From the NCBI GenBank assembly GCA_951406725.2, contig OX597814.1, positions 30,628,001 through 30,692,000 on the forward strand: a stretch of 64,000 nucleotides of DNA. The letters run 5' to 3'. The stretch comes from Octopus vulgaris. Lineage: Eukaryota. Both the position numbers and the translations under genes were made by a program. The notes under the pieces are model-generated. The model was not told the DNA's origin, ran no database searches, and saw only the letters and a list, made by a program, of their open reading frames with translations. Positions 1 to 64,000 of the stretch are shown here, piece by piece. The number at the start of each line of letters is the position of its first letter. Positions within the stretch are counted from its first letter, which is position 1.

Positions 1-278
1 AACGATGTCAATAACCGGAAGCTATGCCGAAGACGCTTGAAATAAAATCTATTGCAGGAATTTATAGTTGAGAAAACAAGAAAAGCAAATAATCTCTCGT
101 TAATTTTTCTACATCTGTAAGTGCGAGCGTACGTGAGTGTATACGGGGGCGTGTGTGTGTGTCTATATGCGTGCACGCGTGTCTTTGTATAGGTGTACAT
201 ATTATATAGCTCTCTATCCATCTGTCTGCTCTCTCCCTGTCTGTCTGTCTATCTGTCTGTCTCTATACATACACACCC

Positions 279-349
<71 letters not shown>

Positions 350-350
350 G

Positions 351-381
<31 letters not shown>

Positions 382-434
382 TATATATATATATATATAT
401 ATATAACAGATAATATATACTCATTTACACACAC

Positions 435-486
<52 letters not shown>

Positions 487-942
487 CAGATAATATATAC
501 TCATTTACACACACATGTATTTAGCTTATATTATATATTTATATGTTTCCCACTCTATTTGTGTGTGTGCGTGTGTGCATGCATATATACGTACACACAC
601 ATATATGTACACGCACCAATTGTATAAGGAACAAGAAAAATGCTTTTAGAGGAGAAAATCATGTTTATTCGGCTTATATATTATGCTGCTACTTTAAGTT
701 TCACAAATACTCGATCACCGAAGCGGCTATCTAATAAATATGAAAAACATGCCGAGAATCTAAGATGGCGTCAAACTTTCCTCTTCCATTCGTTAACAGA
801 GGCCACGAAAGTTGTATTAAATTTCAGCAATTTCCAATTTAAAAAAGAAAAAAAAAGAAAAAAAAGAGGAGGTACCACTTCACATTATAATAAAATTCGA
901 TGTTTGTTTAAGATTTTTGTTCAGTTACATACGTTACCATAG

Positions 943-1230
943 AATGAAAAGATCCTACGACGTGGTGGTCTGCCTCCTATGACGGAAATCCTCATTGATA
1001 GAAATTTACGTTTTTTTGGGTCACGTACATAGGATGGATAACAACAGACTCCCCAGACATATCCTTTACTCACAATTATGGAAAGGGGAAAAGAAACCAC
1101 GGAAGACATGAATTGAGATTTAAAGACATTGTAAAAAGGAAAATGAAATGGAAAGGAATTGATTATAATAAATGGCAAACTCAAGTGAAAAACCGACCAG
1201 CATGGAGGAAGATTATAAAATCATGCTAAA
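943..1230 (+). mobile_element. RTE-clade LINE 3' fragment (frameshifted)
   Basis: Across two frameshifts it reads NEKILRRGGLPPMTEILIDRNLRFFG-HVHRMDNNRLPRHILYSQLWKG-KRNHGRHELRFKDIVKRKMKWKGIDYNKWQTQVKNRPAWRK, matching the RTE C-terminal pattern (GHV.RM...RLP..ILY..L..G.R..GR...R.KD). Confidence 0.85.
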
Positions 1231-1729
1231 GCCATGACCTACCATAATCGCGACGACTGACGGCAGATATACTTACGTTACCGAAGATCTGAATGCTTTT
1301 GTATCACATATAATATATGTATATAATAGGCCTTTTATAAAAGGAGTTGCTATGACTTGCTAGTAGGAGAGACCATTTTTGATTAAATCATAGCAAACAA
1401 TATTAAATGCAGATGCTAGAAGTATTTTTCTTGATTTGCGTAAATATGAATATGCATATATGTGTGAGCATGCGAGCTTATATATGTATATATATATATA
1501 TATAGGATAAAATATTTATAAGAATTTATCAAGTAGTTAGCGTGAAAAACCTCGAAAGGGAAAATTATAATTATTCCTTTTAAATATATTTATTTATATT
1601 AAGGGCATTAATACACATAAATGCCTCACGCTATGAGGGACTCTTAAAGTCAAAACTACCATAATAAATACAGTGCACCGGATGCGAGGGAATGCAACTC
1701 TAGAAGCGAGTTCCTTAAAAACAGATTCA

Positions 1730-1792
1730 GCCGCATATCATATGATTTCATAATTAGTGCACAAAATGCACTTTTTAATCGTCAGTGCAGGC
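1730..1792 (-). ncRNA. minimal type I hammerhead motif in a (TA)n-adjacent PLE-like repeat (~1505-1900)
   Basis: Minus strand: CUGCA-CUGACGA-stem II (AGUGCA/UGCACU)-GAAA-palindromic UCAUAUGA-UA-UGCGG; AUA cleavage triplet. Confidence 0.6.
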
Positions 1793-1942
1793 ATAAACAA
1801 GACACATAAAAATGAACAAAAAGGAAACATACCAGACGAACACCAAATGTATCCAACATAGCACTTTAAAGTTGTTCATTCGTACAATTTATATAATCTA
1901 TTTAATGTGCTTTGTTGGATACATTTGGTGTTCGTCTGGTAT

Positions 1943-2099
1943 GTCGAGCAGATCGACCCCAGGACTTATTCTTTGTAAGCCTAGTACTTATTCTATCGGT
2001 CTCTTTTGCCGAACCGCTAATTACGGCGACGTAAACACACCAGCATCGGTTGACAAGCGATGTTGCGGGGTGGTAACAAACACAGACACACAAACATAT

Positions 2100-2154
<55 letters not shown>

Positions 2155-2324
2155 CATACATATAGGCGACGGGCTTCTTTCAGTTTCCGTCTACCAAATC
2201 CACTCACAAGGCTTTGGTCGACCCGAGGCTATAGCAGAAGACACTTGCCCAAGGTGCCACGCAGTGGGACTGAACCCGGAACCATGTGGTTGGTTAGCAA
2301 GCTACTTACCACACAGCCACTCCT
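1943..2324 (-). mobile_element. tRNA-derived SINE family A with internal (CA)n(TA)n
   Basis: Minus-strand head GGAGTGGCTGTGTGGTAAG..GGTTCAGTCCC (A/B-box-like), CCTTGGGCAAGTGTCTT core; more than 10 copies in the window. Confidence 0.9.
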
Positions 2325-2540
2325 ATATATACATATATACTTGCATAATCAGATACATACATACATTCATAGTTAACTGAGATTCGAACGAAAACCTTGT
2401 AGAATGCTGTGAAAAGCTCGTGCAGAGTTATCAGCTATTTGATTTCATTATACAGTTGAAATGCTCTTGCTACATGATATACATCAGGAATTCCATATTA
2501 CCCATTGGGTTTATATAACGAACAACTTTTTTTAAACAAT

Positions 2541-2642
2541 CACATGAAGAGGCGCATTCCACATCTTGGATATAAGATAATGGTGACACAACATCTCACT
2601 TATGTGCTACAAGTTTGAGAATGCATCGAAACAGTTGTAGTG
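2541..2642 (+). ncRNA. degenerate type I hammerhead with long stem II (C3 mutated)
   Basis: CAC-AUGAAGA-GGCGCAUUC...GAAUGCAUC-GAAA-CAGUUG-UA-GUG. Confidence 0.5.
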
Positions 2643-2685
2643 CTTTTATCAAAGAACGCCGTTAATTCCATTTTCTTTCTTTGTC

Positions 2686-2764
<79 letters not shown>

Positions 2765-2856
2765 GTATATAAATGAATCCACCAGCCTATTAGACTTTCT
2801 AGTTATCTAATCTGTTAGCTTGTATGTTTGTCTTTCTATAAACATACATACATACA

Positions 2857-2904
<48 letters not shown>

Positions 2905-4277
2905 CGTATATGTATGTCCATATACTTCTGTGTATGTATATAAATATATATACATATACGCACGCACAGACATGCAGATACACATTCATAGAATTCATAC
3001 ACATACATACATGCATACACACACACGTATATATTCATCAAACACAACTGGTTAACATGTCGCTGTTGCTAGGTGATCTATATTCATTATTACCTGGTGA
3101 TGTAATTCTTCACCAAACTAGTGATGTCACGATGATTCTCAGCAGTGTTAATTCTGAGTTGCCAAGCAATTCTATTTTCTTCCCCTCCAGTCAATACACA
3201 CGTTTCATTCTAGGCCTTTTTTTCTTTCCAAATACCCTGTAAACTATTGAGATATGTGCCAAATATATTGACAATGTATTCTATTTAAATTGTAATCACC
3301 ATTGATTCTTTTCAATCGAGGTTTTGTTAACGCAACTTAGATAGATTATATTTCTACTGGGTTAACATACAACTCATTTATTAATGTATATGTACGTTTG
3401 AATGTCTTTCATTCTCTCCGGCTATAAATGTTTAAATGCATATGTATTTATGTACGCACTCCTATAAATATGGTATACATATACATACATACATGCATGC
3501 ATACATACATGCATGCATACATACATGCATGCATACATACATGCATGAAAACATACATGCAATCTACTTACATACCTACACGCACATATACATACATAGC
3601 GAAATATTAGTGAGTAATGTTTGATGATTATATACATGTGTCTGTATGTGTGCATGTACGTGATATATACATACATAATCCATTCACATACACACACACA
3701 CACTTCTACATATGTATGTACACATATGCAGAGATATGCACGTACATATGCAAATACAAAAACGGCCGTAAGTATAGTTGTACAGTTAAGAAGATAGCTT
3801 CACAATGACATGATTCCGGTTTCTAGATAACTGCGTGACACTTTAGAAAAATGTCTACTGCTATAGCCTCACATTGACCAATACATTGTGAGAAATCCGT
3901 TGATCAAACTCCAGAATACTTTGGAATGCACACACACACACATACACATACATACACACACACACATACACACATCCACACAAGCAAATACATTCACATA
4001 TACACATTCATATTATGTACACCCTTGCATACGCAAGCGTGCGAGCAGATGCATATATATGTGCGCGCACATATAATTGCATGCTTATATGTAAGTATGT
4101 ACAAATATATATATATTAATATATTTGTGTATGTGTGTATATACACGTTCGCACGCCTGAGCATGTATGCGCGAGGTAATATACACAGAAGGAAGGAAAC
4201 GCACCAAAGAAAAAAAAATTTAAACAAAAATTGCATTGGTTTAATCTCTTTTACTCTTTTACTTGTTTCAGTCATTT

Positions 4278-5173
4278 GACAGTACAAACATATAAACAGT
4301 AAAAAATATATATATAAACAGTGGAAAAATAAATATATAACAGTGAGAGACAGGACAAGGAGAACAAGATAAGAAGGGCTGTTAACGCCAGACGAAAAAA
4401 GTATTGCAAACGCTGGATTATAGTGGACGACGAGAGAGGAAGATGTCGACCAGTGGCCTTAGAAGGCAGGCGAGAAAGGACGGGATAGCAGTTACGACGG
4501 AAGTACGTCGCAGATGGACGGCGGGAATTGGGGAGGAGGAGCAAGAGGAAGAGAGAGAAGGAGGGGAATGGTGCGAGGAGACCATGAAGAACAGTGAGGG
4601 GAGAGAGAGAGGAAGAGACAAGTTAAGTGAGGGAAAAAAGACGAAAAAAGGGAATGGGAGAGAAAGAAAGAAAGATGCAGAGTCGCGTGAGAGTTAATAT
4701 CAAGGCGAACTTGATAAACAGAACAATCTTACTTAATAGGGTGCGTGCGTTTAGTCGTATAATATGTTAATAAAATATATGCATATATATAAACATATAT
4801 GTACGTACCTACCTCTACATGTACATATACACGCATATATGTGTACAGGACACCAAAAGGACGTCGAACACATAGAGAGACGAAAAAACAGAACATAGAC
4901 GAAACACATAGAAACCAAGGAACAAGACAAGCAAAAAAAGGGAGATACAGGACAATAAGCACAACGAAAAATCCCCTTCTTCAGTCGCTAAAGTTTCATC
5001 TACTAAACGTTTCGAAGGATAAAAGCGAGACGTATACTTCGAATGAAAAATTCCTTCCCGCGAAAAGCAAATCAATTAAAATTCTGAGATCTTGTCGCAG
5101 AGGGGTAAAAAAAGCAAGACGGTAACGACAGTACAAACATATAAACAGTAAAAAATATATATATAAACAGTGG

Positions 5174-5177
<4 letters not shown>
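4278..5177 (-). mobile_element. PLE-like non-autonomous element with ~50-bp terminal direct repeats
   Basis: GACAGTACAAACATATAAACAGTAAAAAATATATATATAAACAGTGGAAAA at 4278 and 5127; abuts (TA)n; carries the reversed-order HHR-like motif. Confidence 0.55.
4971..5033 (-). ncRNA. reversed-strand-order hammerhead-like motif (candidate)
   Basis: Minus strand: ACGUC|UCGCU-uuu-AUCCUUC-GAAA-CGU...AGCGA-CUGAAGA-AGGGGAU; all three helices can form. Confidence 0.55.
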
Positions 5178-5227
<50 letters not shown>

Positions 5228-5535
5228 TATATACATGTATGTATGTATTTGTTATTTGTGTCTGTGTTTGTCCACTCACCCCGCTCATCGTCGCCTGACA
5301 ACCATTGTTGGTTTGTTTACATGCCCCTCACTTAGCAATTCGACAAAAATAAACCGATACAATAAGTAATAGGCTTACAAAGAATAAGCCCCGGGGTCAA
5401 TTTGTTCGAATAAAAGTGACGCTCCAGTATGGCCGCAGTCAAATGACTGAAAAACGTAAAGGAATAAAAGAAAAAAAGAGAAGAACACTTTTTAAAACTA
5501 TATATTTCTATATATTTACTATACTCTTTACTCAT

Positions 5536-5941
5536 TTTACTCTTTTACTTGTTTCAGTCATTTGACTGCGGCCATGCTGGAGCACCGCCTTTAGTCGAGT
5601 AAATCGACCCCAAGACTTATTCTTTGTAAGCCCAGTACTTATTCTATCGGTCTCTTTCGCCGAACCGCTAAGTGACGGGGACGTAAACACACCAGCATCG
5701 GTTGTCAAGCAATGCTAGGGGTACAAACACAGACACACAAACACACACACATACACATATATACATATACATATATACGATAGGCTTCTTTCAGTTTCCG
5801 TCTACCAAATCCACTCACAAGGCATTGGTCGGCCCGGGGCTATAGCAGAAGACACTTTCCCAAGATGCCACGCAGTGGGACTGAACCCGGAATCATGTGG
5901 TTGGTTAGCAAGCTACTTACCACACAGCCACTCCTGCGCCT
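5536..5941 (-). mobile_element. SINE A, full length
   Basis: Complete head to tail, with (AGAGTAAA)-like tail repeats. Confidence 0.92.
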
Positions 5942-6134
5942 ACAGGTACTTTATCTTTTTATCTGTTCCTGCCTTTTGTTAACATTGAGGATGGTGAAAT
6001 CCCTAAACTTAGATCTAACACCTTAATTGATATAAAAGAACATATCTTTATTAGTACTGATCATACCAAGCTAATTTTACCTAGTTTCAGTCTTCCATGC
6101 ATTGTATATATATAAAGAGAAGATATTTAATACT

Positions 6135-6368
6135 CTGTACTCTCTTTACACTTTTACTTGTTTCAGTAACTTGACTGTGGCCATGCTGCAGCACCGCCTT
6201 TAGTCGAGCACATCGACCGCAGGACTTATTCTTTGTAAGCCTAGTACTTATTCTATCGGGTTCTTTTGCCAAACCGCTAAGTTACGGGGACGTAAACTCA
6301 CCAGCATCGGTTGTCAAGCGATGTCGGGGTGACAAACACAGACACACACAGACACACACACACACGCA

Positions 6369-6438
<70 letters not shown>

Positions 6439-6703
6439 CATACGACGGGCTTCTTTCAGTTTCCGTCTACCAAATCCACTCACAAGGCTTTGGTTGGCCC
6501 GAGGCTATAGTAGAAGACACTTGCCGAAGGTGCCACGCAGTGAAACTGTGTGTAGTAGTGGCGCGCGCACATATTATTAGCCATTTGAAAAGACTATGAA
6601 AGTCTCGACCACGGTCGAACAATGATGACAATGATGATGAAACTGAACCCGGAACGATGTAGTTTGTAAGCAAATTACTTACAACACAGCCACTCCTACG
6701 CCT
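6135..6703 (-). mobile_element. SINE A, full length, with a ~90-bp insertion in its head
   Basis: Family homology; insertion flanked by TGAAACTG at 6541 and 6638. Confidence 0.9.
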
Positions 6704-7123
6704 ATGTATACTTAGGGTCGAATAGTTGGTGTAATCATGATATTCTAATGATCTGAAGAGCTAGTTTTCTTTATCTGAATTAATTTTTGAATAATGCGTA
6801 GCATGCATAATGATGCGGGCACGTCAATCTATTATGCTCTGAAATTATTATTATATGAAGAAGGTTGTGAAACGGCTGTACGCTTAATACTGACAAGCGG
6901 TTAGATAAATATATTTACCTCTCATACACCCTGACGTTTTACAGCTTAAATGCTCTTTATGAAATAATTTTATCCATCGGATCTTTTGGATTTCAGCTAC
7001 ATGGACACTCTGTGGTAGATTACTATGTGATTTATTCGCCGAGTCCGTTAGTGGAGCTTTCTGTGAAAGCCACATTACATTTTTCTAAGAATCTATATAT
7101 TATACTACCCCGCCAAACACACA

Positions 7124-7223
<100 letters not shown>

Positions 7224-7702
7224 CACACACACACTTTCTGTTAGCCTCACTTTGTGTTTACAAACAACAAAGCGAACGCTTACGAACCCGCATATTATTA
7301 CTATCTACCATCTCACAGGAGAGTTGTATGGCTTCTAGAAAAATAGCAGCTAATTCACCCTTCGAGTAACATTTCATTGTCAATGACGAATGTATAAAAA
7401 TGACAGAAAATGGAGGTAGTAGTCGTAATAATCTCTCTTTCTGGGGGTGAGGATTCAATTATTTAATTTAGAAAAATGTAATTTAGGAAAATGCATACTC
7501 CATGTAGTTGGAAATTAATGAAATCGGTGCTAATTCACCCCGAAAGGAAATTTAGAAATTGATTATAAAGCATTAAAGAAACTCTGAAACGTAGGATGAA
7601 AGAACTAAAATTAAAAGAAGAAATAATATAAGAAACATGAATAAAAGTGTAAAAACCTCCAAACATTTGCATAATCCATCCTGAAGTATTGGGAATGATA
7701 TA

Positions 7703-8530
7703 TGAGGTCTGATCAATAAGTATCCGGACTGATGCTATAAAAACAAAACTATAAGTACCAATTTGCTATTTAATCTTCTTCAGTCTCCTTCGGGACTCAT
7801 ACACATAATCCAGTGCTGTTTCCACTGATGGGAGCATTCCTGGAGCTCGTTTTCTGGGATGAACAGCAACTGCCTCATCGCATTCACTTTGGTTTTCTCG
7901 ACATCCTGAAATCTTCCTTTCAAGCGGGATTTGATTTTTGGAAAGAGGAAAAGTCGCAACGGGAATACGGTGGCTGTTGGACTTGAGGAATGGTGTGCCC
8001 AGCCTAAAAACCGTTGCACAAGCTGCTATGAATGAACAGGGGCATTATCAGCTGAAAGCAGTTTTGGCACAAACTTGGTAGACACGCGTCCCATACCCAA
8101 ATCTTCAATGATAATGGACTGAACTGAACCGTAACTAATCTGCACATCGTCAGATAACTCACGGATGATGATTCAACGATTTCCCCTCAGAGCTGCACGC
8201 CCACCTGCGATGTTTTTCTCAGTTCTGCTGGCTGCAGTTCTCCCACAATGTTCGTCATTATCGACAATTTTTCGTCTCATACATTCCGCTTCATACACTT
8301 TCTGCAAATTTGCGTAGGCCTCTGATTAGGTATCGCCAAGCTTTTGGCAAAATTTGATGCAGATTTAAAGTCAATGCGACGATCACATACTACACTGGTT
8401 CCTTCTAAGCACTGCTGTAAACAGCAGAAGGGAGCTAGAGCGTTATCACTTAGTGCGCTATCTTTGCCAAGCGGCTTCACTCTGCTTTGTCACTATGGCA
8501 ACAGTCCGGATACTTATTGATCAGATCACG
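7703..8530 (-). mobile_element. internally deleted mariner transposon
   Basis: TIRs (TCTGATCAATAAGTATCCGGACTG) with TA TSD at both ends; transposase remnant FLFPKIKSRLKGRFQDVEK...QWKQHW. Confidence 0.9.
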
Positions 8531-8570
8531 TATGGAAAATCATACCTTACAGCTAAAGATAACTCGATAA

Positions 8571-8692
8571 AATTTATCCGAAAAGATGAAAGGCAAAGTT
8601 GACCTCGGCGGAATTTGAACTCAGGATGTAATGAACTGGAAGAAATGACGCAAATCATTTTGTCGGACGCGCTAAAGATTCTGTTAGCTCGG
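8571..8692 (-). mobile_element. SINE family B, partial
   Basis: Reverse complement of GAGCT..CAGAATC.TTAGC..GAGTTCAAATTCCGCCGAGGTCAACTTTGCCTTTCATC. Confidence 0.8.
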
Positions 8693-8949
8693 GCCGAATT
8701 AATTGGGTTCAGTACATGTCGAAAAAGAGTACAGTGGATAGCTTACATCGAACAAGAAGAAAACGAAATCCACAAGAACAGTATATAAGGAAATCGTAAC
8801 AGGAAATCGTCTTTTATAAAAGAGAGAACAACCTAAAGCAATTTGGTTTACATTGGAATGTCACAAAACTTCATTGTTTTGGAGGGCTTACAGTTGTTTT
8901 TCTTCTCACAATTGTACATAACTTTTTTCTACGTATACTAACCCAGAAA

Positions 8950-9420
8950 TTTAGCAAAAATTCCATCGAATAATTATTGCAGCGATATTATCATACCTAC
9001 GATGTTTGTATTCATTCTGAGCAGAGGACATTCTGATGAAATGTGAGTTATAATCTTATCCTAATCATATCATCCTATATTTGCGAAAGCATTCCTTCTT
9101 GGTCCAATTTACGCTTTGAGTTTGTTCTTGTACTGCGAAAATAATTCCCTCGATCTCTTTCTTCGATATTCCTTCACGAAGCCATGCCTAGCTGTCCTTG
9201 CAACCCATTTTGCGTTATTGAAAAAGTTAGAGCAAAGCTACTTTCCCTTGTTTGGGTTTTGCACCTTAAGGAGTCGTTCGCTTAGTTTTCTTTTTAAGAA
9301 GCACCTCTTATTTTTCTAGATTGAAATCGGATTTGTCTTCTCTAGTTCTGCTACCTCTTTGAAATTCGTTAGCCCTCTTTCACTTTTTGTTCTTTTAATG
9401 TAAAGGTTCATTAATACTAT
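8950..9420 (-). mobile_element. highly decayed R4/Dong LINE C-terminal fragment
   Basis: Broken translations ECPLL..RRYDNIAAII.RWNFC and ERGL..., resembling the EC..LAQ.EY..RHD.VA..IHW.LC motif. Confidence 0.45.
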
Positions 9421-9425
9421 TATTA

Positions 9426-9862
9426 AGGCGGTGAGCTGGCAGAATCGTTAACACGCCGGACGAAGTGCTTAACGGCATTTCGTCCTGTTTTATGTTCTGA
9501 TTTCAAATTTCGCCGAGATTGACTTTGCCTTTCATCCTTTCGGGGTCGAAAAATTAAGTACCAGTTGAGTACTGGGGTCGATGTGATCGACTGTCCTCTT
9601 CCCTACAAAATCCAGGCCTTGTGCTTATAGTAGAAAAGATTATTATTATTTCTAAGGCGGCGAGCTGGCAGCATCGTTAGCACGCTGAGCAAAATGTTTA
9701 GCGGCATTTCGTTTGCCCTTACATTCTCAGTTCAAATTCTACCGGAGTCGTCTATTCCTTTTGTCCTTTCGGGGTCGATAAATTAAGTTAAACACTACGG
9801 TCAATGTAATCCACTAGTCCCTTTCTCCCAAATCTTCAAGCCTTGTGCCTTGAATAAAAAGG
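9426..9862 (+). mobile_element. two tandem SINE B copies (ATT-tailed subfamily)
   Basis: Copies at 9426-9640 and 9655-9862; Meta/Nin-like core TTTGCCTTTCATCCTTTCGGGGTCGA; tails end GGCCTTGTGC..AAAAG(ATT)n. Confidence 0.88.
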
Positions 9863-9883
9863 ATTATTATTATTATTATTATT

Positions 9884-10325
9884 GAGTGAGAGAGACACTG
9901 GGGTAAAATATACGATGCCCAGTATACCCATCATGACTACCCGTCTGATAAGGGTACACCAGGCACATGCATCACAGTTAATTTTTAAAGTTAAATTAAA
10001 ATACATGAGCAGCATCAGTTCTCACATCGACAATGCTCTTCTCAATACGTGTGATGTACCAGTTAAGACAATTTTTTGCACTTCTTGCAGGGATGGTAAG
10101 CCAGGGATCATTCTCATATAATTTTCGGTTCCCTTCTTGATCATTCCTAGTGCTCCTACGATCACTGGTATTGTAACCGCCTTGAGATGCCACATTTTCT
10201 CAATTTCAATGTGTAGGTCTTTATATTTTCTGAGCTTGTCAAACTCTTTCGCTGAGATATTATGATCACAGGGGATGCTCATGACGATCAATAAGCAAAC
10301 TTTATTGTTTTGGTCTTTCACAACA
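9884..10325 (-). mobile_element. R4/Dong LINE 3' end (restriction-like endonuclease plus 3' UTR)
   Basis: ORF 10022-10321 EFDKLRKYKDLHIEIEKMW...VIVGALG; flanked on both sides by (AAT)n. Confidence 0.88.
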
Positions 10326-10328
10326 ACA

Positions 10329-10411
<83 letters not shown>

Positions 10412-10415
<4 letters not shown>

Positions 10416-10942
10416 TAGTTTTATATTTATAGCGTGCTTTCACTTCACTACCGAGCCCTGCTCTGTGTGGCTTTGGTATGTGCTGTGGTTTGCTGTGATG
10501 TTCTTATGGTTACTGTATTGAAAGTGATTTGCGTAGGATGTGTGCAGTGCCCAGTAGTGCAATTTTGTGTATGTTATATAAATTTATAAGTTCTGGTATT
10601 TTTGTTATGTAGTTGTCTGAATATTTTCTTTTATCATACCTAATGCGCCTACTATGATAGGAATTGTTTCTGTTTTTAGACTCCACATTCGAGTTACCTC
10701 TATTTCCAGGTCTTTGTATTTTGAAAGTTTTTCCATTTGTTTTAGAGAAACGTTGTCATCTGGTTGTCTGCTGGTATTGATACATCAATTAGAAAGCATG
10801 TTTTTTCCTCATGATCTCTGGCAACTATATCTGGCCTATTGGCCTTAATTTCTCTATCTGTATGTATTGGCATATCCCAGAGTATGGTTGCTTTCTCATT
10901 TTCTGTGACCTTTTCTGGTGTGTGCTTATACCATCTCTTTTC
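10412..10942 (-). mobile_element. R4/Dong LINE 3' end, same family as 58791-59221
   Basis: WDMPIHTDREIKANRPDIV...LIDVSIP, KYKDLEIEV; 3' UTR nearly identical to 59124-59221; within (AAT)n. Confidence 0.9.
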
Positions 10943-10965
10943 TGTTGTTGTTGTTGTTGTTGTTG

Positions 10966-11000
<35 letters not shown>

Positions 11001-11002
<2 letters not shown>

Positions 11003-11212
11003 GGCAGCGAGCTGTGTGAATCGTTCGCACACTGGGCAAAATGCTTCGCGGCATTTCGCCCTTCTTTAACTTCTGAGTTGAAATTTGCCGAGACCGACTT
11101 TGCCCTTTGAGGTCGATGAATTAAGTGCCCGTCAAGTACTAGGGTCGATGTAATCGACTATCCCCCTCCTCTCAAATACCGTAGTATAGCGTAGTGCCTA
11201 TAAAAGAAAGGA
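11001..11212 (+). mobile_element. SINE B (ATT-tailed)
   Basis: Family homology; preceded and followed by ATT repeats. Confidence 0.82.
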
Positions 11213-11268
11213 TTATTATTATCTCTACTTTTATGCTGAATACCTTTTTATGTTTACGCACACACACC

Positions 11269-11338
<70 letters not shown>

Positions 11339-11786
11339 CATTGCATATATTATATCAAAATTTACTATATCTTATTTAAATGCTATAGATTATAGTTACG
11401 AGAGCTAGCACTTCATATCGAGTTCGCGATCAACAAACTCTTGCCCCCATAGCATTGAGTACTCTTTTGAACTTCTCGCCTGTACTTACGTAGAAGGTAC
11501 ACGCACACACACACATGCATAAGCATATATACGTATATGTATATATATATATATATATAGTTACATAATAGTTATAGATATGGAAATGGGGACCTTCAGT
11601 TCCGAATAGTAATTGAAACGGAAACAAGCGACACGTCGGAGACTATTTCGATTCTCCTAAATTAATTGGTACATACATATTTACTATCATTTTGTCAGTC
11701 TGACCGTCTGTATACTTGTTGACCGATAACGGATGTCATGAAAATATAATAGTGCCTTAATAGTCCATTCTATACACGCACACATT

Positions 11787-11852
<66 letters not shown>

Positions 11853-11874
11853 CATGTAGGTATGCATGTATTAT

Positions 11875-11999
<125 letters not shown>

Positions 12000-12111
12000 G
12001 AAAATACTTATAGGGTAAAAACGACTGACATTTCTTTATGTATGCCTTCATTTGTTTTCAATTCATTCCTTTTACGTTATGCATTATATATATATATATA
12101 TATATATATTC

Positions 12112-12520
12112 TTTTATTTGTTTCAGTCATTAGACTGCGACCAAGCTGGGGCACCACCTTGAAGAATTCTTAGTCGAACGAATCGAACTCAATACTTATT
12201 TTGTTTTTTAAGATTGGTACTTATTCTATCGGTCCCTTTCGCCGAACCGCTAATTTACGGGGTCGTAAACATAAGCCGCCCCACCAACACTCGTTGTCAA
12301 GTTGTGGTGGTTGACAAACACAGACACAAAGACACAAACACACACACTCATAAATATAAATATAGATACACTACGGGCTTCTTTCAGTTTCCGTCTACAA
12401 GGTTTTGGTCGGACCGAAGCTTTAGTATAAAATGCTTGCTCAAGGTACCACGCATTGGGGCTGAACCCAAAATCACGTGGTTGGGAAGCAAACTTCTTAC
12501 AACACAACTACGCCTGCGCC
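12112..12520 (-). mobile_element. SINE A, diverged
   Basis: Family homology across head and tail. Confidence 0.82.
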
Positions 12521-12532
12521 AATAAATATGTA

Positions 12533-12594
<62 letters not shown>

Positions 12595-12628
12595 ATAATA
12601 ACAATTATTAGAAAATTTTTTTCTAATT

Positions 12629-12662
<34 letters not shown>

Positions 12663-12744
12663 TAGTAGGGAATATAATTCCAAATCTTACAGGGAAAAAT
12701 TCAGTTTAACAATTTTAAATCAAATTTCACAATATATAATATAT

Positions 12745-13448
12745 GTATATAATTAAGAGAAATAACCTCTAATAAACAATTTAATAAAGAAAGATGTTCA
12801 CACCATATAGAAAACACATACTATAAAAACCTTTCCAGTTAATAGTATATTAAAGTTAATTTTTTTTCCTTTTTCTTACAGCTAAAATACATTTTAAATT
12901 TTAATAGCTTAAATACATATTTCTATCTATTTCTTCTGTAAATTCTATTTACGCCATATTTTCACGCGATATATTTCTTATATTTCTTATAAACGCTAAG
13001 TTCGACGTTTTACGTTTAAAGTGTTAGTTAACGAAAATCCTTCGAAAAGATAAGTTATATTTTTATTTTAAGAAATATTGTTAAATGATTTTCGATTGTT
13101 TATAGTTAATACACGTTTTATTTTAATATATTTATTTGATAATTAGTAATGAGTTAAGATAAGTGTATTTATTCTATTATTATTTTTTATTATTTATTAC
13201 CTTAGACCTGATGAGTGACTATATTTTTAAATAGAATTAATTTTAGTTCGATTTAATTTTGAATCGAATTGATTTTATTATTATTATCTATTTGAAAATA
13301 TAGCTATGAAACTTGCGTAGTCTTTTTACTACTATTTACAATTTATTGTACTTTATTGATTTAAAATAAGTTTTTTTATAGTATATGTTTTCTATAGGGT
13401 ATGAATAACATCGTTCTTTATTGAATTATTTAATAGTGGTTTTACTCT

Positions 13449-13458
<10 letters not shown>
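12745..13458 (+). mobile_element. PLE-like element with ~85-bp inverted termini, ending in (TA)n
   Basis: 12745-12829 is an inverted copy of 13373-13458; internal HHR. Confidence 0.7.
13204..13323 (+). ncRNA. type I hammerhead with a ~90-nt stem II
   Basis: AGAC-CUGAUGA-[long hairpin CUAUAUUUU/AAAAUAUAG, UUAGUUCGAUUUA/UGAAUCGAAUUGA]-GAAA-CUUGCG-UA-GUCU. Confidence 0.75.
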
Positions 13459-13480
<22 letters not shown>

Positions 13481-13481
13481 C

Positions 13482-14185
13482 GAACTTGTTACTAGTTATG
13501 CTTGAGGCATATTAGAACCCATAAGAAAACCATTCACTGTACTTTGTTGATGGGAATATATTAAAAGATATCCATCTCTTGTCAGTTCATTGCTTCCTCC
13601 TTTCCGGTATCTGATGCTAAGAGGAGATAACCATCCACAAAGTATTCATTCATCAGGCTGATTAGTGGGAGCATCGAGCTGACTTGGTGTGTTTACACCT
13701 ATTTTTCTACAGCGAAAATATTTGTCTAAGATAAAATATAGTGAATACCCTTCTTTTGCGGGGTTCGAATATGCCCCTAGAATATTTGAACAGGTAACAA
13801 ATTTATACACTTTAATGCTTAGCGCGTCTACTCAGTATTTCATTTACGACGAGTCACCGATTAACGCAACCAATCACAATACGATGACGAGAATATAATA
13901 AAAGATACCCATTCCTTGTCAGTCCATAGCGTTCCTCTTTCCGGTATCTGATGCTGGGAGGAGATAACTACGCTGAAATGCATGAATCCGTCAATATGGT
14001 TTGAAGGTGCTTCGAATTGACTAGTGTTTATACCTTTTTGGTTACACAGAAATTTTCTTTATGACAAGATACAGTGAATAGCTTTCTTAAGGGTTCTTAA
14101 AGGTTCTTAAGGGTTCGAATATGTCCCAAACATATATGAACTGGTAACAAGTTTGTATTTACACACATCACCGCTTAGTGCTTCT
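13482..14185. repeat. old ~335-bp tandem duplication preceded by an inverted partial copy (PLE-like arrangement)
   Basis: Units at ~13555-13830 and ~13892-14185; 13482-13546 is the reverse complement of the unit end. Confidence 0.65.
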
Positions 14186-15582
14186 ATGAATATGAAATTT
14201 CTACTTTGCCATAACCAGATTAATAACCAGTTATTAGAACACGAACTAATTATAATCTCTGATATCTACAAGCCATAATCGCGACACAGTGTGAACGCCG
14301 AGTCATCCTCGTGCCCTTTCTCGCGTTATTAAAGCATGAAACATGAGGTTTACGACAAGAAAGCCTGAATCAGGGGAAGTAGTTGCTTGCTTACTGTCAT
14401 AAAGACATGCCAGTTGTTTCCTCACAAGCAACTCACACATATAGTCGATATCTTTCCTTGTATTAGCTACTTCCAACAACATCATATTGTATCCTTATAT
14501 TATTGTCTTACGGCGTTATGTTAAATTCAAGTCTACCCTTGTAGGATTAGAACTCAAAATATAGAGACGACACTGTTACTTTACATATGTACCGCAAGGT
14601 AGAAAATTTTACACTTTCTGAATAATCCATTATCCTAAGATTGTTTCATTTGAGACACAGAAAACAATGTAACAGTTCCTGACTTGAAAAAAAAAAAGTT
14701 TTATAGTTATTAATCTATTTTTAATCTAAAATTTCTCGCCGTTGCTTTTCACCTGAGAGTTGAGAGAAAAGAAGTGCCATTATCAATTTGGCTTGGAGCC
14801 AGCAATTCTGTTAACGACAGCAATCTCTCTGTCTCTTTTCCTCTACATAATTATGGAATGGAGGGCAACAATGAGGCTGTAGATTCTTCGCTTATTACAA
14901 CAAAGTCCTTTATGAACACCTATAGACTATAACCATCAGTAGTTTCTTCAACTTAATCTATGGGTAAATAATTTAATGAATGTTTGAATATCATGTTAGA
15001 TGACAAGTAAAAGTTCAATTATTCACAAAAGTCGTGTCCTGCGTAAATAAGATCTACGAACTTCCATAATTTTAGATAAGTTGAGAAGACTATGTTGTTT
15101 AGCATCAGGTTAGCCTCGCTCAAGAAGACTTATGATAACCCTGCTCTTTTTCCAGGTATATGTCTTAAAAATGTTATTCATTTTTTTAATGCGATAGGGG
15201 TATGGTTTGGAGGATATTTGCTTGCTATTCAAAACAGACAGATTGATCACTTAAGATTCTATGTTCCTTCATTGGCTCTATGATCTATTTATTTCATATA
15301 TAGGTATCAAGTAGGAAATGTCTGTATTTCAAGTGTTATTAGACTTAATCAGCGAGAACGTTAATGTATGAAAATGAACGTATTGGGTAGTGGACAACCA
15401 GCTGAAAGGCTGGCAGTTCGTACGTTACCGTCAACACTTTATAATTACGGAACTGAACTCCACTTGGCTCAAAACGTCTAAAAAAGAAGGGCAGGAAGAA
15501 TTCGATTCTTTAAGTAGTTTTATCACAAGGTAATTAGCTTGTTGTACTAAGTTCTTCTCACCTACGGCTGGGAGAAAATCAG

Positions 15583-15647
15583 CCTAGTACTGGGTTTCGG
15601 ACTAGAGTTTTTCATTTATCTCCGAATTCTAGCTCTCATCAGGGGAT
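15583..15647 (-). ncRNA. degenerate hammerhead-like motif (stem I broken)
   Basis: CUGAUGA-GAGCUAGA...UCUAGUCC-GAAA-CCCAG-UA. Confidence 0.35.
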
Positions 15648-16559
15648 ACTTAATTTTGTCATATTAATGGCAGCATTCATAATCTTGTTGGGCATCTGAG
15701 GAGGGAGATCTTGATGACCTTAGACATATAACCTGGTCCAAAAGCTTGCAAAGAGAGTGGACTTCACTGAAGACATCTAAGGATCATGTTACTGATGTGT
15801 GCACGCGTTTGCACTCGCATGTATGTATGTGTATGTATGTGCATGTTTGTGTATATGTGTGCAACACTATATTTCATTACATACGTTTTCATCTAGCATA
15901 GGATATCCACCATCAGAGGGACCTGTTTCTCAGCCAAGAGGGTTGGCCATAATTCATAATCAACATTTCCTTTCTGCCGGTAATTAACACTTATCACACC
16001 AGTGGATGATAATTGAGCGGTACAACGGGATACGTTCGAGTTCCTTAAGTACAGAAAGCAAAACAACTGAAGGAAAATATCTACAGCTGCGAGTGTAATC
16101 CGATTCGTAACCTCAGTTCGCCGGCAGCTTAGTTCTTTGACGCTCACTGTTAAAGAGAAATACCGACTAAAAATAATAAATAAAACCATTCCTCATTGAT
16201 TATAGCCTAGATTTTCTGTCTCTTAGCATGTATCTAATCCTTTTATGAGAAAGAATTCAAACGTGATATTGATTTGTATTTTACATTTTGCTTCCAACCA
16301 TCAACGATTTTAGTCATAAAGATAAATCAATGTTTCTCCAATTTGGATGTCAGATAACTGAAATGCCTGAAGCATTGGTTCAATTTTATATATTCATAGT
16401 TATTATCTAGATTGTGACAATATTGGCGTTATCTATTTCAATGCCATTTATATTATGACGGTTCACAAATCAGCTTCACATTGTGCGTTTTCCTGTGAGA
16501 AGTATTTAAAGAAACATAAACAACACTCACACACAAAGACATATTTCTATAATGGTGAG

Positions 16560-16770
<211 letters not shown>

Positions 16771-16824
16771 GGGATTATAGTAGTAATACTGAAATTATAA
16801 TAGTGAACAATAATTATCCAGAAT

Positions 16825-19005
16825 GATGAACAAGTGGCGTCGTGAAACCGTCGAGTCGTCGGTGACTAAACTGGCACCCCACTAAGCTTGCTTGGTGAGG
16901 AGGGTGAATTTTCGACACCCTGCAGGATTAAAAACAAAGCCCGGCAAAGACCAGTGGTATTCAAAAGAGTCAAGACAGGGAGACACAACTCGTGAGCCTT
17001 GGTTGGCAGTCTGCCTAGGAGAAGGAATACTCTGATTTCAAAACTGGGGTAGATAGGACTCCTTAGTCACAGTGGTGAAAACCTGTCCCCTGACAGTCAA
17101 CCCCGGCTCCTGCGCAAAACCAACAGAAGTGTGGAAAAAGGCGAGTGTCTGACGCCTCCAAATAACCGGTGCTTCGGGTAGGCTGTACTCGTTAGCCTTG
17201 GGTGGCAAGCAGCCTAGAAGAAGGAATACTCCAATCCCAAAACAGGGGAGCAAGGATCCTACCGCCTTGGCGGACTACCTTGATAGAGATGGTGTCTCGA
17301 TAAAAATATCTATTTCTTTACTACCCACAAGGGGCTACATACAGAAGGGACAAACAAGGACAGACAATGGATTAAGTCGATTACATCGACCCCAGTGCAT
17401 AACTGGTACTTAATTTATCGACTTCGAAAGGATGAAAGGGAAAGTCGACCTCGGCGGAATTTGAACTCAGAACGTAGTGGCAGACGAAATACCACTAAGC
17501 ATTTCGCCCAGCGTGCTAACGTTTCTGCCAGCTCGCCACCGTTTGCTAGTAACCTAAAAACACACCACATTTGTGAGTGAAAATGCCAAGCAAAATAAAT
17601 GACGATAACAGTGTGAACGGGACTGGAACCAATGGTGAAGATGCCGCACCCGGCAGGTGCCCCACTGTGCAGCAGGGTGGGCACGGTCGCAATCCAACAA
17701 CTGCAAGCCATACTAACCTTGCGTAGATCTGAGCCGCATAGAAGAATGGTCCAAAGGAAATGGAAAAATAGAAAAGAAAATGCAAGGGCATATCTAGATG
17801 TGAAGTACCAAATAGAAAATAAAGTGTTCAAAACTGTAATCGAAACCCTAAAACAACATGTGCAGGCAGCAAAACCGGTTATTCTCAAATAACCAGAGGC
17901 AGCTTTTTAAGGGCTTAGAAGGATATACGGAAAATAATACACCTCCTGAAGCAGAAGAAACCCGACGGTTTTGGAATAACACCGGGGGTAATAAGTTTCG
18001 CAAAACCAGTGCTGAGTGGATTCATTCCATGAGATCCGAACTCCATCACCCGGGGACTCCACGACAGGACTATGTGCGCATAACAACGGAAGATGTCATT
18101 GCACAGATATCAAAATTGCCAAACTGGAAAGCAGCAGGACCAGACAGAAATCAAGGCTACTGGATCAAATGGTTTGGGTCAAAACACAAGAGAATTGCGT
18201 TGCAATTAGACAAATGCCTACAGAGCGGTGCAGTTCCAGAGTGGATGGTAGAGGGAAGAACAACATTGTTAATGAAAGACCGGTCAAAGAGCAATGAGGT
18301 TGGCAATTACCAACCCATTGCTTGTCTTAACCTCCTATGGAAAATATTGACAGGTACCCTCGTAGGGAAAATATATACGTTCCTTGCGGAAAACAATCTA
18401 CTGCCAGTAGAACAAAAGGGATGCTGAAAAGGATCCAAGGGCACCAAGGACCACCTTGTGATATACAAGATTATAATGAAGAATTGTAAACGGTACTAAA
18501 AAAACATATGCATGGCATGGATAGACTTCAAAAAGGCTTAAGACATGTTGCCGCATTCGTGGATTTTGGAAACATTCGACATGTGTGGAATAGCTGAGAA
18601 CGTGTGTGCAATGACGATGGGTACAAGTACCTTGGGATCCTGGAGCTGGACAATATCTTGCACAAAGAAATGATAGACAAGTTCATCACTGCATATTTCA
18701 AGCACCTCAAACTTGTCTTGAAATCAAAGCTCATCTCAGGGAATCTTGTGACTGCTTTCAACATATGGGATGTTGCTGTAGTCCGCTATATTGCACCCAT
18801 CCTGAAATGGACACAAGTGGAGATTGACCAACTCGATCGCACTACAGTATGCTGCTAGCACAGAAGGAATTAACAAAAATGGACTTGAGAGTGTTCATGA
18901 ATTCCGATCAAGAACAGCCAACGAGATAGAAGAAACCCTACTCCGTATGGAATTATATGGTCAGTTCCACCGTGAAACCAACAAATTACAAGACCAGGCA
19001 GTCAG
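16825..19005 (+). mobile_element. internally deleted R4/Dong LINE (putative 5' leader plus RT fragments)
   Basis: ORF 17858-18427 KLPNWKAAGPD..GYWIK..PEWMVEGRTTLLMKD..GNYQPIACL..EQKGC; then WIDFKKA.DMLPHSW and YKYLGILE..LKSKL.SGN; 5' boundary uncertain. Confidence 0.85.
17311..17540 (-). mobile_element. SINE B (Tx1-like tail subfamily) nested in the Dong leader
   Basis: Full head plus tail AGCCCCTTGTGGGTAGTAAAGAAATA. Confidence 0.9.
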
Positions 19006-20199
19006 GTTTTGCCTATCTACATTGCACAGGCACATAAGCATATACACACACATGTAAATGCACAAATGATCCATATGCACAAAACCATGTATAAATAGGT
19101 AAAATATATGTGCACGCCAACAGACATGCAGAGGTCAATCAATTCGATTGCAGCGGTCAAACTTCTGCCAATTATTTTGCTCCCGTAGAGAAACTCAAAG
19201 AATCGGTAGATGTTTTCTACTTAACAGATAAATACTTCTTGTCTTAAAAAAAAATCTTGTGAACAAATGCAGTATAAACAGAGAAAACAGACTTGAAATT
19301 TTACAAAATGATAATAAGACTGATGAAGGAAAGATATGAAAGCATTCAAAGATGTAAAGTTAAAAATAACAGTAGGCTTCATACCGTAAGCATCCTAGAT
19401 ATCACTTTATAATTTTGACTTGGAAATAACACTTAATACGCTTACAGGAAATCTAGTGACAATGCACATCAGTTCCAATCGTCGCCTCCATCTATCTTAC
19501 AAAAAAAAATCCATGAGGGATATTTTTATAATATCAGATCCAACCAAACGAATTTCAAGTCAGAATGTAAAGACAGACGAAAGACTGAGAAATCCAAAAC
19601 GAAAAAAAAACAAACAAAAAACAAAAACGAATGACGTAGTTTCGTTTAAGTATTCATGATCCAAGAACGATAAAATTAAAAACAATAATAAATATTCCTG
19701 AATATTGTCCCCACAAAACTTTTCGCCAATTGCAAAAATATATGCAACTTGCGTATTACAGAAAAGATGACAATTCTATTGCATGACGGATAGTTTCATA
19801 TTTCCAGTGATTTAAGTTCTAGACTCAACCGACCCCGACCAAATCCTGTATCACATCAAAGAATGCCTCCCTTCTTTTACAACAAACAGTTCTTTACGTA
19901 ACTCAAGCGATACCCTACCCAGACACTGCACTACTGGTTTGGGGCAGTTCAAGACATTTGATTTACTAATAGGGTTGTGATGCTATGCTCTCGAACAGAT
20001 TTGATTTCTGGGTGGAAGAAATACTCCTAAATATCACACGATCGGAACTCCTTTCACTTTGCCGTTTTGGACACCGCATGGCATTGTCAAATGACCTAAC
20101 AGAGGTTGTACTAAGTCGGTGTGATAGTCTGGTCTTTACAAGTAAAAATAGAAAAAAAAAGTTGCAAAAAAAAAAGAGTACTAAATCAATGTAGTTAAG

Positions 20200-20780
20200 C
20201 TGTAAATGAAGGGAAGATATATCGACGTTTTGAACGATTGTTCTTTGTTAAGATAGACAGAAGAAGAGACAAAAATTGGAAGGAAATGTAAAGTGGCGTT
20301 CAGAGATTAGAAATTTCGGAATAGTAACTGAAGTAGTGATTATAACCAGAGAAGCCCGAACGTGCATTAAAAAAAGCAACTTCTTAGCCCCCAAATACCT
20401 AGACCACTCATCACTGTGCTTGTATTTATCTTCTCTTCTCTTCTTCTTCCACAGTCACATATCTCATCGACCGAATTTTGACTTGTAAAAGGAAACTGAT
20501 TATTTATGGGAAAGAAGCGTTGGACAGCCAATGAGACAATACTGAATCACTCAGGCCATTTCAATTCTCCAGGCTGTCCCATCTGCAATTCGCTGTCTGC
20601 GGGTTTGTACAACATAACGAAATCTTGTTTCAGTCTTTCGTGAGAAAAACACTTACTATTCTGCTTGAACACAATTTCCCCAACACACGTACTTCCCGTT
20701 ATGGTTTTTCTATTCACACCCATCTTTCACACATCCACCCTTATACACTATGACGAGTTGTTCGTACTACATATAGAGTA
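20200..20780 (+). mobile_element. decayed Penelope-like GIY-YIG C-terminus
   Basis: Broken translation HFNSPG...AVCG...REKHLLFCLNTISP, resembling HFNSPGH...E..LIF.L.T..P.GLN. Confidence 0.45.
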
Positions 20781-21829
20781 TCACGCCATATTCACACTAC
20801 CAACACATTCATTATCCACTTCTACACACTTGTACACTGCTTTGCTCACGCACAGAAGCAACTACTCTCTCTCTCTCTCTCTCACACACATATATAAACA
20901 CATCTACTCGTACTTAACTACACTACTTTAACGATTATTCCCTTAGTGCACGTTCATTCTTATCTAGTTGTAATCACTAACTCAGTTGCTACTCCAGGTT
21001 GCCTTATCTCTGATCCCACGTTGTGTTTCCTTTCTAATTTTTCTCCCCTTCTATATACCTTAACCAATATATCTTCCTTTCATTTACAGCGTATTGACTT
21101 TGTGCTCTTGTCCATTGTCATTTTTTTGCTCTGTTTCTATTATGTGGATTTACAGTCACTAACGCAGACTTAGCTCAAATTACTGTTATTAGATTTATTA
21201 TAATTTCTTAATAAACGTTTGGAATCAATTCTATCTCATTACGTAGCCACCATATCTGACTTTGTACTTGATATATCTCGTTCGTACACATATCATCTAA
21301 AACATATTACTTTGGAGTAACAGCAAATCAACTTCAATTCGGTGACAATGACACACACACACAAAAGGAAGGAAACTCAGGAAAATAGGCATATAGCCGT
21401 AATCAATCGGTACTGAGATTATTCTGGAAAGCTACGTTCACCTCCATTATTTGTCTTCCTTGTGTCAGCTCAGCTACATTGGAGGCAACATGAACAATAG
21501 CACTAGTATCTTGGCTACCATCACCAGTAGTAACAGGTCAGTGATCTCGACGGAAATGAGTGGATAAAACGTGATTTCATTGAACTCATAACACAAACAC
21601 CACTAATGCTATTGGCTTCCGATGTCTACGAACAGCAATAGTGAAAGTAACACGAAACAGCAGCTACAGGAAGAGAGCTATAAAAACTAACTCCTTTGTA
21701 AGAACTATAGAAACAGTTAAGTAGTTCCTTCTAGAAGTGAGATAGGCCTGAAAGGTACCAAAACATTGCAGGGATCACAGAATGGCTGCAGAAGGCGTAC
21801 CCTCAGAGCTTTTAGAGTAAATGGCTTGA

Positions 21830-23760
21830 AGAGCAGGTATGTACCGATGCGTGTTCGATAATGTGCCAACGAATGGAATGATCCTCACGCGTTTGTTAGA
21901 GAAGTAATTAAGAAGAATACGACACAATATCGACTTCGTTACTAGCATCAGGTAATATGGAACGGTGGAAATGAGATCTTGCGACAAGCTGACTTACAGA
22001 CTTGCTTTAAAGCCTTGTATATGAATACGAAAATTTAGCTGCCATGTAAAGGGTGACGAGTGGCAACGATGACGGCCTTGTGTGTACCGCTAGAGATGAG
22101 TATCAAGTGGGTGGTGGAATAAGTTGTACTCAGGAGATAGGAGAAAATACTGAATACGAGGAACACTACTTTAAGAACAAGGAACTCCTGATCCAAATAC
22201 AATCAGAAAAATAAGACAAGATTTCCACCAGTTAAACGTTTAAAACGACACGTAACTGCACCCAAGTGAAGTCAAATCCGAGATACTGAAGGGGAATGTG
22301 GATGGCTTAAACAACAGAGGATATTGCGCTATCTCACCAAAACAACACCAACACAAATAACACTTAGGCACTCACAATCACTAACCAGTTTTTTCTCTCC
22401 TGCTCTTCTGACTCCTTGCTCTCCTTTGAACACACTTTAAATGACGAAGAAAGGAATGAGGAGACTGGATCTTGGTAAACTGTCGTTGTAACGATGGTGG
22501 TGGTGGGGAGAAGGAAACGGCGTCTAAATAAGTCTTACTGGAAAAGAAAGCGAAGAAAGGTCGATAGATCCCCAAATATAACGGACATAAAGCACTTTCC
22601 ATAAACCACTATAACATCAACAATTACCGAATAAACAAAAAGAATCTTGAAGCCACGAAAGAACCAAAAGCACAAAGACCGTAACAACATGAACAGGAAA
22701 TGACAACTACTGCATCAACCATAACAAAAGCAAAGAAAAAGAAAAGCTACATCAATAATAAGAAAAAAACACAGCGACATACTTCTCAAATTTGACGAAC
22801 TCTCCTGTCATTGAAAGTCCGTCAAGGTCGAGACGTATGTCTTCGCAAATTTTTGCAGAAAACAAGCTGCACTTATGATTTGTTTAAAGTGATTAAATAT
22901 TTGGGCTGTGCATTAAATTCCTCACTCCATCAAATCAACATTGTCAGTACAGGTGATTGGTCATCCACATATCAGATGTCGAAGTGATCGCAGATCAACG
23001 TGAAATGAAATGTTTTGTTCAAGAGCACAACGCATCGATTGGTCCGGGAATCGAAAGCAAGATCTTGTGATCGTGAATGCAACACCCTAATCACGTGGCC
23101 ATGTGCCCTCACATGCCTCAACTTTACACTTATGTGAAGCGCGAGAACATTGTTGATGGTGTGTCGAGCAGAGTGGCGGTAATATCTCGGAAATGTGAGG
23201 ATATCAAGGTACGGATGATATTTCTGGATTTAGATAGACCATCTGGACGTGAACACCAGCGTTTACTTCAAACTAGTGACTATGTACCGACTGGCGTAGA
23301 ACTACCAGATTACTTCAGGCGTTTGGTGCCCTTATTGAGAATGTACCGCTCATTAGTGAGCGACTGGAATTGCATCTTAGACGAGCGTCTTGATTTTGCG
23401 GGGAGTTCCAATAGAACAGGAGTTGTAAAAGTGTCGCAAATTGCTCAGGTAGTTCCTCCGTTTAACAGGTAATGACCGAATGTGGCTTTAGACAAACTGC
23501 ATTCAGATACTCTCTAGATAGAGTATTTATTAGGTTAGCAGATAAAGGAAGCGCATAATGTTTAATTTCGGTTGACCGCCTACACAGACCATAGTTTTGC
23601 AAAATAAACGGCAAAGGAGGCAGGACTTATAGATAGAAACCGAACACGCCATTCTCTGTATGGAAAGTTTACTTCGACCAGAAACCATATAAGTGAGAAC
23701 TGGTAGGGGCATTCGTAAACAGCTTTGCTATATCCTGCCCATTCTTCTCTACAGGTTTTT
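21830..23760 (+). mobile_element. decayed L1/Tx1-like LINE (ORF1-like remnant plus AP endonuclease), interrupted
   Basis: ILKGNVDGLN at ~22285; ORF 23077-23472 RVAVI..RLLQTSDYVPTG..YFRRL..SDWNCILDERLD; LDRVFI at ~23515. Confidence 0.55.
22810..23110 (-). mobile_element. tRNA-derived SINE family D
   Basis: Reverse complement of the 45501-45800 copy. Confidence 0.8.
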
Positions 23761-24358
23761 TGAATAAGGAAGAATGAGTGTTATATAGCGAAAAATTTTG
23801 CAGTAGAAAAATTTAAGTAAAATGGAGTGATTGCCTGCAGATTAGAACATGTAGGAAAAACTAATTACCGCCGTCGCATCGCTGTAGATACATCACTTTT
23901 GCACATCGTCGCCTTTTCATCACTACCAATTCAAAACCGGCTGATTTCCACACCGAACCACCTTATTAACCAGCTGATTACCTCAGTTAGCTTTAGAAAT
24001 TTAAAATTAAATGAAATTAAATGGAATTGGAAAACGGCGCCATACAAAATAAAATAATGTTTACATGCTTATACATGTTATGAATATAAAAAAGAAGTAA
24101 AAAAACGCTTTTTTCAATTTAAAGAAATACCATGTAGATATTCAATAGTTTTTCATTAAAGAAAGTTTCAGAGTTGGCTGGTGGTGCATTGACAGCCGTT
24201 AGCTAATGTGAACAAGTACCACGACTTTTTTGAATTCTTTTGAATGCATTTATAAACCTCCAAATTCTTGGATAAACCATCTTTGAGTCCATGTGAAAAA
24301 TTCGATTTGCTGCATCAGCATGGCGGTTTATTTGGTCTCTCTTTATTTAATGTACTGA

Positions 24359-24565
24359 AGGTGGCGAGCTGGCAAAATCTTGTGCACACCGGACAAAAAT
24401 GCTTAGCAGTGTTTCTTCGAACTGTTTACGTTTTGAGATCAAATGCCTACAAGTTAAACTTTGCTATATTTTCGGGTCGATAAAATAAATACTCGTCAGA
24501 TCCTGGGATCGATGTAATCGACCTTCACATCCCTTCAAAAACTACTGTGCCAAAATTTGAAACCA
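24359..24565 (+). mobile_element. SINE B, diverged
   Basis: GGTGGCGAGCTGGCA head; TTTCGGGTCGATAAA core. Confidence 0.75.
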
Positions 24566-24968
24566 TAATTTAAATAGCGAATGGCGAGCTGGTAGAATCG
24601 TTAGCATGCCAGAACAAAAGCACTGGTGGATTTATGTATTAGGTATAGCCTTAATAAACACTCCACCAGCGCAGAAATACGTGTAACGTTGATTAAAAAT
24701 ATCTTCTTTTCCACAGACTAATAACTGGTAAATTATATATATATTTCAAATAGTTTTATTGTATTTTATACTAGGTTTTTAAATGTTTATATTATATAAT
24801 AATAATAATTATTATTTTATTGGATATAACTCTCTATGTGTATTCCCTACACTAAGGTTATCCTGAAATAGGAGTGGTGATTCTATTGGTAAAATCCCAA
24901 ATTTGTAATATTATATATATATATGTAAGTATATATTTATATATATATAACATATCTATATATAAATA

Positions 24969-25084
<116 letters not shown>

Positions 25085-25158
25085 TATAAATGCATACATA
25101 TATGAATATACATATATGTATACACACATATATCCAGAAATACAAACATTATATATAC

Positions 25159-25276
<118 letters not shown>

Positions 25277-25355
25277 AAATACATATATATATATATATGG
25301 ATACTGTCACACACGCACACAAATATCCAGAAATGCATGCATACATTATATGTAG

Positions 25356-25790
25356 AGGCGCAGAAGTGGCTCTGTGGTAAGTAGCTTGCTTACCAGCTAC
25401 ATGGTTCCGGGTTTAGTACCACTGCGTGGCACCTTGGGCAAGTGTCTTCTACTACTGCCTCGGACCGACATTGTGAGTGGATTTGGTAGACGGAAACTGA
25501 AAGAAGCCACTGAATGAAGCCTGTCTTATATATACATATACATATAGGTGTGTGTGTGTATCTGTGCATGTGTGGTTGTGTATGCCTGTGTGTGACCCCA
25601 CCATCGGTTGTCAACCGATGTTGGTGTGTTTACGTGTCCGTAAGATAGCGGTTCGGTAAAAGAGACCGATAGAATAAGCACTAAGCTTACACAGAATAAG
25701 TCCTGGGGTCGACTTGTTCGACTGAAGGCGGTGCTCCAGCAAGGCCGCAGTCTAATAACTGCAACAAATAAAAGAATAAAAGAATAAAGA
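25356..25790 (+). mobile_element. SINE A, full length
   Basis: AGGCGCAGAAGTGGCTCTGTGGTAAG head through (AAAGAATA)n tail. Confidence 0.9.
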
Positions 25791-26148
25791 ATGTATGTAT
25801 GTATATATAAATCTATCTATCTATCTATACATGCCTCCCCTCTCTCTCTCTCTCTGTATATATATGTATATACATATATATATATACATATATCCAGCAA
25901 TACATATATTTCATATATGTCTCTCTCTCTCTCTCCCTCTCTCTCTATATATATATACATATATATACATATATATGTGTGTATATATGGTTATACACAC
26001 ACGCACGCACACACACACACACATACACACATATATATGTATTTATATATATGCGTGCATGTATGCATGCACATTTAGAATACGCATACAAACACGCGAA
26101 TACTCACACACAGAGACACACACCCATACACACACCCATATATTTATG

Positions 26149-26206
<58 letters not shown>

Positions 26207-26803
26207 CATATCTTTGTGACTGGTGGCTAAGAGAAAATATGTCAAAGCTTTGAGGCATCTGATAGAATTTCGTTTGCTAATAGGGCTCTGCGGGGCACCT
26301 TGCAGTTGGCCCGAGGAACATTATTTCACATACATGCTTAGTTCATATACTGTAGCGATTTCACTGCATCTCCTGAAACAGGAAATACTGTCTAATTGAA
26401 AGTTAGCAATGTCATCTCAAACCGGAAGAAGAGTTCCACACGAAAACACGGCTCTATTTCCTTCGTAACATTTTTCTAGTTTCATTCACGATTCTTCTAA
26501 CACTTTCTTACGCTCCTTCGGTGGCTGACATATTTTTTACGCTAAATTCGTACGTTTAATTTTACAATAAAACACTTTTGCTGTTTTTTTGTTTCAGTTG
26601 AAAAAGTTGTGAAAATATAAAAATAACTCTCTATTTAAAGAAGATGGTTGACGAAAATTCCTTCAACAAATCATTACGATAATATATAGTAAATGCGTGC
26701 GTGTTTGTATGCTTGCATACATGTATATACGAGTGTATGTATGTATATAAGATCATATGGATATACATATTTATTTTTTGAATAATATGTAAGAGAATAT
26801 ATT

Positions 26804-26861
<58 letters not shown>

Positions 26862-27226
26862 CATATATATAATCTATTTCCACATGTATAAGTGTATGCG
26901 TATGTGTGTGTGTCGTGTGTGTCTATTTATGCATATATATATATATGCATACATAGACACACACACATACGCATACACTTATATATGTGAAAATAGATTA
27001 TATATATATATATATATATATATACAAATATATGTATATTACAACCACATACACACATATGGTTACATATACATGCATGATACATAAGCTTATTGATACA
27101 CTCATACATATACACATATGTATGTATGTATATATGTATGTATGTATATATATATATATATATATATAGTATATACATACCTATGTAAGTGTATGCATAC
27201 ATACTCACACACACACACACACACAC

Positions 27227-27272
<46 letters not shown>

Positions 27273-27483
27273 CGTGTGACTGTGTGTGCGTATATACAAA
27301 GGTACACATAAAAATCAAGAGAACCAGGTGGTTTAAATCTGCACACATATATGAATATAAGTGTAGGGATAAGTAAATTTTCTTGTCTAGAATTAGCATG
27401 AACAGAATATAGAAAAGCATGCATAGAAAAGAAAATAAGGGCATAGCGATGGAGAAAGAAATGGGAAAATGACAAATAAAAAT

Positions 27484-27595
<112 letters not shown>

Positions 27596-27633
27596 GTGTA
27601 TACATATATATATGTGTATATATATATGTATAC

Positions 27634-27686
<53 letters not shown>

Positions 27687-28645
27687 AAACATACAAAGCG
27701 CACTCACTTTTACAAGTATAAAACGTATATATAAATATAATGTGTGTGCGTGATTATATACATACGTATGTATGTATATAAATATGTATATATATATGTA
27801 TATGTGTGTGTGTGTGTGTGTGTGTATAAATATGTATCTATATGTATATATGTATGTATGTCTTTGTATATAATTACGTGTTCTTAATCTTGATTGGAAT
27901 TAATAATATGCGCCCGTACGCAAGTAAATGTGTACCCTGTATACATGTACATGTGCATGTGTAAGTATATATGCGTTAATGTGTGTATATGCTTGTAGTA
28001 TGTAAATATATATATATATATATATGAATGTGTGAGCTATGTGTACGTATTTCGCGCACACGTACGTGTGTTTTTGTGAGTGTGTGTGTGTGAGTGTGTG
28101 TGTGTGTGTGTATGTGTATGTGTGTGTGTATGTGAGATTTCATGAAATCGAAAAATTCCTTCTAGTGAGATTTTTGATTAAAATGTTTCTTCTTTTCGAC
28201 CTTTAAACATAGTTTTCATCCTTCAGTCATTATCTGCTGAGCTGTTGGGAAATGTCTTTAGCCTCAGGAAATATGGCAAAACGCCGGCAGGAATATAGGA
28301 GGAGGGTAAAATGAAGCAGAAAGCTAGATAAATCCAAAAACACAACAACACATGTAAAGAAACCTTCTGGAATTATATTAATTCATGATTTTGCTGAAAT
28401 GATATATTTTATATTTCTAGTGTAGCACACAAATAAGAGAAAAATACACTACGTTCCATCAATAATTGCATAAATAACAATTTTGGTTATAGATTAGTTA
28501 AAGGTTTATGATTATATATGTATATATATATATATATATGCATATATATGTGTGTATGTATATATATATATATTTAAATGAATAATATTTATTTCTCACG
28601 AGATGGAGTACATTTTTGTTGAATATGCTATAAGGAAACAGTACA

Positions 28646-28751
<106 letters not shown>

Positions 28752-29065
28752 ATTCGCTTTTATGTTCAGTTATAATAAAAACAATTTTACTTTAATCTGA
28801 TGGGTTATTCTATATTTTTGTAGAGTGTAAATTTATTAGTCTTAAACAATAATATTGATGACAGTAACCTCGACGATAACATACTTGGTCGAAACTTCGA
28901 ACTCACAGTCAATAATCTTGTTTAAGAATAATATATATATTCTTGTTTGAAAGAGAATATATATGGCTGAAACGAATAAACGAATAAAAGAATCATATAT
29001 ATATATATATTTTATATGACTTTTCTATATATATATGAATATATATATATATATATATATATATA

Positions 29066-29600
29066 GAAGGTTGAAAAGGAACACACGAGTTGATATATAT
29101 AGAAAAAGTCAAGGTATAAAATGCTAAAATAATTTTATAAAAAACATTTCAGTACCGGTTTCAGTCATTGAGACTTTTTCAACTGTAAGTATGGAAAACA
29201 ATTAAACTTTGGAAAAATTCAAAGAAAATTTTTTTAAAAGAATATTTCCATAGTATTCAAATACAAGGGGCATTTTCCTTGTTTCAGCCTGTCTCTGTCT
29301 CTCTTGTTTACTCTTGTGGGTTCGAGGTCGTTGTGAATTCTTGGCAGGCAGGAAGAAGAAGAAGAAGAAGAAGGACGATGATGATGAGGAGATGAAGAAG
29401 AATGCGGTAGTGCCATGATAGTAGTAGGATGTCAAATAGTCAAGTGCCCTGAAAGTGACTTGCTGTGGATGGTAGTAGTGATTGAATTCTTGAGACATCT
29501 CTTTTGAATGTATTGTTTATAAAATTTGGTAAGAATACACCTACGAATTCAATCACTACTACCATCCACATAACAAGTCACTTTCATAGTAATGGTAAGA
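29066..29600 (-). mobile_element. PLE 3' end/pLTR with inverted 5' piece, at (TA)n
   Basis: Minus-strand INNTFKRDVSRIQSLLP-stop; inverted repeat 29451-29489/29545-29585; HHR variant inside. Confidence 0.6.
29147..29188 (-). ncRNA. minimal hammerhead, U3:A8 core variant
   Basis: CAG-UUGAAAA-AGUC ucaau GACU-GAAA-CCGG-UA-CUG. Confidence 0.65.
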
Positions 29601-29666
29601 CAACAAAAGAATGAAAGAGACCCCGATATTATGTAAATAGAGGAATTTATTTGTAATATAATATGT

Positions 29667-29721
29667 GACAATTATTTCGGATGTCGGGGCAGAAATCTGC
29701 ATCGGCATCTCTTCAGTTATC
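29667..29721 (-). ncRNA. hammerhead-like motif, stem III nearly absent
   Basis: GAUAA-CUGAAGA-GAUG..CAUC-C-GAAA-UAA-UUGUC. Confidence 0.4.
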
Positions 29722-30844
29722 GAGGCAATTGAAATATGCTATTCAAATGACCGTTAAACAAAGGGAAATTACTATGTAATTGACCATTATTAAAACAAAA
29801 GAGCTATTAGAATGACCTTTAAATAAAGGAAAAAACCGAAGGGGAGGAAGTAAAAAGTAAAGGAGTAAAAAAGCTTATAGCAATCGCATATGCGTGTATG
29901 TACATACATGCACATGCGCGCAACGCACCCACGTACACGTGCATATATGCATATGTTCACTCAGGCTCGCATGAAGCACATACATGCTCACCCACACATA
30001 CGCCAAATAGATGCACACATAGATGCAACCATGCATGTACACGTATACAAATCCACATATACACACACGCACATACCCATACACGCACAGTTATATTCAA
30101 ATACACGTCTAAAAATACGCACATGCTGTATGTTCGCTCACACTCGCGTGGAACATATGCATGTACACCCACACATACATGCAACCATGCACATGTACAT
30201 ATATGTGTACATGTACACATGCCCGCACATACGCACACACACACGCACGCACGCACGCACACGAGCGCGCGCGCACACACACACACACGTGCACGTACCC
30301 ATACGCGTACAGTTATATTGAAATGTACGTCTAAAATACATACATGCTATATATGCATATGCTCGCTTACACTCGCGTGGAATACTGGCATGTACATATA
30401 TATATATGTACACACATATATATATATATATAGGAATAAAATATATATATATAAAGAAACAAGAACGTGAAATACACAAAGGGACGAACAGAGAAAACAG
30501 ACGGGTCATTCGAAGCCTTTAATCTTCAGTCAGAAACCGGATCATCATAGCAAATTTCGCACACACACACACGCGCACAAAATATTCATATACACGTCTA
30601 TATACGCACATGCACAATAAAAATCCAGGGAGGAATTTGAAACACAGGAAAAAACGTGTAAAAATATATAAAGCAATAAAAATATAAAAATATATCTCTA
30701 TAAATATGTAAAAAAATATATAAAAAATATACAAGAAATATATATAAAAAGTATAGAAAGATAAAAAGCTTGTGCGTGGGCACAATATAAAAAGCAAGTT
30801 CTATCTGTGATCTTTGGGGGGGGGGACCAAAAACGTAACTAAAT

Positions 30845-31270
30845 TTTAGCCACATGTGGACATGATCCCAAAAGTTCAGTTCTTGAATTTAGACATGTAG
30901 CAGGGTCTAAGCTACATGAACCATCTTTCCATATCGCAAAGACAGCACTTTCTACTGCCGTCAGTGTAAGTCTTACACTTGGCTAAGATCTCCCAATGGA
31001 TGTTGTAACTGACACCTTTATCTTTTAAGGACAATATGTGACTGGATAATTTGGTCGTTTTCTTTTATCCCAGTGCCTGAAGCTTAATGTGTGATAGTTG
31101 AACCTGACCTTGAAATTCCCCTCTGTAAGGACCACATATTTCTTTGTCGAAACTGTGCCCTTAGTGGTTGTAGAGTCTACGGTGGCTTCATAAATTATTG
31201 TCTCTGACATGCAAGCTCCATTTAGCGGGCGCATACTTTTATCCCTGCATGAACAGCTGGTTTCATTTTG
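30845..31270 (-). mobile_element. Penelope-like GIY-YIG endonuclease pseudogene fragment
   Basis: CSCRDKSMRPLNGAC..IIYEATV..KKYVVLTEGNFKVRFNYHTLSF; after frameshift TKLSSHILSLKDKG..IHWEILAKCKTY..RKCCLC..LNSRTELLGSCPH. Confidence 0.88.
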
Positions 31271-31473
31271 TAGTTGTATATGAATATATGTGTATTTTTT
31301 TCAATGTTTACAAATAACACGCGAAAAAAAAATAGTTACCAGGATAGCAAGTACCAATCATGTAACAGCCTACTTATAAAGGTAGAAATTCCAGGTTTTG
31401 GTGAAATATTTTTGTATGACACAGATAAATAAATAAATGGAGATAAACGCAGGTGTTATTCAAATCTTTATAC

Positions 31474-31559
31474 TTCCGACATATGTTTCGAAGAAAACAT
31501 TGGTATCATTACAGAAGAAACACAATGCTGTAAAACAGTGCAATCTTCTCATCAGGGAA
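31474..31559 (-). ncRNA. intact type I hammerhead
   Basis: UUCC-CUGAUGA-GAAGA...UCUUC-GAAA-CAUAUG-UC-GGAA; GUC site. Confidence 0.85.
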
Positions 31560-31662
31560 AAAGAGAAACAATACATTTTAACGCACCAGCGTTCTTTTCA
31601 TCATCTATGCAGTAATCACATTCGGTTAAAATGTCTTATTGATACGTTTTGTTTCTCTATTT

Positions 31663-31748
31663 TTCTCTGATGAGAAGATTGCATTGTTTTACATCATTTT
31701 ATTCCTTCTGGAATTATACCAATGTTTTCTTCGAACCATATGTCGGAA
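31663..31748 (+). ncRNA. hammerhead copy with GAAA mutated to GAAC
   Basis: Same family as 31474-31559; core substitution at 31736. Confidence 0.65.
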
Positions 31749-32032
31749 GTATAAAGATTTGAATAACACCTGCGTTTAACTCCATTTATTTATTTATTTA
31801 TCTATGTATCTATCTATCGATTTATCTTTCATCTATTTATCTATATTATATACTATCATTAATAATATATTTTTAATTACAAAGATGAAACACTATCAGT
31901 AGAAAAGTCTCAATACGAGTGGTGGAAATTTATTTTATTATTGTAGACTGATGTTTTACCAAGAAAGGCTTATCAGGCAATAATGATATCATCATTATTA
32001 TTATTATTATTATTATTATTAGCAGCAGCAGC

Positions 32033-32065
<33 letters not shown>

Positions 32066-32066
32066 T

Positions 32067-32141
<75 letters not shown>

Positions 32142-32254
32142 ATGCAGCGGGCTTGAGTTAAGGAATTTAGGAAATATCAAGAAAGATTGAACGAGCCAGA
32201 TGAAGTTTATATAAAAGTTAAAAATAGAAAAAGGGAGGAAATAGGGAATCTATC

Positions 32255-32643
32255 TTTTTATCTTTTATTATTTTACGAGTTTCAATCATTGGAGTACAGA
32301 CATGCAGGGACACTGGCTTGAAGGATTTAGTCGAATAAATTTACCCTAGTCCTTGTTTTTTTTAAGCTTGGCACTTAATTTATTAGTCTTTTGTTGTCAA
32401 GCCGTTAAATTATGGGGATGTAAACAAAGCAACACTTGTTGTCAAGTTGTAGATTGGACGAACCACGCACACATGCAAACACACACAAACACACACATGG
32501 CAGTTTCCGCAGAATTTCCGTCTGCCACTCGGTCAGGAGCTATAGTAGAAAACAATTGCCTTAAGTGCCGCGCAGTGGGACTGAACGTGAAACCATGTAG
32601 TTGCAAAGTGAGCTTCTTAACCACACAGCCATGCCTGCGCCTA
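32255..32643 (-). mobile_element. SINE A, diverged
   Basis: Family homology. Confidence 0.78.
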
Positions 32644-32791
32644 TAGATACTTTTAGAAAACGAAAACAAAACTTATATGAACTGAGAAATAAGAATAAAG
32701 AAGAGGCAGAAGAGGCACATTTTAACCGAATGTGATTACTGCATAGATGATGAAAAGAACGCTGGTACGTTAAAATGTCTTGTTTCTCTTT

Positions 32792-32877
32792 TTCCCTGAT
32801 GAGAAGATTGCACTGTTTTACAGCATTGTGTTTCTTCTGTAATGATACCAATGTTTTCTTCGAAACATATGTCGGAA
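32792..32877 (+). ncRNA. intact type I hammerhead (in inverted repeat 32717-32940)
   Basis: Identical core and stems to 31474-31559. Confidence 0.85.
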
Positions 32878-33223
32878 GTATAAAGATTTGAATAACACCT
32901 GCGTTTAACCCCATTTATTTATTTATCTATGTCATACAAAGGAATAATCCAAATATGGAATCTGGGTAATGGTGAATTCGTGATACGATTCACTGTATGT
33001 AGTGTGTTATAATATTGTCTTAATATAATCGCTAAGAAGCAAGATGATTTAGTTATACCAATTGTAAAATGAGATGTGATTAAAATAGATCTATGGTAGA
33101 GGGAATGTGCTTTGTGGGACAAAAGGAGTTACGACACAGGTTTTATAAATATTATTTCAGTGCTGCCTAACATCGCTTTATAACAATGCATTTCATTGCA
33201 ATCAAACCAAATTGACAACTCCG

Positions 33224-33344
<121 letters not shown>

Positions 33345-33521
33345 GTGTATGTGTGTGTATGTTTGTATGTAGGTTTGTTTAGTGGTTTGGTAAAAAAGTG
33401 TCCGATAGAATGTGTACCAGGCTTGAAATAAATACAAGGGGGTGGATTTGATCGACTAAATCTTTCAAGACGGTAATCCAGTATGGCCGCAGTTCAATGT
33501 CAGGAAACAAAAGATTAAAAG

Positions 33522-33597
<76 letters not shown>

Positions 33598-34680
33598 CAT
33601 ATATATGTTGTACATGTATATGTTGTACATGTATATGTGTATGTGTGTGTATTGGTTCCAACTTAGTATAGATATTAAGATGTTGAGAAACATTGGCTTT
33701 GACATTGGAGGCAGATTAAATAACATATGACTATATAGGTTTCTATAAGTGAGTGCTTAGGTTAACAAATGTTAGACTCAAGGTTAGTTTGGGCCAATAA
33801 ATTGTTCATACAATATTTAGGTAATTGTAATTGGAAAGAGCGTAAGTTGCTACCGTTGCTTTTGGCTGCGAAATGAAAAATGCATTCAGGATAAATCATA
33901 TTAATGTAAACCGATCCACAGAAGTGCAGTGTTTCACAACGAAGTATAAAACACCATGATATAATATAATATACTGTAATATAATATAACATGGAATACA
34001 GTAATATAATATAGGCAAATGATATGAAATATTGGAACGAAATTTAACATATGGTATATTGGAACGACGGAGGTGATATAAAAACCTCAAAAGTTATAGT
34101 TAACGGCATGTCTACGCCAATTAAATAGACGTAAAGGTATATAGACATGCATATGGGTATGTAGAAATTTAGATATACACATATGCTTACATATATAAAC
34201 AAGCAACCCTGTTTTTACATACAAAAAAGTATATTTAAACAGATACAAGTTTACTATGATTTGTCAATGTAATACTTTATGTGGGTTGTCCTCAGATAAA
34301 AAGCATTCAAGTACATAAATACATATTAAACAAAAGCATGTCAAAGAATGAATATGCAATTATATGCATTAGAAGTAGTGGCATAGCCTAGCATATATAC
34401 TTTTGTAGTAATCAACGCACCAGACTGCATTCGAACTTATTTCAACAGAAGCATATGCGTACTGACATGTATATATATGTGTATAAATACAGTTTCTCAA
34501 GGATAGGACAAACTCGCATCTTTCTTCATTTCCTGAATGTATGCCTCCTCTTTCCTCCCTCTCTCATTATATATATATATATAACGGGAAGCTTTATGAA
34601 AATAAACAAAAGACGAAGGTAGGTGGAATACAAACAAACAATTGTATTAGTATGGCGCTCAGGAATATAAATAAAACAAG

Positions 34681-34718
34681 TCTTTTACGTTTCGAGCCTA
34701 CGCTCTTCAACAGAAAGA
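34681..34718 (-). ncRNA. minimal hammerhead variant (CUGUUGA core) in a TA-flanked element 34583-34810
   Basis: UCUUU-CUGUUGA-A-GAGC guag GCUC-GAAA-CG-UA-AAAGA. Confidence 0.55.
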
Positions 34719-35151
34719 TACACAGAAAAGAAACACGGAGAGAAACAAGGAGAGAAATAAAATGCGTACAGAAGCTAGCGAATCAACATGGCGATCTGAT
34801 TCCGGCCAGAAATATATATATAAATATTATTAATAGTTACGGAATGTAATAATTCCAAGCCAACGGAAAAAAAAATTTCAATTTAGCACACTAAACCAAA
34901 ATTCACAAAAAGAGGAATTTAGTAAGTAATGCATACCTTGTCAAGTCTACTATAATTTAGAGAGTAGCAGAGGAAATAGTGAGGGTCAATATAAAAAGAG
35001 TGGTGGCCTAGTTATTTACACTTGGAAGAAAATATGTAGAGTAGACTTGACAAGGTATGTATTACTTTCTGCCAGAGATATAACAACAGAAACAATGTAA
35101 ATATTTTGAGTTACATTATCGATGGTTGTATCCTTTGTTTGAAGTCTATGC

Positions 35152-35239
35152 AGTCATCTGACGAGAACGGTTTCTTTCAAATGATGTAATGTTTTCATTA
35201 AACAATTAAAGGAATCGCTTGAAACGGCCGTAATTGATT
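35152..35239 (+). ncRNA. type I hammerhead
   Basis: AGUCAU-CUGACGA-GAACGGUUUCUUU...AAAGGAAUCGCUU-GAAA-CGGCCG-UA-AUUGAUU; an upstream inverted repeat at 34925-34951/35040-35066 marks a PLE-type insertion. Confidence 0.75.
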
Positions 35240-35919
35240 AACACTTGTACGTCTTCGTTACTCATTTATATTTTATTCACCTACCTTGGAATTTGCACTT
35301 CGGAAATACTACAGAAAGCACATTTATATAAAGCATATGTCTGCACTACCAAGAGCAGATATCTTCACTCAGTTGGGTTGCGTTGTCAGCACACACGGCA
35401 GGAATATCAAGTGCAAACACCTCTGCACAGTGTTTTGATACTCAGTATTTAATTAATATTGTTTGGGCGTGCGGATTATACCGACCTGACAAGATGCCTC
35501 AGTTTAAGTACTTAATTGAACGGAATCTTATAAATATATATATTTGATAATCGCTGCGCATTCAAAGCCAGTGAACAGCAATGACGATACCGGTTTGACT
35601 TTGAATCTCTTTAACAATTCAAAGTAATGAATTTAATTCCTCTTAATTCTACCTCAGTTCATCTAATTGTATTTATTTATCGCTACTTTTCATAAAAAAG
35701 CCTTTAATTTTTTTGATATCCAATGTGTATTTTCGCTTTTTTTCTTCTTACTTTCCCCATATCTTTTCCACGTGTAGTTTCTATTTTCTTTTTGAAGCAT
35801 ATTTCTATTATATATGTTTATATATATATATATATAAACAATTGCAGCGTGGAAGGTGTTTGTAAGCCATTTAAGAAACACACAAAAGCCGTTCGATTCA
35901 CTTCAACATTTAAGATTAA

Positions 35920-35969
35920 TTTGTCAAAATATTTTCGTCGCTAAAATCCGCGACCTGTTCACTGACAAA
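35920..35969 (-). ncRNA. minimal hammerhead, G3:C8 core variant, in a ~140-bp (TA)n-flanked element
   Basis: UUUGUCA-GUGAACA-G-GUCGC ggauuuua GCGAC-GAAA-AUAU-UU-UGACAAA. Confidence 0.7.
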
Positions 35970-35975
35970 AATCCA

Positions 35976-36630
<655 letters not shown>

Positions 36631-36668
36631 CTGAGTAACATGTTTCTAGAAGCGCACAGGGAGAACTA

Positions 36669-37057
36669 TGGAAGCACTCCGTCGGTTACGACGATGAGGG
36701 TTCCGGTTGATCCGGATCATCGGAACAACCTGCTCGTGAAATTAACGTGTAAGTGGCTGAGCACTCCACAGACACGTGCACCCTTAACGTAGTTCTCGGG
36801 GATATTCAGCGTGACACAGAGAGTGACAAGGCCGGCCCCTTGAAATGCAGGTACAACAGAAACAGGAAGTAAGAGTGAGAGAAAGTTGTGGTGAAAGAGT
36901 ACAGCAGGGATCACCACCATCCCCTGCCGGAGCCTCGTGGAGCTTTTAGGTATTTTCGCTCAATAAACACTCACAACGCCCGGTCTGGGAATCGAAACCG
37001 CGATCCTATGACCGCGAGTCCGCTGCCCTAACCACTGGGCCATTGCGCTTCCATAAT
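36669..37057 (-). mobile_element. tRNA-derived SINE family C, full length
   Basis: 10-bp TSD GGGAGAACTA (36659, 37058); highly similar to 39854-40239. Confidence 0.92.
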
Positions 37058-38419
37058 GGGAGAACTAGTCATGCATCGATTTAAAAATGTGTGGGCCAAC
37101 ACAGAATCCTTTGTGAATATGTTGGGGTCAAGTAGTTTCCTGTCTTCATCTTTTAATCCAAAATGCATCGTTGCAGAGTAACATTATTTTTATAGCCTTT
37201 TATAGTAGCTCAATTTCCATAGCGTTGATAAGGTAGAAATAGACTAGTAAACCTTATTCTGTAATGAATGAGTATGTACTTGGTTACTCACGTGGCATAT
37301 TCAGATGGAAAAAATATCCCAACATTCATTTTAATCATGAAACTGAAATTATTCCATAGTTAGTAGTGATATTTGTTTCCATTTTACTATAATTTAGTCT
37401 AGTACAGGTTTTGGTGAGAATCACACGGTCAATTTTAGAGTAGCCAATAGGTATATTGGACGTGTACTTAGTAAATTTATGTTGCGATCTTTTAGAGTCA
37501 AATATGAGCCTTGGATATATCCACATATGCTATGTGCATGTATAAATATATTGTAATATATACACACATACATACATACATACATACATACATACATACA
37601 TACATACATACATACATACATACATGCATGCATGCATGCATACATACATACACACACACATACATACATACATACATACATACATACATACATACATACA
37701 TACATACATACATACATACATACATACATACATACACACACACATACGCTAATTCATATTTCGCGATATATGTGCAAATATGTATTCAAATATAGACACA
37801 TATATCCTGAAATATTGCTATAGAATCATGATATGTTTTAGCACACATTTGAAAGAGTTTATTTTTCTATTGATCTTTATTCTGTAAAATAATAAAAAGG
37901 AAAAAAAAGTTTACTCAAACTTTATTTTGGAAAATTACCTTCGGAGAAGATGAAAATTCGATTATGAACTTTCGTTATTAGCGTCTGATAAATAATATAA
38001 TAGTTTGCAAAACATCGTTTATGAAGTGGATGCTATGCCTTTTGTTATGACTAAAGATTATAAAAGATGTTTTTTAGTCCATATGAAATGCGCCAGAAGC
38101 ATTCTTTTCGTTGATTCAATGTAATGATGATGATAAGACCAGTATTAAATGCATCAACTTAGGCTTGTAGTAATCAGCATTAATATTTGAGGTTGTTTGT
38201 AAAACTCACAGAAACTTGATTTAAAGATTCAGTTACACATAGAATTTAGAAAGTTTCATTTATACACGGCTCTCTGTGTCTCTGTCTGTTTGTCTCTCTG
38301 TTTGTCTCTCTGTATATTTATGTTTATGCATATGCACACACACAAATGCATGCGTGCATACGTACATACATACATACGTACGTACGTACATAGTATTTAC
38401 AACGTTATCTGCAGGAACA

Positions 38420-38575
38420 ATTGCCTTGACGTATACATCAAAGGCATGTCAGAACCAGCATGTATTCACACCTTTAAAAACAAGAATTTCTGTTGGAGCA
38501 CTCCAATAAAAAATGCAGTTTGGTGCAAACATAACAGACCTGATATTGTTTTGTGGGACGCCGAAGCGCAATAGC
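38420..38575 (+). mobile_element. RLE-LINE (Dong-like) fragment
   Basis: WSTPIK..CKHNRPDIVLWD. Confidence 0.6.
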
Positions 38576-39853
38576 ACAAGGAAACTTAAACATACATATT
38601 TTACATTTTTTTCTCTGGACAGGGATCCCTGTTTCTAATGGAAATGTGTGTACAATATATTATATGCATCGCCTGTGTGAAAGCGTTGCTTATTTCTATA
38701 TACACACTGACGTTGCCATACGACGTTTCCACGCTACCAAAACTAACTGTAAGTTTGTTTTCTCAACTGTAAGTTGGAGAAAACTCAAAAGCAATATCCC
38801 AATGAAGAAAGTCGATACACTTGAAAATGGTTAATTTTCAGAAAGGATCATCATTAATCAGAGTAATAAGCGAGCAATAATATTGTTAATGAGAGTTTTA
38901 AATATTTCGTACATTGTATATACCTAGAATATATATTCGATCATTAGTTTAGCAAAGAGCTCATTCTTATGCTAATAACATTTTTTTTGCCTGCTTGGTC
39001 TTGTTAACAATGAATTACACTCTCTCTCTCAATTTTGCTATCTCTATGCTACTCTTAATTAATCTCATTTACAATTATAATTAATGATCAAATCCACTGA
39101 AACTTGTAATCATTTCCTCTACACTCGTTTTCTTTTATTACCACTCATGCTATTTCTACAACTGATGCCTCTTATTAGATGTTTTCACACTGGAGGTTGA
39201 AATACGGAGACAACCACACGTGGCCTGTCCTACGGATTGCTTATATCACAGGGAATTTAGTTTTTATTTTATTTTATACAACTACATACATGGAACATGT
39301 ATGCATGATACATACATGCATACATAAATACACAGACAGACATATAAGCATAGTTTATTACAACTGAATGTTTATCTCAACAAATCGAATTTCATGCTAT
39401 TGCAATCTTCAGGTAAGAACTGTGACAATTTGTGTGTGTGTGCACGCGTGCGCTTGTGTACCAGTCTGTATGAGAACTGCAGCTGCTCCTACCACTACAA
39501 TACTACTGCATTTGCAGCTAATACTACCGCTGCTATGGTAAGTGCTCCAACACCTGTTACTGAAAAAGAGAAACTACTTCTACATCTACAGATTCTACAA
39601 TTTCCGTCTCTACAACTACTACTTAAGCTACTATGTTGACACTTCTGCAATAGAGGCCAGTACAGCCATCACTACTACAATGACCTCTATCATTGCTGTT
39701 GCTACTACTTTTACAATCACCTTACGACTACACCCACTATTACGAAACACTCCTTAACATCAACAGTGTTAAGAAAAAATAACTCTCTGTTACTGCTGCT
39801 ACAAAATGGAGCAATAAATCACTACTTGTGTTAAAGTTGTTACTACTACTTTA

Positions 39854-40239
39854 GTGGAGGCGCAATGGCCCAGTGGTTAGGGCAGAGGACTCGTGGTCGT
39901 AGGATCGCGGTTTCGATTCCCAGACCGGGCGTTGTGAGTGTTTATTGAGCGAAAACACCTAAAGCTCCACGAGGGTCCGGCAGGGGATGGTGGTGATCCC
40001 TGCTGTACTCTTTCGACACAACTTTCTCTTACTCTTTCTTCCTGTTTCTGTTGTACCTGTATTTCAAAGGGCCGGCCTTGTCACTCTCTGTGTCACGCTG
40101 AATATCCCCGAGAACTACATTAAGGGTACACGTGTCTGTGGAGTGCTCAGCCACTTACACGTTAATTTCACGAGCAGGCTGTTCCGTTGGTCGGATCAAC
40201 CGGAACCCTCATCGTCGTAACCGACGGAGTGCTTCCATC
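39854..40239 (+). mobile_element. tRNA-derived SINE family C, full length
   Basis: A box TGGCCCAGTGG, B box GTTTCGATTCCC; 12-bp TSD ACTACTACTTTA (39842, 40240). Confidence 0.93.
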
Positions 40240-40494
40240 ACTACTACTTTATGACAAGGCATACGTCGGAGGGAAATCAACACCCACCACCTTGTGAAGT
40301 TTTAATGAAAAATACGTAAACGTTTAAAACTGTTCTCACTTAAGATTAATTTGATTTAATCGACTTTATTTTACCTTTTCTTATTTTATGAAATAATTCT
40401 CGAAAACAATTGTAACCGGTTGCGTATTTTGATAACAATGTATTTTCCTAGTTTTATCATGATTAGAGTTCACAAAGCATCTCTCCTTTTGTTC

Positions 40495-40549
<55 letters not shown>

Positions 40550-42489
40550 GCATACACATATGTATATATGTTTTTAACTTTTCAAGTACGTATATGTATA
40601 CAATCATATATATATAATATATACGTATATATATATCTACATATGTTTGTGTACAAATATATATTTATACACACACACACGCACACACATATATATATAA
40701 TCCTTACTAACCTGCATGCATTCATTGGTGCATACATACATATATACATACATGCATACATCCATACCTACATACATACATATGTGTGTATGCATGTGTG
40801 TATGTATGTATGTATATATGAATGTATATATGTATGTATGTATGTATACGTAGATGCATAAAAAACGAAGCAAACTTGTTATCTTTAACGTAAATAATGT
40901 TAGAAAAGTATTTCGAGGTCTGCAGATGTGGTTCCTTCTTCTGTTGTTTCAGATGAGGATGATGTGGAAGATATTCCTACTGCTACATTTGTTTGAGTTA
41001 TTATTGCTGCTGCTGTATGCGCTTCTGTGGAGAGATGTAGTCTAGAAGTCTGCACTATATAGCAATGCCGACTGAAATTACCCCTAGGGAAATTTTCGTT
41101 GAAGCGATTGATATTTCAGCAAGAACAAAGTTTTATGCCTATTTCCATCTCCTGGATATCGATAAGCTGATAAGCCTCAAAGAATAATTCGATCACGAAC
41201 CATCGTGATTGTTTCATTGTGAGATTGTGATTCTGCACTTTCGTAATGTAAGTCAAGGAAGGAAAAAAAGTGTGTGTATGTGTGTATGTGGAAGCCTATG
41301 TGTATGAACGTGTGCTTGAGTGTGTGTGTGCGTGTGTGCCTCTGTGCGTGTGTGTATGTGTGTATGTGCACGTGTGAGTGTGCGTGCTTGTGTGTTTGCG
41401 TGCTTGTGTGTTTGCGTGTGAGAAAGGAGAGGGAGAGGAATAGCGAAGGAGAGTGGTATGAGAAAGAAAGAGAATTATATGCGTACAGGTATATATAAAA
41501 ACCACTTGCACAAACGTGCATATACATACATGCTGGCTCACACACATATATATACATATATATATATGTACACGCGCACACACATATATGCACATATGCA
41601 TACAAAAAAATGATAGTTTATATTTCGTAGCTATGCACGTATGAGTATATATACGATTCAGCGGTGACTCCGCACTCGGGCTGTTTGGGTTCTGCCCGAG
41701 TATAAATTTTAATAAAGTGAACGTGTATTTGCAAGCTGATTTAATTTCTGCCAACACTGACTTCAGCTAATAATTCGGGCTCCTTCTATTGAGCCTGGTC
41801 GCAGCTCATTTACTTCTGTTCAGCGTCTGGCGGTCGTCTTAGACGACCCGTGTCAAAAAAGATCATTCGTAGCAGACGTTTTCTCGACATTGTTCACACG
41901 CCTGACTCAGGCTCAGAAGTTACAGTCCGAGTTGTTATCTATAATCGCAAAAATTTAAAGTAATTCAAATTCAATGTTTTCTTGAAACAATAAATTTCTA
42001 TAGAGATTAGGATATAAATTCCAATCTATGAAAAGTTTCCGTTCTACAATATTCTTAAATGAGCGGAAGATTATTCAACAACTCAGCTTAATACGAACGA
42101 GCCTGGTAGGTGTAAAAGACTAACTGGCATCTCTTGTCAAGAGTACAGGCAACAGTCAGATCGGTGATATTTGCTGTGCACCCCGCCGTCGTCATTTGAT
42201 TGGTGTTCTGTGTGACTGCGTGTAAAGATCGGTTGTGTTTTTGTTATGTTGCTTTATTTTTACCTCTCAATTAGAAATGGAGAATGACATAGTACTAGAT
42301 ATAAAAAATAAGCCATTTGGGGCTAGAAATATTGCGGAAAAACATAAAATTCTTCGAGCTGGCTAGTGTCTTATACGAAATCTGTGATGAGTCCGAGTGA
42401 AGTGATGACCTGGAGTCGGCTCTGTTATGATATGCGTGTGTGTGCATATATATATATATATAATATGTATGTATGTATGTATATAAATA

Positions 42490-42552
<63 letters not shown>

Positions 42553-42659
42553 TATGTGGGTACAGGATGTCACCAAGAGTAAACAACATGAAATAAGCAA
42601 ACAAATGAGTTAAATATGCAAATAACGAGAGTAAGAAAGGACAAGCAATACAAAGAATG

Positions 42660-42722
42660 ACTCTTCATCACTTGTCGGCTGTCTATCTACTCCCCATTTC
42701 GAGCAGTCAACGACAATATGAG
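42660..42722 (-). ncRNA. reversed-strand-order hammerhead-like motif (second complete instance), in element ~42558-42840
   Basis: CUCAUA|UUGUCG-uugacu-GCUC-GAAA-UGGG...CGACAA-GUGAUGA-A-GAGU. Confidence 0.5.
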
Positions 42723-42895
42723 TCTTCGAAGATAGTTGCTCCCATAAATACCAAAATAAAATTTGGGATTTATGGAGGGTCAAAGTTAGGAACAAAAACA
42801 GGACAGTGGACACATACAGGGGAACAGGACGAAAACAAACACACACTTACATATAGATATCTACAAGTGTATTTTTGTGTCTACGTCTATCTATA

Positions 42896-42958
<63 letters not shown>

Positions 42959-42970
42959 ACACTCACACAG

Positions 42971-43010
<40 letters not shown>

Positions 43011-43072
43011 CACACACACACACATATACATCGTATGTCTGTCTGTCTGTCTCTCTCTGTCTCTCTGTATAA

Positions 43073-43613
43073 TATATCCTTCGTAATGTTTTTACATTAC
43101 TCTCTACTTATTTGTATTTTCCTAACTCATATCTGGTGATTTTGCCGTGGCTAGAGCTTACCGGTATTTACACATAATTTGGATTCAAAACTTGATTGTG
43201 TAGATAGAGGTGAAAACATTTTTATTGCCGGTCGGGATTCATACTAGCCCGAAGGTAAAGTCTTGTTTTGATTTCTATCTATTGGAATATTTCCCCTGAC
43301 GAGGCGAATGGGTCCTTTAAGTGGTCCCTAACACCGAAATTGCAATAGGGAATTAACCAATTATTTTCAAGTTGCGGATTCTATTTGCCATGTGGCTCGA
43401 GGACAGTTTTATCGTGAGGAGAAATGATATGAGTGATATAATGGCTTTATAGCGGTTTTGACAGCTAGTTTTAACATGTAAGGATTTTTAACCCTCTTAG
43501 TTATAAAGATATATATCATATTTTATGATAACATGTTTGGCCATTGATATATTCATAAATAATCTTAATTATTTATAAATTATCCTTCGTGATGTTTTTA
43601 AATTACTCTCTAC
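43073..43613 (+). mobile_element. PLE-type element with ~34-bp terminal direct repeats
   Basis: TATCCTTCGT(A/G)ATGTTTTTA(C/A)ATTACTCTCTAC at both ends; internal HHR. Confidence 0.7.
43291..43352 (+). ncRNA. type I hammerhead
   Basis: UUCCC-CUGACGA-GG...CC-GAAA-UUGCAA-UA-GGGAA. Confidence 0.78.
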
Positions 43614-43630
43614 CTACCTACCTACCTACC

Positions 43631-43661
<31 letters not shown>

Positions 43662-43670
43662 ATATATATG

Positions 43671-43703
<33 letters not shown>

Positions 43704-43728
43704 ATGAAAGCACGTGGTTGTATGTATA

Positions 43729-44300
43729 AAAGACAAAAAAGAATGAAAAACTTACAGAAGGCTTGTGTTATATGGTTAAAGAATATATTTAAATCATTAT
43801 GTCAGAAAAATTTTATAAAATTTTGCGTATAGTAACACAGTTTTGGGAGAAATAACAGGTTTCGTATTTTCTTTTCAAATTTCTGAAATTTCTGTACCGA
43901 TATCGCGTCATATCTTCGCTATGTTGTGAAATATGGAGTTCCTAACATTTTTAAATAAGGAAACTTACCTCATTGAAAAAATATAAAGGAAAACCTAATC
44001 ACTTGTGACATTCTATTCCTTCTAAACCAAATCATTCCCAACATTTTTTATTATCTCCCTTATACCGGAAAAATCTCCGATTACCTTCCCCTGCCTGGAA
44101 GTCCATAATTCACAACATAGCGAAGACATGACACGATATAGGTAAAGAAATTTGAAAAGAAAATACGAAACCGGCTATTTTTCCCAAAACTATGTTACTA
44201 TACACAAAATTTTATAACATTTTTCCAACATAACGATTTAAATATATTCTTTAACCATATAACACAAGCCTTCTGTAGTTTTTTCACTCTTTTCTGTCTT
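43729..44300. mobile_element. fold-back element, ~210-bp arms, each arm with a U3:A8 HHR-like motif
   Basis: 43729-43941 inverted against 44097-44300; motifs at 43848-43884 (-) and 44146-44182 (+). Confidence 0.75.
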
Positions 44301-44389
44301 ATATATATATATATATATTTATATATAAATTTTTTCCGTAATGAGATGAAAAACCAAGGCTGTGTAGATTTTAGAGCATTTATAAATAG

Positions 44390-44437
44390 GTCTTACAGCT
44401 GTTCTTAGGATATTTATTATATCCCTTCATCGGAGAC
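44390..44437 (-). ncRNA. degenerate hammerhead (CCGAUGA core, GAAA damaged)
   Basis: GUCU-CCGAUGA-A-GGGAUAU/AUAUCCU-AAGAA-CAGCUG-UA-AGAC. Confidence 0.5.
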
Positions 44438-44590
44438 AGTGTGAGAAGATGGTTAAGCAATAGTTAATTTAGATAAGATACGAAATAGAGAGTGAGGTGG
44501 AGGAATGAAAATAGATGTGAGATATGCAGGGATATTGTATTCGTAGATCCATTATTTAGGCAGAATGGCATGCATATTAGATTTCAATAC

Positions 44591-44632
<42 letters not shown>

Positions 44633-44764
44633 GCACATTTGCACTGTACACTCTTCCTTTTGTGTGCAACGTTGATAGTGTATAATCGTTGATATGTTCT
44701 AACTCCCAGATAATCGTTCAAGAGAAAGATATGAAGTCTAATATTGTCCTACTTGCTTCTTAGG

Positions 44765-45210
44765 TATATATTCTTACTTACTTACGCCCATTGCTCTGTT
44801 GTAACAGAGGCCATCAACGACTGTTCTTTATTTTTTCCGATTTTAGGTTGTTTTTTCTGCTTCTTCCCACTTTGATCCCTGCATTCTTAGCCCTGCCCCA
44901 CGTGTCTAACTAAAATAAAAACTTCCCTTTCTTAGGTCTTGTTGGTTTAGAAGAGTCATCGATGCTTCTGTAACTTTGCTGTTTTTTAGTAGGTAAGCCC
45001 GATGCAAACCCATTTGCCCCTATGTCAGCCCTATGCAAACCCATTTTTACTTATGGAAAGAGGTGGTCAATTTTAGTCTGGCCTGTATTTTTTGCTCTGT
45101 TTAGTAGGGGAAGCCCTACTAAGCGTTTGCACTCCGATGACCTAGGTCTTAGAGTCACTGAGATATAAACGGCACCTCACCGCAACTTGACCTTGTGGTG
45201 ACGGGAGCAT
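44765..45210 (-). mobile_element. internally deleted RTE-like element (5' UTR joined to 3' end)
   Basis: Minus-strand RTVVDGLCYNR C-terminus plus (AAGT)n tail; GGCCAGACTAAA and GCATAGGGCTGACA leader-like motifs. Confidence 0.5.
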
Positions 45211-45500
45211 AGACGCTGAATGGCAAAAACGACTGACCTAAGATAAAATGCCATGGCAATTTCCCCAATTTCATCATTGACACAGAACTGGTCATCACCC
45301 AAAGCAAATTTTATACTCAACAAATACGTATTGATTTGAGTTCCTATATCGGAACGAATATTTTTCAGTTGAGATCAGAATGTTCTGATACATTCATCAC
45401 ATGACGTGGACACACCACATCTAACGATCACTTACTACATACATTCTGAGAGAGCTGTGCTTGTTCTACACATGTCCGTTTTGTGATGTTTCTCCGGGAC

Positions 45501-45800
45501 AGAGGTCACATGGCCTAGTGGTTAGGGTGTTGCACTCACGTTCGTGAGATCGAGATTTCAATTCCTAGGTCGGGTGGTGCGTTGTGTCCTTGAGCAAAAC
45601 ATTTCATTTCACGTTGCTCTGCGATCACGTTTGAAACTTGACGCGTGGGACACAGTGCACCTGTTCGGGCAACGTCGATTTGATGGAGAGACTGAGCTAA
45701 GGTGCGGCACGAACATTTGACCACTGTAAACAAATCATTTGTGCAGATCGTTCGGCAAAAGCAGATCGCTCATACCTCGCCCTTGACGGGCAAGTTCATT
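45501..45800 (+). mobile_element. tRNA-derived SINE family D
   Basis: TGGCCTAGTGGTTAGGG A box; GCGTTGTGTCCTTGAGCAA core. Confidence 0.85.
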
Positions 45801-46307
45801 AGATATATCAAACATTCATAAATGGTTGTCATCGTTATACTGTTTCACTGTTGAAAGAGAAAGAGTGATCGGCTGGACTATAGTTTCAGTAGTGACTTAT
45901 ACTACTCTTAGCTAAAACTGTGACGATGTTACAATTTGAATGTCTTCGATTACATACCTATATTCTTTTACTTGTTTCAGTCATTTTACTGCAGCCATAC
46001 TGGAGCACAGCAACACCCGAAGCAGCAACACTATTACACCAATGCCACTCTACCACTACCAATACCATCCCTATCGACATAACATTAATAGCCCTATATA
46101 TAATGTTGTCATTATCTTTCTCACCATTAACGTTCCCTGTACTTTCTCAAATCATTATTTTAATGTTATTTCTTAAGGATATTCCATCTATTTGCTTGAC
46201 AATCATAGTTTTATTTTCAAATATTCAATGACATTTGAAGAAAAGTTGTCAACCGATTTTAGGTTCTTGGAAGACAAACAAGGAAATTTTTTTGAACTTT
46301 TCACTGC

Positions 46308-46346
<39 letters not shown>

Positions 46347-46488
46347 CTTTCTCCTGTCACACCTACATTAAAAACACGCATTATACATTCAAACACGTAT
46401 TTCTATACGAATGCATGCACACAGACATCCCTATGCAAACAAACATGCACAACTTTACGATGTATGATCAATAAGTTGTGAGACTTGA

Positions 46489-46574
<86 letters not shown>

Positions 46575-47202
46575 TACACATTATTAAATTATTCGATGTA
46601 ATCTTGAGTTGATGTTGTCATTTGAGGAGGATTAGGTTACTATTTTGAACATGTCAAACCACTCTATACGTCGAGGTTCCATCATATACTTTTGGTGGTG
46701 TCGGTCGTGCAACAAACACACACACACACACACACATACACACACATGCACACATACACACACACACAAACACACACACACAAACGTACACACACATACA
46801 TACACGGAGAATACTTCACATACAGCCGTAGAATCAGTGCTGGCCTTTTCAATACCACCTCTCATATTTGACATATTCATGTATCAATGTTTATACCCCT
46901 TTCAGAAGAAAAGATGATCGTCTTCATTAGTTATACTACAAAGTCCTACCTCCTGATAATTGATTGCCCCCGAGTTGTCAACAAATCTCTTTACGCTTCT
47001 GTTGAATTTTGAAAGTTAGTAACAGAACACACTGGCTCTGAACAAATTTAAACATTTGAAGAATGTGAAAATTCTGAAAACAAAAACCGTCATCGTGAGA
47101 AGGATAGTCATTGCTTTTGCAGTTCAGTTTTCGAAAAATTTAAGGCTGAAGTTGTCATCTGCAAGATTTAAACTCAGAGCACAAACAGTCGGGACAAATA
47201 TC

Positions 47203-47431
47203 TGTTTCTTTACTACCTACAAGGAGCTAAACACAGAGGGGAAAAACAAGGACAGACAAACAGATTAAGTCGATCACATCGACCCCAGTGTGTAACTGGT
47301 ACTTAATTTATCGACCCCGAAAGGATGAAAGGCAAAGTTGACCTCGGCGGAATTTGAACTCAGAACGTTACGGCAGACGAAATACCGCTAAGCATTTCGC
47401 CTGGCGTGCTTACGTTTCTGCCAGCTCGCCG
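47203..47431 (-). mobile_element. SINE B (Tx1-like tail) inserted into an older SINE B relative
   Basis: TSD AGTCGGGACAAATATC at 47187 and 47438. Confidence 0.9.
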
Positions 47432-47838
47432 TAACAAAGTCGGGACAAATATCGTGAGGCATTCTACCAGCAGTGATTACTTTTCATACTAAAGATTATT
47501 ATGCAGCATACCCAAATACTTTAGTCATAACTGCGTTCTTAAATTTAATAAATTTGCTAGATATGTACGGCAAACGTTCGCCGTGTTTATACAATCTTAC
47601 CAGCTATTTCATGTACCTAGTTATTGTATGTATTTTGTGAACTCTGCAAAGGCTAAAATCCTCGTGTATACCCAATAATATACTTTATAACACGCACGCG
47701 TGCGCGCGCACACATACAGATACCGCACCACACAGACACATGTACATGTATATATGTATATATATATGTACATGTATATATATATATATGTACATGTATA
47801 TATATATATATATGTACATGTATATATATATATATATG

Positions 47839-47885
<47 letters not shown>

Positions 47886-48075
47886 TTACATATATACATA
47901 CAAACACACAGACACATAGACACATACATGAATATACATACATCTGTCTTTAACGACATATTGTACTCTCAAAACATGTATAATTGCAAATACAGCGGCG
48001 TATGCATGCACTTACATGCAAAAGCCACCAAGACACACAAGCATGCATTGCCTTATAGACTGGCTCATATACACG

Positions 48076-48122
<47 letters not shown>

Positions 48123-49689
48123 GTGTGGATGCCGATAGACACTATTTGTATTGTGTACTCTGACGCCAGTGATAGTTTTCATTAGAGAAATAGTTTGTCA
48201 AAATTCCAAATTCATTCTCAACGGTTAAGATTTTACTTCAATACTTGCTTATAAAGGTTAGTTTTAAACCCGAAAATCGGGTAGACACTGCTATTTTAAC
48301 AATCTTGTAGGTGCAAACTTTAAAGCAGTAATGTATATTATTCAATTCTAAAATCCACTTTTAATTGAAGCCTACATCAACAAATCAGGAAATTTTCTCG
48401 AACATGATTTCATAATATCAGAGAGCTGGATGACTTTTTCTCTAATATAACCAACTTATTGTTCAATAGTATTGACAGAAGGGAGAAAGACTTCTCTCAT
48501 ATTTCCCTGAAGTTTCGTGATGTATCTTTCAGACAATGAAAAGTCATTCGATACACTTGCTATTCTTTCTAGAATGCAGCGGAGGCTTCATGTCAATCTA
48601 TTCAACGAAAGTGAAAAATAGTCTGAAGTAAGGCTTTCGGCAAGGTTAATTTATAGAAGCAGTTCATTGAAGTTAAAAGATTTCCCACAATGAGAAAATT
48701 TCTTGGTTCAAATTGGATTTGATGAATCGCCGAAGGGGATTAAGCGCAGCTCCAAACACGAGACTATTTTGTCAGTAGCAAACAAGATTGAAACACCTGG
48801 AAGCATCGCAAATTCGTTTGTTTGTTTATTCTTGCTCTTATAGCATTTCTTTTTCTAAACCAACACAACTAATAACTAAACTTGCTCAAGGCAAAGAGGA
48901 AAACGTCCTTAACAATTTAATACTCTATAGTATTACAATTCTTGTGTGCTTTTCATAATATTTGGACAGGTTAACATAAATAGCTGATATCGTGCACTGC
49001 AGGTCAATATATTTATTTCACTTAATTGGGAGAAGTTCTATGTGTATCCCCAAATGGTTTTGTGAATATGATACTTTCAACATGGCGAGAAAGGCACACA
49101 TAATGATGAAATTCACGCAACTCGGAAAACATTCACTATGTTACGCATTCGAAAAGTATACATTTTATTACAACACTGATCGTCCACAAATATCAGGAAG
49201 TAAACTTTAATTTAATCTCAGTTAACTCTTGGAAAATGAGTTCAGGGAATCGATGAGTAATTCAGGTCATGGAAAGTGACCAGCAAAACCATAAAGAAAT
49301 AGAAATGATACTAACGTGACAAATGACAATTGTGATTGAATGTCAAACAATATTTTTAGAAAGATAACAAACAGATTGCGTTAAAATTCTTTGAGTTCAA
49401 TTTGTGATCAAATTAGTTGACAAATGGCTTCACGGTGCAGGCTGAACTAAACAAAACAGAACCACCCCACCGCCAAAAAAAACCTCAAGCCAAAGCAAGG
49501 CAAAAACCAACAGAAGTCATGCCCCCAATAAAAAATTTAAAAGCTGAGAAAAACTTTCCTTAATTACACAGTGCACCTAAAGTTTGTGCTTAAAGCTGGT
49601 GGGCTTTGCCACAGATATATCATAATTACGATCGAATTATCTGAAATACTGGTCACCCAGCAACCACAAACATTTACCTGTATAATAAC

Positions 49690-50306
<617 letters not shown>

Positions 50307-50310
50307 TTTA

Positions 50311-51595
50311 ACACCCGTTAAAAGGAGGGCTGGGCATGCCGTGGTTGATGATGCGCAGACACGCGCTGAGACTGCGGCATCTCTGGCTCTATGTAGACGA
50401 CGGTGAACAGGTGTGGTCGCCGTTTGTGAGGCACGCTTTCCCGCAGCTCGTCTCCATGACCGAACTGCAGTCGTGGATCAAAAAGAGGCCGAGGAAGGGC
50501 GAATGGCACCGCGAGTGTCGCGTTGCTCTCAAGCAACTCTGCCGTCCTGGGTCGACCTTAAGTGACTTCAACACAACCAAAGCATTCTATAGGGGTTTAG
50601 TGGAGGGGAGGTACGACGACGAGCTCGGGGCGAACCTGGACGTCGACGAGGAGTACCTGACCCGCCTGTTCAGGACGACTTTCGGGCCAGGGCCCATGGA
50701 CAACTTCCAGAGATCCCTGGCCTGGCAGTGCTACCGAGAAGCGCTACCCGTTCGGGATAAGCTCTACAGACACGGCTCGAGAAACACGGGGCCGACCTGC
50801 CCGAGATGCGGTCAGAGCGACGAAACCGTTCTGCACGCACTCGTTCAGTGTCCAACAATTTCCGACCTGTGGGCTTATGTCGAACAACTGCTGTCACGTG
50901 TGGGACGAGTCGGTTTATCAGCTGAGTCTATCGTCAATATTGTCACGCCTCCTTCCTTCAAACGGGAAGGAAGAGCTATTTTCATCATCCTTGTGGCTAT
51001 GGCGAAAGAATGTATCTGGTGGACGCGTCTGAAAGGATTGGAGATAAACACTTTCCTCTCTGGTCAATCTCTCATCAACTTCTTCAAGTACCACTTGAAA
51101 AGGAAAGTGAGAGTAGAGAGGCAAGTTTTGTCTAGCGAATGTTTTAAAAAAAGATGGGTGAATGTAGCAAGAATGGCACGTATGAATGACGAAGCCACCT
51201 TGAGCATAGTCCTATGAACCCAGAAATCGAAAAGAGAGTTGCTTATTTGCAAAAAAAAAAAAAAAAAAAGAAATATAAAATGTGACTTCATTCACCGAGG
51301 TTACCGTGGTCTTTTCCGTAGGCTTTTCTTTCCACGGGTAAACCTCACCTGTCCTCCCCTTTACACTTCATATTGACATTTCTGTGATAACGATCCCTAT
51401 TGATCAATTTTTTTTTTCTCTCCCCTTTTTTTTAACCCCGCTTTTTTGTCCTCTTTCTCTCCTTTTACGATCTCTTTTGATCGAAACTCCCCCTTCCTTT
51501 TTTTTTTTTTTTTTTTTTTTAAACCTTCAAAAGAAAAGCTCTACCTTGTAATTTGTTCTATCTGTGTGCAGCCCTGTGTGGCTAATAAAGAAACA
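50311..51595 (+). mobile_element. 5'-truncated Tx1/L1-like LINE
   Basis: GC-rich coding body, T-rich 3' UTR, ends AATAAAGAAACA followed by TATCTATCT. Confidence 0.88.
50336..51217 (+). CDS. C-terminal part of Tx1/L1-like ORF2 (post-RT region plus CCHC zinc finger)
   Basis: Frame open from upstream PLKGGLGMP; W...R.ALP..D.L motif; [18 protein letters not shown]; AKECIWWTR. Confidence 0.8.
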
Positions 51596-52184
51596 TATCT
51601 ATCTGTAGGCTTTTTTTGTCTATCTATTTAACTGCTCATAGACGTAAATTATACCTAACTACCATCTACACGACATACTGTCAGTTCGTCTGTCTCTCTG
51701 TTTCTCTGTCTGTCTGAATATTTAAGTAGTTACCTACCAAAATATATCCAGGCATCTATACATACGAGACACACAACGTGCACCTAATTACCCATGAAAC
51801 AAAATGAAAAGTTCACTTCAGTTCTTAATAATGAATGCCACTTTTAACATAAAAAGCATGGGCTACTTGTATGAGAATATTTCTGAGTGCTTTTCAATTG
51901 AAGTGTAATTCTGAAGTAGATTGGAAGAATAGAACATAAATTCTCTGTATGGGATCTAAACAATTTCTTTTAAAAAATGAATATATTATACATATTATGT
52001 CAGAATTGAATGACAAGAGATGCAAGTGTTTTTTACTTTGTATATTACATGTGCAGGTTTCAAATATTCTAAATATTCCTATATTCCTATAGCAAATAAA
52101 GTTTATGAATAAAAAAAAAAGAAAATCGAATATGTACATATGTATTATGTATATATTCATGCTTACTTGGACACGCACAAACAG

Positions 52185-52244
<60 letters not shown>

Positions 52245-52299
52245 TTATATATATAAGTGTGTGTGTGTGTTTGTATATGTATGTATATACATGTATGTT

Positions 52300-52338
<39 letters not shown>

Positions 52339-52681
52339 ATACGTATGTATATGTATGTGTATGTATGTATATGTATGCATGTGTGTATATATGTATGTAT
52401 GTATATATATATGTATACATATGCTTATATATATATATGCATGTATATATCTATATGTATATATATATGCATGTGAATGTATGTATGTATATATATATAT
52501 ATATGTATACATACATTTATGTATATATATGCATGTATATATTTATTTGTAGATCTATATGTATATGTGTATATATATATATATATGTACATATATGTAC
52601 ACACACACACATATATATGTGTATATATATATATATACATATATGTATATATGTATATATATATGTATATATGTATGTATG

Positions 52682-52733
<52 letters not shown>

Positions 52734-53021
52734 CATGTATGCATGTATGTATGTATGTATGTATAAACTTAAACATACATATACAGGTACATAGAGACAA
52801 AATGATAAATTTCAGTTTCGAATAAATGAATACAACTCTGCCTCTCTATATTTATATCTGTTTTATTACACCCAAAGTTGTGTTTTATACATACATACAT
52901 ACATACATACATACATACATACATACATACATACATACATACATACGTACATACGTACATACATGCATACATACATACATACATACATACATACATACAT
53001 ACATACATACACACATACATA

Positions 53022-54100
53022 CTAGGTGGTATCAAAAAAATCCTGAATTTTTTCTGTAGCACGCCAACAGATGGCAGCACATGGCTGCGCAGTGACAACT
53101 TGCAGTGTTCCTCAGGGGAGCAGTGCACCGAGTGACATTGCTGTGTTTCCTTCGCAAGTTATGAAATTGTGTTTCTGTGATCAGGTATATGCTGTAGTTT
53201 GTGATTTTTCTCATGGACAGGAAGCTGGAATAAAGAGCCAACGTGAAATTTTGCGCTAAACTTTGGAAGTCTGCTACAGAGACATTAAGCATGTTTCGGC
53301 AAGCTTATAGTGACAAGGCAATGGGTAATACGCAATGTTTTGAGTGGAACGGGCGCTTCAAATGCAGAAAAAAAAACGTCCCTGGAAGACGATGCGTGAT
53401 TTGGAAAACCTACTATGTGTGTCGTCACCCTTAGAAATGCGAAGAAAATGGCGGCGAGCTGCCAGAAACGTTAGCACGCTGGGCGAAATGCTTAGTGGTA
53501 TTTCGTCTGACTTTACGTTCTGAGTTCAAGTTCCGCCGAGGTCGACTTCGCCTTTCATCTTTTCGGGGTCGAAAAATTAAGTAGCAGTTACGCACTGGGG
53601 TCGATGTAATCGACTTAATCCGTTTGTCTGTCCTTGTTTGTCCTCTCTGTGTTTATCCCCTTGTGGGTAATAAAGAAATAGGTATTTCGTCTGCCGTTAC
53701 GTTCTGAGACAATCAACGACAGTTTGAAGAGTTTGAGTGGCAACATTCGGCGAAAGCGACTGGATCAGTGGAGGGCGAAGGTCGTGATTCGTCACGACGA
53801 CAATGCAACCCTGTCACCTAGCTCCCCTCACTCGTGAGTTTCTCACCAAAAGCAACATGGTATCCCTTCCGCACTCGCCCTGTTCGCCAGAATTAGCACC
53901 CAAGGATTTCCATCTCTTCCCCAAGATAAAAATACAGCTCAAAGGTCGCTCTTTTAAAACCGTTGTCGAGATCAAGAGCAAACCCCAGAAGGTCGACTCG
54001 CTTACAGAAAACGACTTCCAGGCCGGATTCTAAAAGTGGCAGGAACACTCGGACCGGTATATTTCAAAGGAGATGATGTTAAAACTTAGGTAAATAAGAT
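53022..54100 (+). mobile_element. deleted mariner transposon interrupted by SINE B
   Basis: KFCAKLWKSATETLSMFRQAYSD..FEW.GRFK; HDDNA..LPHSPCSPELAPKDFHLFPKIK. Confidence 0.88.
53450..53708 (+). mobile_element. SINE B (Tx1-like tail) plus the start of a second unit
   Basis: Tail ends 53680, followed by GGTATTTCGTCTGCC. Confidence 0.9.
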
Positions 54101-54120
54101 GATATTATTTAAAAAGAATT

Positions 54121-54917
54121 TTATTCAATTCAAATAGACTGCATCCCAACTAACAGCTGTTTCAGCCTCCAATGTTATATGGTATTGCAATTGATATGCT
54201 AAAAAATGATATTCATCATATTTGGTAATAAAACCCATCTGGGATATGGAGCTTCATCAAAGTGAAGAAAAATACATACATGAAAGAGTCACTAGCAAAA
54301 TGGTATGATTTAATCATATTCAGCCTTTTCTTTTTCCTCTCTAGCTCTTCTTTTCTTTTGTGTATGTATTTTTCTTCACTCTACTGAAGCTCCATGTTCC
54401 AGATCAATTTTATTAGTAAACTAGCAGTATCGCCCGGCGTTGCTCGGGTTTGTAAGGGAAATAACTATATAAGCATTTTTAGAGAGTTATAGCCAAAAAA
54501 TAGCAAAAAAATGCATTAAAAATGGAAAAAAATGATGGTAATTTTTTTTTAAATCGTTGACTCACCGTAGACATTTTTAGAGAGTTACTTCCCTTATATA
54601 ATAGCGAAAAAAATGCATTAAAATGGAAAAAAATGATGGTAATTTTTTTAAAAATCATAGACTCATCGTAGACGCGCGCTAATACCCAGAAGGGCTCGAT
54701 ATGAATCACGACTATAAGATACCCGGTTTTGATTAAACTGCACCGCAAAATGTGGGAGTAGTTAGGAATCTAAATCGTAGGAGACAGACACACAACTTGA
54801 CTTTTATATATAAAGATATGATGAATATCATTTTTTAGCATATCAATAGCAATACCATATAACATTGGAACCAGAAACAAGTGTTAGATGGGATGCAGTC
54901 TATTTGAATTGAATTAA
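54121..54917. mobile_element. PLE-type fold-back with HHR (54147-54264, - strand), right arm split by a Helitron
   Basis: 54121-54285 inverted against 54350-54420 plus 54817-54915; ACU-UUGAUGA-AGCUCCA...UGGAGGCU-GAAA-CAGCUG-UU-AGU. Confidence 0.7.
54421..54816 (-). mobile_element. non-autonomous Helitron
   Basis: Minus strand: A|TC start, subterminal hairpin CCCGAGCAACGCCGGG, CTAG|T end, no TSD; flanks rejoin cleanly. Confidence 0.9.
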
Positions 54918-54999
54918 AAAATTAAAAAATAATAATTGATGTAAGTGAATTGTTGCTGATCAATATTTCTTCATTTTGTGTTTCCTTCACGTGTGTACG

Positions 55000-55053
<54 letters not shown>

Positions 55054-55069
55054 CGTGCGTGTGTGTATA

Positions 55070-55222
55070 AACGGTAAGAAGCTTGCTACCCAACGACATA
55101 GTTCCAGGTTCCGTCCTACTGCGTGGCACCTTCGACAAGTGTCTTCTACTATATCCTCGGGTCCTCGGGCCGATCAAACCCTTGTGAATGGGATTGGTAG
55201 ACGGAAACTGAAAGAACCCCGG
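55070..55222 (+). mobile_element. SINE A head
   Basis: Family homology. Confidence 0.78.
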
Positions 55223-55249
55223 AGTATATATATATATATATATATATAT

Positions 55250-55548
55250 ATGAATAAAACAATGGAGTTAACGCTGGTGTAATCAAATATTTTTACTTTC
55301 GACACATGTTTCAAAAATTCCACTATCAGTGGAATTTTCGAAATATGTGTCGAAAGTAAAAATATTTGATTACACCTGCGTTAACTCCATTTTTTTATTC
55401 ATATTATTCAAAATATTCAACGTAAACACGAAGTTTCTACCTTTATAAACAAGGAGTTACAACACCTTTACTTGTGAGATTTTTGCTGCCCTGGTAACTA
55501 TTTATTTATTTTTTCCGTGTTAATTGTTAACAAGGTAAAAATACACTC

Positions 55549-55555
<7 letters not shown>
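55250..55555 (+). mobile_element. PLE-type element with a ~150-bp near-perfect palindrome
   Basis: 55250-55404 palindrome centred on CCACTATCAGTGG; related to the 31285-31800 family; (TA)n on both sides. Confidence 0.75.
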
Positions 55556-55636
<81 letters not shown>

Positions 55637-56063
55637 CTGTATCTGTGTCTGTGTGTAAAAAACCTAGAAACTTTGGTATTCGTCCCGAGAAAGCATCTCG
55701 CGTAGACGTATAGTTTTTTTTTAATTACTGAAACGTATTAGTTAGAAAGTAAAAGTATCTAGCAGCAGTGGTAGTATTGTTAAACACGTATTATCGCTTC
55801 AGTGAGCATCATCACTAGAAAGCATGCAGTAGTAACAACATACTAACATAATTTCAGTCTTTATCTGCATAGGAAAACAGTGATTAACTGCGACACTAGT
55901 GATTAATCATTATATTTCTATATCAGTAAAGACTAAAGTTGTCTTAGCATGCGTTTGCTAGAGGACATTCTTGAGTACAACACTTTATCTCAAGTTGCTC
56001 TGCGAACGCTTTGAAATTTGACGTGTGGAAGACCGTGCATCTGTATAGTCAATGTTGATTTAA

Positions 56064-56485
56064 TGGCACGAGCTGGCAGAAACGTTAGCACGCCGGGCGA
56101 AATGCGTAGCCGTATTTCGTCTGCTGCTACGTTCTGAGTTGAAATTCCGCCGAGGTCGACTTTACCTTTCATCCTTTCGGGATCGATTAAATAAGTACCA
56201 GTTACGCACTGGGGTCGATGTCATCGACTTAATCCGTCTGTCTGTCCTTGTTTGTCTCCTCTGTGTTTATCTCCTTGTGGGTAGTAAAGAAATAGAAATA
56301 GGTATTTCGTCTGCCGCTACGTTCTGAGTTGTAATTCCGCCGAGGTCGACTTTGCCTTTCATCCTTTCGGGGTCGATTAAATAAGTACCAGTTGCGGGCT
56401 AGGGTCGATATGATCGACTTAATCCGTTTGTCTGTCCTTGTTTGTCCCCTCTATGTTTAGCCCCTAGTGGGCAATAAAAAATAAG
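56064..56485 (+). mobile_element. SINE B dimer (Tx1-like tail)
   Basis: Second unit begins GGTATTTCGTCTG at 56301. Confidence 0.9.
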
Positions 56486-56568
56486 AGTGAGCTAATGTAC
56501 CGTACAAATATTTGATCGTTATAAACAAATCGGTGCAAATTGTTCGACAATGAACAAATCTTACACCA

Positions 56569-56959
56569 TCTATTATATAAAATCCGTTCTGTGTGTGTGT
56601 GTCTTCTAGCATCTTGGGCATCCTCCATCCGATTGCGCTCAAATTTGATATGTAGATACCGACGACATCAGGGCGTGTATAAGTCTTGAAAAAATTACAA
56701 AAATCGATTCTAGGTGAGAATGCGATCGATAAAGCCATGGGAACGTGCATTTGTACGCGCAAGTAAATCAGCTGTTGCGATCGATACTACGCGTACGCGA
56801 GAAAAATGCACGTGCAGTTATATAAAATCCGTTAAATCAGTGTTTTTCAAAAGGGAGGCCTATGGGACGGGCGGGCAAGTTGTTTTGAGAAAATTTGGTT
56901 TAAATGTTTGACAACTCAGCACCGTCCATTGGACGGGGAGGGTGGGGGCGGTTTGCTCG
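56569..56959 (+). mobile_element. non-autonomous Helitron-like element
   Basis: A|TCTATTATATAAAA start, hairpin CCGTCC att GGACGG, CTCG|T end (CTAG variant). Confidence 0.7.
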
Positions 56960-57156
56960 TATATTATAAAACATTGCATTCTGAATCAGGAACTAAGCGT
57001 ACTTTTGCTCTTTTACCTTTTCTGTCTTTGAGTAGCCTTTGGTCGGAGGTCTGAGCTAAAATAATTCTACTGCACAAGAAATGCTCGTTTCAAGTCAAGC
57101 ATTCTATTAATCGTAGTCTGAAAGAAAAATCCTCCGATGAGAAATAGTTTTACCCT

Positions 57157-57201
<45 letters not shown>

Positions 57202-57307
57202 AATGTGTATATGTTTGCATATATTTGTGTGTATGGTTATTGTTTGAATTATGCAGTCGAAGCAGCACAGTTGCAGATGCCTTGTGAAGGCTATCTTCTA
57301 GCAATAC

Positions 57308-57368
<61 letters not shown>

Positions 57369-57372
57369 ATAT

Positions 57373-57611
57373 AGAGAATCAGGGTTAGAGAAAGATAGAA
57401 AGAGAGAAAGTAAGTCAGTGATTAAGTGACGAAGTAAGAGAGGAGATAGATAGAGAAATGAGAGAGGAAATGGAGGAAGGAGAGAGTAAAGAAGGAAAGA
57501 GAATCAGGGTTAGAGAAAGATAGAAAGAGAGAAAGTAAGTCAGTGATTAAGTGACGAAGTAAGAGAGGAGATAGATAGAGAAATGAGAAAGGAAATGGAG
57601 GAAGGAGAGAG
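57373..57611. repeat. 125-bp near-perfect tandem duplication in a purine tract
   Basis: Units start at 57373 and 57498. Confidence 0.9.
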
Positions 57612-57752
57612 AAATAGAGAAAAGAAGGAAAGAGAGAGGATAAGAAAGTAAACCAGCGATCAAGTGGGCAAGACAGAGATATGAAATGATAGAGAAAGTT
57701 ATGTATAGAGAGAGATATCGATGTAGAAATAAAGATAGGCAGACAAAGAAGT

Positions 57753-57825
<73 letters not shown>

Positions 57826-57998
57826 GAGAGAGAAAGGGAGAGTAAAGATCTAAGTCTGAAGTAATCCCTTATTTTTCACTTGACATTAAATCTCGAGGCA
57901 TAACGAAACAAATTCATGTAATATTTGTTGCGTACTTTAAATCGCTTATAGTTATTTGTTTGCTTCTTTCCTTCTTTCTTTCTTTCTTTCTTTCTTTT

Positions 57999-58059
<61 letters not shown>

Positions 58060-58516
58060 TTTGCTCCTTCATTATTTCATGTATTTTCTTTCATTTAATT
58101 CCTTTTCTTATATCTTTTTTTTCTTTTACTTGTCAGTTACCAGATTGCAGCCATGCTGGGCATCGCCTTAAAGGGTTTACACGATATTTTTTTTTTTTAA
58201 TCTGGTACTTATTCTATCGGATTCCTTCATCAAACTGCTAAGTTAGGGGACGAAAACGAACAGTTAGAGTTGAGCTGGAGTTTAAAAACAAGATACGTTG
58301 ACGACGAAATGGAGTGAAGCGGTTGTTGTTATTGTTGTTGTTGTCGTCGACGTCGTTGTTGTTCTGTATTTCCATGTCAGCTCACATTCGACCTGTGATC
58401 AAAAACGTTTCAACTATAATCGTCACGGCATTCATTTTTAGTCGATTGTGTATTTATAATTAACCTATCTAATGTGGCCTTTCTTCTTCTAAGATGGAAA
58501 CATGTGATTTAGATTT

Positions 58517-58706
58517 TACAGTTCTATATTTAAGAGATGAGGAATCATGTACTTTATTTACATTTGACGTATATTAGTCCTCATCTAATATCCACTACGC
58601 CATCTAATAACCACTACGCCATCTAATAACCACTACGCCATATGCCCCGTGTGTTAAGAGCGCGAACTAATAACCCCGAAATTACGAGTTTGATTCCAGG
58701 CAGTGA

Positions 58707-58793
<87 letters not shown>

Positions 58794-59218
58794 AATTAAG
58801 GCCAACAGACCAGATATAGTTGTCAGAGATCATGAAGAAAAAAATGCTTTCTAATTGATGTATCAATACCGGCAGATGACAACGTGTCTCTAAAGGAAAT
58901 GGAGAAACTCTCAAAATACAAAGACCTGGAAATAGAGGTAACTAGAATGTGGAATCTGAAAACAGAAACAATTCCTATCATAGTAGGTGCATTAGGCATG
59001 ATAAAAAAATATTCAGACAAATACATAACAAAAACACCAGGACTTACAAACACATATAACATACAGAAAATTGCACTACTAGGCACTGCACACATCCTAC
59101 GCAGAACACTTTCCATACAATAACCATCAGAGCATCACAACAAATCACAGCAAATACCCAAGGCACACAGAGCTGCGCTCGGTAGTGAAGTGAAAGCACG
59201 CTATAAAAAATAAAACTA

Positions 59219-59275
<57 letters not shown>

Positions 59276-59293
59276 TATTATTATTATTATTAT

Positions 59294-59340
<47 letters not shown>

Positions 59341-59472
59341 CGAAAAATACCTTAGGAATGAGAACCCAGGTTCGAAATTTCCCCGAGACACCTGATGAAG
59401 GCTGGCGAGTATATCAGTCGAAACGTGTTAACAAGAAACAAGATGAGGACAAATATCCGTCAAATGTAAATA
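58517..59472 (+). mobile_element. tRNA-headed, HHR-bearing fold-back retroelement
   Basis: TSD ATGTGATTTAGATTT (58502, 59473); inverted termini; tRNA-like segment 58645-58710; HHR remnant 59387-59429. Confidence 0.7.
58791..59221 (+). mobile_element. R4/Dong LINE 3' end nested in (AAT)n
   Basis: KANRPDIVV..LIDVSIP; ORF 58884-59123 EKLSKYKDLEIEVTRMW..IIVGALG; (AAT)n on both sides. Confidence 0.92.
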
Positions 59473-59984
59473 ATGTGATTTAGATTTGACTGACATTTCT
59501 AGCAGAAAGAGCAACTGATTTCTCGTTGGGTCGTTTAGTGATGATGTTGATAATGATGGTGATCATGATCATGTGGAGGATGGCGATGTAAAAGCGTGTT
59601 GACAATTTTTTATTTATTTATTTTGTCAGAATAGAGAGAGTAATACCCATACATTTTTTCAAGTCTACCATGACTGGTAGAAGGAAGGAGAGAAATTTAC
59701 TCAGACTGGAGACATGCATCGAATTCTGGCAACAGTGTAGAATTTCAGAAGGAACTCTAAAGCCCAAGTGGTGGTTTTATCAGAAACGGTTACGTTGACA
59801 AATTTCCAAATAATTTTCGTCTAAGTTTCGTTCATAAAGATTTCGTCGACTTGAGAATATGCTAGAAGCCACTAGTCCAAATTACCGTGAAATTGAGTCA
59901 AACATGAAACCATGTGGTAGCGAAACCACACAGCTGTGTCTAGCGATGGCGGATATAATGATGTTGTTGCCATTTAACACAAGG

Positions 59985-60540
59985 CAAGCTTTGTTCGAAC
60001 AAAGCTATGATTAAATGTATCTCAGCCACGGCAATATAATCTTTTTCAGACGTAGTGTATGCAGGAGTGCATTATCTAATTTGTACGTTCTCATTTAAGG
60101 CATGGGAGGTAATTCGAAAGAGATTTAGTTACAATTTCTAGCTGAACAGCCCATTATGTTAAAGCTCTCACGTTGTTCCCCTGGTTAGCTCTGATCGAGA
60201 AGACTTAAAATCGAAAGCGTTCTAACCTTAAATTTCATCTTGTTTCTGTTTAAGTAGCAGGGTATGGCTTGAAGGAGTTCAGCTGTTAATTCTAGCAACA
60301 TAAAATTTACTGCTTTGGCTCTCACATTGTCTGTAGTGATGGTCTGTTGTCATTCATATTATTGATATATTGTGCAGTTTATACCCTACTGAGTAGATCT
60401 ATGACCAAAGTACTTTTTAACCGCGATCAATCGTCTTTGTTCCAGAACTCAATTATCAAATAGTACCCTAATTTCTTTTTAAAATTTTAGGGTATGCATT
60501 TAAAGAAGTTTAACCTCAGTTTCTAGATGATTGTGATTTC
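59985..60540 (+). repeat. about three decayed copies of an old short interspersed repeat
   Basis: Recurring TATGA..AAA..CATTATC.AA..GATTT.G.T.C.ATTTCTAGC pattern, also at 58370-58516/59473-59520 and ~15130-15290. Confidence 0.45.
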
Positions 60541-60991
60541 TTAGAATTAATTCCCTTGACTAATTGTCATGAATAAATTAATTGACAAAAAATGAGCTCG
60601 GTGATTTTGTAGTGAACATCAAAACATGGTGACAGACCTTGCTTTGTTGAACATTATTACTGTATATAATATACGATGCTTATAAACAGAGTTTCTCAGC
60701 TGAAAATATATGGCAATACAAATACTTTACGTACCTAATTTAAGGATCTCTTAGCACTCCGTAGTTTAAACTGAACACGATCGTTTGGTAAGCGATAAAG
60801 ATGTAGTTCAAGTTCCTACTGTACTACGTTCTCTCTCTCCCACTCTCCCGCACTCCCCACCTCTCTTCTTTTCTTTCTCTCTCACTGTATATACATGCAT
60901 GCGGACATACATACACACACACACAAGCACAGACACATACATATAGACAGACATACATACCGACATACACACACACATACTCACACTTGCA

Positions 60992-61090
60992 TGAGGCTTA
61001 GAAAGAATAAGTCCTGGGGTCGATGTGCTCGACTAAAGGCGGTGCTCCAGCATGGCCACAGTCAGTTGACTGAAACGAGTAAAAGAGTAA
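60992..61090 (+). mobile_element. SINE A 3' end
   Basis: AGAATAAGTCCTGGGGTCGAT..GGCGGTGCTCCAGCATGGCC; other tail fragments at 33375-33520, 45962-46012 and 58122-58260. Confidence 0.85.
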
Positions 61091-61224
61091 TGGAGTTTAA
61101 CTGAAGGCTTATTTAACACTTCCTCGTAGCGTACATTGCATTAACTTTTGTAAAGACAAGGTTGACAGTGACTTCAAATTGTTTGTTCACTTTCATCGGA
61201 GATACGCACTCGTACAAATACACG

Positions 61225-61299
<75 letters not shown>

Positions 61300-62653
61300 A
61301 CACACACATACGCACGTGCATATTCTTACACATTCACAAATAACCTCGTATAAATAGACAGACACACACGCACACACAAGCACAGATATTCTGGGCTGTG
61401 CAGTTAAAATGCCTTTTGAATCGTAGCATTTAATTCTAAGTTCGTTAATTGTCAATCAAATCACACTACTTTGAACTCATTACTCCCCTTCATTAACAAC
61501 CCAGTGATTAATCACGATTATCATAAGGTAGCATTTAAGTTATTCCCCTTCTGTTTACTCTACTTGAATAATTTCATATAATTTTATTTTCTATTATTTT
61601 ACCTGGTAATACTAAAACAAACCCCTCTTTAAAATATGGTATCATATAAATTACACCTTTTTAATTACTCCACTTTAATAACCTCAATTCAATTTAATTC
61701 CGTTTATTTTAATTTTACCTGGTAATATTTAAAGTATCCCTTTGAGTTACTTCTTCACGCCTCCAAATTTCAACCTTAATTATTTGCCTTGGACTGATTG
61801 TTTTAATTAATTACATTTAATAATTAAAATTTTCTACTCTAATTACTTCTCCAGAACTAGCTGTATGAAATCTTGTTTTCTCTTATTTTCACTTTATAGC
61901 GACTCACATCCTAATTCAAGAACGAGTCACATGTGACCTGGCTAGGCCAATGTGTTGTCGTGTTCCGGCTCTATCCCAAATTCCTTTCGAGTGCTATATC
62001 TAGTGGTCTGATGAAACGTACAGAAAAATGGAAGCTTCGAGTATAAGAAGAATAAATTAAATAAACAGACGATGAAACATATATGTATTACTCTTTCTCT
62101 TGTTTAATTTACTCCTCGTACATGCACGTGAGTTTCTGTAAAGTAGTCTTATATCACTCAAACAAGATATTTAGTCACTGAGAGCGTTTAAGGACTCAGT
62201 TGGTAAGTTGGTGCTATGACTTTAATGTCTAAGTGAATTAAGCAAAAGCAAAAAAAAAACAAACAAACAAAAAAACACAAATACACGAAGTAAAGAAGAT
62301 ATGGAATATTTACAGCAGTTTATTGCACGGAATGATAAATGTTTCGGTGATTATCCGTATCGACAGCCAGTGTTGGACTAAAGAATCTTACTTGTTTAGA
62401 CATAAATATGCAGCAGTTTTGATATCACGGAAAAGGAACGAGGTGGCTTCTCTCTCTCTCTTTCTTTTTTTTCTCTCTCTCTCTCTATATATATATATCT
62501 GTGAGTGCGTATGTGTGTGTATATGTGTATATATAGATATATGTATATATATATATATATGTATATATAAATATATATATATAAATATATATGCATATGT
62601 ATATAAATATAAATATATATATATATACGCCTGTCTGTATGTCTGTGTGTCTG

Positions 62654-62747
<94 letters not shown>

Positions 62748-62750
<3 letters not shown>

Positions 62751-63470
62751 GGAATATTACTCCAGATTTAGAAAAATATGGCAGTCGGATCTCTTCTCTT
62801 TCAAAAAGACAATATCCTACAATGCCTTTTCATCTCTGGTGCTGATTTCAATATTTGAGATTCTTGACTGGTCAGTAGACGAATTCCATTGCATATGCGG
62901 TAAAACTTGCAAGACGCTGACAGCAACTGGAGATTTCCACAGATATAATGATGTCTACAGGTTCTATCTAAGGAAAAATAAAGATGGTACAGGTTTGAAA
63001 TCAGTGCAGGCAGCCTTCGAATGTCGTATAGTCACTTTTCAGACAGCGTTTACTAAACAACAGCAGCGAAAATAAATACATTAAGTTAGTGCTGAAAATC
63101 GAAAAGAATAATACCCTACGTATCGGCAGGGCTCTCTAGAAGTTCCTTCTTCCTGGTGATCTTCAATACAACCCTCAAAACAGCCAGACTAACATACCAC
63201 AAAAAACAAAAGCTAAAAAACTACGCATGGGTATGTTTCCCGAAGACAGTAATATTGACATGAAGCGAAGCCTCCCTTGGACTTGTAATCGCTATAATAC
63301 ATCATACGTTGAAGGTTATGCATTTGCAATACAAGAACAAGAGATTGCTACTAAATACCTAATCAACAAAAGAGACAGTGATGCCATTGGAGCTCCATGA
63401 CGCAACCGAAAATGTAAATTATAGCATATTTCTCTGGAATACATCACATAGCTGCCTACAAAATGTCTTC
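62748..63470 (+). mobile_element. decayed R4/Dong LINE fragment
   Basis: EYYSRFRKIWQSDL..ILDWS..TCKTLT.TGDFH..DVYRFYL..GTGLKS; EGYAFAIQEQEIATKYL. Confidence 0.8.
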
Positions 63471-63484
63471 AAAGCAAACCTCCC

Positions 63485-63857
63485 TTATTTCTTTATTGCC
63501 CGCAAGGGGCTAAACGTTGAGGAGACAAACAAGGACAGACAAACGGATTAAGTTGATTACATCGACCCCAGTGCGTAACTGGTACTTAATTTATCGACCC
63601 CGAAACGATGAAAGGCAAAGTCGACCTCGGCGGAATTTGAACTCAGAACGTAACGGCAGACGAAATACCTGTTTCTTTACTATCCACAAAGGGCTAAACA
63701 CAAAGGGGACAAACAAGGACAGACAAATGGATTAAGTCGATTATATCGACCCCAGTGCGTAACTGGTACTTATTTAATCGACCCCGAAAGGATGAAAGGC
63801 AAAGTCGACCTCGGCGGAATTTGAACTCAGAACGTAGCGGCAGACGAAATACCGCTA
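63485..63857 (-). mobile_element. SINE B dimer (Tx1-like tail)
   Basis: Junction AAAGAAACA|GGTATTTCGTCTG at 63670/63669. Confidence 0.9.
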
Positions 63858-64000
63858 TGTTTGATTTATACCAATTATAACTGGTGCTTTTAGTTTTGTG
63901 AGTAAATGCATAAATGGAATCTAGATAAGCTGGGGTTTTCAGATAAAAATTCAACCAACTTCGCACATTACAAATACAATCTGTAAATGGCACAGTAAAA

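Follow-up and report, generated by a model that had tools for sequence, protein, structure and literature searches.

We consider it likely that a hammerhead ribozyme (HHR) with a rewired backbone is active in a non-autonomous, retrozyme-like repeat unit of Penelope-like elements (PLEs) and also in many Naiad PLEs, there within the 3' UTR. The unit, here called family A, is represented by a copy on the minus strand of the window, the 64,000-nucleotide stretch of Octopus vulgaris DNA that was analysed. The case is built from pairing across copies of family A, the recurrence of the same pairing in independent families, and the positions at which insertions of these repeats begin.

Blocks and helices of the window motif

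The three strands reported in the initial annotation are present on the minus strand at 5033-4971, in the reversed order given there. Positions 5033-5024 read ACG-UC|UCGCU, followed by UUU and by AUCCUUC-GAAA-CGU at 5020-5007, and after a linker positions 4989-4971 read AGCGA-CUGAAGA-AGGGGAU. Both parts of the hammerhead core, C3UGAnGA9 and G12AAA, are present, and the blocks follow the order S->G->C (GUC site, GAAA at 5013-5010, CUGAAGA at 4984-4978) instead of the C->G->S order of types I, II and III, of which S->G->C is, as had been claimed, no circular permutation. The order itself is not new: in the parts of the paper available to us, Eckert et al. introduce the block notation S, G, C and base type SGC, known from metatranscriptomes, on 583 sequences; its stems I and II are typically joined by three bases, it has an additional, fourth helix termed "I", and it cleaves in vitro, and type CSG is reported from two sequences (Eckert et al., 2023; PMC10085705). 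As the annotation had it, the short linker connects stems I and II at their distal ends, and U16.1 lies 14-17 nt from G12 in 44/44 copies.

The full rewired motif spans 5105-4973 (minus strand, as for all positions in this paragraph) and is larger than the fold reported before. It opens with the 5' strand of helix P4 (5101-5105), which pairs with 4977-4973 and closes the whole motif, and continues into the P5 hairpin (5058-5100, stem 5100-5095/5063-5058), which abuts both P4 and the next strand with zero linker. That strand, X (5052-5057, with 5057 as G10.1), is the putative 5' strand of stem II and pairs with 5019-5014. The 5' strand of a helix that links stems I and II, the counterpart of Eckert's "I" helix, follows at 5042-5048 and pairs with 5000-4994; then come the stem III strand ACG with U16.1 (5030) and C17 (5029) at 5029-5033, the predicted cut at 5029/5028, the stem I strand 3' of the cut (5024-5028, assigned by pairing across 44 copies), a short linker (5023-5020) and the 3' strand of stem II (5014-5019, with 5014 as C11.1). 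The GAAA core (G12-A15.1) and the stem III strand CGU occupy 5007-5013, as judged by sequence and alignment, the 3' strand of the I helix 4994-5000, and the 5' strand of stem I (4989-4985) with the CUGAAGA core (C3-A9, 4984-4978) 4978-4989. The 3' strand of P4 (4973-4977) lies directly after A9 and is the strand that the initial annotation had assigned to stem II, as AGGGGAU/AUCCUUC, a pairing that needs either A.C at 10.1-11.1 or an inserted A and two G.U pairs. That drawing misses four of the seven helices (the true stem II partner, P4, P5 and the I helix), and since X lies outside 5045->4960, the construct proposed with it for in vitro cleavage would lack the strand that most likely forms stem II.

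A descriptor scan of the window for all six block orders returned one SGC match, at the motif, together with two canonical type I motifs inverted relative to each other and a single weak, overlapping parse as GCS, and 40 block-shuffled windows gave 0 SGC matches. Rfam produced no match at gathering score anywhere in the 64-kb window, and its hammerhead models none up to E=10 around the motif. MFE folding of the 86-nt stretch outlined in the annotation gave no signal (z 0.77), as is expected for pseudoknots. P4 and P5, whose 5' strands lie outside that stretch, appear in the MFE fold. The bases before X had also been considered as a 3' splice site, a reading that we rejected on finding that they are the P5 stem. 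The spacing GAAA-N25-CUGA, said to recur in three dissimilar elements, occurs at seven sites in the window, with the full CUGAnGA at only two (5013 and 30558); these two belong to different families, and the third element was not found. A candidate at 8183 fails the hammerhead descriptor.

Elsewhere in the window, the canonical type I hammerheads at 32792-32877 (+) and 31559-31474 (-) form an inverted pair with long stem II and palindromic stem III, as expected for PLE ends cleaving as dimers, and a CUGAUGA core at ~59390 (+) resembles the start of a type I hammerhead. The open frames at 10022-10411, 17852-18427, 58836-59123, 50312-51217 and ~7900-8300 resemble LINE remnants and a mariner-like remnant.

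Stem II pairing in family A and in independent families

We aligned 44 distinct copies of family A, picked by eye for retaining the upstream part of the motif; copies with 5' truncation, near-duplicates, several copies with internal deletions or rearrangements and the diverged Naiad-type motifs were set aside. Helix tests were anchored on alignment columns, because a free parser for X, P4 and P5 is weak alone, shuffles reaching its top score in 0/300 cases for the window copy and 8/300 for L148. Pair counting found 95.8% of 953 cells paired, compared to 88.8% after shuffling (0/500 shuffles), and 41-47% in slid registers; double changes occur in 11/22 pairs, a covariation that goes back to a few switches between subfamilies (~six types of stem I and four of stem III), not to 44 events. 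Watson-Crick pairing stood at 94.5% versus 63.1% re-dealt for stem I, 90.9% versus 65.6% for stem III, 91.5% versus 85.5% for P4 and 92.6% versus 80.3% for P5 (0/2000 for each). The invariance of the core in this alignment is forced by the search patterns; the cleavage site, which lies outside the search pattern, conforms to NUH, with A15.1-U16.1 in place, in 44/44 copies (GUC 17, GUU 16, GUA 9, AUC 2). The motif is conserved, and of the three helices whose covariation the annotation asked to be examined, stems I and III covary strongly, the stem II drawn there being poorly paired.

Stem II formed through X (5057-5052 with 5019-5014) is 95.9% Watson-Crick in the 44 copies and its closing pair G10.1-C11.1 is G-C in 43/44, whereas a stem II strand placed 0-2 nt after CUGAnGA, which an intact block C would supply, reaches 34-38%. 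Copies of family A show almost no variation in the upstream stem II, and 190/2000 shuffles match it. G8-A9 and the next three bases can replace X (92.7% Watson-Crick; -6.3 vs -6.8 kcal/mol), in a fold that would be inactive. If X is the stem II strand, Eckert's I helix must fall between the joiner after X and the joiner before stem I, and a helix is present in this rewired position, after X, with -7.6 kcal/mol against -3.8 for shuffled, -3.5 for cross-subfamily and -2.7 for downstream alternative pairings. The downstream alternative, a fourth helix at 5000-4994/4970-4963, was rejected, the upstream partner being stronger in 41/44 copies; in the window copy itself it beats the I helix, at -6.8 vs -5.0.

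The stem II assignment is decided by independent families, in which the upstream stem II is also paired. Family B, dissimilar in sequence to family A, has 3758 genome matches and 0 in the control; its copy in the window (30453-30559, minus strand) has the same fold but is 5'-truncated, beginning at ~C11.1, a start that, as in many related copies, falls immediately past the predicted cut. Counts from 14 full copies among 30 show the upstream stem II paired in 66/70 cells, compared to 3/70 and 25/70 for registers after CUGAnGA, with stem I paired in 84/84, stem III in 56/56, and a P4 that extends to 15 bp and whose junction has a UU/UU step. A decayed autonomous Naiad of this genome (14/30 copies) gives 78/84 for the upstream stem II versus 34/70 and 39/70, its P4 being paired in only 61/84. 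The sequence of stem II varies between families, always pairs and opens with G10.1-C11.1. We conclude that stem II is most likely formed by the upstream strand X and not by the strand after CUGAnGA.

These counts bear directly on the possibility of a plain type SGC ribozyme, in which stem II would come from the strand that follows CUGAnGA, with the pairs G-C, G.U, G.U and G-C after a single inserted base, and P4, P5 and X would make up an inhibitory switch fold. Family A can form the required 4-bp wobble stem, G.U included, in 72-76% of cells, the HRIMA-1 example of Eckert et al. has a one-base insertion after A9 in the alignment part available (PMC10085705), and partial cleavage (see below) fits a switch. 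The duplex is weaker, however (-5.0 vs -6.8 kcal/mol), forming it costs P4, and the I-helix partner tracks X and not the post-A9 strand. Moreover, this stem is nearly impossible in family B (3/70, 25/70), which has the sharpest pile-up of insertion ends, and by eye cannot form in the Acropora, Plae, Darwinula, Clytia and Movir-2 Naiad consensi, so that we regard a plain SGC ribozyme as quite unlikely.

Host repeats and insertion 5' junctions

The family A copy of the window (4278-5189, minus strand) starts in a (TA)n run and belongs to a repeat with a unit of ~838 bp that is without recognisable coding frame and often occurs as partial tandems. Its copies share a fixed 3' end ~256-260 nt after the cut site, at 4758-4764 (-) in window coordinates, where they run into (TA)n; this is the case at 27/30 loci, a set in which six pairs overlap, two further loci being cut by the locus edge and the window copy reading through until a piece of another repeat cuts it off at ~4280. 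The 5' ends are variable, and this layout corresponds to what Craig et al. (2021; PMC8557442) describe for PLEs. A 131-base stretch containing the motif gives 1771 candidates across the 2.8-Gb genome, with 99-100% identity in the 40 that were scored, and in 34 alignments the identity is 96-100% over >600 nt; by this measure family A is young. Tandem non-coding units, a fixed 3' end, 5' truncation and a microsatellite target are thus all found in family A, with the permuted motif in place of the type I HHR per unit that marks non-LTR retrozymes.

Neither family A nor family B encodes a protein, and neither motif was found at 30 Naiad reverse transcriptase (RT) loci. The two families share fold and target with Naiads, and no sequence link beyond the fold was found. 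The motif of the decayed Naiad itself lies 1.1-1.75 kb downstream of the Naiad RT in 9/30 loci, and in 3/7 of another set; no intact Naiad ORF was detected among 145 matches (150/1736 candidates scored), whose longest open frame has 292 aa. A loose two-core pattern matches 8403 sites in the genome, compared to 396 for the reversed control, and one of these matches agrees base for base with the 3' motif in the Naiad_Ovul consensus already published. Five loci (L065, L101, L105, L133 and L158) carry diverged motifs of the same order, which represent further old families, some of them probably other Naiad lineages, and a Naiad-like RT remnant at L245 does not belong to the main decayed family.

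Reverse transcription of a cleaved template has to end at the cut, and the 5' ends of insertions can be read accordingly. Family A insertions were gathered by a marker lying ~190 bases 3' of the site, which gave 89 rows; 9 of these were removed because they overlapped others or were segmental duplicates. Among those reaching the motif, 13/58 begin 0..+13 after the predicted cut, compared to 1/45 at -14..-1, a rate ratio of 11.7 over background with a nominal p of 3e-9, which is optimistic because the 14-base window was picked after the pile-up was visible and the loci of a second family A sample (23/29 of the truncated copies, in a set of 79) partly coincide with those of the first. The family A peak lies at +5..+12, not at 0, and 45/58 insertions cross the site, so either cutting is partial or the RNA re-ligates. 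Family B provides an independent repeat of the test: 14/30 copies begin at 0..+13, one of them being an internal deletion; three start precisely at 0, and none begins at -1..-56. In the decayed Naiad the peak is weak (4-5/30). At several loci (L054, L107/L177, L066, L071 and L266) inverted 5' copies are seen, with the fold-back junction 0-10 bases after the predicted cut. We regard the pile-up as an indirect trace of what may be cleavage in vivo.

Ends of this kind might also arise if the motif were a conserved non-catalytic RNA of hammerhead descent, serving as a binding or start signal for a PLE protein, with RT stalling or fold-back producing the pile-up. Consistent with this, the peak of family A falls 5-12 nt inside the site, GAAA is overlapped by a palindrome, several junctions are inversions, and for an anole PLE the available part of the report describes HHR mutants that left insertion in vitro unaffected and no reads ending at the site (PMC11167929). 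Nevertheless, NUH is kept in 44/44 copies although it was outside the search pattern, the family B pile-up ends exactly at the predicted bond, and stalling is countered by the stronger helices P4 and P5, at which family A insertions show no pile-up. We therefore judge a non-catalytic role unlikely.

PLE hammerheads are reportedly known to cleave as dimers, from work of Lunse in 2017, and the units studied here occur in tandem. The motif might accordingly be active only as a dimer, or only with a PLE protein, its helices forming between two tandem units, which would remove topological strain. Protein-assisted cleavage has been reported for the anole PLE, whose ribozyme, in the text available, needed protein and whose main substrate was uncut RNA (PMC11167929). 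Against a dimer, stem III is not palindromic, all seven helices can form within ~135 nt, and the SGC ribozymes of Eckert et al. cut in cis, as described in the portion of the paper available (PMC10085705), making this requirement very unlikely in our view.

Naiads, related ribozymes and a proposed mechanism

Naiads have been described as lacking a canonical HHR, with only "HHR_core" or "HHR_half_core" flags and some cores that fit no descriptor, and as having a (TA)n insertion bias (Craig et al., 2021; PMC8557442; parts available). We parsed the visible parts of 54 Naiad rows in the supplement of that paper by eye, without statistics, several names being inferred from file order. The four-way fold was recognised by eye in 10 of the published consensi, from five phyla: one ctenophore, one Clytia, three Acropora, Movir-2, Plae, one Darwinula, Obim and Ovul. 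Each of the ten has its own stem II sequence, starting with G-C, and the ctenophore Naiad has a stem I of just 2 bp and UU/UU at the junction. All 8 nematode rows (supplement parts 13-16) read by eye as ordinary type CSG in Eckert's sense, with the I helix. Ptep has stems I and III in SGC order and no clear stem II in its visible row, no parse was obtained by eye from the visible Euprymna, Saccoglossus-2, Stegodyphus and other Darwinula consensi, and the bivalve passages contain no such motif. Two clam Naiads in the part visible (supplement part 23) have in common a different terminal motif, which may be another structured RNA. The annotation's suggestion that the motif occurs in a PLE lineage reported without canonical HHRs is borne out, the same fold being found in this genome's decayed Naiad and, by eye, in published consensi, and the rewired hammerhead is probably the "missing" Naiad ribozyme.

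In the part of Eckert et al. (2023; PMC10085705) available, CUGAnGA and its adjacent paired bases are assumed to be inseparable. The present motif shares with types SGC, CSG and GCS the cyclic block order and the short linker between stems I and II, and also the I helix, which joins the strand before the 5' side of stem I to the strand after the 5' side of stem II. Unlike SGC, block C is split here between A9 and G10.1, two extra helices create a four-way junction, and the host is an animal retroelement; the supplement text searched holds no eukaryotic RefSeq rows among the SGC alignments, its 26 NW_ matches all being twister seeds. Judged from its sequence, the motif is a new hammerhead variant of the non-circular cyclic class that lacks the intact block C of type SGC. 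Weinberg et al. reportedly described hammerhead variants in 2015. In the literature searched, outside of which lie subscription journals and that 2015 report, we found no account of permuted hammerheads in Naiads or animals and none of a helix pair between A9 and G10.1. The parts available of PMC13725137, PMC12192606 and PMC13159263 likewise mention neither permuted Naiad or animal hammerheads nor A9/G10.1 helices, and Perreault 2011 (PMC3088659) lists, in its accessible portion, core insertions of 1-2 bases only. The natural PK hammerhead is similar in having an extra helix and a pseudoknotted helix II region while keeping the G8/G12 mechanism; in the text available, its extra helix IV branches from helix I, and, unlike here, the strand is continuous and its loop is closed by A9.G12 and G10.1-C11.1 (Zhan et al., 2024; PMC11300833).

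As hosts, families A and B resemble Naiads, as described in the accessible parts of PMC8557442, in targeting (TA)n, in having a fixed 3' end and truncated 5' ends, and in forming partial tandems and inverted 5' copies; the Naiad 3' UTR of this genome contains the same ribozyme fold, and families A and B differ from Naiads in being non-coding. With non-LTR retrozymes, which derive from PLEs, they share non-coding tandem units with one HHR each and, probably, the PLE origin, but those elements, in the portion of the preprint available, are defined and searched by type I HHRs, with descriptors that miss a permuted motif such as this (bioRxiv 10.64898/2026.07.22.740005; Cervera and de la Pena, cited therein).

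The catalytic metal site of the hammerhead is formed by the A9 phosphate and G10.1. We propose that the core blocks follow the non-circular cyclic order C->S->G, with the chain opened inside block C: after A9 the strand would exit into the closing helix P4, and hairpin P5 would then lead to G10.1. P4, P5, stem II and the A9.G12 stack would form a four-way junction replacing the A9-G10.1 backbone link, with stems I, II, III and the I helix crossing as pseudoknots. Coaxial stacking of P4 on P5 and of stem II on A9.G12 would preserve the shape of the catalytic core and leave G8, G12 and the metal site in place. The RNA would self-cleave after GUC (5029/5028), only partly, and a PLE RT acting in trans would start from a (TA)n nick, ~256 nt 3' of the site. 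RT stopping at the cut end would yield short insertions, and uncut or re-circularised RNA may give rise to the partial tandems.

Taken more broadly, we find it reasonably probable that Naiads of several phyla carry functional non-circular hammerheads, of type CSG in nematodes and elsewhere of a seventh arrangement in which a four-way junction separates CUGAnGA from stem II, that the >10,000 pattern matches in this genome outnumber all published examples, and that the junctions record cleavage in vivo. If true, this would settle how Naiads, which dominate many invertebrate genomes, proliferate seemingly without the hammerhead of other PLEs, and would move non-circular RNA permutations from rare metatranscriptome circles to high-copy animal genomes. 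CUGAnGA would not need to run straight into stem II, so that present ribozyme descriptors would miss a whole class, and the A9/G10.1 step would be a new site for plugging domains into the hammerhead core. Whether PLE ribozymes cut the transposition template is a question on which genomic evidence is rare, and the junction pile-up provides some.

Follow-up and report, generated by a model that had tools for sequence, protein, structure and literature searches.

The window, a stretch of 64,000 nucleotides of Octopus vulgaris DNA, contains several copies of SINE B, a 232-nt repeat in which a tRNA-like head is followed by a conserved core and a LINE-like tail of 65 nt. A full-length copy with the T220 tail allele is located at 47203..47431 on the minus strand, where it interrupts an old relative at position 49. 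This copy is preceded at its head by about 6 extra bases (47432-47437) and differs by 4.8% from the majority sequence of our sample; SINE B positions are numbered throughout from the copy at 47434-47203. It is flanked by two TSD copies of 16 bp that match each other exactly, the 5' copy at 47438..47453 and the 3' copy, which begins with GATATTT on the minus strand, at 47187..47202 (both minus strand). The old host SINE lies on the same strand in two parts, a 5' part at 47454..47485 that corresponds to about family positions 17-48 in the empty-site alignment, and a 3' part at 47117..47202 that corresponds to positions 49-138 with about 70% identity. After in silico removal of the insert, the joined flanks matched family positions 17-138 at 79 of 113 aligned columns, and the junction fell on position 49. 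This alignment scored 73, while none of 300 shuffles exceeded 44.5; a comparable score was obtained with 11 of 300 random genome segments, possibly including real relatives. The preliminary description had read this copy as an insertion in an old, diverged host with a 16-bp TSD. The exact 16-mer and the junction on position 49 bear this out, and the copy at 47203 is a true insertion in a decayed relative at position 49. Public contigs of relatives yielded no empty site: four runs with one locus (L062:1550-6750) were swamped by paralogous SINE contigs, and for 46812-47226 of the window one contig of organism B spans the flank and 22 nt of the tail, with the site filled, which is uninformative on the empty state, while organisms C and D yielded no orthologous contig.

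Other SINE B copies in the window end at similar junctions. A monomer at 17311..17540 (minus strand) lies in unique DNA with the flank GATATTT, where no TSD could be found. At 53450..53708 (plus strand), a SINE B copy (53450-53680) runs into family positions 49-76 (53681-53708) and then into unrelated DNA; the sequence around this shortened dimer at 53709-53900 bears a likeness, judged by eye, to a Tc1/mariner transposase fragment. Two seamless dimers complete the set. The dimer at 56069..56484 (plus strand) consists of a T220 unit, a 6-nt tail repeat and a C220 unit that begins at position 49 (56301-56484), and the dimer at 63486..63857 (minus strand) consists of a 5'-truncated T220 unit (63857-63670, from position 45) and a C220 unit from position 49 (63669-63486). 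Five junctions, at 17311, 47203, 53680, 56300 and 63670, had been proposed to read AAAGAAA(T/C)A followed by G(G/A)TATTT. All five are present, but the strict pattern fits four, because at 56300 the tail end is repeated over 6 nt ahead of GGTATTT. The accompanying proposal that junctions fall at an equivalent internal position of another copy agreed with the alignments, since 53680, 56300 and 63670 lead into another copy at its position 49 and 47203 hits position 49. The ends at 56485 and 63485, which had been set apart as departures from the rule, do depart from it; both are C220 tails, and the departure is attributable to this allele having a different target spectrum.

SINE B is short, non-coding and present in high copy number, with TSDs and 5' truncations, as expected of a SINE. 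Exact copies of 30-nt tail alleles numbered 48,463 in the genome for one allele and 10,891 for the second, and 7,275 of the 48,463 run directly into an exact match to the 15 bases that begin at position 49. Motifs resembling A and B boxes were recognized by eye in the head; ARAGORN detected no tRNA, and Rfam returned no family at threshold, including no ribozyme, for the region searched (56000-56600). The head and core may relate to the OR1/OR2 tRNA-derived CORE SINEs of Octopus. PMC5804259 places OR2 of Octopus vulgaris among the CORE SINEs, and literature searches turned up no target preference of OR1/OR2. An older A subfamily has head and core in common with SINE B and a different tail. A-type relatives with other tails occur in the window at 9429-9815, 11007-11159, 24363-24522 and 8578-8691, often adjoining (ATT)n, and near 4965-5220 of one sampled locus (L059) two inverted SINE B fragments have a 14-bp stretch in common and end in (TAG)n/(TAC)n. 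The head contains a 12-bp hairpin with position 49 at its loop edge, and the fold of the whole SINE B was no better than that of shuffles (z -1.07). The hairpin pair 44/49 is T-G in 102 cases, G-C in 47 and T-A in 28; C49, which ruins the target motif, is most frequent among young SINE B monomers. This pair variation represents one or few events and is hence weak evidence for structure. No run of four T is present in SINE B, and transcripts are therefore expected to read into the flank.

Junctions were counted in a sample of 251 sequences (1.95 Mb), which comprised the window, further loci chosen around a tail or a LINE end, and 88 unselected regions of 10 kb at round coordinates (880 kb, referred to as unselected DNA). 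Generic repeat finding mostly returned microsatellites. We discarded tails that had less than 80% identity, lay close to the end of a locus, were duplicates across loci or had no SINE core (9), and retained 328 tails in 230 chains. These tails continued at position 49 of a family member in 157 cases, at position 16 in 8, elsewhere in 3, and into other DNA in 160. The junction was exactly at position 49 in 147 of the 168 SINE-continuing cases, and this concentration is therefore not chance. The fraction of insertions inside the family, a check that the preliminary description had suggested, came to 28 of 62 tails at position 49 in unselected DNA, with 3 at position 16 and 31 in unique sequence; the position-49 cases were spread over 19 of the 34 tail-bearing regions. 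SINE B is thus a target-specific SINE as defined in PMC4494074, with more than 20% of its flanks being one kind of sequence. SINE B had itself been named as the host, and B hosts are indeed hit, but the hosts span a wider family that includes older A subfamilies: 12 of 48 chains in unselected DNA terminate in a non-B relative at position 49.

The target in unique DNA was read from the TSDs, which were detected in 66 of 145 chains that end in unique DNA and in 4 of 600 shuffled pairs. Among 57 non-simple TSD cases, 46 begin within -3 to +1 of the tail end, and the median length is 16 bp. In the 5' TSD copy (n = 50), the base ahead of the insertion point is never G (0 of 50), and the bases after it are G/T/A, G/A (47), T (38), A (36), T (32) and T (23). 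This motif, a base other than G followed by the insertion point and DRTAT(T), lies inside the copy that predates the insertion and is therefore target-derived. The flanking-base check was carried out in the 1.95-Mb sample and showed that the flanks of tails are non-random. The earlier proposal of GRTATTT as the target holds insofar as the motif occurs in both TSD copies; GRTATTT is only the best case of the broader motif.

The target also tracks the tail allele, with G at +1 in 52 of 83 T220 ends compared to 11 of 72 C220 ends (p = 1.6e-9). GRTAT opens 30 of the 83 unique ends of T220 tails (background 0.22%), and GRTATTT opens 9, while GRTAT opens 3 of the 72 unique ends of C220 tails, where TAT.. 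and AR.. prevail. Copies with C220 are older than those with T220 (4.8% versus 3.3%). Position 16 is a second fixed junction, with 7 of its 8 cases formed by C220 tails (e.g. L067, L082, L091, L036); one A tail likewise joins position 16 (L037). Two tail alleles with two targets, 49 and 16, are an unproven hint of a target memory carried by RNA, and the link between allele and target fits equally well with two partner LINEs that were active in different periods.

Position 49, where the insertion point lies between a C and GGTATTTC, is the best motif site in SINE B according to a weight matrix built from unique ends. The matrix predicts at most 0.9% of insertions at position 49 (160 sites in 880 kb). 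In unselected DNA, 24 of 43 T220 tails were observed there, or 10 of 30 chain ends when only non-B hosts were counted, so that position 49 of family members is used about 40-60 times above the motif prediction. It is used in the sense strand only. Other motif-like sites in SINE B, with a summed score of 358 versus 298 for position 49, received 1 antisense event compared to 130 at position 49, with no more than two counted per chain. The matrix prediction and this internal-site control exclude the motif alone as the cause of position-49 use, and a general preference for SINE chromatin is excluded by the near absence of insertions at equal-quality sites in SINE B. The proposal that SINE B targets its own family is supported by use of position 49 far above motif expectation.

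Most junction chains consist of positions 1-232 followed by position 49 to the end, with no host head upstream. A host head is kept upstream in 6 of 101 chains (control 1 of 86), and the hosts of these six nested chains tend to be decayed; taken by itself, the excess of nested cases (five, with an expectation of 2) does not reach significance (p = 0.06). The ages of the joined units were compared. An A host is older than the preceding B unit in 28 of 36 fusions, with 5 in the reverse order (7.9% versus 4.5%), and the A parts of fusions are diverged like free A copies (8.0% versus 8.8%, 39 each, p = 0.34). Neither the A hosts (39) nor the second units of dimers (35) form sister groups, and hosts of SINE B carry at least three tail types. 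The units of 24 pure dimers differ as random copies do and are 8-11% apart; a T220 unit stands ahead of a C220 unit 25 times and in the reverse order once, and B-B dimers have no significant age order (16 versus 12, p = 0.14).

The heads of the fusions were also informative. The head (positions 8-48) of single B-A fusions is diverged by 8.9% (n = 22), compared to 10.0% in free A copies (n = 21) and 5.1% in B monomers (n = 44); the fusion heads (76/857) are old like A and unlike young B (87/1716; p = 0.0003). Positions 50-66 are of intermediate age and the body is young. This combination of an old head, an old host and a young middle fits insertion in place and not the copying of a dimeric master, and we estimate that the host head is retained in about two thirds to three quarters of cases. 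Part of the heads derives from the insert, as 14 of 88 fusion heads bear the B-only G44/C49 pair and B alleles predominate at 62/64 in first units (64T in 4 of 24, versus 13 of 23 hosts). The G44/C49 head is a poor target and is depleted in fusions (14/88 versus 20/45). Mismatches between outer TSDs are fewer in B-A fusions (5/136, 9 TSDs) than in free A copies (15/132, 7 TSDs; p = 0.02) and resemble those of young B (23/428), and some composites may therefore have moved whole. Neighbouring units in arrays of three to six have 13-28% of rare variants in common (versus 1-2%) in a staggered arrangement, which shows that these longer arrays grew by local duplication after the first junction.

Located in the window at 50312..51595 (plus strand) is a 5'-truncated young LINE that comprises the end of ORF2 with zf-RVT and the 3' UTR, stands in a (TATC)n array and has a tail resembling that of SINE B. 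Its family is very young (150 scored matches, 99-100% identical, many with an intact ORF2; L141-L172), and nearly all of 35 tails read are inserted in (TATC)n. One member (L171) encodes a 454-aa ORF1 and a 1145-aa ORF2 with Exo_endo_phos, RVT_1 and zf-RVT. By its predicted domains the family is a two-ORF LINE whose ORF2 carries APE, RT and a C-terminal zinc motif. The endonuclease of L171 is nearest to that of L1 among solved structures, and none of 56 homologues is informatively named. The SINE B tail aligns with the 3' ends of several LINE families, with no identical partner tail among them, and (ATT)n and (CT)n are the targets of related families in this tail class. The LINE at 50312-51595 is a relative of the presumed partner and not the partner itself. 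The search that had been recommended, for a Tx1 LINE with the same tail and target, thus returned L1/Tx1-like LINEs of the same tail class, but their targets are microsatellites. Protein and DNA searches of the genome yielded families that target (TATC)n, (ATT)n and (CT)n as well as ORF1-only elements, and no LINE with position 49 as its target was found in the 1.95 Mb plus 17 LINE ends.

Several further elements were noted. Young ORF1-only elements of about 1.66 kb (L251-L270 and L132, e.g. L251:170-1832) belong to the same tail class, have the tails closest to that of SINE B, and encode a 457-aa ORF with a CCHC knuckle that is 28% identical to ORF1 of the TATC LINE. They form chains in which each tail runs into a sister element at a fixed site, and they are likely a second lineage that targets its own family. 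A LINE with a 1144-aa ORF2 at L271 (G000:C4:93.80-93.83 Mb), also on contigs C47 and C50, forms head-to-tail arrays with a period of about 5.87 kb joined by short (ATT)n, and its dispersed copies end in (ATT)n too. A diverged LINE end with a similar tail is followed by (CT)n at L200:4079-4330.

These observations are best explained if SINE B inserts into existing family members at position 49 with, in many cases, seamless fusion to the host, a reading that we regard as probable. SINE B would be mobilized by a LINE that is likely L1/Tx1-like. A nick would be made ahead of D-R-T-A-T at position 49, reverse transcription would be primed there and start at the tail end, and a second nick would follow about 16 nt further on. 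Being homologous to the host, the new cDNA would anneal to the upstream host strand around positions 49-65, so that the product would be the host head, a new body and tail, and the host remainder, with a gain of 184 bp and no visible TSD. Where the host is too decayed to anneal, the copy would instead be nested and flanked by a TSD, like the one at 47203. Local duplication afterwards enlarges the arrays of three to six units. A comparable cDNA/target heteroduplex yields precise 5' junctions in R2 (PMC3774820).

Seamless joining alone would suit any sense site, and something must therefore single out position 49, or 16 for C220. Copies at position 49, having no Pol III terminator, could give RNA that reads on into GGUAUUUCG..., and this read-through RNA could pair with the nicked target and send the element back to the same site; this is the weakest step of the scheme. 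Read-through target RNA lifted R2Ol insertion from 12% to 96-98% (PMC6530143), and comparable RNA-target pairing is proposed for SART1 and R1Bm (PMC7265360). The match of unique targets to SINE B fades after +7, which speaks against RNA guidance, and a sign of RNA overwriting target bases was not significant (7 versus 1, p = 0.07). We hold RNA guidance of target choice to be a tentative proposal with slightly less than an even chance of being right. A more far-reaching version is doubtful: a heritable, RNA-encoded target memory in which terminatorless masters transcribe their landing site, two subfamilies are locked on 49 and 16, tens of thousands of older copies are seamlessly rewritten, and the compensatory G44/C49 pair of young copies keeps the hairpin and removes the target, conferring self-immunity.

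Site choice could also lie in the protein alone, with the LINE endonuclease reading a longer sequence or a hairpin/cruciform at positions 33-60 and no RNA guidance involved, an explanation that we consider about as likely as RNA guidance, if somewhat short of probable. It is compatible with seamless joining and would ascribe the allele-target link to two partner LINEs whose activity fell at different times, in keeping with the greater age of C220 copies. Target choice in Tx1 is set mainly by the endonuclease, as stated in PMC4494074, LINE families of this tail class have distinct microsatellite targets, and position 49 lies at the edge of the hairpin loop. The half of insertions that lie in unique DNA with merely a 5-7-nt motif, and the failure to find a LINE at position 49 in 1.95 Mb, count against it. 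A different event, a template jump at the RNA level in which reverse transcription on a family RNA switches at position 49 to the 3' end of a B RNA, is suggested by the tail end being the reverse complement of positions 51-56 in sequence, and would agree with the independent units and young outer TSDs; it predicts a young B head where the heads are old, leaves the TSD-nested copies, the unique-DNA motif and the 25:1 allele order unexplained, and is very unlikely.

The remaining explanations place the origin of the junction in copying. B-B and B-A dimers may have arisen rarely and then retrotransposed whole as multimeric masters, with the junction inherited. The young-looking outer TSDs of B-A fusions, the TSDs that flank whole arrays, and the 95 of 101 chains without a nested host head are in line with such masters, and dimeric SINEs are known (PMC10702118, PMC8466645). 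We nevertheless find this unlikely, given hosts as old as free copies with at least three tail types and no sister groups, old heads on young bodies, and TSD-flanked nested copies at the same base; many independent masters would themselves require many primary insertions at 49. A dimeric SINE amplified as a unit, of the Alu type, was rejected because the hosts are older, form no sister groups and belong to mixed subfamilies. On the preliminary choice between insertion and a multimeric master, a master is disfavoured as the main route, and some copying of whole composites is possible. DNA-level duplication or rolling-circle, retrozyme-like copying of the 184-bp unit could likewise create the junction, and the staggered private variants common to neighbours in arrays of at least three units fit such a process; it is refuted for dimers, whose units are unrelated and often of different subfamilies, and Rfam found no ribozyme or other family at threshold. 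A non-LTR retrozyme was rejected on the lack of an Rfam match in 56000-56600 and the 8-11% distance between dimer units. DNA-level duplication accounts for the growth of arrays and not for the first junction, as the source of which it is exceedingly improbable.

Insertion at position 49 of existing family members has several consequences. It would offer a safe harbour without a host gene array, in which each new body gets an intact promoter head, and it seeds 184-bp tandem arrays. The tens of thousands of natural events provide a test of how far RNA-target pairing sets the insertion sites of APE-type LINEs, and bear on whether annealing of cDNA to the target primes the second strand. Mosaics of head and body, together with hidden TSDs, will skew subfamily calls and age estimates for a dominant SINE in this genome.

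Few SINEs are target-specific, and none that targets its own family was found in the open-access literature; subscription papers, supplements or Repbase may describe one. The available part of a 2026 repeat annotation of Octopus vulgaris (PMC13282606) holds no passage on SINE targets or nesting. The closest system is SINEU-3 of crocodilians, which targets a Mariner element via Tx1-Mar (Kojima 2015, PMC4494074) and resembles SINE B in a target within a repeat, a 16-bp TSD, tandem sequential insertions and a presumed Tx1 partner. The target of SINEU-3 is a Mariner DNA transposon, whereas that of SINE B is the head of its own family; tandem copies of SINEU-3 sandwich a TSD, whereas SINE B joins are mostly seamless. 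Unlike SINEU-3, SINE B makes half of its insertions in unique DNA, with a target that varies by tail allele. Tx1-clade LINEs (Tx1L in Tx1D, Keno, Kibi, Koshi; PMC4494074) are target-specific, like the APE-type LINEs that hit (TATC)n, (ATT)n and (CT)n here; no LINE with position 49 as its target was found. R2 and R1 (PMC3774820, PMC6530143, PMC7265360) resemble SINE B in the proposed steps, RNA-target pairing and heteroduplex 5' joins, but are autonomous and reside in rRNA genes or telomeres, whereas the homology of SINE B would come from being its own target. Finally, in B2 and Dip multimers and squamate SINE-derived satellites (PMC8466645, PMC10702118), about half of the copies are multimeric and tandem growth is local, as in SINE B. 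Those multimers and satellites consist of whole units linked through their A tails, or are duplications, whereas SINE B units are joined at a fixed internal base, probably by insertion.
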